Assembly (NCBI RefSeq): GCF_041956535.1
Contig: NW_027192197.1
Span: 135,829-199,828, forward strand
Reading direction: 5' to 3'
From: Calcarisporiella thermophila CBS 279.70
Taxonomy: Eukaryota; Fungi; Calcarisporiellomycota
DNA: 64,000 bases
A model generated the notes under the pieces. The model saw only the letters and a program-made list of their open reading frames with translations. It did no database searches and was not told where the DNA came from. How positions within the stretch are numbered: the first letter of the stretch is position 1; every line of letters starts with the position of its first letter. This document shows, piece by piece, positions 1-64,000 of this stretch. A program made the translations under genes and the position numbers.

Positions 1-98
1 TATTAATCATCCATGAAATGAGACTTTTGAACTCAAGGTTTTAACGGTTTTAACTTTACACTTCCAGCTAAATAGACATTCTGCTATTTAAATGTGCA

Positions 99-1435
99 AT
101 GTCACAGCGGAATGACTATGTTCTGCTTTTACGCTCGACTGCGGCCACACCTTCAAGGGAAATGGGTTTGCCACTCTTGTCGATAAACAAATGGCACAGT
201 TCACTCTCACTTCAAGTAGGCCCCTATCATTCTCCTTATATTACTAATTACTGGAGCATTCCTTACAATGTTATGATACACAGGGACATTTAATAGACTC
301 CAATTGGTCAACTGTCCATGCTACTTCTAGCGGATTGATTTCGATGATAAATTGTAACGTGCCCTCCACTTTTTTTCGCCTCCTTATTGCTTCAGACCGC
401 GCCAATGCGAAAGCGGTAGTTGCGTATTCGACACAAAGAGAAAAATGCAAGCTGCCTATTGAAGAGAAGAAAATCATGACACCGGTATTTACTGTGGTAG
501 GGGATGAATGGAGATCCCGTGTCGGTAGAGACTTTCCATTCCGAACATATGGCATTATTACGCCCGCGCAAAGCGATGAGCTCGTCATCCAAGCATTCTC
601 AACCCATCCTGCCAAGACTAGACGGGACATCCTGGCGTCACTTAGTCCGTCCACGACCCAGACCAATGCCTCTTATTCATACAATAACGAAGGTGGCCCC
701 ACAAGCATTGGGGAAGATGGCAAATTCAACGCATTTTATATTATAGGGATTTTTGGGATAGCCGTGTTACTATTTGTGGTCATTTTCTGCTGGACACGTG
801 ATTTTATTTACTGCGCAAGGAGAAGGGAGAGGCAGGAGGGGGAAAATGAGAGCAGAGAAAACGAGAGGAGAGAAAGCATAGTTGTAATGCACTTGGTAAA
901 AGTTGGAAAAAGGCCACTTACTCTGAAAGAATTGGCGCGGATCCCGATCGTGCGGATACGAGATGAGCCTAAAGAGCAAACAGTTGAGAAGAAAGAGGCA
1001 GTGGTGGTGATTGAGAAGAAGGAGGAGGAGGAGGAGAGGGAGGAGGAACGGAATGAAAAGGAAGGGGCAGATACAGAGAAAAGTGGCCAAGAGAATAGTA
1101 TGAATAATGCCTCGACAACCAACCGGATGGATCACGAAGCCAGTGTCGAAGTAGCCAGCATAGATCGAGGATCACTTTGGAACGATGCCTGCTCGATCTG
1201 TTTGAACGAATTTGGGGCTAACACTCTTATTCGTTTATTACCCTGCCGACATGGATTTCACAGGTAGCGTTGCATCTTAAACTAATGATTATTTAGGAAT
1301 CAAAATGTTAAGCAGTAGATCTCTCTTTTTGCGGGTAGTGAATGTGTTGATAGCTGGCTCTTAGAAGAGGACGCTTTATGTCCTGTATGTAAGCAAGAAT
1401 GTCATCCGGATATAAATCAGGTGGATACCGTCTGA
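99..1435 (+). CDS. Transmembrane RING-H2 E3 ubiquitin ligase (PA-TM-RING-like); 5' end uncertain
   Basis: ORF 335..1267 has a TM helix (FYIIGIFGIAVLLFVVIFCW) and CSIC...LPCRHGFH. Splicing intron 1264..1338 completes the RING-H2 (SECVDSWLLEEDALCPVCK), stop at 1433-1435. A probable upstream intron ~236..283 links ORF 99..293. Confidence 0.85.
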
Positions 1436-1786
1436 CAGACCCATAAACCTGTACCTTCTACCTGGAACTTGGCCCCTCGGTGTTCATACCTCTAACCTAT
1501 TTCTATTGCATGCTCTTTGGAGGGATTTGTTTGTCTATGTAGCCGTGTAAATACCATCCTGCAAGTTGGTTTAGTATTTGAGTTATTTTACATCTAGTAA
1601 TAAGTTTTAAAGAGCGAGTGGTTGCATAGGAAGAAAACCTGGCAAATTTTTCTTTTGTGTTGAATCTCGCTTCCAAAGCATAATTTTGATGCTGTACTTG
1701 TGTAAATACAGATTATTTTATTGAATCCCATATAATTGCATATGAATTACATAGATTTTATTACAAAGAGGTGGGTGGATTTGGGT

Positions 1787-2224
1787 TTATTGGATGTGGA
1801 TGTGTTTGGCACCTTGGGCCTCGTCCTTCTCAAAGACGATCGTGAGGACCCCACCTTCAAATGTAGCCTTGGCCTCCTCGATCTTTAAATGGGGCGGGAG
1901 CCTGAAGCTTCTTTCGAAAATACCATGTCTCCTCTCCGTTACAATGTGGTTCACGCCCTCGGTTTCGTTAAATTGTGTATGATCACCTCTGATCGTGAGC
2001 ACCTGGTCATTCACATCGATGTTCACCTTCTCTTTGGGTACCCCTGGAAGCTCCATACTCACGATGATTGCCTTGTCAGTCTCGTAGATATCGGTGCGCG
2101 GCACCCAGCGAGAGGATGCCTTGGAAGAAGGGGTGCGAGTTGTGTGGGATTTGACAGGGAAAGTATCAACAAAGAAGTTGGGAGTAGAGTGGATCGGGGT
2201 GTATTGACTGATGATGAGAGGCAT
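1787..2224 (-). CDS. Small heat-shock protein (HSP20/alpha-crystallin family), intronless
   Basis: WVPRTDIYET...ELPGVPKEKVNIDV...ERRHGIFERSFRLP...ATFEGGVLTI motifs. ATG at 2224 lies just downstream of a TATA box. Confidence 0.95.
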   Translation of the reverse strand: MPLIISQYTPIHSTPNFFVDTFPVKSHTTRTPSSKASSRWVPRTDIYETDKAIIVSMELPGVPKEKVNIDVNDQVLTIRGDHTQFNETEGVNHIVTERRHGIFERSFRLPPHLKIEEAKATFEGGVLTIVFEKDEAQGAKHIHIQ

Positions 2225-2298
2225 TGTGTTGGAGTGGATATTCGTTTTGGTTGTTTGGTTGTAACAGTGTATTGAGGGAAGAAAAAATGAGTTGGGCA

Positions 2299-2351
2299 TT
2301 TATAGGTCGAGGGAAGGCGTCGTAAATTAATATTCTCGAATGTTCATGAAA
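2299..2351 (-). promoter_or_regulatory. HSP20 promoter: TATA box (2299-2304) and perfect four-unit heat-shock element (2332-2351)
   Basis: aTTCtcGAAtgTTCatGAAa gives alternating nGAAn units. A further GAAtaTTC is at 2372-2379, and TATAAA reads on the minus strand. Confidence 0.85.
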
Positions 2352-3634
2352 GGATATGAAATCGAAGTCACGAATATTCTACAAATTTCAAGAGCATTGT
2401 TATATCCGTCTGGCTCGGCTTACGACTCAACAGTACAAACACGTCATCCAAGCTTATTGTTCACCAGACATCCGGAGAGTTCAATTGCTGCCAAAACACA
2501 CGAGAACGGATGATGACATCAATACGCACTAGTACTGCCTCAGATACACTCCACCCATAATAGCTGACGACCATATACGTCTTCAATTTCTCAATAGCTT
2601 ACTTTGGCTCAGAGTTAACACGCCTCAATATACTCTCAATGGATAGGCAGATCATCAGTATGGAGAATGACGTTTGACAGATATCTCTCGGCCTCGTTGA
2701 ATTGATATTTTAAAAAAATTACAGCCGCACAGGGACGACCAAAATGAGTGGAAAAGAAGCGTATTTTTGCTCGGATCAGCAGTATTTGTAAGGATGAATA
2801 AATATTTCTAGGCTATAAAAAAATCCCATGGGCAGGCTGGAGAATATCCAAAAGCAAAATAAGTGCAGTTTTTAATTGGCTTTATGAGAGCTATCTCTTT
2901 TTTTTTTGTGGTCGCTAATCTTTACAAAATGAATCATGTTTCAACATGGTGCAACGACTTCGGCAGAAACAATGAGCTCGCAGCGTCAACAACAACCAAA
3001 GCATTTATCTCGCAAATCCGTTGGGTCCATTAATATTCCTCGACGAGTAGTCTCTGTTCACAGATCCGGTACTCCAAAAGGAAGATGGCGAGGGAAAGAG
3101 TGTCTTTAGCTTTATTCCTAGTTAGGAATAAGCTCTCACACATGATCTGTAGAGCCTAGAGGCAGCATTCTATTGTAATGTGGATCCGTAATCAACTAGA
3201 AGAAAGTAAAAGAAAAATAAAACAATCCATTACAAACATTTTATTAAAGAGAGAATTTATATATATTATATATAAAAGAAGTAAATATACAATGGGAGAA
3301 ATGGGGGGGGGGGGGGAGGCGAGCGGTCGGTATTGAATAGAATAAGAAAACGCACTAAGAAAATGCTATGTACCTCATTGAAATATCAAAATTTCCTTCA
3401 CTTCAGAAACGAGAGTACAGGGAGAGAACAGGGGTGGGGCGAGAGGCAGTAGAACGAAATACAACGCATGCGCAGTCGAGCAGGAAATATACGTACAGCT
3501 GAGAGAAGCGAATAAAGATAGTGCACAAAAGGGGGTGCGTACAGGAGGGCGAGCAGACTTCCGCAAATCCACGAGTCCCTTTGTCGTCGAATAGAGTCCA
3601 TTAATGTTCTGTTTCGGCCCCCGCTCGCCCGGGC

Positions 3635-4554
3635 CTACCGATTCACTCGCATCCCTTGTTGCTCTTGTTCCGTGGAGGGGGAGGCCTCCAACTCAAAGAG
3701 AGGAGGGGCACTGGGGGTATAAACGGGGGGCGCATCGTCGTGGTAGGGAGGGTTGAACGGCGCTTCGTATTCGCCATCTGAGTATTGTATGTCGTTTTTC
3801 AAGTGACCTACGGGAGTGGACAGGAGCACCACCGTGTGCATGTTGCGCAATGGAACTGCCTCGCCCACAACCTGGTGCTGTTGGCTGGTTGTTGCGTAAC
3901 TCGCAAAATCCTGGTAATGGCTAGAACTCGAAGACACGCTCGCAGGAGGCACACTGGGCTCTGAAATCACCAAAGTCGTATCGGAGGTATGTTCGCGTGT
4001 TTGAGGTGATTGTGGGGGTAGCCGAGGCGATGTTGATGGTAGATCCGAGGTAGGCTTGAAAGTGCTATCGGAACTATCGGCGTCGTGAATAGAGTCTGAG
4101 GATCGGCTTCGACTGCGATAATATAGGAGAGCGCTGATGAAGATGAGGATAACGATGAAGACGGAGCCGATGACGCTAAAGGAGATGATGGTGATGTGTA
4201 GTGTGTTTTCTTCCTAGAAGGAGGATTAACCATGTGAGCACTCAATCCAATGAATAATGGAGCACATCCCAATCATCATACCTCTTTTATTAATTTTTTC
4301 CCATTTTCCAGCTGAATCTCTAGTTCTCTCTCCTCTCTTTCTCTCTCTGACACAATGTTGTCTGTTGCCCGTGTTGGGATTTCCAATGTGGGTGAGGAGG
4401 TTGGAGGCGATATAGAGCGGGATAGGGTAGATGAAACTGCGCTTGGTCCCCTTGTATGGTCCAGCTGGCCAGATGGAGCGGCGATGGCAGCGGCATCCAT
4501 CATGGAGAGCAGACAAAGGGCCAACACAGGTGATAGGATGCGATGTAGTCTCAT
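3635..4554 (-). CDS. Type I single-pass membrane protein with cytosolic PPxY/PSAP motifs
   Basis: Exon 4554..4282 carries a signal peptide (MRLHRILSPVLALCLLS). After GT-AG intron 4281..4214, exon 2 reads ITIISFSVIGSVFIVILIFISALLYYRSRSRS, in frame with ORF 3635..3973 (PPVYTPSAPP). Confidence 0.8.
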
Positions 4555-5209
4555 GGTGACAACTACTCGCTAACCTGCTAGTTGATTTGAAGAATGATGT
4601 TCTTTTCCAGGGCGGAGAGCGGCTCCCAAAGACAATCAATGGGGGGCAGAATTAATTAGTGGAGAGACGATACAAGATTAGGGGATAGGATGCAGAGGGA
4701 GGGCAAGGCTACGGGGACATGGATGGCAGCTTGAAGGGGGAAGAGAGGCAAAAAAGGGGAAGAAGGGAAGTGTGAAAAAAACAAACGACCACGCACCCGA
4801 AAAAATTCTACTTTTTCTGTTTGGAAAAATCCAAATGGTACCATGTGGAGTCCTGAAATTCCCTTTTGGAAAACGTCATGCTTGTTGACGATGCCTCGTA
4901 ATCAATAAATTGTTTCAGCAAAAGAGGCGGCGGTTTCTCGTCCTCCGCTTATCCCAAACACATCGTTGAGCCGGCCCGTCTCCTGAAACCACTTTGAGCA
5001 ACGGAGATATTACAGCCCTATAAACCGCGCTGCTTAGCTCGCTCAACATCTCCCTCACAATCAGTATGCTTAATGCCGGAAGAATGTACGGCGCATGCAA
5101 CAGGCTCGCCATGAGCTCATTACGCTCGCGATGGATCGCTTTCTAAATGTTAGGTCGAGCGGGGGAAATGATTAGAATCAATACCCAGAGACGCGAGGAG
5201 CGCCACCTC

Positions 5210-5793
5210 CTATGCTGCTTGATGTGGCCTTACCTCATCATGCACTTCCTCCTCGGCCCATCTCTTGACCAAGCTTAAATAGCCTTCTTTCATATTCCCG
5301 ATGTTTTCTGCCTCCTCAATACACATTTCTAGCTCCAGCTTGCCCAACAACCACGCAACAAAGTGCCCACAATTCCTCCCCAACACATTGTACTTTCCCT
5401 CCTCCGTCCACCGCTTCAGCATCTCCTGGAGCCACTCCTCATCAATGGGCGTAGACCGACAGCCAACTAGCATTGGAAACCGGCGGAGGGGATCTCGCCA
5501 GTATGGAATCTGCAGCTGCTGTGTCCGGAGTTTTCCCTCAACGTTCAAAAGACAGAAGGAGGTGCGTGCTTCAGGCACCCCCCATTCTATGCGGTATATT
5601 CTATGGAAGGTCTGGTTGGCATTAAAGAGATGAGTTCGGAAACATGCACAAAAAGAGATTTGGAGGAATAGAGCCGTACCTGTGTACAAATTTCCAGTAC
5701 AATGTAAATATGATGTAGAAGTGGCGAAAGCGACGCAATGTTGTGACTTAGTGGAACCGGCAATGGTTCACACCCAATATATACAGAAAGCAT
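5210..5793 (-). CDS. PPPDE/DeSI-like cysteine isopeptidase
   Basis: Exon 1 (MLSVYIG...LHHIYIVLE) is joined through intron ~5679..5613 to ORF 5210..5689, which has YNVLGRNCGHF (family motif NCNHF). His and Cys dyad candidates are present. Confidence 0.75.
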
Positions 5794-6794
5794 TATATTA
5801 CAAGATGTATTCTATTCTATTTTATTTTATTTTTGCTTGCACACCCGCGGATCTCTATATTTCGTTTGGGAGGAAAAGGAAGAAGGAAGGGTGAGAAAAG
5901 ATTCTCGAGCAGATATATGAAAGGGAGAGCATCGAGAACAAGTAGAAGCGATGAAAATAAAAACCAGCGGAAACAAATGAATAGCTTCGGCTTCACCCTG
6001 AGATGTCCTCCTCCCGAAGGTACCAACCATATCCTGGGTTGTCCCGAAATCCTCGGATTCCCTCTCCACTTCGGAGTGCAAATAACCCCTTTGGTGCCGG
6101 AGTGTCCATACACAAAAAGGGTATCCAAATCGGAATCGGATTGGTTATAAAAAGGAAATCTATTTGCCTTAAAGTACCAATTATCTCGTAGTTATAAAGT
6201 GTTGCCCCACAGGAGCTCTTTTACCAGCTGGGGGGAGGAGACGCATTCCGATCCAGCCTAATCCTCGTGCAATTGATTAGAAGAAAGGATTTGTTATGAC
6301 CCAATTCAATTCATAGGCAACGCTTACCTCATTCCGCCTCTGCTGTACTTGATGCAGTGATTTCCTCGCATAAATTGAGAACTAAGTATAGGGTCCAAAC
6401 TGAGAGGAAAGCAGCAAAAAGGGCCTGCACTTTTGAAATCATGCATTTGGAATTCTTCGGTGCATGCATGCATTGGTTTATCATGTGAGATTAGATGTCT
6501 ATCTTTAGGGACTTGCAGGCAGCTTTAATGTGTTTGCATGAGAAGGGTCTATTTTATAGAGTCAAAGTCACACCTTTGACAACCTCAATTAGCCCCCAAG
6601 GCCGTAGAAAGATATGAGGCAGTAATCGAATGCTTTTCAGAAAAAGACTAAGGAAGCCATTGAAAAATATTTGTCAAAAAAAGGGATTTTCTCTACAGCA
6701 TATATGTGTACATAGGTGCATCTATACAGATAGGGGGAAACATAGGAGAGGAAAAAGAAAAAAAAAGGAATATTAGAGTCCATTTGTGCTTTTG

Positions 6795-7474
6795 TCATTT
6801 CCCCTTGAACATTTTCAAAAATAAACCACTCTTTCTTTTCCGTTTGCGCTTTCTGTTAAGAAGATAGTCCACTTGTTTCCTATTTAATGCACCTCTTCTG
6901 TGCTTACGTATGAACTCGATTGCATCCTATATAATACCAAAACCTCAATTTAGAGTGACCAAGCGCCCAGTATCCAATGTCGCTTACGTAGGGATCCATT
7001 CCTTCGTCAATCAAGGAAATCGCCACCAGAACCTACAAGATCAAATCATCATTATTATAGAGACACGTGGTTTTATATTTTGATTCGAAACATCTCTATG
7101 AGCATGATCTTTTCCGTTCCTTCTAGAGACAATGAGGATGGACTTACCGGTGCTCTCCCGATTCCCGATACGCAATGCACCGCTACTACTCCATGATTTT
7201 CAAACACTCGATTCGTCAGTGCAAGCCATTTCTCCACAACTTCCTCTGGCGGCGGCTCCCCATCTGCGAATTTCAAATCATCATGTACGTAGATCCCCGC
7301 GTCGCGGAGCGGAGAAGAGTCATAGTACGACTGATCACATATACGAACGATGTCGGTGACTCCTTCAGATTGCAGCCGAGGCAAGTACTTCAATGCAATC
7401 GTATCATCATCAGGGCAATCCACAATGAGAAAACGTTTCGAAGGATGTTGGGTGTGTTGAATAGTGGAGAACAT
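6795..7474 (-). CDS. PRL/PTP4A-type protein tyrosine phosphatase; start uncertain
   Basis: RFLIVDCP, FADGEPPP and P-loop HCVSGIGRAP, followed by spliced exons VLVAISLIDEGMDPY and DAIEFIRKHRRGALNRKQ...KMFKGK*. Confidence 0.9.
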
Positions 7475-7972
7475 TCCGTCTTGGAACCTAAAATTGACCT
7501 TAATTGGGCGCAATTAATTCAAGACGGGAGAAATGGACCGTTTAGGTGATCTTGGCTATTAAATAAACTAAGTAGGATCGGGGTTTCAATGTTCAGAAAT
7601 GGTAAAGCTATACGGGCCCCTAAACACTCCGCATTAATTGAATTTCTACAGACGGCTAATGAAACTCTGGAGACGCAGGGGGATCGATCTCTGGCCCATC
7701 GCTCCTCCCTCCGCTTTCCCGTTTCCATAGCGCGGTTGCTCACCTACGCTTTGCGGTATATCCCCATACGGATAGGGTACCGGTGGGATCCTCCATCTAA
7801 CGAAAAGAGTTCTTTTAATTACAAAGAGGAAAAAAAGAAACAAATACTTTGATGTGGGTAATAGAAAAAAATAAAAAGAAATAAAAAGGAATATACTATA
7901 AAACAATGGGAGCAATAACGAGAAATAAAAGAAGGAGGAGAAATAAAAATAATGGTGGCGGAGAATCTATAT

Positions 7973-8981
7973 TTATACCAACAGCACGGCATTGATGCAC
8001 CCATCATTCTCAGGGTTGTTGGTCACTTGTGCGTACTTGCCCCAAATGACCTTGCCACTCTGCGATACCAGCCCCAACTCGCTGACATTCACCTCCAACA
8101 CGGTTCCCTTGGTGATGACGCCCAAGTTTGTGTAGAGAGGATTCTGCGGATTCTTCTTCACGCCAATGATGGGAAGGAAGAATGTGGCCTTCAGCTCGGG
8201 GTGTGTCACGTGCGCTTTCTTGAAACGCAGTGCCATGGGCCGGATGAATCTCTCTCTCTTCGGGTTGGCACGTGTGAAGCCCTCGCCCACATAGGTGACC
8301 TTGGTGACCATACGCTTCCACTGCTTCGAATTCTTTTTGCCCGTCTTAAGGACCTTGAACATCTCATCCTCGGCAATACCGCGCACCTTTGGCAAGGGAA
8401 CGTTCCACTTGCCAGCCTTTTCGGCACGTTTCTGCTTGATCATATTGGACAAGATCTTGGCACGTTGCTGCTCCTCACGATCGAGAAGATAGGCTGGGAC
8501 AGCCCCCTCTGGAACTGCATTGCCATCCTTCTGTTTCGCATTCTTCTCCTCGTGCTGCTTGATACTATTGTGATATTAATGGTCAGGACGATGAGGACAA
8601 AAAAAAAGGAGAGATCAGGGGGAAACAAATTGAAAAACGTACGTCTTCTTCATTTGAATCTTCTCTGCATGACGTTTCTTGTTATAGAGCTTAGCCTTAA
8701 TGCCATGGACCTTCTGAGCAAATTCGGACGACTTGTGGGCCTGACGAGCCTCCCTCTTCCGCCTAGACACATCGGTTGAAGTTTTGGGTTAGCTTGTGAG
8801 GCGTAAGGCTCAATGGGAGGGGCAGATCAAGGACACTTACTTTCTCTCCTCGTAATCTAGACGCCTACCATGGCGTTTGATCGACTCCTCAATGTATTCG
8901 TTCTGCGGCTATTGTTTCGAAAATAAGATTGGGTTAATTCATGCATGTTCAATCCGCATCACTAAGAGAATGCTATACCAT
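7973..8981 (-). CDS. NSA2: Ribosome biogenesis protein Nsa2
   Basis: ATG-only first coding exon (8981-8979), then [23 protein letters not shown]-terminus [22 protein letters not shown]. Confidence 0.97.
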
Positions 8982-9186
8982 AGCGATTAAATGTTAGGCC
9001 TTGGAGAAGTTATGAAAAAGAGGTCAAACAAAAGAATTTCATTTTTCTTGTTTACTCTCTCATCCGCTTCCAAATCGTGGCTTAGCACATCCCATCTGCA
9101 GTTCGTCTTGATCCCATCCCTACTTGGGTGGCCTGCCGGTTCCCTCCTTTTCCCAATCTTCGTGAAGCGCATCCATCCGTCCTAAA

Positions 9187-9982
9187 ATGCCGCCGAAGCT
9201 CGATCCCAACGAAGTCAAGATCTGTAAGTTCTCCAGCGTTTTTGCTTGATGGATGGCATTGGGAGAGTGAAGATGGACTCTCCCCTCGGGAATTAAGACC
9301 TCTTGGCCATCGCATTATGACATCGGGTTAGGTGCTAATCTTGAGCATTTTCCTATGGGTAGTGTACCTCCGTACAACCGGTGGTGAGGTCGGCGCTTCC
9401 TCTTCTCTCGCTCCCAAGATCGGTCCTCTTGGATTGGTAAGTAGCCCATATGGAAGGATAGATGGATCCAGGTCTGATTTGCTCATCGCATCGTCTCGAT
9501 CATGATCTATGTAGTCCCCTAAGAAAGTTGGTGAAGACATTGCCAAGGCCACCGGCGACTGGAAAGGTCTTCGCGTGACCGTCAAGCTTACTATCCAGAA
9601 CCGTCAGGCTGCCGTCTCCGTTGTCCCCTCCGCCTCCTCCCTTGTGATCAAGGCCCTTAAGGAACCCCCTCGTGACCGCAAGAAGGAGAAGAATATTAAG
9701 CACACGGGCAACCTGTCGCTCGACGACGTGATTGATATTGCTCGGCAGATGCGGTTCAAGAGTTTGGCTCGTGAGTTGAAGGGGACAGTGAAGGAGATCC
9801 TGGGAACTTGCTTCAGTGTTGGATGCACGGTCAATGGTAAGTTTTTATTTTTTTTCGAGAAAAAAATAAACTCAATCGTCGGATCGAATGCTTACTCTTT
9901 TGTGCCCTTGTGCTCAGGTCAAAGTCCCAAGGACATCAGCGACCAGATCGAGGAGGGCGAGATCGAAATCCCTGAGGAGTAA
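9187..9982 (+). CDS. RPL12: 60S ribosomal protein L12 (uL11)
   Basis: [12 protein letters not shown]|[25 protein letters not shown]|[32 protein letters not shown]...EIEIPEE*, with three GT-AG introns. Confidence 0.98.
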
Positions 9983-10294
9983 AAAAATAAAAAAAATAAA
10001 AGTCTTCAGTGATGGTTGCCTACTGTTTCTAATAAACAAACTATTTAAAAAGCACCCTAGGAAAAAAAAAATCATCTGGAAGGTTCAATCTTTCTCTCTT
10101 TAATTTCCTTATAAACACAGCAAAGGGTAATAAGAGTGATGCAGGAGAAAAAAAAAGGGCATGCATTCCAAGAAAATAAAATAGTTTTCAATACCATTAC
10201 ATTAAACACAAGAAAAGACGAGGGAAGACAGGAGGATTAAAAGAAAAAACAAAGAGAAACACATATTTACGTTGTAAATGCAAGTTTATTCGTC

Positions 10295-12042
<1,748 letters not shown>

Positions 12043-12978
12043 TGGAGCATTAGAGTTGTTTGTTTCCATCGTGTAGGGAAGTAGGGAAGTAGAGCTGGGC
12101 GTAAAGGAAAAACAAGAATTGGGGACGGCCGATCTATGGAAAGCAGGGAGATACTACGATCGATATAAGGGAAAGAGACACGAGCGAAATACAAAAATTG
12201 CGATGGAGCCCATACGTCATTGTTTCATTACCTCAAAGCTTCGCTTGGTTTCAGAAGCCATCAGACCAAGTGATAGTCCTTGTGTGTCGGCCTCTCGTGT
12301 CGTCATCCCTACCTCCCTCTCCGCCTCTCCCTCCACGGCGAGATTCGAGCGGCAGGCGGAGCTCTGCCAATCAGCAAAATTGGTCTCGAAGGAAAAAACG
12401 CTTGCCTTGCCGGATTCGAATCTTACGTTGAACTCTACGCGCTTTGCCGCTCTTCATTTTCGGACTATTTTTGATTCGGGGCCGCATATGGGCGAGTCAA
12501 GCGAGCCCAAATATCTCGACTCTGAAGTATCAAGAAAAAATTCTCCTTAGGAAACGCTTCCTAGTGTGCCCATCCATCTTTCTCATCATCGAAATTCCTG
12601 CCCCTTGCTCGATCTTCCCATTGAATCGTTTCCCTGCAGTGTGATTTTGCCTTGCCCTCCATCCCCGCATCCCCCTTGATCCTGTTGACTTTGTTCCCGC
12701 TGCTCCTCTCGATTAGTTCTCCCATTGTAGCCTTAGCAGTCCTCTCCTCTCTCCCCCATCCCATACTACCTGTTCTCGCTCTCGGCATCAGCCACTATCG
12801 CACAGGGTGGGCCGAATTTTCGCCATCATCTTGTGCTTCCACCGTTAGATCCACCCCTTGCTCTCCCTGTGTCTCTATTTCAGTTTCCACCCTAATTTCC
12901 TCTAGCTCGATTCCTTTTTCCCATCATCCATACTCCAAGGGGGCTTACCCAACTATATTTCTAATTGTATAATCCACT

Positions 12979-14445
12979 ATGGGTTTATGTTTATCTGCCG
13001 AAGAGAAGAAGGATCGCGAACGAAGCTTGGCCATCGATCGACAAATTGACGAAGACAATAAAAAGTTACGCAAAGAATGCAAAATTCTCTTATTAGGTAG
13101 GTCCGACTCTGGCCCCCTCCTCTCATCCTTTGATGCTGTTATGTTCGGTTTGAAATCAAGTGCTAACTCGCGTATATTCTTTTTACGCTCTCGCAAGGGA
13201 GCGGAGAGTCGGGAAAGTCTACCATCGTCAAGCAGATGAAGATCATTCACCTCGATGGTTATTCTGAGAACGAGCGTATATGGTGGCGTATTCCCATCTA
13301 CAAGAATGTCCATGAATCAATACAAGCCATCATCATGGCACTGGAAAAATTCGGTCTAAAATTTGACCAACCAGAAAATGAGGTAGTCCGGCTCCACTTA
13401 GGTGGAAGTTTGTAAGGATGGGCCGCTGACTGTTTTATTCTGTGTAGGAACATGCCAATTACATTATGGGATTTCAGATCAACTCGTCCCAGGAGTTCCG
13501 GCTTACTCCTGAATTTGTGGAAGCAGTGGAGTGCGTATGGAAGGATTCCGTCATGGAGAAACTGCTAGAACGGCAAAGCGACTTTTACTTGATGGATTCA
13601 GCACCCTAGTAAGTTTTATTGGCTCCCACACGGACTCAGCTCCGTGCCGCGTTGTTTCCTCGATAACGCTTTTTGTTTCTCGTGTTTAGTTTTGTGTCGG
13701 AAATCCGCCGACTAGGAGCCATCGACTACATCCCCACTCAGGATGACGTGCTCCGCGCTCGCCTACGCTCAACGGGCATCACCGAGACGCGGTTTAACAT
13801 CGGGCAGCTTAATATTCACCTGTTCGACGTAGGAGGACAGCGCAGCGAGCGCAAGAAGTGGATCCACTGCTTTGAATGCGTCACCTCAATCATTTTTTGC
13901 GTAGCGCTCTCGGAGTATGACCAGGTGCGGTTGTCGAGAGAGTGGTGTGCCCGTGGCTCTAGTTTAACGTGTTGGTTTTTCTCTTTCTGCAGGTGTTACT
14001 CGAGGAGTCGGCCCAGAACCGGATGGTGGAGAGCCTGGTCCTCTTCGAGTCCGTCATCAATAGCCGCTGGTTTCTGCGCAGTTCTGTGATCCTCTTCCTC
14101 AACAAATTTGACATTTTCAAACAGAAATTACCGCGAGTGCCGCTCTCCCGCTATTTCCCGGACTACTACGGCGGTGCCGATGTCAGCAAAGCAATCAAGT
14201 ATATAGCATGGCGATTTTCATCCATGAATCGAGCACGACTCAACATCTATCCTCATGTTACAACCGCAATCGACTCGTCAAATATAAGGTGAGTGGAAAG
14301 AGGCATCCTTTTTCTGTTCCTTTGACGGTGCTCATGACTCACGCCTCCACCCCCTTCTCCCCCGATTTACGCCTGTAGGCTGGTATTTGTCGCCGTCAAG
14401 GAGACGATACTACAAAATGCGCTTAAGGACTCGGGAATCCTTTAA
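12979..14445 (+). CDS. Heterotrimeric G protein alpha subunit, fungal group III (Gpa2/Gpa3-like, cAMP pathway)
   Basis: MGLC acylation site, spliced P-loop [28 protein letters not shown], and the group III C-terminus [15 protein letters not shown]. Confidence 0.96.
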
Positions 14446-14731
14446 AACCACAAAGTCATGTAGAATCCATTAGTTTACCTCTGGCTAAAGACAGAGGTCT
14501 TTTATATATTATATATATATATTTTTTGTTTTTGTCTTTCTGCATTCAAAATATGCTTGGTTCACCTTCTCTCTGCTCCTACTTTTCCTCCACTACTTAA
14601 CCCCTAATTTCCCTGCCTTTTCGTCTCGTCTTGAACCCAAATATTTTGTGAATTTGTACAGATTTTAACCCTATTTTCTTCTTCTTCTGCATAAATCTCC
14701 TTTATATTTTTTATTTTCTATTCTCCCCCCT

Positions 14732-14773
14732 TTTCTTCTTCTACTTCTTCTTCTACTTCTTCTTCTTCTACTT
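14732..14773 (+). repeat. (CTT/CTA)n trinucleotide microsatellite in the G-alpha 3' region
   Basis: ttcttcttctacttcttcttctacttcttcttcttctactt. Confidence 0.8.
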
Positions 14774-15187
14774 AATTATTAATAAATAATCAAGTCAAGG
14801 GAAAAACGGGCACCACCAACGAGCGCTTGTGACTGATCCGACCTCAGATCAATTTATTCAAGGGCGGGCATACTTTGGGGGGAGGACAGAAATTCGTTGG
14901 GTTTCGGTCGAAAATTTTGGACTGATCTCGAGTGGCCAAATGCACACATGTATTCCATGACTCGCTTGTCAAATCCCCCAAAGTTTCCCTGAACTCAATC
15001 TATAAAACCCATCCAAAAGCTGAGATCTCTTTTTATTTCTCCTTCCTTTTATTAACTGCATAAGTTTTTTTTTTCGTTATTGTTTAATCCTGTTCATTAA
15101 CATTAACACACCTCCTCATTTCCCTTTCCCCTGCCATCTTCTTGCTTCTCCGAATCACCTGTAGTCACCCTGACCTCTTGTTCCGCC

Positions 15188-15967
15188 ATGTTGACGCTTC
15201 CCTCTTCCCTTCCTACACAGGCTCGAGAAATTAGCGAGAAGCCGTTGATTCGCATTGCCCCTCCCGAATTCCAATTTCATCGTAGGTGCTTCTGTTTTGA
15301 TATGAAGATTCTGGATGAGAGACTAACACTTAGCCCATCGGCTCTCATTTCCTTTAGCTGCCAAAAACGGAATCGGCCTGGTGAGCCGGTTGACCGTGCG
15401 CAATTTACTTCAAAACTCAATAGCCATCAAATTCAAGGTGGGTTTGCTTGCTGATGCTGTCCCCCGCACTGCAACTAACTGAATGTGCTTCCCCCTCAGA
15501 CCAATGCCCCCCTTCGGTATAGTGTCAAGCCCGTCCAAGCGGTGCTTGCTCCACGCGAGAGCATTCAGATATACGTTCGTAGCGACGGCCCACCACAAGA
15601 AGTCGACCGCTTTCTAATGCAAAGCGTCTCGCTTACGGCCGATGAGGCCAAAGCCATGGACGCGGAGGGCTGGCGCCGCATTGAGCGCTGGCGGATAATG
15701 GAAAACCTGATCAATTGCCGAATCGCCGACGGGATGCTACGGCGGGAGAGCGCCGGCCAGATGGGAATGAAGGAGAGGAATATAGGGCTGGAGAAGGGGG
15801 AGCCCGAGAAGACAAAGCGCCAGGCTCAATGGGCGCTGGTGTCAAGGTATTCCAGGGTTCAGGTCCTGGTCGTGTCTTTTCTGTGCATACTGGTGGGCCT
15901 GATGCTACCGTTCGAGCAGTATTTGAGCGTTTTCTTCCATGAGAATGCCATCGTAGATCGACTTTGA
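15188..15967 (+). CDS. MSP-domain tail-anchored protein (VAP/Scs2-like)
   Basis: Spliced LTVRNLLQNSIAIKFK|TNAPLRYSVKP matches the MSP signature FKxKTTxPxxYxVRP. C-terminal TM VLVVSFLCILVGLML. Confidence 0.85.
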
Positions 15968-17481
15968 TTCTCCTGTATAACCCATGTTTTTTCTGTGTTT
16001 CCTTGTTCAACCCCACACCCCGCGCCTTTTTCTTGTACAAATGTTAGCTAATACTTAATCTCTTTTACTCCTTCTTTTCTTCTTTTCCTACTCTCTGTTT
16101 TTATTTTCCTTTGTGGACTGCTGTTCTTTACCATAGCGTTGAAGTTTATTGCCTTGACTTTTGTTTATACATCCATACTTCTCTCTCTATGATATCTTTT
16201 CCATTTACTCTATTCAATTCCAATGTATCACTTGCTTATTTATTCTAATTTTGATTAGTCTTTGGCCTGAGCTTGGACCCAAATGTTGATGGGGAAAACG
16301 TCACATGGGGCGACCAAAATAGAAAAAGTTAGCCTTGCATGGCTCGAAAGTTAAAACGGCCGATTTGGGGGGATGTGACGTGTGAACTTGAAATCTTATT
16401 TCTCACTCCTTACCCATGACCCCCTCCACTTCATTTTGGAAGATGGAGGCTCAGCGAAAAGGTAATTTCGGATGGGTGGAGCTGTGTAACCGTGGACCTC
16501 AGAGTAGGCTCCTGTGGCCGTGCGTAGATTGATATTTCGCCTGGGCCTGGTTTGAATTGCACGGCTAGATGAAGTCATCCTGCATCCATTCTCCCCATTC
16601 TCCCTTATCTTCGGCCGTAACCAGCTGAGGTTGGCCGAAATCGAGATTCGGCCAAGTATACACGAAACTTGGGGGCACCCCTCCCCCCATTTCCCCAATA
16701 TTAGGCTGGAAAAGCGAAGTTTCTCGCTTCGGAGGCCATGTCTTGGACAAGCGACGGACGAGCGAAAGCTTCGGCAATGCCCATGGAAGCACATGTCTGA
16801 ATCCGTGAAAGATTTGGTCCGATGCCATCTTGCACATCACGCCTCCTTGCTTACTTTAGCATTTGGCAAGACCAATGGGCCTTTTATAGCTGCCACTAGA
16901 TGGCCGGTATTATAAACTCGCGTATTCCTTTGGTTAACCTAATAATAAATCAATGGTCGATTGCCCTCAAGCCTTTAGGCCAGCTCCATTCCACGCAGGC
17001 TTGATTGGATGCCTTCAATACAGGCAGCTGTAGAGCTGTGCTCCCGAAGATTCTTCAAAGCACAGGCCTTGGGTTGATGCTAGCATCAATATATTGTGGT
17101 GACCGAGATGGCTTTTTTTATCTATTGCCCCTCTGGCCTGTGAAAATATTGATCTATTTTCCTCGTACACACATGCCATCCTGATCCCACATATTAGATC
17201 GAGTATTAAACTATCAGCGGATCCCATTGGTTGGTGTTATATAACATGGCCAATCAAGGCGGACGAACTTCCAGGTTAAGGTTAGGCAAAATCGGTGGAA
17301 TATCCTGAAAAAAATTTGGACTTTGGTAAGACAGATCACATTTTTTCATATAAAGCGAGAAGAGATCCGAAGCGCCCTCCTCCTGCTCTTTTGCCTAGGG
17401 CTAGTCTCTTCCTCTCCTTCTCTCCGCGCCTGTTCTAGTCCTCATGCGATCTTTCGGCTGTGCTTATGCCAGGCTAGAATA

Positions 17482-19143
17482 ATGCGCTTTTCGCTCGTGA
17501 TCTTGCTCATGAACTTGCTACTATGCTGCGTGCTGGGAGCTAGCCTTCATCTAGAGCAACGCGGAATACTCAGTAGCCTCGTGGGGGGAATTACCAATCT
17601 TCTGGGCGGGGGAACGCCTCGCTCGCAACAGAGCTCTTTGCCGCCTGTAGCGAACGAGCGCGCCCCCGCATTACAGAGCACGTCTGCGGGAGGGTCTTCC
17701 ACTTCGTCAGCAGAGCTCGGCGCCAACTCCTCTCGGTCCCGATTCTCCGCTCCCAGAAATTCTACCGCCAAGGCCTCTGCCCCCTCCAAGAGCTCCACCT
17801 CCAAGAAATCTTCTTCCAAGGTGCCCAGCTCCAAGACGGTGAACCCAAGAGTATCGAATGCCAAGCAGCCTAGCTCCAGGCAGCCTAATTCCAAACAGCT
17901 CAACTCCAAATTCCCTTCTTCTAAATCCCCCAAATCGGCCGGCTCCAAGCCTTTTGGCTCTAAAGCTGTCAGCCCAAACTCTTCCTCACCCGGCGCTCCC
18001 GGCGCCCAAGCCCCATCGAATACCCTTAACCCGCCCTCCAACCCCCTTCTTACCTCCATTCCTACCCCCGACCCTGAGTTTCTCCAGGCTAACCACAAGG
18101 GAAACTATCTTCGCTCCGTGCTTGAAACGATACCCAGGGGTGGACGAGAGGCGCTCACCCCTCGCCAACTCCAGGCCCTCATCCAATACACAAAGCTTGC
18201 TCTGCTGGCACAATGCACCGACATCCAACCGGGGCCGTTTACTTGCAAGGTGTTCTGCAACGAATTCCCCAACACAACCACGATCGATCGCTTCCAGTTC
18301 GGCATCCAAGACTATACCGGGTATATTGCAAGGGATGATGCACGAAAGGCGATCATAGTCAGCTTCAAGGGGGCCGACACCATCATTTCCAAGTTGTTTG
18401 ATCTGGCGCTGATTCCGTTTCCGTATTTGAGGGGGAGAGGCAGTGGCCTCGCCATGGTGCATTCTGGTAAGTGTGACTGCTTTCCGAGGTAAACTTGGGA
18501 ACGCAGGCCAAGAGACATGTCAACATAACTTGCCAAGCGCATCGCTAACACACGATTTTCTGGGATAGGCATCATGACTTCCTACTACTCCGCGCGTACC
18601 TTTTTTATATCCAGGGTGGTCAATCAGCTCGCCAGCTTTCCGGACTATACATTGGAGGTCGTCGGCCACAGCATGGGCGGCAATTATGCCGTGATGCATG
18701 CCATCGATCTTCTCGATTCCTTGCCCGACCTCGACCCGAAACGCATCACCCTGGTCACCTTTGGGGAGGCTCGCTTCGGCAACCGAGCCTTTGCAAACTA
18801 CATCGACCGATATGGGTTCCTGAGTAAGCGGGTTGTGAATAAACGCGACAAAGCGCCGCACTTTATCAAGCAATCCATGGGATTCCAGGTAGGCTCAATG
18901 ACCGAACGCATCGCCTTCGTTTCCCAGCGTCAGTCTCATATTTGCTAAACTTGCCTCTATTTTCATGACCTCCTTTAGCACCATGCCCAGGAACTCTGGA
19001 CCGTGCCTGGGCCGGATATAACTACCCTCGCGTGTGATGGTCAAGAGGACCCACAGTGTTCCGATTCCATCGAGGACTCTGCCATCGACGATGACCACCT
19101 CGTCTACCTTGGTATTGATGTGAACATTTGTCAAAAATTATAG
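17482..19143 (+). CDS. Secreted class 3 lipase with a long Ser/Lys/Pro-rich N-terminal extension
   Basis: Signal peptide MRFSLVILLMNLLLCCVLG, IIVSFKG, VHSG, nucleophile motif GHSMGG, VTFGEARFGN, NKRD (Asp) and DHLVYLG (His), with two introns. Confidence 0.92.
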
Positions 19144-19729
19144 CCTGGTGGCCGGCCTTATCCATTTCCCTTCATTATTTCGCTTATCTCTATTTAATCT
19201 CTATTGCTAATTTATTCATGAACTCTTTGTAATTTTAATCAATATAAAAGCATATACGGCATCTGGATCGGCCTTGGGGGGAGAGGGGAGGGGGAGAAGA
19301 AAAAGAATAGAACCGTTAGCAGCAGTTAGCCTGCCCACTCTCTACTTTCCAATCTATTTTAGGACGGAAGTGGTTCTATTCCCTATGGAGGTTGTAATTT
19401 CAAAGCAGATAGACCCGCTGAGGGGGACCTCTCGGCTCTTATTAAAATCTATACATGGGAATTTTTAATATGCGAGCAACGTAACTCGAGGAGATAGATA
19501 TTTCAATCTTAGCCGTTGAGACTCCCTTTATATACAGTCTTGATAAACTCTCTTTGTATCTCTGCCTCCAAGTGTGTCATCAAACAAAACCAAAGAGTTG
19601 ACGGCTAGCTCTCCCCTCAACCCCCTCCTCTTTCCCTCCCGTCTTGCCGGTCGCCTCACTCTAACTTCCCGTCTCCTCCTCCCCTTTCTGGACTGGCTGT
19701 CAATTGCATTCAACGTTCTAATTAGTATA

Positions 19730-21191
19730 ATGCAAATTCTACCATTGCTTATTTCATTGACCACATTCACGCTCACCAGAGGTGTCAGATACCCACAAGC
19801 AGATGCCATCCCGCCCATGCTTGAGGAATGGTATTCGCTCATCAAATGGAATGAGATTCCCAAGGCGCCGCAGTCGCCGAAAGGTGGATTCCCGGATTGC
19901 GATGAAGGAGATGAGTTCTGCGCATGGACTTGCACGGGATGCATGCGGCGCGAGGACGTGAGAGTATGCCCAGACAAGGGTATATGGGGGCTGACGGTCT
20001 GTAGATAGAAATATACATAACCGATACTAATCAAATTTGGGCTAATTCAAGTTTTTATTTCGTTCTCTTTCACTTTGGCTTTGTCACTTGCCATTATCCA
20101 TTAGTATGACGACGGTCCCACCGAGTTTTCCACGGCTCTCCTGGACTATCTCGATGCGATCAACCAAAAGGCAACCTTTTTCATCATCGGGTCCCGGGCC
20201 GTGGACCACGGGCACCTTCTTGAACGCGCCTTCAAGGCGGGCCACCACATTGCTTCCCATACTTGGTCGCACCGTCCGCTCACCTCGCTTTCCAACGAGC
20301 AAATTGTCGCAGAGATGAAATGGACGGAGCACGCCATTCGGGATCGGATTGGCGTGACCGTGAAATACATGCGGCCGCCGTTTGGAGATATCGACGACCG
20401 GGTCAGGGGGATACTAGCGCAGCTGGGATACCGCATCGTCATCTGGTCGCACGACTCCAACGATTGGATGCTGAAAGAGAACGTTGGGTTCTCATACGAG
20501 GTTTTGTGTTATTCTCTCCGGATTTCGGCCTAGAAGGATGGAGTGCTGATTGTTTTTTATTCCAAACATATAGTGGATCGGGGGTAACTTCACTCGATGG
20601 GAGGTGGAATCAAGGGACTGGAAAACAGGAGTAAGTTTTCTGGAAACTTTGCTTGACCTCGTTTGAAATCACGAACTAAATAAACCCCTTGTTTCTCTAT
20701 TACATCAAACCCTTTTAGGCCATTTCTTTGGAACAGTAAGTTTTCCTTTCTCCGCTTTTTCCATTGACTTCATTCTAATGGGGAAGTTGATGTGTCCTCG
20801 GTGCCTCTATAGCGACCTCTATGAAATCACGGTCAAAGCGGCCATCCAGGTCCTTCCCGCCCTCCGTCGCACCTTCACCGTGGTTCCCGTCGCCACATGC
20901 CTCAATGACCCACACCCTTATGTAGAAAACATCTCCTACCCAACTTTAGAAGATTTCTTACGCACTAGCAGCGTCAATCGTACCTCCACCCTGTCTCCTC
21001 CCCTAGCTTCCACATCCGCCTCCTCCAGAGATTTCCCCTCGCCGACTCCAACTGAGTTTGTCAAAACGCGTAATCCAACAAGTGCGCACAAGGCTTGGTC
21101 AGGAGCGGCAGCGAAAGAGGAAGGCGAGTTGAAAAGACTACTGTTGTGGCTGGCATTGATCCAGAGTGCGTTTTTTATTTGCACTCTTTGA
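19730..21191 (+). CDS. Chitin/polysaccharide deacetylase (CE4, NodB domain), probably GPI-anchored
   Basis: Signal peptide, CAWTCTGC..DVRVCP..WGLT|YDDGP, HTWSH, RPPFGD, DSNDW, ISLE, a Ser/Thr stalk and a hydrophobic C-terminus. Confidence 0.93.
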
Positions 21192-21433
21192 TACACAAGG
21201 GTCAAGTCTGTATAGTTTATATACTTTAGCATATTATTTTTTCTTTTGCTTTCTCTCTCTCTTTTATTTTTTTTTTTTCAAGCAGTTTATCTAAGCTCAT
21301 ATTATACCACATGTTGAATATCAATTTATATAAAATATCCATTTGCTCTCTTCCCAGGAACCTGGTTGTGTATTCTCGAAAGATAGCCATGAGGAACCAA
21401 AAAAAAAAGAGTGATACCGGAACATCCAAAGCA

Positions 21434-24008
21434 TCACACTTCACCCTCTTCTTTTGGCTCGTCTAAATCCATATACTGCAGTCTGGGCCTAGAATCCAAA
21501 GACCGGTCGACCGGCGCTTCCGATTCCGGGCCATCCTCCTGGCGAGAGCGGGACCGTTTAGAGGGTCGCTTGTCTTCATACTCGTTGTCGCTCTCGGATT
21601 CGCTGTGCCCGCGAGAGTACGATCTCCGCCGTCGGTGGCGGTGCTTGCGGCTGCTCCCACTGCTATGATGGGTGCCTTTTCGTTCCCGGTCACCGCCACT
21701 ATCTGCATCCTCCAGCTCGCCCTCTTCCTCAATATGCCGTCGTAGCCGGCGCATGTATTTTTCGAACACTTCAATGCGCTTTTCATCGGATTCCACGGCC
21801 TGGAACTCTTCTGTGTTTTCGTATCGCCGCTTGACCTATTCACGAAAAAAAAAGGGGGCGGTGAGTAAACAGAAACTGATGCCTTGCCAGAGCAAGTTTG
21901 AAAAGAGCGCTCTCAGGGCCAACCTCTTCCCAACTGGTGTCCAGGGTGATCGGCGGGTTAGAGTATTTCAATGCGCGCCTAAATTCTTCTGCTCGTTTGC
22001 GGGCTCGACGCTCCTGTCGCCGCTGCTCATCCTTGAGATGACGTATGGAACGGCGGTGTAAATGGTCAAAGATCAAAGACAGGTTTTCGCGCCCATAGGC
22101 TTTATATTTCTCCTCCTGCGACACAAAGTCGACGAACTGTTCGAGGGAGGTGTCCGGTGTGACCCGGAAATCTTTGTCCTAATATAAATAGTGAAAAAGA
22201 AAAAAAAGATATTAAGCATTCCTGCCTACGAGCGCCTTGATCGAATGAGCGAAGTACCTGTAAATAGTGCTCCACGCTTTTACGCTGGTCATACAGTTGC
22301 TCCTCCAATTCTCCAACCAGATCCCAGAAGAGCTCCAGTGGGGACGATCCAGGCTGCCCAAGGATTTGTAGGTACCGTTGGTCGTTAGCAAGATGAGGAT
22401 ATATTTCCATCCACAGGGTTTTCGCATGGATCAGACCTTTGCTTTTCAGCTCCCCTAGCAGCTCCTATGGAAGTGAAGAGCAAGGAAGATGAGAGGAACT
22501 CTTGGGAAAAATAAATCGAATGCAAATCCCGGGTAGCTTGCCTTGAATTTGTCTCGGTTCTGCCTTTCCTGTCGTAATTTTTTCCGTTTTTCTTCCTCCC
22601 TCTTTTCATCCTCCTCCCGCTCCAGCTTCTTGATAAACTCCTCCCACACATCCAATATGTCCATCCACGGCAACTGGTCGATTCCTTGGGCTTTGAATTC
22701 TGGCAACGCCGTGAAGATGGCCTTCGCATCCTTCCACTTTGTGCGTACATTAATATCCGGGTGTGTGTGCAAGATGTTATTGAGCGCGTCGGTACGTTCG
22801 CGCCGTAACTTGCGGTCGCGCTCTTTTTCGCGATTATGGAGGTCGCTCACATAATCATCAAAAATGCGCTCGAGTTCGCGCGGGGAGGTAGAGAGGGCCT
22901 GGAAAGCGGGCTCATTAGCAAATATCTTTGCGACTTTTCTAAATGGCTCGCAATATAAGTTAGAGGGGGGAATCAATGATATAAATAGATAGATGGTCTA
23001 CCCAAATCTCGTATTGGATGTTATTTCAGGGTGAGAGGATAGCAGTCGAAGAAAATCCTCTCGTGCCTTGGCAAGGAACGCCTCTCTTTCTTCCTATAGT
23101 CGAGTATGAGATCAGAATTTGAGAAGGCATTATAGTTCTTAAATCCAGCTAAATCTTACCTTTTCTGCTTTCAACAGCCCATCAATGTATTTTTGGAACG
23201 TCGCTTTCCGTTCCGCCGTAGTTTTCAGTACTTTGTACTGTGGTCGAGTGATGATGGCACGCATGGTCTGCTCCCACGTCCAACTGGATTCCACTCCCTG
23301 CAAAGGCAGAGGTTATCATTAGAGATCCTTCAATATTCTTTTTTTTTTGGTAAAGCTTAAGCTTACCGCATTTTTTAGGAGCTTCATGAATTCTCCCTCT
23401 GGATCCTGCACATCAGTTAATTCCATCGCAGCCTCACCCTGTTTTGACATGGCTCCGGTCTGTGGAGCTGGCGGGGGAACGGGATCCAGCTTACTAAGTT
23501 GGCAGAAAAGGATGAATAAAAGTATTCCAGAGGACATGACAAGTGGGAACATACCCTTCTTGCTTTAGCTTCTCGATCTTTTCTACCATTACTAAAAAAT
23601 AAAAAAAGATTTGAAGGTTAAACTTTGAGTACTCTAGGATAGAGGTTGGATTCATATTCACATTGGTATTCTTGTGGCATATCCCATTTTGACTCTTTAG
23701 TTTTCGCATTGTAATAGTATTTCTTTCCTTCCGCAGTGGTGTGTTCTTTCCATTCGCACTCAGCTCGCACGCGCTCTTCAGGCGTCATTAACTCGGCAGG
23801 TTTTTCCCAAGAGCTCTTACCGCTTGCCGCGTGGTAATAATACTTGCGGCCTTCGGGCGATGTGTATTCAGCCCAGCCGTGCTAAATCAGACACAAAAAA
23901 TTAAGAAGAAAGCTCCAAGAATGTAGCCGATGACTGAAAACATACGTTTGATTGCGCGTAGGCTGCATTGGAGCCTTGGATCCCGGATGGAGCACTAGTG
24001 GGTGGCAT
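21434..24008 (-). CDS. PRP40: U1 snRNP protein Prp40 (two WW domains plus FF repeats)
   Basis: [26 protein letters not shown] and [17 protein letters not shown] domains, FF repeats, [13 protein letters not shown], and an RS-like tail ending EEGEV*. Confidence 0.95.
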
Positions 24009-24306
24009 CGCGTAATGGCCAAACTTCAAAATAGCTAGTTAAGAGGCGTATGCGTAAGTAGATGACAACTTTGACGGATATGTTCGTTGATAGCTAACAA
24101 TCTACGACGGGTTTGAAAGCGATCGTAAGTGTATCACGCTCAAAATCAAGACCAGTATAAAGCTCTAATATTCGATATCAACTTCGTTTTCCAATTTGAA
24201 GTATATTGATGGCTTAGCTTTTTTCTTAGAGTTTCTCGTCTAATTTTTTTTTTACTGATCTCTGCTGAAGGAAACGTAAAGTGGAGGAAAGGAGGCCCGA
24301 TCTAAG

Positions 24307-25925
24307 ATGGTAAGTAAAGAATCTCAACCTAGTTGCACACCCGCCGTCTAACCAATTTTCTCTCTTTCCATGGGTGCCCATCGCCGATAGAGCGTTCTTC
24401 TTGAAACCTCAGTCGGAGACATCGTCATCGACCTCTTCACCGAGCAATGCCCTCAGACATCTCTCAATTTCCTCAAACTCTGTAAAATCAAGTACTACAA
24501 CTTCTGTGCCTTTCACAACATACAGCGAGACTTTATTGCACAAACGGGTGACCCCACTGCAACGGGAAAAGGCGGAGAATCGGTGTTCGGTGTGATCCAT
24601 GGGCCCTCTCGTAAATACTTCCCGGCGGAAATCAACCCCACCCTAAAACACCGGGCACGGGGGACAGTATCGATGGCAGTGGCACAGGATGAGGACAGCA
24701 GCGGAGGAGGAGGCGGGGTGAGCGGGTCACAATTTTTTATCACTCTGGGGGAGAATTTAGATTATCTTGACGGAAAATACACCGTGTTTGGCGAGGTTGC
24801 CGAGGGCCTCGAGACCCTTGACAAGATCAACGCCACCCTCTGCGATGACGACGGGCGCCCTTTCAGAGATCTGCGCATCAAACACACCGTTATCCTTGAC
24901 GATCCGTTCCCCGACCCACCGGGCCTAGTCATTCCCGACGCATCCCCGTTACCAACCAAGGAGATGCTCGAGACGGTAAGGCTTGCGGAGGACGAGGAGC
25001 TGGAGGAGGAGGGGATTCCGGAAGAGGAGTTGGAGAAGCGAAGGAGAGAAAGAGAGGCCAAAGCACAGGCATTGACGCTGGAGATGGTGGGAGACTTACC
25101 GTTTGCTGAGGTGAAGCCTCCTGAGAACGTCCTCTTCGTTTGCAAGCTGAATCCGGTGACGCGAGAGGAGGATCTCGAGCTGATCTTCTCGCGCTTCGGC
25201 AAGATCGATAGCTGCGAAATCATCCGGGACAAGAAAACGGGCGATTCATTATGTTATGGGTTCATTGAGTTCGATCGGAGGGAGGACTGCGAGGAAGCGT
25301 GAGTGCTAGCATGGATATTGGGCGTTGCCCTTCACTTGGCTAACCTTTTTTCGAACATACCACTGTTTTTAGTGTCTTGAGGATGCATAATGTTCTTATC
25401 GACGACCGTCGCATCCACGTCGATTTCTCACAGTCCGTGTCTAAATTGCACAAGCACTGGGTCACGAGCAAGATCAAAAAGAGCCGGGGGAACGGGGAGT
25501 CGTTTGGGGGCGAGAATCTGAGGAAAAAAACGCGGTACCGTGATGAAGACGACGATGATAGAGCATATGAACTGGTGTTTGACCATGGGGGGTCATTGGA
25601 GAAAGAAAAGCGGGGAATCACAGATGAGAGGATAGGAGAGACCCGAGAGAGCGAGCCCAGAGAGAGGAGAAGAGAGGGCGACGAGGACAAATACAGATAC
25701 GAGGGGAGGAGAGGGGAGGAAAGGCAACGAAGGGAGGAGAGGAATTATGATCGAAGACATAACGGGGAACGACGTTATGACGATAGACGTTCGCGGAGCC
25801 CCCATCGTCGTCACGGGGACCGTGACAGGGATCGGGACCGTGATCGAGGGCGAGAACCATACTCCCGAAGTCGCCGCTCTCGATCACGGTCGCGCGAACG
25901 AGACTATAGGCGGAGTCGTAGATGA
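24307..25925 (+). CDS. PPIL4: Cyclophilin-RRM peptidyl-prolyl isomerase-like 4 (Rct1/Cyp59 family)
   Basis: ATG|intron|[16 protein letters not shown]...[37 protein letters not shown]...[15 protein letters not shown], and an RD/RS tail. Confidence 0.96.
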
Positions 25926-26077
25926 ACTATGCAATTCATTAATTTCAGAGCAAAAAATAAACTATATAATCCTAGAGAGGAAAGCGTGAAAAAGTGATTC
26001 TCTCCATGCCGATGGAAACAATCCTTGTTTTCTAAAAGTTCTTTATTTGACAATAAAAACAAAGGGGCACTGACTTC

Positions 26078-26629
26078 TTAACATGACACCAGATTTTGTA
26101 ACGCTGCCACGAGATCCCCATTGCTCTCACGCAACTGCCGCTCTGCCTGCTGACGGGTGACTTGCATCTCCTCCATCTACCATAATAATAATTCAGTGAC
26201 ATAATTAGGAATGCACGCACAAGTTCACTTACGATAAGTGCAACATCCTCCTTGGATAGGGCTACTTTTTCTGCATCTTTTGCTCTATAAATGAAGACCC
26301 GTTATGGAATCGATCAAGTAGAATTAGGATCCAATCTTATATACTCACGGCGCAGCCCCCGTCTTTTGTTTGTCTCTTGCTTCACCCAGCATCCGCACAG
26401 CTTCTCCAAGCTTGATCTCATCCACCATATCGCGTTCCTCCTGGACATGCGCTGTCATATGCCGCATATCCTTGTTGGCCTTGGCTTTCTCTCCCTTTTG
26501 TTCCTCCTGATTCTCCTCGTTTTCATCGTCAGCATCGGGCGTCGTCTTGGTATCCTTGTCTGTCTTGGGGGGATCTTGATGCTTCTCGTCCTGAGGTGTT
26601 GATGCTGCTTTCTTTGATTTTGATGTCAT
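26078..26629 (-). CDS. HYPK: Huntingtin-interacting protein K homologue (NatA-associated, UBA-like C-terminus)
   Basis: An acidic N-terminus is followed by spliced exons VALSKEDVALI|MEEMQVTRQQAERQLRESNGDLVAALQNLVSC*, matching the HYPK C-terminal domain. Confidence 0.85.
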
Positions 26630-26929
26630 TCTGGTAGGGATTATTCTAGAGCGGGCAAAGGCCTCAAATTTGAGCAAACAAAAACCGAAATTGTGACTTC
26701 CCTCCCAATTTTATGCAGTAATCGTGTCAAGCAGACCCTCTCTTTTCTTCAGAAATGCTCAGGGAATCAAAGGCGAACCAAGGAAAATAAGGCTCAGGGA
26801 AATTTTATGAAAATGAAGGTGGTGTGGAGAAGGATATAAAGATTAGAGGAATGATTAGATAGATAATTGTGTATGAAAGTGTGAATCAGGGTAGGAAATG
26901 TATATGGATGAGTTGGTTCAAAAAATAGA

Positions 26930-27802
26930 TCAAAGCCGGTCAACAATCATTGTTACAAATTCTTGCAGCACTCTCCCATCGGGATGGCTGATTCCCTGCT
27001 CGGGCAGTGTGTACGGTCTCACGTCGCTGAATTCCACCTCCAGTCGGTCCGTCAGTTCCCTCACTACCCTTCCTATGTCCCCTTGTACATCTTGCCACAG
27101 TGAGGGAACGGCCACATGGACCTCTGCGAGAAATCGGCGCATATGTGTGACAAGTTGGGCGTCAAGAGAGGCTATGATATTCGATGCATTCTTCAGTAGG
27201 CAGTCTGATAGAGACGTGGGGGGCAAGGATTGGGGCATTGTAAGAGGACACTTGGAGTGGAGGTGTGATTCCAAGGCGGGTGGGGCAAGGAGATCGAGGA
27301 GGGGCGAGTTACTGAAAAGGTGAGGGATTTGGTCGTTTATGTGGGCTGCCCATACCAACCGTTACAAGTATGTATGAAATAGAGCGAAGAACACACATTA
27401 ATCATGCATCTCGATAGCGCATTGGTGAATTAACAACATACCATTAATCCCAGCATCCACCTGAGCCCTCAAGATGTCCACGTCCAAATCGGTTTCAACC
27501 GTGTTCCACCCATTGTCTTCTCGCCATTTGACGCGTACTGCTTGTCTGAAGCTGGATGCGATATTGGACGCTGCACGATCAAAAACAGGTTCAAGGAGGT
27601 CGTTGTAGTGGTGTGAGAGATAGACGGCCAACTGATGCGTGTCGATAGAGGGACCGGGCAAATTAGACATGGGCCTGTCGGCTAGAAGAATATGCTGTGT
27701 GGGGACGGGTGCGGATGTTGTAAGGGAGAGAATCGCAAAGAACAAAAGGAGAAGACTGAGGGTCGTGCTCTTACTGCACACGACCCCATCCGTTGAAGTC
27801 AT
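26930..27802 (-). CDS. Hypothetical secreted or signal-anchored helical protein (two exons)
   Basis: Hydrophobic segment LSLLLLFFAILSLTTSAP. ORFs 27398..27922 and 26930..27358 are separated by a short GT-AG intron. No family recognised. Confidence 0.6.
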
Positions 27803-28069
27803 GGATGCTGCGGGGGGCAATAGGCGGCAATCAGGGTTGGATGGAATGAAGGGCTTGTTCAAACTGAGGGAAGGAATGGGAGAGTAGCCTTTGATTGAAT
27901 TAACGGAAAAGGCCGTTATCACTAGGCAATTAGAGGGGGCTAGTGTTAATTTATGATGATCTACACCTTTACATCAACGGGAGAGATCGGCTTTTTGATC
28001 AGGGTGACTGGCACCAAACCAGTTTGGCAATCATTGAAATTGTTTTCTATTTATTCCCTCGATCAATAT

Positions 28070-29559
28070 TTACAAATCCAACTCGCCCTCATTTAAGCTG
28101 CTTGGCAGAGGCTTCAAGTCGGGCTCAACGAACCTAAGAAACACGGCCCATTGCATGAGTGATTTACACCAACTTGGGACAAGCACTGCATCACACTTAC
28201 TCTTGCCTCGACCTCTCGCTTCTCAGGACGTCTTGGCTAAAGTACTGGTGGATGTATTTTCGGTCTGCAAGGTTCGGGTGCCGCCTCATGAACTCAAAGA
28301 AGTTGTCGACCTCCTCATCGCCTAGCCGCCGTTTGTCCGCCTGCACCGCCAGGTCTATGATATGGATGAAAAAGCTGGTGATGGTTTCGTGGTATGGATG
28401 GGAAAGGTGTGGGTTGCGCGCGTTGTACTTGCGGATCCCCTCTCTAATAGCAGCCAAAGTAGATCCATTAAAATCATATCTCCGTGCATGAAGCCAGAGC
28501 ACAAGAAAAGAAACTAAAGAGAGTTTGGCAGGCAGCATTACTTGATTAAAGGAGAGGCCACTTGCTTGCCTCTTGACCGGATATAGTTCCACGCCATCCG
28601 CACATGGGCACGATGCGACCATTCGCGGGGATCAAGGGTCTGCTCCTCAAACGCCTGCATGAAAACCTCCTCCCCGATGCTCCTATACGTCCGCTCATAG
28701 TAGAGCAGCGGCTTTGCCTCCTCCACCACGCCCATCCTGCCCCCCACTCCGTGTTCCACCTTTTCGACTTCGCCGATCCAAAGCTCATGGTCGCCCACCT
28801 GCAAAACACCCTCTGCCTTGCACACCATGGCGCCAACCGCGCCCATAAGCACGGGAATACCGTGGTCGGTGAGGTGGTGAGGGATGTTCACGAAGGGGTC
28901 CGTGGATGAGGGCGAAGAGAATGTGATGCTGTGTTGAATTTGTTCGCTGGAAAGCACGTGCAACACAAAGCGGTTCGCAGCATGGAGCACTTCGGATGCA
29001 CGAGAGGGTAGGCGTATACTAAACGCCACGAGCGGGCGTGGATGAAGCGCGATACTGGTGAATGAACTGACGGTAATTCCGCGGCGCTCTGACGGGTTGT
29101 GAGGGTTGGAGGTGGTTACGACAGCCACTGTATCCACAAATCGTCAACGAGGTCTTGATGAATACGAAAAACCCGAGCAAGCATCCTTACCAGGTTGCGG
29201 GACTTTGCGCATTATTTTTCGAACTTCTTCTGCCGTCCCCTTGTTTCCTTCTCTCGACAGATTCTCTCTAGCCACATTCCCAAGGCCTGTAAAGAATTTC
29301 ATAAATTTAGTGATTCTAGGGTTGATCTTTTAGCTACCCATAAGTCCATACTCTCTTCTCCATGGTGTGCTACCTCTCCGGAAAATCCTAGCTTTTGCAT
29401 TCGGAACGGCGTTTTTACCACAGCCCCGATTTTAGCGATACTGGGAGGCCCATCTTTGGGTTTAAGACCGGGTATATTCTGGGCTACCCCTCGTAAAGCA
29501 ATAGCGGTCCGCTGTGCGTCTTTGAGCCGTAGTAGTAGCCGTTGGCCAATGGTTGCCAT
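28070..29559 (-). CDS. Flavin reductase-like domain fused to an uncharacterised C-terminal domain; probable mitochondrial presequence
   Basis: MATIGQRLLLRLKDAQR..., MRKVPQP|VAVVTT...GITVSSFTSIALHPRPLVAFSI...GDHELWIGEV...PLLY, then FEEQTLDPREWSHRAHVRMAW...IK|EGIRKYN...YHETIT...|FVEPDLKPLP. All four introns are GT-AG and keep frame. Confidence 0.85.
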
Positions 29560-29779
29560 GAACAAAGTAATTTATATAATATTAGTTTCGGTGAGTCGAT
29601 TCGATGGAGAGGGGATTGTGAAGGGAGTGCTGCGCACAAACAGTCACGACGGCCTTGTCCATTACGGAAAGATCCAAAACGAATCCTATTCACGGTCACC
29701 TTTACAACAAGGAATAAACTTACAAATGCAAAACCAATTAAAAAAGACATCTAGAAGAAATGCTTTATCTATATCTCTG

Positions 29780-31696
29780 TCAAATTAAATAGGGAGAGTC
29801 AATAAATGCAAAGCCAGCAGCAACGCCACCTTCGTTTATATTTCTTGGCTTTGTTCTCAGCAAATGGCCACCGGCAAAGTTGGCCTTTTCTATCGCCTCT
29901 CCTTCTCCTCCTCCTTCTCCTCCTTTTCCTCCTCCCTCGGTTCCAATGAATACACCATAAATGCCCAGCTCGCTCACGATCTCACCTGCCAGTGCGATAC
30001 CCCCCTCTCTTAATAAAAGGTTTCGTGCTCCGGTCGGCGGTACAATCAAGTCCATCAGTATGTGTGCACGGCGCCCCTCGGGTGAGAGCTTGGAAAGAGC
30101 AGCTGGGATATCTTTTCCATAGATGTTGTGGCCTCCACCCTCTCGTTGTGGCTTCATAACAAATTTCTCGGGGGTGCGCATCGCCGCTTCTTGGGCGGCA
30201 ATGCCCTCTGGGGTGGAGTCGAGAGGATAGAGACCCGCGAACGTTGATCGGAGCTGCGCGCACTCATCAGCATTATATCCAAGACTATGGTTGAAAGATT
30301 TCCGTAAGCCATTCATCCAGTGAAAAGCAAAGTAGAACCGTCCAAAAAGGGGACTTACGCTTCAAGTCGGCCGGGCATAGCGAGTACCTGTTGTACTTTT
30401 TTCGAACCCACCAATTGATATGCTACGGTTGGACACTTGATTGCTTTGGAACGCTCTATTGTCAGGCGAGCACTCCATTCGATCTCCGAGATATATTCTT
30501 TTGGATCATATCCAGCTCGGAAATAAGCAACGGCAACCTCATATCCATCACTAGGTCAAAATAGGTTCGTCAATAAAAAAACAATCAAAAAAACATGCAT
30601 CGGGAGGGGTGAAGGGAGTCGACATTTACATTCTTAGCACCTTGCTTGCTTTGTCCAGTTCGCCACGCTCTCCAATATCAGTTAATGTTCGCCGAATAAG
30701 TAGGATGTTATATCTAGTTTGGATAAAATAAAATTGAAAACTATTCAGTGATAAATGATTGCAGCTCTGTCGCGAAGAATATTACCTTTCCAATAGGGTA
30801 TATTCTGCCCATCGCTGATCGAACGCATTTCTTTCACCTGGTTGGACGATGATCATCGCTACCGCACTTTGATTCAACAGAGGATTAGCTAACATCAACC
30901 CAAGATGAAACGCAATATAGAACTTACTTTTTTACACCATATATTTCATGAGATAGCGCAATTCCTTTGGCCAGTGAATTGAGGGCTTCGTTCTTAGGTA
31001 GTGCGGTGGAGTCAATGGCTTGCTGCGAGTTTTTGTCGAGGAAAAAGCCGGTCGTTTGATGGAGATATCGATGCAACTCGCCAGTAAGAGTGGAAAGACT
31101 GCCGAAGCTGGAGGCAATCGTGTTGAATTCCACTTGTCGAATGGCCAGATCACCTGTCTCTTGTTGTGTATGAAGGAGGTAGTCACAACGGTGGAAGCCA
31201 AATGAAATAGGCTTTAAAAGAAAGCACAAAAGCACTCAATCGTTTGGCACAAGATTATGCAACTTAGCCGTTACTTACTTGGGCGATCCCTTCCTTCCTC
31301 ACCTGGCAATAAATGTCATAGAGTTGTTTCATGAAATCGTCGACGGTTGAAAGACTATGAAATCCAAGATTATAATCCTACACTTCTAACTTCGAATTAT
31401 ATCGCCGAAGCTCACCTTTCCATGACTTCTCTCAGGAAATTTTCATCGGTTGCGCACCGATGAATCAGCCTATTGAATAATGGCTGCACCGCAACAGCCC
31501 GCTCGAAACAGTGGCGGGGAAATGGAGATGGAAAAAGAGCAACTGGGGCGTGAGTCACATACGCGTCTGATGAATTTGCATTCGAGGCCGAGGGGCGAAT
31601 GACAAGGCCGCGTCCGAGTGCAAAATCGACGGCCAGATCGCGGAGCTGTTTGAGTTGTTTGGGAGGAAGCTGAGGCGGATAGTCGGGGAGAACCAT
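29780..31696 (-). CDS. GSH2: Glutathione synthetase (eukaryotic type)
   Basis: THAPVALFPSPFPR, RCDYL...QVEFNTIASSF, KCPTVAYQLVGSKKVQQ, KPQREGGGHN, SELGIYG and EGGVAAGF..DSPYL. Confidence 0.97.
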
Positions 31697-32345
31697 TTAG
31701 GATTGTATTGGATGAATTAGCAACTTGATCGAGGCACTTTTATATAGAAAATGGAAAATATAAGAATGGGACGGTTGAAGAGCAATAGTTTTAGATGTCA
31801 ATCATTAGTCAGCGCGGTGTTGTAATAATCTGACTGCATCCTTTCTACCTAATTTTGCTCTGGTCGTACGAAAATCTATGTATTCATGCCTATTTTCCGA
31901 GCTAGAGGACCTTTCTCAAAGTCCATGTACATTCTCTCGTCCTGTAAACGAAAGGCGCCTTGTAGCCACCGAAGAGGAACCAAAACCGTCATTAGTATCT
32001 TAAGAGGCTTCGGACCTATTTCTCTTTCGGATCCCCATCGCAAAAATACCCCGAAATAGCATGCCAGATAGGACACGGTAGACTTGATTCCAAAGCGAGT
32101 CTCTACGATGGCTCGTAATTGCTACTATTCTCAGAAGAGTACTTGGATACTTCAAAACTATGGATTCACGAGGTCCATAACTAATAGATACTTGCAAAAA
32201 GGATGGATAGTCTCGTTGTTTTTTATTATTTTGTTATTAAATCCAGTACTAAAACAAAAATTGCAAAGAAAATAAAATAGCGTTTATGACACAAACTCCA
32301 TCAGCCAACATTTGTTTATCAGAAATGATCAAGGCGTGTATACTC

Positions 32346-33257
32346 TCAAAATATTTCCGAGGATGGGCGGATGTCCAGTTCATGAGTCCATACGCTCTTG
32401 TCCTGCTGGTAGAGATGGAAATAGGTCTCGGCTATCTTGTCCGGGTTCAACATTTTCCCATCCTCCAGGTTGGTCATTGACTTGGTGCTATCATTTCAAG
32501 CTCGTTAATCACTCATCATCCTATAACAAAGCTGGTCCTGTAACTTACCGGTCACTGCGAATAATACCATCGACAATGACGTGACTAATATGGATTCCTT
32601 GCGGTTGGAATTCACGGGCAAGCGATTGCACTAGGGCCCGAAGGCCGAACTTGCCGGTCGAGAGAGTAGCAAATCTAAACATGGATGAAGTGATCAATAC
32701 AGCGGATCAGGTAGAAGCGTTAAAAGAGGATTCGTTGTACTTTGCTGAGCCCCTCAGAGAAGCAGTGGCCCCCGTGAAAAGCAGAGTCCCTTTATTGTTC
32801 TTCAGCATTCGCGGAATGAGCTGTTGCGAAAACAAAAGCGCTCCCAAACTAATAAAAAAAAAGACCTGAGTCAGCTCTCGTGCTCTTAGTTCTTGGAGTT
32901 CTTCTCTCATCATTACCAGTTCACCTTCCAAACATTAGTGAATTTCTCGGGGTCAATTTCCAAAATGCTCTCTCTGCTAAAACCTCCTGCATTATAAATT
33001 CCCACTTCCCATGCCGCTGAGGACCCGTATTTTTGCTCAATTTGCTCGAATGCATTTTTCACGGATTCCGGTGAGGTGATGTCGCACTGGAACGATGCGG
33101 CATTCCCCCCTTGTTTCGTGATGTCGGACTGTAGCTGGGTGAGGAAATCTTGGTTGCGAGCAAGCATAGCGACAGAAAGATTCTGGCTGGCAAATTTGCG
33201 AGCAAGTGACGCGCCAAGGCCAGGACCAACGCCAACGATAACGGCTAATTTCGACAT
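32346..33257 (-). CDS. Short-chain dehydrogenase/reductase, atypical active site
   Basis: VGVGPGLG, YNAG, FTGATASLRG, KFGLRALVQSLAREFQPQGIH and WTHELDIRP, with three introns. Confidence 0.93.
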
Positions 33258-33812
33258 TGTGATGGGTGAAAAAAAGTGACGTGGAGAACGCTCGGTGGGA
33301 AAGTACTGGGCTCGCGTCTTTTATACCACCTCATTTGCCACTATTTGACTGTACTTTTTCCCCCGCCACAGGGCTGTTGATTAGTCAAGGATTTCGAAAT
33401 CGGGAGGCTTCGAAGGCATTAGAAATCGTATTCGTGTGATCTACAATTGCTTAGTAAATTTTAGGAGCTATTGGTTTTTTTCATGACTTCCCTCAATATT
33501 CCTTTATCCGCTCGTTTGACACCAACATGTCATCTCGCCTTATACTCTCGTAATTAGACTCTCCCATCCCTACCACACGTCATTTGAGCGCCCGTGCAGG
33601 CATATGTCATTGGGGAATATTAAGCAATTATATCACTTTGAATATCGTATATATCCCGTATGCAGGCGGGAGTGGGGGAGTCCAAAGTTTGATCGACGCC
33701 TTTGACATAATGCTGCATAGATAGAGCAGGCAATTTAATATAAATTGCAAACGCGAAGAACACTTCGCGCTATTTCTTCATCCATCTTTACTTTTTCTCA
33801 AAGAAACTCAAA

Positions 33813-34424
33813 ATGCTTTCATTTCTTCGACATGTACACTTTGCATTAGGGTTCGTTTGTCTAGTTGGCCTGCTGGTCAGCGCAGGAAATGCAAAGGAGA
33901 CCCTGGCTGTGTCCACCACAGGTATATGAAGAGCCTTTTGTGCTCGCCTGCAAATGTCACAAAACCATTCTTAACTTTGGTCACATGCAGGACATAGAAT
34001 CGAGAAGCGCCATGGCCATTTTTCCTCGGCCAAAGAGTCCAAGCACGAGAGCGAGCAGAAGAAGCCGGAGAAAGTGCGGGGCGGCAAGCACAAGGAGGTG
34101 GTCAGAAAGAAGATCAAGAGCAAACCTCACCATTCGTTGTTGATGTCAAGTCACCAGCGCGAGGTGACCGTGTCAACGCGAGCGGGAACAACGATTCCCA
34201 CCTCCAGCTTACCCTCCACCCTCCCGTCCACACCGGCTCCCAACCTTGCGCAGGCCTCTAGCACTGGCGTCGGGCCCTCTTCGCCCGGCTCCCAGGCCGG
34301 GAAGAGCCAGGACCCGCAGCGGACCCAGACGCTTTTCGAGTCCGGGGCCGCGCGGCTGCGCCCCGCCGTTGTTTTATTGCTGGCGCTTGTCAGCACCGCA
34401 GTCATCGAACGGCTCCCGTTGTAG
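33813..34424 (+). CDS. Secreted, probably GPI-anchored His/Lys-rich surface protein
   Basis: Signal peptide MLSFLRHVHFALGFVCLVGLLVSA, intron 33922..33990, HRIEKRHGH, a basic segment, an S/T/P stalk, and SGAA plus a hydrophobic C-terminus. Confidence 0.75.
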
Positions 34425-34841
34425 TTGGTGAGCGGGGGGAAGCATAGCAAGCGCTGATAATTATAAAACCGAGAGCTCAGGCTTATATTAGCTTTAGACC
34501 AAATAATTTTATTTTGGAACATGACCCGTGGAGTTGCGGCCGAACTTATCGATGACCGAGCACAACCCACAAAAATTGCTCTCCGCCGTTTTCCATTGGA
34601 AATCTCGCGGGGGGCCTCATCAGCTTCGCGGTGGAGCCCGGGGCACTGATCAGCACCGACAGCAATTGCACCTTCATTTCCGGATGCGGGCTCATTTTCA
34701 TTTTGCATCCTATAAATAACGCCGGCCTCCCCTAAACCAAATCCGCCTTGCATCTTGCTTTCCCCCCTTCTCTCTGTTTCCCTCGGTTTCTCTTCCATCC
34801 TAGTACTTTTGTAGCTAATCCTAATCCTTGCGTCCCCCAAC

Positions 34842-35357
34842 ATGGCCAGGCTCAACCGCATTCTTCTTACCTCCATGGTTGCCCTCCTCCTTGCCGCCGC
34901 CGTGACCAAGGCTGCCCATGAGGGAGAGGCCCACGAGGGCGAAACCACCTCGAGCGTCGGGCAGGACGGCCCCACCATCACTGAGGTCGCCTCCGAGGGC
35001 TCGGAGGAGCAGGCTACCACCTCGGCTTCCGAGAGCTCCAGCTCTGCAACCGGCTCCGTTGCAATCACGTCGCCGGCCAGCGCGCCCGTTTCCTCCAGCT
35101 CATCTTTGACCAGCGCTGCGGCCTCCAGCGCGACCCCTCCCCCCACTGCTTTCTCGGCCTCGGCCTCTGTTGCAAGTGTCTCGGTCTCCTCTGCTCTCTC
35201 TGCTCGGCCAAGCAGCAGCGCTGCATCCGCCGTGTCCTCTCGGCCGGCTGCTGCCTCCACCTCCTCACGGCCAAATAGCGCGTCAAGTGCATCGGGTATC
35301 GCTGCTGGCTCTGCTTTGATGCTTCCTGTGGTGGCTGCCCTGAATATGCTGTTGTAG
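34842..35357 (+). CDS. Ser/Ala-rich GPI-anchored cell-surface protein
   Basis: Signal peptide, AHEGEAHEGE, S/A/T-rich body, omega-like NSAS and hydrophobic tail. TATAAA at ~34711. Confidence 0.85.
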   Translation: MARLNRILLTSMVALLLAAAVTKAAHEGEAHEGETTSSVGQDGPTITEVASEGSEEQATTSASESSSSATGSVAITSPASAPVSSSSSLTSAAASSATPPPTAFSASASVASVSVSSALSARPSSSAASAVSSRPAAASTSSRPNSASSASGIAAGSALMLPVVAALNMLL

Positions 35358-36089
35358 AGGAGAGAGAAAAACTTGTTAGATTGTGTGATTTTATTTCCGC
35401 TTAGTTCTGTATTCCAATGATCGGTATTTCTACTTTATTGACACCCTCAATAATTAAACGCATTTTTTACTATACATTAAACGGGAACTTGGATATGATA
35501 CTGGAATCGCTGGAATGCCAGCTACCCCTCATTCCTCAAATTTTTCTTGGCAATGTTCAAATAGTCAACGGAAGATAGCAGCATCATGGGGGGGGGGTTA
35601 ATATCGAGATAAAAATTCACTTAATGCACGTATGCTCCTCCCTCATCTCTTTCTCTCTATTACTTAAGGAAAAGCGAGGAGAGTGCTAGTCTACACTAAG
35701 TTCAAAGAGTTTTTCGAGATGGTATCCAGTAAATGATGTGCAGACCAAGTGTATGATCTGGTCAGAATCTATAAAAGAAGTAGATTATAGGATCGCACAT
35801 AATACTACTCATGGATGAGAGATGCCTGTAATGTGAATGGGAACAGCCCTAGATAAATGTGGAGAAAGAGGTTATGGCCACATAACCTTGAACCATAGTA
35901 ATGTTTGAATAGGTATATTGGAGTGCCCAGCGGTGATATTCGCTGTTGAGCCCAAAGGAGGCAGGAACGGCTCTTGATTTGTTGCTGAAAAACAAAGGGT
36001 TATCTTCATGATATTCAAGTATATTAGAGAAAAGAAAACCATACAAACAAGCACAACAATGGAAAGGGGTGAGAAAAATAAACGATAAC

Positions 36090-39000
36090 TTAGGAAACCT
36101 CGCCTCCGCCAACACGGATCGCAAACCTAAACAGCTGTCCTAGGTCGACGTAGCGTCTTTGCGACCGCTCGATGTAACTCTTCACAGAGCGCTTCAGATG
36201 CTCTATGCTCGCATAATGCTGGTCGATGAGGCTAATCATCTCCTGCATATCGATGTCCCCACTGGCCCTTTTCTTGGCCTTTTCGATGTCTACCAGCGAG
36301 CTGTAGTAAACCAACTGGGTATACAGCGCCGAATCCGTGTACTATATAAATAAGGAGAGGGAGAGGTGAGGGGATGGGTTCCAAATCAACGTGGAAACAT
36401 CGATCCTACCTCGGGGGCCATCGATCCACGGCATCCCTGGTTCAGGCATCGTCTCCCGTAGACCGATATCATTCGCGTCCGATGCTGGCAGGATTGGTCG
36501 TCGCACACCATCCACCCCTCGTAGTACCTAGTAATGTGGGAGCGGATCTCCCCGATAAGCTGCACCTCCAGTGACGCAAGCGGCATGATTTGCGCACATT
36601 CAGGGCACACCAATCCCGAGCTTAGGCTTGGTTTCCCTTGCGTCTCTTCTTCAGGCTTGTTCTCCCTCACTACCCCAACGAACTCGCGGCGTTCCCCGCA
36701 GTGGGCACAGCGTGGTTGGAACTTATCCACCAATTTGAAGCGCTCCTCGTCGGGAATTTGGGATTCAAGGGTTTGCGCTCTTTCATCCGTGCTCGAGGTG
36801 GTCGAGCGGAACTTGGCGGGATCAAGCCCAAGACAGTCGGCAATGCGGGCTCCATCAGTGCCCTCAATAGGATCGCAGAGACGCGCAACAGGAGGATGAA
36901 CTTGTTGCTGCAAATACCACTCCAAATCTGACGAAGTAGTGAAGAGAGCATAGCGAGTTAATATCCATCCTATCCATCGGTGGGTTCCAGTGCAGTGGCA
37001 TCGACTCACCAATCTTCAAGCTCTCATTACGAAGTAAATCCTCGGGGTGATAGGCTCGCTCTGCAAAGCTCTTCCCGGCCATCTCACTCTCCGACAAGCA
37101 GATGACATAGGGTATTGTTTCGCCTGCGCGCACCATTTGCCCGCGAGCTTTCATTCGCAACGCCACCTGAACGTGGGGCTGTCCTTTGGCATCCGTGTAA
37201 TGCTCAGGGGGTTTGGTCAGATTCTATGAAAGAGATAATATGGAAATGAACATTTCCCTGCCATAAAAAAAAGGAGACATAAAGGGTGCTCTTCTTTGCA
37301 AACCTTGTAAATGACGAATTTTTCAATGGGAATGTTTCCTAGTCTCGCTTCTCGCGACACTTCGGACAAATGCTCATGAATTCGATTCACCACCTCCTCC
37401 TTGTCCACGCTGGAGAGAATCTGTTTAAGCACATATCCTGACACATCGTGCGACAGTCCACACCAGTCTCTGCGCACCAAGTCCAGCCCCTTGGTCTCCA
37501 TCGTGGTCTCCACCGTGCCGTCAGCACGCTCTTCCGTCACGAGAGCAGCATACTTCTTCTTCTTAAGCAGGAGCATCCGCCGGAAAAAGCCGTCCATCTC
37601 AATCTCAAGCCGGCGATACCGCTCGTTGACAAGCCGCTTGAGGTCATTGCCGATGCGCTTCACCTCATCGAGCTCGGTTTTGTCGGTGTAAATCATGATG
37701 GAGTCTGTGTCGCCATAGATAACATTCAAGTGGATGGATTCGGCGAGATCCACCGTATTTTGCAAGATTTCTCGACCCTTGGAGGTGATGAGCATGGCGA
37801 GCGGCTTGGCATAAAAACGCGAGCCAGTAAACCCAAGACACCCGTACATACTGTTGGCGGTCAGTTTGAGGGCCTTTTGTCGAATGTCCAGCTATAATAG
37901 GGACTTAAGCAAGAGAATCATGCATTGGAGTGCAATGAAGAGATTTACCTGGGTGTGTTCAGCGAGGGTGAGCTTTGGGTCTTTCATCAAACCTTTCACT
38001 TGTCGACGGCGCTCCACTAACACTCCAAGCAGCCGCGGAAGTATGCCCTCCTCGACTGAGCTACTTGGTACATCAGGAGTTTGATCTTCAACATCCTGCA
38101 AAATATGGAGAACAGGTCATTTAGAGTTCTACGGGTCTGTGGGTGGTTTAGAAGGAATTACCGCTCCCTTTTTGCGCTCCACAGTGGTAAAGCACACGTT
38201 GTATTCTTGAATAATCGACGGGTATAAGCTGTTGAAGTCCAGAAGTAGCACATATTTGTCATAGAGGCCTCGTTTGGGGTCGAGAACCAAACCTCCTGCA
38301 TAAGCAGGTTTTCGTCTACTGCCCCTTGACTTTGGATTATCTAGGGGGTAGAAGGATAAAATAGAGCCCAAATTAATTTTTTCTCCTCTTTCTCAACGGT
38401 TATCGGGAGAGCTTACCCTCTTCGTCCTCTTCTGCGTCGCCCGCTCCCTTTTTCGCAAACTTTCCGGCGTTTTTATCCGGGCAGATATACTTTCTCCGAT
38501 GGAATTCGTGGAGCAACAAATATTCGTTCCGCTCTGCCCGGCCACCCGTTAGAGTGCGCCCCCATAGATTTCCGGCAATTCTCGTGAGCTGTCTTGTCAG
38601 AGGGAGCACCTGCATTCTCTCCATGAGTTTTCCCGACAGGAAAGCGTCAAACTCACAGTGCTGGATGAGATGCACCAGTTCCCGAGCATTTGAAAAGCAC
38701 TCGGGCACCTTCTCGTGGCCCATATCTTCACGTTGGATACGTAGCTGCGTTAAGGCAAGTGTCTGCAGACTGTAGCTTTTAGAGCGAACAAGATCCTGGC
38801 ATAGGAAGCTTTAGGTTAGAAGATGCTTCGCTGGTCCTTACACTATCTAGTTTACCTTGGCAGCAAGATAAGTATCGCAAATTAATCTGCCGCTTACAAT
38901 CATACGCTGGATATAGGTGGAGTCGGTGTTTTGAAATTTAGGCCATCTGGGTTGGATTCAAGAGAAAAAATCAATCCTGTGTCTGCGGCAGCCAAATCTC

Positions 39001-41327
39001 TGAGTGCTACTTACTGTCTTCTCCGTAATCGTCCCAGTCTGGACCACTCTTCCACACCCGTGGCCTTCATTCGGTGCAAGAGAACATCGAGATCGAACCC
39101 GATTATGTTATGCCCTATCAGAACATCCGGATCGACTTGGCGTAGGATGCTCACGAACCGATCGAGTAGCGCGCGCTCCTTTTGCGTCACGTCTACTTTC
39201 ATTTTCTCGCGCTTGAGAGTTTCGAGAAAACCAACGGGAAACCGCACGTCGGACAGTTGGCGTATGGCCGTGAATCGGGAATGGGGTCGTCTCTCAATAG
39301 GGGTGGTGTCTTCCAAACTTACTATGAATTGGGTAGCACTTCATTAGAAAAGTTTAAATCTAAAGCCAACTCAATCAAATAGGCTCCTCACAGTTTGGAA
39401 AGATCAGTGCACTTGCTACTACGACCTCATACATATGATCACGGTGATTTACCACCGTCCTTAAGTTGAGACTCAGAGCACACAATGGAGGATCCTCAGG
39501 AGGATTTTCTTCAATCGGGCGGATTGATTTGGGGTCGTCGAGGGTAAACTCGAGGCGACACCAAGATTTACGACGGTGCTCTTCTCTTACTTGCACTGCA
39601 TTTCCAATGCGAAGCCAGCATGGTCCCATGAGGTTGCGCTTGATAATGAAATGCTCTTGAGCATTGGTGTTTGTGCCGAAAATACGACTAAATGTTTTGC
39701 CACTGAGATCGCTAGGGAGTTGAGGTTCTGAAAGAAAAAGAAATTAATGACACTGTCGATTTCTGTCTAAAATTGAAAACCCACGATCAAAGTCATATTC
39801 GATCTTTAAATAGTTCGATTCAGCGGGAATTCCTGGCAACTCAAAGGCATATTTTCGCTCCACCTCTTTGGCGGCCCATTTCATGATCTTATGGCGTGTG
39901 CAGATGGCGTCAAGTTCTTCATACACGTCCATCATGCTCACTGCTGACTGTGTCTCATTACCTTGATCTGATCCATCGTTATCAAACAAAAAATTAGTAG
40001 ATGCACGTTGATGATCAAATTTTGAGATAGCTTACCATCGAGTTTAAAAGGACGAGGAAGAACAAATAGGTTTCGTTTTACACCGGTGACTCGCACACAA
40101 CAACTCACATACGTGGATGAGGCCTTATCCTGCACTTTTCCAAATAAATAGATGGGACGCTCCTTTTCTTGGGTATTTTCGAACGCATCAAACCAGTACA
40201 TTTGGAGCTCATCCTCCCCTAATTCAGGGGTGTCTTCTGACTTGTCGAAAGATCCTTCAACCGATAAAGGCGCAGCATGTTCTCGCATCGAGGCAAGCAT
40301 TTGGGACATATCATCAGAATAGCTAGGCTTAGCGTGCTTCATTCGATCTTCTGATTTGACATGCCCATTGGTTGCATGCTCAGGCTGGCTTTTTTCCACC
40401 TCACTCATTATATCTATTGATATGTCTTCCAGTGGCATATCACCAAATTCGTCATCAAACGGATCGACTGCTCCGCCACTGAGAGCTTCATTTTTCTCGG
40501 CATCATTTTCACTCTTCACAATTGCTATGGGTGCTTTAGCAGACACTTTAGCGGTAGGCCCGGCCTCGGTTGTTTTCAGATCGAAGACAGAAGAGCTTGG
40601 TCGATTTAGGTCCAAATCCAGGTCAAACTCTTTTGGCTTTGTTAGCTTGAAAATAGGGGTTGGGGCTGGTTTGGGTCTGACGCGTGTTGAAGTTGAGGAA
40701 GGGTCAATATCGTCTTCTAAATCGCCCAGTAGATTTGCCATGAAATCTGAGTCGTCTTGAGTGACTGTAACCTAGAGCATCATAAAGGGCTTAATATCAC
40801 TAAAAAAATTAAATAACTAGTATCCCTTCTACCTTTTTCGGTTCTATTGAAGAATCTGCTTTCTTCTTGAAGAAGGAATTGATCATTTGTTTGGATCTGA
40901 CTCGTTCCGTCTTCTTCTTCTCGCTCTTGTCTCTTTTACGTTTTGAACCGGCTGTGGAAAATGCAGAATATATTGAAAAGCCTTAATATTCCGTGCACGT
41001 ATTCGATTTCTTTTCGTATTTACCCTCTTTTTCCTCATCCGAGTATTCCTCATACGGTTCTTCCTCCCATGCATCCAATCCGTTATCGACATATCCGCCG
41101 TCATCGTCATTTTCTACAAAATCGTCTTCCGCCTGCCGTTGCCTGATCAAGGACCGAAAATCTTCTTCATTCACTTCTTCAAATATCTCCTCCGCGTCGC
41201 CGACCTTATAGTGTTTTAAGTATTTGTCACCACTTTTCTTAAGCTCACGTAATTTTGCAAACTTGTCCGGTTTAGGGTCAATTGCGCGACGCTTGCGGCG
41301 ATCACTTGCCGCAATCGGTGAACTCAT
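36090..41327 (-). CDS. POL1: DNA polymerase alpha catalytic subunit
   Basis: [17 protein letters not shown]-terminus, [54 protein letters not shown] and C-terminal Cys clusters. Confidence 0.98.
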
Positions 41328-41458
41328 GAGGTTGGGCTAAGGGAAATAAGATACCACCTTTATTAAAACTCGGACCTTCTAAAGCATTTTTGAAAACACA
41401 CTACCTTTGGCCTGTGAGTAGAGTAAGGGAAGAAGGGGGTAATTTCGTAGAAAGCAAG

Positions 41459-41504
41459 TTTTCGCGAAAAAAAAAAATTGGAAAGTCGCGAATTTTCAAC
41501 GCGT
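41459..41504. promoter_or_regulatory. Cluster of G1/S elements (SCB/E2F-like CGCGAAA and MCB ACGCGT) upstream of POL1
   Basis: Palindromic TTTTCGCGAAAA at 41459-41470, TCGCGAA at 41486-41492 and ACGCGT at 41499-41504, in an otherwise AT-rich spacer 130-180 bp from the POL1 ATG. Confidence 0.7.
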
Positions 41505-41946
41505 TTTCATTGAGATCTAAGCCATTAAGAGATTTCAGAAAAATTTAATTAGAGTCAAAAATTCTTGACTTGTTTTCCTTCTTTTATCGTTCCTCTTTGC
41601 CCATTAAATTGCATTTTCTTAATTGAGTACCTATTTCATTCTATTGTTTCTTCATTCGAACAACTTTTTCCTTATCTTTGCGTACTGTTTGGCCAGTCAG
41701 AACTTCCGGAGGTTTCACTGTGCTGAGCTGGTAGTCGATTTTGCTGCCCCATTACTGCGATCAGGGGGATCCTATTATTCCTGAAGAGTTATATATTTCT
41801 AGAAAGACTCTCCCCTTCTATTTCTAGTCGGCAATCTGAAAGAGGGCATTATATTTGTGTTGTATCCTTCTTTATTTCCTCTCTTTTCATTCATTACTCC
41901 GCCTCGAACGCCTAGCTTTCTAGTAACTTAATGTCTATTAGGGGTA

Positions 41947-43451
41947 ATGTCAAGTAATAATAGGTAAATTTCTAGTTTTTCTCTGCATTCTGAAGATAAG
42001 GGTGTTCTAATTCTTCATTTTGGTTGCAAGATCTTTCAAATCCATCGAAGAAGAATTAGCATATTACAAACAAAAGGCCCAGCAGCTTGCAGAAGCACTC
42101 TACGAAACCCAACAAGGTCTCGAAGAATTTCAGCAATCTTCTCGCGATCTTGAGGAAGAGCTAGAACGTGAATTGGAGCACCGAGATAAGCGGTGTAAGG
42201 ACTTGGCATCTCGATTGGAGGGAATGCGACTGGAGGGTGAAGAATGGAAGGTAATTATTGTCCAGAGGAGCCTTATTGCGTGGCAATTCAGCCAATTTAA
42301 TGAGTTGTAAAAATGGAATGACCTTGCAGTGCTGACACCTAAGCCATTTAATTGTAATTTTTAGGCAAAATACCGAGAGTCGAAGCGAGAAGCCAATCTG
42401 ACCATCAACCAGTTGCAGAGAGAAATTGATACACTTCGTCAATTACACGAGAAATTCAAGACACGCACACGGGAGTTAGAATTAGATAATGACGATTTAG
42501 AAAGAACAGAGCGGTATATATCTATTCTAAGGGAGGCATTTCTGACATATGCGTATTCATGTTTGTTCTCTTGTACCACTATTAGGGCTGCAAAATGCTC
42601 ATTACAGGACATGGAGACAAAATACAATAAGCTCATGGAGCGTTGTGTTATTTTGGAGAGTGAAGTAGAGATTAAACACCAGTTAGGAGAACAGGTTCAG
42701 AGATTAAAGGATGAGCTAAGAGGTTTGTAAACGCATACTCATTATTCAATCTTCCGTCACTAAAAGAGCCAACCCTAGATACAAATCTGGAACTTGCCCT
42801 CCTCAAGTCTAAACAACAGAGCTCCGTCTCGGCAGAAATGCCAACTGAACGAAGACGTAGTACCCGCCTTCCTAAGGTCTCGACTTCCATGAATGGGCTT
42901 TCAAGAAGTATGAACAGCGCAGTGGACTCGGCGGAATCTCCTCGATCACCCGTCCCCCCATTAACACCCACCCAACGGCTGCCTACACCATCAAATGGCA
43001 GGCGAACTCCCACGAACCAAATCTATGGCTCGCGTCTCCCTCGATCACCTTCCTCGACCCTCATTTCCCCTCCTAGCATCTCGACCAGAAAATCGAAAAA
43101 CACCGTACGAATGGTTCAAGAAATGGTTGGACGTGTGAGGGTGAGTACGATATATTGTTTGCATAATGGTTGGTAGCTTATTTTTCACTCCGGGTATGTT
43201 AGAATTTGGAGGCGAGATTGCAATCTTGTCGTTCTCTTGTTACACCTCTCCTTGACACGCACATCCCAGTTGCTCCCAACTCAACCCTATATTCCCGTCC
43301 CACCTCCCCATTACGCGCTGGTGTGTCGCCTTGTCCATCACTACAGTCTTCTGTCTCATCCACTGGGAGCACAATGACCTCGGGAAGTAGAAAATATCGG
43401 AGATCTAGCGGGGCCGTGACAAGGAGTTTCTCGGGCACCGGATTATCTTGA
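41947..43451 (+). CDS. NUDE: Nuclear distribution protein NudE/NDEL1
   Basis: FKSIEEELAYYK...LEEFQQSSRDLEEELE, RELELDNDDLERTER, QRLKDELR and NLEARLQSCRS. Confidence 0.93.
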
Positions 43452-43839
43452 CTATAGAAATTTTTATTACCCCATGTTTGGAACAGGATTTTGGCTTAAT
43501 TTTTCCCATTTATTCCTATTTTGTTGAGTAGCTTTTTAATACGGGATGAATAAATACAAATGCATGTTGTTCACCGAGTCGAGACCTTGGGTAGAAATTT
43601 GTCGAGCTTAACCCAATATTTTGTTCCGCAAGCTTGCCTCCAATCGTCCCATTCTATGATATTTGGTTAAACTAATATTCATGATTGATATAATGCAACA
43701 GCATATTGCAATCCAAATTTAGAATGTTAAATATCACCTGCAATTTATTTGTCTCCCACTACTGCTTTAGTGTAGAAACATGTATTTGAAAACCTCAGCA
43801 GAAAGTGGTGGTTAATCATTAAATTTTAGTTGGCAAATA

Positions 43840-44268
43840 TTACAACTGAAAGCGGAGAGAATTATCGCTCTCTTTACAGAAATCCAAGCACTTTAATTTA
43901 CCTTCGCAAATCCTAGCACCATCTCTGCACATATCAATGCAACTTGTAAATGCTTCAATGGCCATATTTGACTGGACACATCTTTGTCTACATTGCCCAT
44001 AAACTCTTTGGTCGAACCAGTAATAGCAGCCTGATTTCATACCCGACGGCCTCTTTGATGCTTCACAAACAACCAATAACGCGTAGGTTTCGTTGAGCAT
44101 TTTAATTGTACAGTTGCTCATTTCCTTGCAACTCTCCAACCTAGATTGGAGTTGGTGTCGTTGAGGATTCTTACAGTATGGAGGCGGGAATTGAGCGACT
44201 ATAAGACTCACAAAATGGGTTAAGATCATAAAAATAAAGTTCGTCTTGTAAAAATGAAAAATGATCAT
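43840..44268 (-). CDS. Small secreted cysteine-rich protein (effector-like)
   Basis: Hydrophobic N-terminus ending SLIVA|QFPPPY, 12 Cys including CxxxC pairs, intronless, in an AT-rich island. Confidence 0.65.
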   Translation of the reverse strand: MIIFHFYKTNFIFMILTHFVSLIVAQFPPPYCKNPQRHQLQSRLESCKEMSNCTIKMLNETYALLVVCEASKRPSGMKSGCYYWFDQRVYGQCRQRCVQSNMAIEAFTSCIDMCRDGARICEGKLKCLDFCKESDNSLRFQL

Positions 44269-45674
44269 CTTCGCCCCAATACTAGGAATGAATCCTCGAG
44301 TAGGCACACGAAAGTTGAATTGAAGCGTTCACTTCCGGTTTTCCCATTTTTACTCTAACTTATATATAGACCTCACAGGAGAGTTTGGATGACTTCATAA
44401 ACTTCACAGCGGCGTTTATGGTTTGTCAAAGCAAAAAACCTACTTCAAAGTAGATCATATTCGTATGATGGTTTATTGCGTTCGAATATAATACGAAGAA
44501 CTTTTTCTCGTATCTATGCATTGGAGAAAGCAGCTGTTTTAATTCGTAAAAGTTAAAATCTTCCAACCGATATTTATATTATTGATTTGGCAATTCAAAA
44601 GTACTTTTCGCATCTAGCTTCAAATCGATTGATGTTTTTATTCATCTCTCCTTTACTCAACTTAAGCATAAGGAAGCTTTGGAGAAAAATAATCTCAAAC
44701 TTGATTGTTATTGATTATAGTGAGGAGATAAGGAAACGTTTGTTGAAATTGGATTTCGCTTAAAGTACTTTTATTTCGATTTTGATTTCATATATTTATT
44801 TTCGTTCATGTTTACTTGAAATATATTTGAGAAATAGTAGATAATGGATTTTATTAGCAAGTTTCTGAATATACGAAGTGAAGTTAGGATTTGGAGAAGG
44901 AGAAGTTGATATGAAGGTTATATGGAGATAGATTAGGTTTGGTTATCTTTTTAATCGCATAGCATCCAAATTTAATTATCTGTCCCCTTTCAAGGTCTCA
45001 CTGCCGGACGGTCCAATACTTACTTCTCTTGAAGAGCTATTTTCCATCAGAGCTAAGTACTAGCCTCCAAACCGAGCTCGTGTGACTCCCAGAATACTTG
45101 TGTGCATTTTCCGCTGCCCACGTCCCATTGCCTGACGGTAATATCCCTACTACCAGTGTAGAGCTGCTTCCCGTCGGGACTATGCATCAGACCCAAGACA
45201 GAGTCCAGGTAGGCCTGAAAGATCCGTATTATTAGTTATTGCAATGTCGATAATCAGTAGAGTTATGCAATCCTGCGTTTTTAGAGTCAACTTTTACATT
45301 AATTATTGTAAAACCTGCTGGGGGAAGAGGACAAATTAAGGAATACTGGGGTGGTCAATGCGCTATGACGATAATCTCGATTTTTGCGGGAGGATTCAAA
45401 GGATTCAAATTATTATTTCTAAAATTGCCCCATTTACCAGTGATATCACGAATTGATTCATAGCGTTTATTTTCAACACAAAGGTAACTCCTGATATGAT
45501 CAAGGGTTTTACGTCTTTATTAAATTCCTGCACAATTGTAGCAATCACCTTATTAATTTTGGCTGCTTTTACAAAAATTTATTTAATAGGAGGGGAAAAA
45601 ATTTCAGCTAAAAAAACTACATATTAGGGATTTGAACCCTTATTGAAATAAAAAAAACTATGTTTTGGAAATCT

Positions 45675-47519
45675 TTAATGCTGAGCCCAAGTGATCGTTT
45701 TGAGATCAATGCCCTCCTGCACCATTTCCCAGAGCGGGCTCATCTCCCGCAATCTGCTTACGTGAGTGAGAACACGCTCAACAACAAAATCTATTTCTTC
45801 CTCTGTCGTAAAGCGTCCAATTCCGAACCGAATGCTGCTATGGGCCATATCATCCTCGGCTCCCAGGGCACGTAGTACATAGGAGGGCTCGAGTGAGGCA
45901 GAGGTACATGCTGAACCAGAGGAGAGGGCAATGTCTTTGAGTGCCATTAGAAGGGATTCACCCTCGACATAGGCAAATGAAAGATTCACACAACCCGGGT
46001 AGCAGTTGCCACCTTCACCATTACGTACGACGTAAGGGAGTTTGCCGACGATACCATCAATTAGACGTTGGGATAGTGCAGAAATTCGTTTGTGATCATA
46101 CTATAAACGAAAAGGTAACAACAGTAAGAATATGAACTTTGTAGATTGGTCAAGCTTATGGCCTCAGCACCCCTGCACACAACTCATTGCAAAATCTCAC
46201 GACTATTATAGTTGTGATTTTGCTCGAATATGTAGTGAAGTATTATTGATATTCGCTTTTTTAGGCGAATTTTTCGTCATCGGCCAGACAAGAAAAATGA
46301 AACGTAAAATCTTACCTCCATCTCATTTTTCGCGAGACGGCAAGCCTCTCCAAACCCAACTGCAAGAGGAGTCGGCACTGTGCCTGAGCGTAGACCACGT
46401 TCTTGTCCGCCCCCAGAGATAATTGGTTCGAGCCGCACTCGAGGTCGACGTCGGACATATAGAGCTCCAATTCCCTTGGGGCCATAGATCTTGTGGCCCG
46501 ACAGAGACATAAGGTCAATGTTCATTGCATTAACATCCAGTGGGATCTTGCCGAGAGCTTGAGCTGCGTCAGTGTGTAAAAACACCTTATGTTTACGACA
46601 GATACGCCCAATCTCCTCTATGGGTTGAATGACACCGATCTCATTGTTCAAGGTCATCACAGAGACAAGGGCCGTCTCAGGTCTAATCGCTTCCTCCAAG
46701 ACCTTCAAATCGACCAAGCCATTCTTTTGAACGGGTAAATAGGTTACCTCGAAACCATCTTCTTGCAAATACCGACAGGAGTCAAGAACACATTTATGCT
46801 CCTAAAAAATATTAAGGTTATGAATATTGAATACTAGCATGGTAGCAAGAATATTTACCGTCTGTGTAGTGATAATATGATTCTTTTTACTACGATAAAA
46901 GCGGGCAACCCCCTTAATGCTCAAGTTATTTGCCTCCGTCGCGCCTGAAGTAAACACTATCTCTTTTGGATCCGCGCCAATAAGGTTGGCAATGTGCTAA
47001 ATTCCGGTTCAGAGTTAAATCTCTCTCCAAAAAAACAAATCAACCTAACCCACAGCACAAATCTAAAAGCTTACCTCTCTTGCATCGTCCACTGCCTTCT
47101 CACTCTCCCAACCATATTGATGGGTACGAGAATGTGGATTTCCGTAATACTGAGTCATGTAAGGCATCATAGCATCGAGAACTCGGGGATCCATAGGAGT
47201 TGTCGCCTGATAATCAAGATATATGGGACGACCAGTTTGCTTCACAACCTTTTCCTCGAAACCATGTTGATCTTCAGATATTGATACATGGATTAATAAT
47301 CAAAATACATTTAAGACTAGAGGACTCGCTGGTGCACTCACCTTGTGAAGGGGCTACGGTTGTGCTGCTCGATGCTATTTCAGCACCTCGATTTTGAGAT
47401 GCTGTAACATATCCCCGCGAAACAGCACTTGGCACAATGGGGAAGTATGTTTTGGGGTAGATCAGGGGACGATATCGAGAAGGCCGCAGAATGCTACGAA
47501 GAAGTGCTCGGCTTGACAT
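45675..47519 (-). CDS. NFS1: Mitochondrial cysteine desulfurase
   Basis: Presequence, [34 protein letters not shown] (PLP Lys) and [17 protein letters not shown]. Confidence 0.98.
46159..46286 (-). ncRNA. Intronic box C/D snoRNA, predicted U6 snRNA 2'-O-methylation guide
   Basis: Inside an oversized (~215 nt) NFS1 intron: terminal stem UGGCC/GGCCA, box C AUGACGA, box D CUGA, two internal hairpins, and antisense element UGUGCAGGGGU complementary to U6 GCCCCUGCACA. Confidence 0.8.
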
Positions 47520-48012
47520 TATTATATTCCAATAGCCAGGTAAAATTATGCCAGCTCAAGTAAACGAATTAGATTAAAAGAAGGAAAGATAATTCCAAGT
47601 CAGTGAGCTTTAGTAACAACGGAAGAAAGGGTTGGTGTCCGAACCAAATACAAAACATACAAAAATCTGATAGTGCGATTGATCCGTTTTGATCTCATAT
47701 CCTGCATTAGGTCATCTCGAATCACCCCACTCCTTTTTCTCAACAATATCGACCCTATTTCTTATTATTCTTCTTTACATCTCTAATAATCAAATCTTAT
47801 TAATCTCCTTCAATCAATACCAGCCATTATCCCTTTTTCTTGTTCTCCATTAACATATTTACATTTGATTTGTTTTTCTGGTTTTCTACTCAATTCCTTT
47901 CTTATTTTTCGACTCTGATACCCTTTCTATATATTCGATTATTCGTTTTTCCCACCTTCAGATTTATAATCCTCTACGATAAACCGTTCCCCTCTTCCTT
48001 TTCTAACGAAGA

Positions 48013-49215
48013 ATGCAACAGCATTCCACCACTTCGTCCTCCCCTGGTTTGAAGCAACAACAGCAACAACAGCCGTCGGCACAGCGCCTTGCGCATCCAA
48101 CCGCTTTCCACCTTCAGCAGACCCTCATCCGCCAGCTGCGAGTAAAAGCTCTCGCAGAAAGCGCTGGGAATCCTTTCGCTGGTACCATTGATCCTCAACT
48201 TCTCCATCAATTTCAACAACAACAGCAGCAACAGCAAAATACTGGCAATTCACAGCAAAATGCTATCCCTATCAAGGGCCACAGTTCTAAATTAAATAGT
48301 AGTTCGGGAGATATGGATTATGAAACAAGTACTGGAGCTGGTGGTGTGGGCTCACCGATCTCAACTCCACTTGGCTCTCCTATGAACCATCAATGGGAAG
48401 GCACAGATGACTATGCCATTGCACAATTGGTGCATTCAGGTGCAACATCTCCGTATGGCCAATCGCCGGCCGATGCCACCCTTTACTCCCCTGGCTCAGA
48501 CACACACGACTTTTTCATGGATTCAGTAGAGGCTGGGGGATCATCAAGCGTGGGAACGTCGGTAGGGCCAATGGATGTGAAGATATCCGGAGGCTCACGG
48601 GCAGCAGCTGCTGCTCTTGCTGGGAGTTTTGGTGCACACCCTATGTCGATGCCTGTAAGACCAAGTGGGACCTGGTTTGGTTCGTTCGATCAAAATTCTC
48701 TGCCAGGTAGCCACCCGAATTCATTCCAGATGCAGGCAGGCCTAGACATGGCGAATGCATTCGAAGGGATGGATGAGGCGGAAATCCAGAAGTAATAGCC
48801 CAGTATTCATTTTTATCCAATGATGAGAACGCTCATCTATATATTTTGATACTATAGGCAACAATTGCTTTATGAAAAAAGACGGCGTCGCCGCGAGACA
48901 CACAATGCCGTTGAACGTCGGCGGAGAGACAATATCAATGAAAAGATCCAGGAGGTAATGACTCCTTTCAAACTGTCTTTTCAAACGGGAAAGTCTAACA
49001 TTTCACGACTCTAGCTCTCCTCACTTCTGCCTGAGACCATGATTGATGGTAGTCAGAAGCCGAATAAAGGACTTATTCTTCGGCGATCGGTGGACTATAT
49101 CCGTATCCTCCAGCACCAGCTAAACCAGCAAGCAGTTCGAAACCAAGAGTTGGAGTCAAGATTGAGGCAATATCAGGACCAATATGGTGAAGAGGCAAGA
49201 AAGGGACAAAGCTGA
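48013..49215 (+). CDS. bHLH-zipper transcription factor (MiT/TFE or Rtg3-like), Gln-rich N-terminus
   Basis: EKRRRRRETHNAVERRRRDNINEKIQE|LSSLLP...KPNKGLILRRSVDYIRILQ plus a zipper, with two introns. Confidence 0.92.
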
Positions 49216-50286
49216 TGAGCTTTCTTTCCCTCATTTGAAGTTTGACTTATATATATTATATATATCTTCTTCTCTTGTGTTTTGAATACGAGTTTGTTGA
49301 TTATATTTTTTGCTATTTTTACTCTCATGTTAACATTATTAGTGTACGAACACTTGTTACTCTGCCATAATTTTATTAACGCAGTTTTATTTAGTATTGT
49401 TTCATTTTTTTTTTATTTCAGATATCCAGTTCAATTTATTTGTATTAAGCTTTCCCCTTTTTCTATCCCCCTATTCCTTTTCCCCTTTCCTTGAGTTTTA
49501 AGCAATAAAGTCATCTTAAATCAATCGCAATCCGAGAAACTCTCTCTGTGGGACAGTGAGATAGTATCAAAAGTATGCCAGTGTAAACTGATGCACAAAT
49601 GTAGTGTCACTAATATTACCATTAGTAATTGATAGCACCACTAATTTAATCAATAAATACAGTCATGACGCACAATTTTTACGCTGTTGTTGGTGCATGT
49701 AACTTGTTTGAAAGGACATTAGATAAAATTAGAGATGATAAAAAGTTCGACAGCATAGGCAACTATGACAAATATAGGCATAAAATGTAATGTGAAAAGG
49801 TTATGAGGGGGATGTGGATGGCTAGAGTTACCCTTATCTTCTCAGGAGATCAGAATTTGAATAAGGCTTCGACAGCTCAATTTCCAAAAAGGTATAGAGC
49901 CATAAGTATACCAATATCCACTAAACCATATTTTATTCGTGTTACAAATGTTAGTTTTATTTGGTGATAATGTGGCAGTATACTGTTAGGCACAGAGATA
50001 AACTCAAAGACGACGGTTATCTTTTATTACTCCAATTGTTTGTGAATGATTCCTCATCCTATAAACCTACCTTTTTTTAAAAAAAAAAAAACGAAAGTAT
50101 AGTTTTGCTATTCAGTATTTATTTACCAAGTGAAAAGCAAAATCACCTAGATAAATTAGAATACTGTACAAAAGAAAAGAGATGGGGTAATATGTTGTAA
50201 TTTAAAAGTAGTCTGAATCAACATGGCCTGTTAATTTCAAAACTAAAATATCGATTCAAATAAGCCCGTATACATTTCATGTGTGC

Positions 50287-52150
50287 CTAAAGTCGATGAA
50301 CACGCACCCATAGTGGGCGTCGCATTGGGAGAGTAAGAGAAGTTCCATAAAGAGGCTCTGTTGTTATTTTCTCTTGTTCGATAAATTTTGTTGATAATTC
50401 AAAGTGGAAGCGGGGGATCAACACAGAGGTCATCGTAAGGGATTCTGGCATTGCAAATGTTTGTCCCAGACATACTCTTGGTCTCCCATTAAAGACATTA
50501 AACTAGGGTTACAAATCAAAGTTAATATTATCCATATTGGCACATGAATAGTTGCTATACCTTGTACTGCCATTCTTTCTTTACTCCGAGGATTTCTCCT
50601 CGCTCATCTCTTTTCAACCACCATTCAGAATTGAATTCTTCCGCGTCTTCTCCCCATATACTTTTATCTCTTGCAATTACATATGCAGAGTATATAACCA
50701 AGTCTCCTTCACGTATTATAACTCCATTGGGAAGAACATCAACATGAGCCACGGTTTTTGAGTTTTTTGGGACTGGAGGCTAGAGTCGCAGGGTTTCATC
50801 GAAGACGGCTGTGCTATAGTGAAGTACTTTTAGAGTCTCATAGGTAATTTCCTGAAAATTAGAGAGTTCCTCCCGGATCCGAGCCTGAACATCGAGTCGT
50901 TGCGTTATCATCAGGAATTGCCAAGAAAGTTGCTGCGCTGTTGTATCACGGCCTACATGAGAGTTAACACGGCAAAAAATTAGCATCGCTCTATTCAACA
51001 AGCATGGATGCCTTTACCAGTTATCATAAAATTCAAGATAGTATCGCGCAATTCTTTGTCTGTGAGTTTGCTATCATCTACGCGCCGGTAGTCGAGGAAC
51101 AAGTCCATAAGATCTTTTTCCTGGCTCTTCAACCCTCCTGCTCTCACTTGGAGACGCGTCCCAAGTGTATTATACGCATACTCATCGAGAATATTTATTG
51201 CACTTTGGAATTTTCGACTCTCACTGCTGAGAAACTCTGTTATTCTAAGTTATTCGAGGCAATGGAAATTGAGCAAGGAAAGTGAGAAAACTAGTTTGCT
51301 GGAAACTCAAACGCCTTCTATTTACCGAAAAAGTGGGTTATGGAGGCGTCTATCAATGACCATTTGAACGTAGTCAAAGGCGGCAGCAAAAGGAACAGGC
51401 GCACTGGTATCATCAAAGCAGTTGAAATGCTTTCCAAATGAAATTCTACCGAAGGTGTCCAAGGTGAAACGGAAAAATAGGCCTTGAAGATCGACCTCTT
51501 GCCCTGAAACGGCTGCCCTCTCGAGTACGGATGCGACCTGCATTACCTCCTCGCGAAATACTCCTTCGATCAGTTCATGAAAGCGTTTGATATTGAATAT
51601 ATTAACAGCCTAGAAGGCAAAGGACTCGATTTTAAGCTTCTGTATGGTAATGCATTGTTGTCTACTTTTATTGATGTTTTGCGCTGTATCTTCCATTTAT
51701 CCCCGTTTGTGATAAATATACCATCGCCCAGCAACTCCTTTAAAATATTTTGCGTATGCGGGCCTTTGTAGAAGTTTTCGAAATGAGTATGCTCTATGTA
51801 TTCAATACTTGCTGGATTGTGTGCAAATATTATCCGCGGGGCGAATGGTATAGTGACAGTAAGCCATTTCCCGTATTGGGTCCTCCATGCAGAAAAAGAT
51901 CAAGAATTCGATTGGTATATCGCTTCATTATGAGAGCACTCCCCAAGAGTGGGTACTCTTTAGGACCAGGGAGAGATAAAAAAGTATGAGTGCCCAGTGC
52001 ATTATTGCGATGCTTGAAGGGAGTGTAGACTAGTGCCGCAATAAAAGGATTAACATGCTTCAAGATAGTAGAAAATACGAGTAGGAGCCTCTTCGAAATC
52101 ACTGGCATACGGAGCATCAATATAGAAACAAAAATTATAACAGTAGACAT
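50287..52150 (-). pseudogene. Cytochrome P450 pseudogene (CYP52/86/704-like fatty-acid hydroxylase type)
   Basis: LLGDGIF, LFFRFTLDTF, TGRDTT, ETLRL and RVCLGQ are present. Lesions: frameshift near 51883, in-frame TAG at 50780-50782 (ETLRL*PPVP), PERW degraded to SEWW, heme loop FNGRPRVC. Confidence 0.88.
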
Positions 52151-52968
52151 TGTTATTGTAAATCAAAATTTAACGATGTGGAGCTGTCGATGAGGGTAAC
52201 CAAGTGGAATGAAGCGAAAATAAAAAGAACCATGAGAAAAAAAAGAGAAATTATCTCATTCTGTTTCATTGAATAGCTGACAGCGTGAATAATTGAATTC
52301 GCAAGGTGCTTATATGCATATAGTATATATGTTCAGTCTACTTCGATCATTTAAGCCGTTTTTGGGTTGGAGTGCATATCAGAAAAGAAAGAGTAACTCG
52401 GAACAAAGCCCTTTCGCATCCGATAATTCAGCCAAAATGGACCTGTCATCCCCCACCCGCCTATTTTCACGATGTCGAAGCTGCTTATTATTCATTTTCC
52501 AATTGTTTTATAGAAGCATCTGAAAAAACCGGTCTAGAATAGGCGAGGTTAGTCCAAGGCTCAGACGGGGTGTATAACTCGGAGTCAAGCTCCCAGCGCT
52601 TTCAACTAAACCTGACAGGAAATATAAAAACCTTGCAATGGAACTTCTTTTTAAAAGATTACTCTAAATTTCAAGTGTATTGAATTTTCCCATATATGTA
52701 ATTGATGGCTTATTCACGGCTTAGATCGAGGCTTATATGGGGCTTGGCTAGAAAAAATAATATACAAAAAACACCGATAAAATACTAAAAACACGGATTT
52801 CTGACATATCCGACATATCCGACAGCTCGTCAGAAAAATATAAAATACCAATTTACAACCCTATCCTAGGATTTGCAGTTTTTAGAATATATTACTGCGG
52901 AGAACAGGAAATAACGTCGGTGCACGAAAATAATCTTTGGAGATTTCTACTCCTCCTAATCATTCTTC

Positions 52969-54880
52969 ATGGCGGGTGAAACTGATAGTAAGAAGGCTCT
53001 GGTGATCCTGTCCTTTTTGCTCTCCCCTCGCTCCTATGAGTCCTTGTCGCGAATCCTTAAACGCAGGCTAGATCCTACTCCTGAGCAATTCAAAGAATAC
53101 TGCGACTCAAGGTGAGATTTTCAATTTAGAACGGCGTTCTAGAATAGAAAGGATGCTTATCCCAGGGAAACAAATGTTCTCTTCACCTTTCTTGTGAAAA
53201 ATGTAGCCATGATAAGCGCTGCGAAAATGCACTGTGTATTCATCCCAGATGTTTACCCGCCGATGTTCGCGCTGGACTTTGGTCATTTTCACGTGGTTAC
53301 GCGATTATAGCTTTTGTTGATACTGTGCTTGCCATTTTTCGCCGACAACGGTAATTATCAGCTAACTTTCTTTTTTTTTTTCCATTGACTGGGCTTCAAT
53401 TTTCTCCATTTGACCTACAGTGGAATGAAACTGTTACGTAATTTTTTCAAAAATCCTTCAGCGTTTCAGTTTGGTCTGTTCTTGGGAACATTCAGCACTC
53501 TTTACCGCGCCTTACTACGGGCACTAATTACGCTGCGCAGCAAGAATGCGCTATTACCACCGTTTATTGCAGGAACCCTTGCTTCTTCATCCATTTTACT
53601 AGACTCCTCTTCCAAGAGACGTGTTAATATTGCACTCTACACACTTACCAGAGGACTAGAGGCCGTTTATAAAGCGGCAAGACAGAGAGGTGCATTACCA
53701 GAAATGCCCTGGTGGTGGGGAAGCTGGATTCTCTTTCCGCTTTCATCCGCATTTACATTATATGCATATCTCTTTGAAAACGACACTTTCCCCGTATGTG
53801 AAGAACATCTATTTCATCTGCTTGAGCCGGTCTCATACTTCTCATACTTTTTCATTCACTAGAAAAGCTATAGTCGATTCATTATGGCCCGCAGTGGAAC
53901 CTACGTGGCCAAGCCCTCCACTGAAATGCTAACGTTAAATGGGCACCCATACCCTGACAGTGACACTGTCCGTGATGGCCTGGAGGCCATTTGCAGAAAC
54001 GGCCACCCCGTTTTTGTGAAAAGTGCTTTACCCCCCCCCAATCTCGGGCTTGAGAAGGTGAACCGTATACTTCAAACCGCAGATTCGGGTGATTCCCTTT
54101 TATATAGTATTCAAAAAATATTCTTGTTGGACTAAGGTGATTTTTTTATTGTCGTACAGGTCATTCTCGTCTATGGTGTGCTCTTGCTCATCCCAATGAT
54201 CCCAAGTGTTGGCGCGTTTATGCCAAATATTGGGGGAAGGAGGGGTATAATGCACTGAAATTTATGGCCGTTTTCAGGGCGATTGCCCTACTTATTAGGC
54301 TATCCAGGAAGCGCTCAATGTAAATAGGCTCTCTACTTAAAATAGAAGCACTTATTGCTTTAACCACGAAATCCTTTGTTCTCTATGAAAGCTCCAAGGA
54401 TGACTTAGTGCGGGCAGCCCTCGACGCTTTCCTGGGAGCTGGGTTCATTGCGGGATCCATCGGAACAACATGGGGGCTCTGTTGTGCAAGCGAATATATA
54501 ATGCCCGGAAACGTGCTACCCAAAGCTAGATATTCACTAATTGCATTCACCTCATCTCTTTTCATTCTGCTCGAACCTCAAGGACGACGCCTAGATTTGG
54601 GCCTCTACAGCACCCGATTTGCTATTGAATCGGTGTGGAAGGCTCTAGTTAAACACGGATATGTGCGACCTATCAGGTAAGCGCTTTTTTTATGCATGTG
54701 CATAAACATATTTCAACACCTATTTTTTTCAACACCTCTAGGGGCGGTGAGATGTTGTATTTTGCTTTGGTGATGGGGATGGTGACCGCCGTAATTGAAA
54801 CCCAGCCCGAGCAGGAGGAGGATGCCAAGGCTCAAAAATCCAACATCATGTTGAAGATAGTTAGCCAGCTTGTGAAGTAG
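52969..54880 (+). CDS. TMEM135-like multi-pass membrane protein (Tim17/PMP24 superfamily)
   Basis: FGLFLGTFSTLYR, FIAGTLAS, RRVNIALYTLTR, CALAHP..PKC, LLEPQGRRLDLGLYSTRFAIES and GGEMLYFAL. Confidence 0.85.
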
Positions 54881-55159
54881 CGTGGATTGCCTTATAGTTT
54901 TGTTTGCGCTGTCCCTTTGTGTTTTGCCCATAACCAAATTCAACGTTATTAATAAATAGCGTTTTAGTCATGTAAATGGGCTCTTATTTGGGTGTATATA
55001 CTGAAGATAAGACTACTATGGACTAGTAAGCCTCTTTCACTTCACAGCTAAGTATACATAAAAATACAAGTACAATTTCTATATACAAACACCACTACAG
55101 ATAAAAGACAAACCATCGAATGAAATAGTCAAGATAGCGCCCAATTATGACCGGTGTCG

Positions 55160-56890
55160 CTATCTACATACGCTATATCCTGCTAGCTCTCCGCACGTTT
55201 GTCCTGCTGCACAGTCCTCATCCACTGAGCATAGACAGTAGTCCTCCAAAGCACAGTGCTTGATATCGGGGGGCATTGACACTTGCTCCGTGAATCCCAA
55301 GATCCGTCGGCCGTAATCGTTCATAAATACCCCGGTGGGATCGTAGCGCTCTACAATTTCGGCAAATCTCTCGAGGTTGGGGTAAGCCCTAGAAGCAACA
55401 GCCGCAGAAGAATAATAAAGCCCATTTTTTCCAAAATGAGGCCGCCCATCGTACTTATCTACCTGGAGAGAAATGGATAGAAGAAGTAAAAAAAAAAGAA
55501 ACAAGAACTAGTATTAGCGGTCGTCTAACTAAAACTTTTAACTTAAGGGATGAATATTTACAAGCATTTGCCCAATGGCCTGGTAAGTCGCCAATCCCAG
55601 TCGTGGGGTGTCTCTTGGATTAGCGCGCATAATGCTCGCGAAATCTATGTGTAGCGTCTCACGCCCGGTCTCTATCCCCATAAGTGAATCGGAAGCTGGT
55701 GAGAAGCGGAAATAAATCCCAATCAGGGGGAATGGAACAGGATTCAATTCAAAGATGGCGCGCATATCCTTAATTATATCCGCGAACCGATCCAGTGGAA
55801 GTGCCATTGCAATCTCGTCATCCCTAACCGGATATTTCGTGGGAGACCAGGGGCACTTGGTGCAGCGACTGGAGAGCATGTTGAATGAGTATCCAGTTGC
55901 CGGATTCATGACCTTCTTTCCATCCTCTGACAATATAGCCGGGCGCCCCAACATGTTTTTGTACAAGGATGACTCCGTCATATACTGAAAGAGAAACATT
56001 CCTCTGGTGCTATTAAGGGCCTGCAAATGCTCCACGAGCAGATGGACCACGCCGACTTTGAACTCGGCAACATCTGGGATGAGGTTAAAAATAGCATTGC
56101 CCGGCACGTCCAAGGAGGTATAGTTGCCCAAGGAAACCACAACTGACCGAGAGGAAGGGAACCACCACAGCTGAAAAAAGTCTGTCTTTCGAGCCAGCTC
56201 TAGTGCGACATCATTGAAGAGAATTTCTTCGGAGGAACGGTACAGCTGCACCGAAACCTTATACTGATTCACAAGAGGAAGATGTATTTCAACCACTACA
56301 CCCAATAGCCCAAGATGCACACGAAATGCACTGAAGTCTGAATATTCTCTATCGATGTACCGAATTTTTCCTTTAGCGTCTACAAAAATCATGCCAATTG
56401 CGAGTTCCGAAATAGTCGTGGGATGGAGTAGAGAACTTCCATGGGCGCCAGTCCCCATCGCGCCTCCTATAGTAATTCCTCCAAATGCTGGAAAGTGCTC
56501 CAGAGAATACCCATGTTCATTTAAGTTCTCAAGAAGATCCATCAATTCAATCCCCGCCCCAACTCTTGCTATTTTATTGCCGTCGACATCCTCTATTTTT
56601 ACCCATCGAAGATTCTTCATCACAATTGCAATTCCATCAGTGCAGATATTATCATTTGAAGAATGTCGACTTCCAATGGCCTTGACGGTGTGATTCTTGG
56701 CTATTGCTTCCTTGACAATGGCCTGTACCTCGCGCACACTCTTCGGGCGGAAGATGGCCGCGGCCCGACATCGGATCGTGCCTTTGTATGTACTATATTC
56801 CTCAAAGGTATAAGTGAGAGGTATAAGTGGTAAAAAGAGACAAAGAAGTATGGGTAATGAAGTTATAAGGGTATAATGCACTACTCGCAT
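55160..56890 (-). CDS. Secreted FAD-linked oxidase, L-gulonolactone oxidase (plant GULLO)-like, copy A
   Basis: Signal peptide, KAIGSRHS (covalent-FAD His region), TIGGAMGTGAHGSS, VHLGLLGVV, RPHFGKN and a Cys-rich tail HCALEDYCLCSVDEDC. One intron. Confidence 0.9.
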
Positions 56891-57163
56891 CGTGAAAGTA
56901 TTATTGTAATGTAAAAAAAAAAAAGGAATAGTTGGCATGTGTATTTTAAAAGCTCTTCTCAACTGAACATTGCATTCCTAATTTTAAGTTTAGGTAATAT
57001 GACCTTATTTGCATATTGAGCCACTCTAAGTAGGTTGTCCAACCTCTTTGAATCTTTCGAAATCGACTGGGCGATACAAGGGACCGCTGGATGAAGTTCA
57101 GAAGGCAACCATATATTGCATTATATTCATCGATGTTGATTAATTAAATCAGAGTGAATAGGA

Positions 57164-58860
57164 TTATTTACAGACGTTAGTACCCATCCATCGTCGGCAG
57201 CGCTGTCCTTTGGCACAGTCCGAATCTACAGAGCATACACAAAAATCTTCAAGCGCACAATGCTTCGTATTAGCGGGGAGTTGTACAGCATCAGTCAGCC
57301 CAAGGATTCGGCGCCCGAAATTATTCAAAAAGATCCCTTTGGGATCGTAGCGCGATACAATCTCTGCGAATTTCTTTGCATTGGGGTACTTGCTGAAAAA
57401 CATCTTCTTTGACGAGTAGTACAAGCCGTTCTTTCCGTGGTGAGCACGCCCATCTACCTTGTCCGCCTAGGTAATATATTTGGGAACATAAAATAGGTTA
57501 GAAAAGTGGACCCAGCAGAACGATTAGAGAACTAGGATCTAACACTTACAAGTAGTTGCGTGATGGCCTGGTATGATGCCAAGCCTAACCGCGGCTTATT
57601 GATTTCATCTCTGCGCATCACGCTAAGTAAATCGATGTGGACAGACTCGCGACCTGACTCCAAAGCTACTAGCGACTTCGCAGCCCTGGTAAACCTGAAA
57701 TTGATGCCATAGAGCGGGAAGGAAACAGGGGCTTCATTGTATACTGCTCGAATCGTATGCACCACCTCATCAAGCCGATGTATGTCAAAAGACAGAGCAA
57801 TGGCATTGTCTCTAACGGGTAGAGCCTTTGGCGTCCATGCACAGTTTCGACAACGGCTTACGAGGATTTTGTGAGAATATCCAGTACCAGGGTTCTTGGG
57901 GGTGACTCCATCCTCGGTGAGGACAAGAGGCTTTCCCGGAGCTCGACGATACAGCGACAGTTGAGTTATACCTTGATACAAGAACATATTCGGTTGGAGT
58001 TTTAAGGCTTGGCTAAGTTCAAACAGCGTGCTGTAGCCCGCGACCGCGAGGGGTGGAATGTCGGGAATCAAATTCATTTTAACGTCTCCATCTTCCTCGC
58101 AAGTGGTATAGTTTCCGGCTGACACGACAACCGAGCGGGTCGATGGGAACCACCAGAGTTGAAAGAAATCAATCTTGCGAGCCATTGCCAATGCCTGGCC
58201 GTTGAGGAGGATGTCCTCCGAAGCACGGTAGTTGTGGATCCTGATCTTGAACTGTGGAACGACAGGAAGTGTCACGTCTACTATGATCCCCAGTAGGCCA
58301 AGATGGACGCGAAAAGCAGCAAAATCGGGTGAATCTGCATTAATACGACGCAGTCTGCCGTTCGCGTCTACAAACGTCATACCGACAGCGAGCTCCGAGA
58401 GAGTGGCCGGGTGCAGAAGTGAGCTGCCATGTGCACCGGTGGCAATCGCACCTCCAACCGAGATGCCCCCAAACGAAGGAGCATGTTCTAGTGCAAGCCC
58501 TTTTGAGTGAAGTTTTGTCATCAAATCCAATATCTCTAGGCCTGCGCCTGCTGTCACCGTCATGTCGTTGTTGTATTTGACATTTCGAATATTTTCCATG
58601 AAAATAGCGATTCCTTCGGTGCAAAAATTGTCATTCCCAGAGTGCCGGCTGCCGACTGCTTTGACCGTTTGGTTTCTGCGCGCGGCTTCTCTGACAATGG
58701 TCTGGATTTCGGCCACAGTTTTTGGATAAAGGATGGCGGCGGCATTGCATTTAATGGTTCGCTTATACGTGGTGTATTGGACGCCACGCGCAGTAGATGC
58801 TAATAAAATAATGAGTGAAAAGATAAGTAATGAGGGGAAGGGGAGCCGTAACAGCTTCAT
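57164..58860 (-). CDS. Secreted FAD-linked oxidase, GULLO-like, copy B (tandem paralogue)
   Basis: KAVGSRHS, SVGGAIATGAHGSS, RAHHGKN and HCALEDFCVCSVDSDC. The single intron is at the same position as in copy A. Confidence 0.9.
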
Positions 58861-59670
58861 TGCAAGAGCATCTATGAACGCGCGACTTGGTATGGAAATT
58901 CGGGATGAGGATACGCACCTTCAGCCTCGACAATAAAGCCTTTATATGTCCTCGTATTCCAGGAGCCCAAGTTTAACCTAATCGACAACCTCCTGCATGA
59001 TCTCCCGATTAGAACGGACTGGAAAGAGTGTACGGTGATGATAGTATGTCGTGTAAATATAAAAGTGCATCTAATATTATATATATTAAGAAAGAGGAGT
59101 AAGCATTCCGGCTCCAGTGCAGAGCCTTGGTCAATAGGAAACTGAGGCACGAGGTTTCAAACAAGCTTGCGACTTGAGATATTTAATTTTGCAGGCACCC
59201 TTATGATGTCGAGTGGCCTCGGGAAGCGTACATAGGGTTATGCAGATTTAGATAATCCATCAAATGAGAGAATTACTGGAAAAGAATCAAAATCCAAAAA
59301 AAAAAGAAAAACAAACGAAAACAAAAACAGTATATGTGAAGTAAAAAAAAAGAAACGAAAATGCATAGCGAAATATCTGGGATTTACAATTGTCAATCTT
59401 TCAACTCAATTCAAGACATATATCCTACATGACTTGCGACAGAGCAGCCCAACTCTACTTGCAAATATGCTCCGCGCGATTATAAATGAAAGCAGCTCGA
59501 TAGGCAGGGTAGGGCGCAATGTCTCCGGGTGTTCCTCGCTCCAGTATAAAGTGGCGAGAAACATCCTTAACATAAATTTTGCAAAATTGCTACCAAGTGG
59601 CCTGTACAGTGAACCCGTAGGCAACACAATATTAGAACAATAAAACCTAAGCATACACTCCTCTCTACCA

Positions 59671-62214
<2,544 letters not shown>

Positions 62215-62448
62215 GAAATCTCTCTTATTCCGGAGCTTCTTCTCGGGGTAGTCCAGAGATGATGTTGAACAGATTATAGAGGGGGGGGGGTGTCAACAGT
62301 CGCTACAAGGAGTTAAGGGCTGGTGGTGTGACTCGGGCTGAGAGGAATAAAAAAAAGTGAGCGGATAAGCCACCCATAATTCTTTCAAAAGTGCTTCGAA
62401 TGGAAAATCTAATGTGGGAGTGAATATGAAATTTTAATATATTTATTG

Positions 62449-64000
62449 CTACATTCTCTCTAAAGGCTCCACTCCCAGAAGCTTGAGTCCAGAGCCAAGC
62501 ACACATCTCGCTGACCATAACAGCAACCATCGTGCATCTGCTACAGCTGATTGCCTTCCTTTGACACGCAAGACCCTGTGGGCCTCTGAGAGGGCGTGTG
62601 CTAGTTCAAATAATATAGACATCAATGGCTGAGGATCCATGGATTGATGTGAGAGGAGAACAGCATTAGGATATCTCATCAAAATTGATGCCAGAACAAT
62701 CACTTCATCGCCATGGAGCAGACTCAGATCGGCATTGGGGTCTAATCGAACGCATGCTTTTCGCTCGATCCTAAAGTGACAAAAAAAATACACAATCAGA
62801 GCTCTCAAGGAATCGAGCTATTCAGCCGATCTTGTTTACCCGCACAAGCGCGCATGCGTATATTCCAAATAAACACCACTGTCTCCCCTCACATCCATTA
62901 GTCTGTCCCAGTCAAAAACGACCTCTCTTGTTCGGCGAATCTGCTCAATCTGAGTTAACACCGCGGCTTTTGCGGCGCCACGCGCTGTTCTCGACACGAC
63001 CTCTTCAATTTTATCCTCCTTGCTAAGCTCTAGCACCAGCTCGTCCAATTTTCCCTCGTTTTCACGCATGATCTGATCCATGGCATCTATTGCTCGTGCC
63101 ATCACCTCGCTTACAGAGGTCGAGATACCTCGCAAGGGGAGATATTCTACATGGTGGCACTGCTCCGAGTTAACAAGATGAAATGCTTGCTTAAAGTGCA
63201 GAGCACGGCGGTTGGGCGCTACGATGTAGATCGAGCTTGCGTATTGAAGATGGTGACGGAGAAAGGAGACATCATTGGCAAGTTCAGTTGGTTCGCCGGA
63301 TACTCTAAGTTTCGGGCGACCAAGTCCAAGAGAAGAGAGATCGAGAGTCTCGATGTCATCCGGCAAATTTGAACCTGAGGCTAGGTGCCCCCAAGCATGC
63401 CCTTTCGTCGGCTCGAAGCCGAGCACCTCGTGTTCTTCACTACACATTTTCCCATCAACCGAATTCTCTTCGCCATCCTTATTCATCTCTGTCCCCCTCC
63501 AGTCCTTCACTCTATGTACTTCACATCCTGAAAGCTCTAAAATTCTGGCCACGAATCCTGCTAATATTTTGCCCCGAATTTGATTTCCTATTTCGTTGCA
63601 CTGCATAGCACATACCACAACTTTTCTCCGTTCTTCCGAGCGTGGAAGAGCAGCAGACGAAAAGTTTCCTCCATCTTGCACTATCCGCTGTAAGATGAGC
63701 TTTAGAAATTCCTCTCTGTGCACTCTAAAATTGAGGAAAATTCCTTCGACATTGACTCCTGCAATGAGGTTGCTCGCTTTTATCTGATGTTTCCCAAGAT
63801 GAAGTAAGTTGAGGAAGATGAATATCAGATCTGCGAACCAATCACCTTCTCCGCTAACTCACTGGCCACGCTTGTACCGAACTCCTTAGTACCGGGTAGA
63901 AGACGAAGCACGGGTAGTGCCATTACCTCACAACGCGTGGGTTTTCGTATAATCTCGAGTGCATCTCGAATCTGGCGCTCCTTAATATCATGGGAAATCG
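62449..64000 (-). CDS. Arginyl-tRNA synthetase-like protein with DALR anticodon-binding domain and degenerate catalytic core; 5' end beyond the window
   Basis: [36 protein letters not shown] and LRVKG...ARWLL...VLGSGLKLLGVEPLERM are ArgRS hallmarks. HIGH and KMSTR equivalents are absent. Confidence 0.85.

Follow-up and report, generated by a model that had tools for sequence, protein, structure and literature searches.

The NFS1 gene of the early-diverging fungus Calcarisporiella thermophila (phylum Calcarisporiellomycota) very probably hosts a genuine intron-encoded box C/D snoRNA that would guide 2'-O-methylation of the third C in the CCCC tract of U6 snRNA. The candidate lies on the minus strand of the window, that is, the whole 64,000-nt stretch of DNA that we analyzed. 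Its predicted box C/D anatomy, its complementarity to the organism's own U6, and its deep conservation can be read in the DNA itself. The predicted RNA represents a new, widely conserved family of fungal box C/D snoRNAs, within a known functional class. U6 forms the catalytic center of the spliceosome, and the cluster of ribose methylations in its internal stem-loop is conserved from fission yeast to humans. The coordinates of the gene, the intron, and the elements of the RNA are given in Table 1.

Table 1. Features of the NFS1 locus and of the predicted snoRNA (window positions)
Feature	Position	Strand	Remarks
NFS1 (mitochondrial cysteine desulfurase)	45675..47519	(-)	at least 5 exons; from ORFs, tblastn, and the exon-4 match
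Host intron	46101..46315	(-)	215 nt, phase 0, GUAAG...UAUAG
Predicted box C/D snoRNA	46159..46286	(-)	~128 nt with terminal stem; same RNA in L002, L010, L012, and 15 metagenome loci
Terminal stem, 5' strand UGGCC	46282..46286	(-)	pairs with GGCCA at 46159-46163
Box C AUGACGA	46274..46280	(-)	variant: C at position 5
Hairpin AUUCGC-loop-GCGAAU	46251..46270	(-)	directly after box C, the usual place of a D' guide
D'-like box UCGA	46224..46227	(-)	inside conserved NNGAGY; our alignment reading
Internal hairpin GCAAAAUC...GAUUUUGC	46189..46223	(-)	between D' and C'
C'-like box UGAGUU	46181..46186	(-)	4 nt before the guide
Antisense guide UGUGCAGGGGU	46169..46179	(-)	11 nt; position 5 upstream of box D is G at 46172
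Box D CUGA	46164..46167	(-)	same in every relative reached through protein
Terminal stem, 3' strand GGCCA	46159..46163	(-)	5-bp stem with UGGCC

Anatomy of the predicted snoRNA in its NFS1 intron

The translated exons are those of a typical mitochondrial cysteine desulfurase (NFS1/IscS, Pfam Aminotran_5). Homology searches were run one exon at a time. Exon 4 matched representatives of the Aminotran_5 family at 7.7e-79, and a fungal full-length NFS1 (P0008) used as a tblastn query was covered at the locus over residues 100 to 510. A long ORF close to the gene shows 100% identity to an annotated C. thermophila protein. The host intron sits between ...AKNEME and YDHKRIS... of the protein. A first-pass annotation of the sequence had remarked on the unusual length of this intron (~215 nt), and the comparison bears this out, because NFS1 introns 2 and 3, the others measured, are 78 and 57 nt long. 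An intron at the same position, with an identical exon 4/exon 5 junction, was found in all fungal NFS1 loci that we fetched. Exon 4 was used as a HMMER query, and its best match as the query of a word-index search; this returned many short proteins in which exon 4 continues as read-through into the next intron. The abundance of these read-through proteins indicates that the intron position is widely shared.

Read from 46286 down to 46159, in the sense orientation relative to NFS1, the minus strand has the order UGGCC-G-AUGACGA ... AAUGAGUUG-UGUGCAGGGGUG-CUGA-GGCCA. Here UGUGCAGGGGUG (46179-46168) is the guide plus one spacer base and abuts box D. Boxes C and D with a k-turn, and a terminal helix that joins them, are the hallmarks of the box C/D class, and both are present. 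The antisense element also has the form typical of the class, which is 10 to 21 nt ending 1 or 2 nt before box D or D'. The k-turn geometry is exact (stem UGGCC / GAU / GA-CGA ... CU-GA / GGCCA): the three-nucleotide bulge GAU is followed by tandem G.A/A.G pairs contributed by box C and box D, and then by C.U and G-C. The sole departure from the RUGAUGA consensus is a C in place of U at the U.U pair position of box C (UGACGA). The predicted folding energy of the isolated RNA, -34.5 kcal/mol, is lower than that of every one of 200 dinucleotide shuffles, whose mean is -24 (z = -3.1).

The stem, box C, and box D that the first-pass annotation placed on the minus strand of this intron were all found there, and so were its two internal hairpins, AUUCGC/GCGAAU and GCAAAAUC/GAUUUUGC. 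Its assignment to the box C/D architecture stands as far as the boxes and the stem are concerned. It needs amending for box C, which is the variant UGACGA, though a variant that recurs in relatives.

Predicted target in U6

A single U6 gene was detected in the assembly (G000:C30:253305-253417, Rfam U6 at 78.9 bits). It reads AUGGCCCCUGCACAAGG, in the longer context ...AGCAUGGCCCCUGCACAAGGAUGACAC..., and the target that the first-pass annotation had expected is therefore present in the organism's own U6. Duplexes of the 18 nt before box D with U6, 18S, and 25S were sought, and only those with a pair at the fifth position upstream of box D (D+5) were accepted. The guide can form 11 contiguous pairs with GCCCCUGCACA of U6, 10 of them Watson-Crick and one G-U, through guide positions 2 to 12. 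The D+5 rule then picks the third C of CCCC in GGCCCCUG as the predicted site. This is the same cytosine that had been proposed from the window, and working out the register confirmed it. Counting along the human and S. pombe U6 sequences, we take this site to be the equivalent of human C62 and S. pombe C56.

Methylation of this tract is well documented in other organisms. In human U6, the methylated positions include C60, C62, and C63, and S. pombe and plants have kept many of the human sites (PMC5855946). In S. pombe, C55 to C57 are methylated (PMC10484740). S. cerevisiae U6 carries no 2'-O-methyl groups (PMC5855946), so U6 ribose methylation is not universal in fungi. Together with the pairing in C. 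thermophila, the register supports reading the RNA as a guide for the C62 equivalent.

From these features we infer accumulation of the RNA, assembly of a snoRNP, and a methyl group on U6, by the following route. The snoRNA would be transcribed within the NFS1 pre-mRNA. Once the intron has been spliced out and debranched, exonucleases would trim it as far as the snoRNP core, and the remaining RNA would be shielded by the C/D k-turn together with the 5-bp terminal stem. Snu13, Nop56, Nop58, and fibrillarin would assemble at the k-turn. The guide upstream of box D would pair with U6 over the 5' strand and the loop of the internal stem-loop, and fibrillarin would methylate the ribose of the U6 nucleotide that faces the fifth guide position.

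Conservation and alternative explanations

Three distinct relatives in which the intron is complete (L002, L010, and L012) were reached only through similarity to the NFS1 exon-4 protein (~82% identity), and the motif was not used to find them. A further locus, L014, is truncated where its contig ends. All three relatives have, in the same NFS1 intron, a box C, a C' box, UGUGCAGGGGU, a 1-nt spacer, and CUGA. Their box C sequences are GUGACGA, GUGAUGA, and GUGACGA, respectively. Each has a hairpin right after box C, of another sequence than in C. thermophila (CGUGC(G/C)...GCACG), and a D'-like NNGAGC. Variants of the D'-like motif in relatives are CAGAGC, UGGAGC, AUGAGC, GAGAGC, and UCGAGU. The terminal stems differ and nevertheless pair (UCUCC/GGAGA, GUUUGC/GCAAGC, and CCC/GGG plus CUG/CAG), so that, measured against UGGCC/GGCCA, pairs have changed on both sides. 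The predicted RNAs range from ~128 to 172 nt across the four species. Measured from where box D ends, the 3' splice site is 63 nt away in C. thermophila and 68, 71, and 70 nt away in the three relatives. Processing of intronic snoRNAs depends on their position in the intron (Hirose and Steitz 2001, as cited in PMC2780460).

The 11-nt guide is the longest word common to these four introns and the only shared word of more than 6 nt. In 300 shuffles of the introns, no shared word was longer than 6 nt. A search of the four introns for a second conserved antisense block found none. The UGA of the C' box is invariant and always lies 4 to 5 nt before the guide, which is independent evidence in L002, L010, and L012; in the metagenome loci described below, this spacing is partly built into the search pattern. 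The first-pass annotation had asked for the boxes and the guide to be conserved in related fungi, and they are, in the same intron of all three. For the relatives, complementarity of the guide to U6 is assumed from the near-universal U6 sequence.

To cover more fungi, JGI metagenome contigs were scanned for the reverse complement of UGA-N(4-5)-UGUGCAGGGGUK-CUGA. This gave 27 loci, 15 of which lie between homologues of NFS1 exon 4 and exon 5 that are 72 to 76% identical to the window. These 15 collapse to 11 distinct sequences on GC-rich, intron-dense fungal contigs, and box C is found 110 to 157 nt upstream of the pattern match in each. Invariance of the guide among the 15 follows from the search, and what counts as evidence is their location and their other motifs. 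Box C is UGACGA in L002, L012, and L025, and UGAUGA, UGAUGU, or UGAUGG in other relatives. In an alignment of 15 sequences, the G and A of the UGA core of box C are invariant, and covariation in the terminal helix is 0.291, compared with 0.182 for shuffles; of 500 shuffles, 8 scored at least as high. The stem covaries in L002, L010, and L025, and ACCA/UGGU is among the stems of the relatives. Several metagenome RNAs are without the outer stem, and in three of these, L022, L028, and L033, the predicted fold has an inner GCACC/GGUGC helix beside the boxes instead. Across fungal phyla, this intron is home to a box C/D snoRNA, and the view in the first-pass annotation that NFS1 is an unexpected host has to be given up.

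We considered whether an AT-rich intron could by chance combine C-like and D-like words with an 11-mer that matches U6. The guide word by itself is not rare, since RCCCCTGCACA occurs 17 times in the genome and its reversed control 11 times. However, joined to box D, as UGCAGGGG-NN-CUGA, it is found only twice in the whole 28-Mb genome. The whole arrangement is also seen at this intron position in no fewer than 14 other distinct sequences. Shuffled introns share words of 6 nt at most. The rarity of the guide joined to box D in this genome, a fold better than that of all its shuffles, and the conservation of the arrangement in other fungi place the motif beyond chance. The comparative data already contradict a chance origin, to which we give hardly any credence.

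A decaying relic is a quite improbable reading as well. Under it, a former snoRNA would be left unprocessed or unassembled in C. thermophila owing to the variant box C, and it would be recognizable only by recent descent. The non-consensus UGACGA and the clear loss of the D' guide found in CD4 relatives (see below) would fit such a history. However, although the hosts have diverged by ~18 to 27% in a protein that is very conserved, and the introns are otherwise unalignable, the RNAs have kept the guide, box D, the GA cores of the boxes, a paired stem, and the spacing from the 3' splice site. The recurrence of UGACGA in L002, L012, and L025 argues that the variant is tolerated.

It is also improbable that the RNA is a real box C/D snoRNA whose main partner is something other than U6, such as the decoding-center region of 18S (CCUUUGUACACA), an mRNA, or the NFS1 pre-mRNA in its splicing, with the U6 match being secondary. 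Intronic snoRNAs reportedly can affect splicing of their host, and our scan did return a 12-bp duplex with 18S around position 1633, the best rRNA target. We rejected this target: its duplex depends on three G-U pairs, including one at D+5, the position to be modified, and it uses guide positions 13 and 14, flanking bases that differ in L002, L010, and L012. The guide 11-mer was absent from the rDNA contig. By contrast, the fit of the conserved core to U6 is exact and its register is that of a site methylated in other eukaryotes, and the introns are without a second conserved antisense block. A U6 guide is the reading that we carry forward.

Relation to CD4 and to known U6 guides

Four Pezizomycotina-like loci (L005, L007, L009, and L044) have another box C/D RNA in the same NFS1 intron. 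Their D' guide is ACAUGCAUGGCUUU-CUGA, followed by a hairpin of the CCGUGACAAGG type, and it matches N. crassa CD4. CD4 is an intron-encoded RNA that was cloned from cDNA and is the predicted guide for 18S-Cm49 (Liu et al. 2009, PMC2780460). The CD4-type sequence, as read in these Pezizomycotina-like contigs, occupies exactly the same NFS1 intron as the C. thermophila RNA. However, the predicted CD4 guide for 18S C49 lies at D', and the element on the D side of CD4 is decayed, whereas the C. thermophila RNA has a hairpin in the place of the D' guide and only the U6 guide. The CD4 D' guide (ACAUGCAUGGCUUU-CUGA) is absent from the C. thermophila NFS1-intron RNA. A CD4-type guide for 18S C49 was not found elsewhere in the C. 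thermophila genome, where the one other copy of the 12-mer outside the rDNA is boxless.

One locus, L045, bears both elements: the CD4 D' guide and, upstream of box D, ACAGCAGGGGUU-CUGA. This ACAGCAGGGGUU equals the U6 guide at 9 of 11 nt, in the same register. The D-side element of the other CD4-type RNAs, A(U/C)AGCA..., looks like a further decay of the U6-guide element. We infer that the CD4-type and C. thermophila RNAs are linked by descent, via an intermediate of the L045 kind, and not by common function. These sequences suggest a single NFS1-intron snoRNA lineage that was once a dual guide (18S-Cm49 from D' and U6 from D) and that lost different guides in different fungi. The U6 guide alone was probably kept in C. 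thermophila and its relatives, and the 18S guide alone in Pezizomycotina-like fungi. We put at about even chances the fuller history, in which the lineage has sat in the NFS1 intron since before the split between early-diverging fungi and Dikarya, with dual guides for 18S-Cm49 and the U6-Cm62 equivalent, of which different phyla later lost different ones.

If the dual-guide history is true, the family would be the long-sought guide for part of the CCC tract of fungal U6, and which lineages methylate that cytosine could be predicted from the distribution of the family among fungi. A guide so deeply conserved and so easily recognized may serve as a marker for the gain and loss of U6 modification in fungi. 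The association of the snoRNA with its host intron, steady across phyla, and the apparent turnover of guides inside a fixed host make the family a case for the study of snoRNA evolution.

The guide for C62 of human U6 is SNORD94 (PMC6894857, PMC6124571). Like the fungal RNA, it is a box C/D RNA that addresses the same U6 nucleotides, in the same register, and selects the same cytosine. However, its guide follows right after box C, on the D' side, as the published primer indicates (PMC6124571), whereas the fungal RNA would use the D guide. The statement in the first-pass annotation that the SNORD94 guide lies beside D' agrees with that primer. The two RNAs also differ in host gene and have no detectable sequence similarity, and the fungal RNA would be a functional analogue. 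The annotation had further looked to cmscan against Rfam for support. The run, against Rfam 15 and covering the window, the region, and 12 related loci, matched no family at gathering thresholds, any SNORD94 model in Rfam included, and relaxed settings gave only noise (E of at least 1.5).

Fungal guides for U6 are not unprecedented. S. pombe has snoZ30/mgU6-47 for A41 and sno530 for A64 (PMC10484740), and N. crassa has CD11 for U6-Am47 (PMC2780460). The main text of 'The fungal snoRNAome' gives family CD_54 a predicted D' guide to N. crassa U6-55; in our reading, the Nc CD54 D' guide GGGGCCAU-CAGA selects the first C, the equivalent of human C60. All four resemble the C. thermophila RNA as box C/D guides for fungal U6, and sno530 and CD_54 also act at the internal stem-loop, but they address other nucleotides and none addresses the third C.

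A fungal guide for the third C is absent from the literature that we searched. Porat et al. (2023) sought the snoRNA(s) for S. pombe C55 to C57 and identified no candidate (PMC10484740). The N. crassa snoRNA catalogue has no U6 guide for the third C (PMC2780460), and neither has the main text of 'The fungal snoRNAome', supplementary tables aside, which could list a CD_4 homologue with a U6 target. A screen in A. fumigatus yielded no guides to U1, U5, or U6. With A41/A47, A64, and a predicted first-C guide as the fungal U6 guides in this literature, the C. thermophila RNA is a concrete candidate for the third C.

Other candidates were considered and set aside. The N. crassa orphan CD55 (137 nt, intronic) is without a U6 guide and was rejected as a homologue. 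A search of the C. thermophila genome with RF00288 (snoZ30) gave no match, a result that says nothing on the presence or absence of that RNA. The second UGCAGGGG-NN-CUGA site of the genome (G000:C4:326447-326460) has a box C that is weak (UGAUAC) and lacks a stem, as would be expected of a chance match. The first-C guide GCAGGGGCCAT gave nine matches in the genome, none with credible boxes. One of these lies in a coding sequence with a GNDDAGAMGAW motif, and another is a bare 13-nt complement.

Variant forms of the NFS1-intron snoRNA

Judged by its sequence, the locus L045 is a link between the Neurospora crassa CD4 family and the family of U6-guide RNAs, as it carries both guides in the NFS1 intron (see the table). 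A second variant occupies the same intron in L004. Its boxes and stem are clean, and its D guide is GUUUCAGGGAAU, in which only CAGGG of the U6 guide is retained, in an unchanged register. This difference reflects either drift of the guide or a different U6 in the L004 organism.

In the GC-rich relatives, including L022, L028 and L033, GCAC(C) is conserved directly 3' of box C. This element is complementary to GGUGC, which comprises the last guide bases and the first base of box D. In the folds of six GC-rich relatives, GCAC(C) formed an inner closing helix in three (L022, L028 and L033). As modeled, this helix would mask part of the guide.

Positions and composition of the features discussed
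Feature	Position	Composition
Dual-guide NFS1-intron snoRNA	L045:2073-2285	D', 18S-Cm49 guide; D, U6 guide (9/11)
Box C/D RNA in the same NFS1 intron	L004:1847-2073 (ENA metagenome scaffold)	GUUCG-A-AUGAUGA ... CUGA-CGAAC
C. thermophila U6 gene	L001:1501-1630 (G000:C30:253305-253434)	
Further guide-like site	L056:240-262 (G000:C4:326447-326460)	UGCAGGGG-NN-CUGA
U6 complement	L052 (G000:C19:46853-46865)	Perfect 13-nt complement of U6 AUGGCCCCUGCAC
Tandem FAD-oxidase ORFs	Window 55538-58860	

U6-complementary sites away from NFS1

The L056 site is the sole further occurrence of its motif in the C. thermophila genome. It could form a 9-nt pairing with U6 in the same register. The only box C candidate is a poor UGAUAC about 80 nt upstream, and the site lacks a terminal stem. 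Therefore, this occurrence is probably due to chance. At L052, no recognizable C/D boxes adjoin the U6 complement.

Three metagenome contigs (L016, L039 and L021) share GUGCAGGGGUGCUGAUAAGUCCUUAG around the pattern match and differ in the sequence upstream; L016 and L039 are identical. No NFS1 homologue is present on these contigs. The UCCUUA that follows box D in L016 has a potential pairing partner, UAAGGA, about 150 nt upstream. One possible reading is that a non-fungal eukaryote encodes this element as a U6 guide with the same register.

The U6 gene and the FAD-oxidase ORFs

Downstream of its conserved core and before the terminal U-run, the C. thermophila U6 gene appears to contain an additional 3' hairpin, GCACAC-UUCG-GUGUGC. 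If present, this hairpin would bring the RNA to about 125 nt, which exceeds the Rfam consensus length.

C. thermophila VTP21DRAFT_10351 matches one of the tandem FAD-oxidase ORFs with 100% identity. Beyond C. thermophila, the best named homologues of this ORF are from springtails (Orchesella and Folsomia), ranking above those from other fungi.
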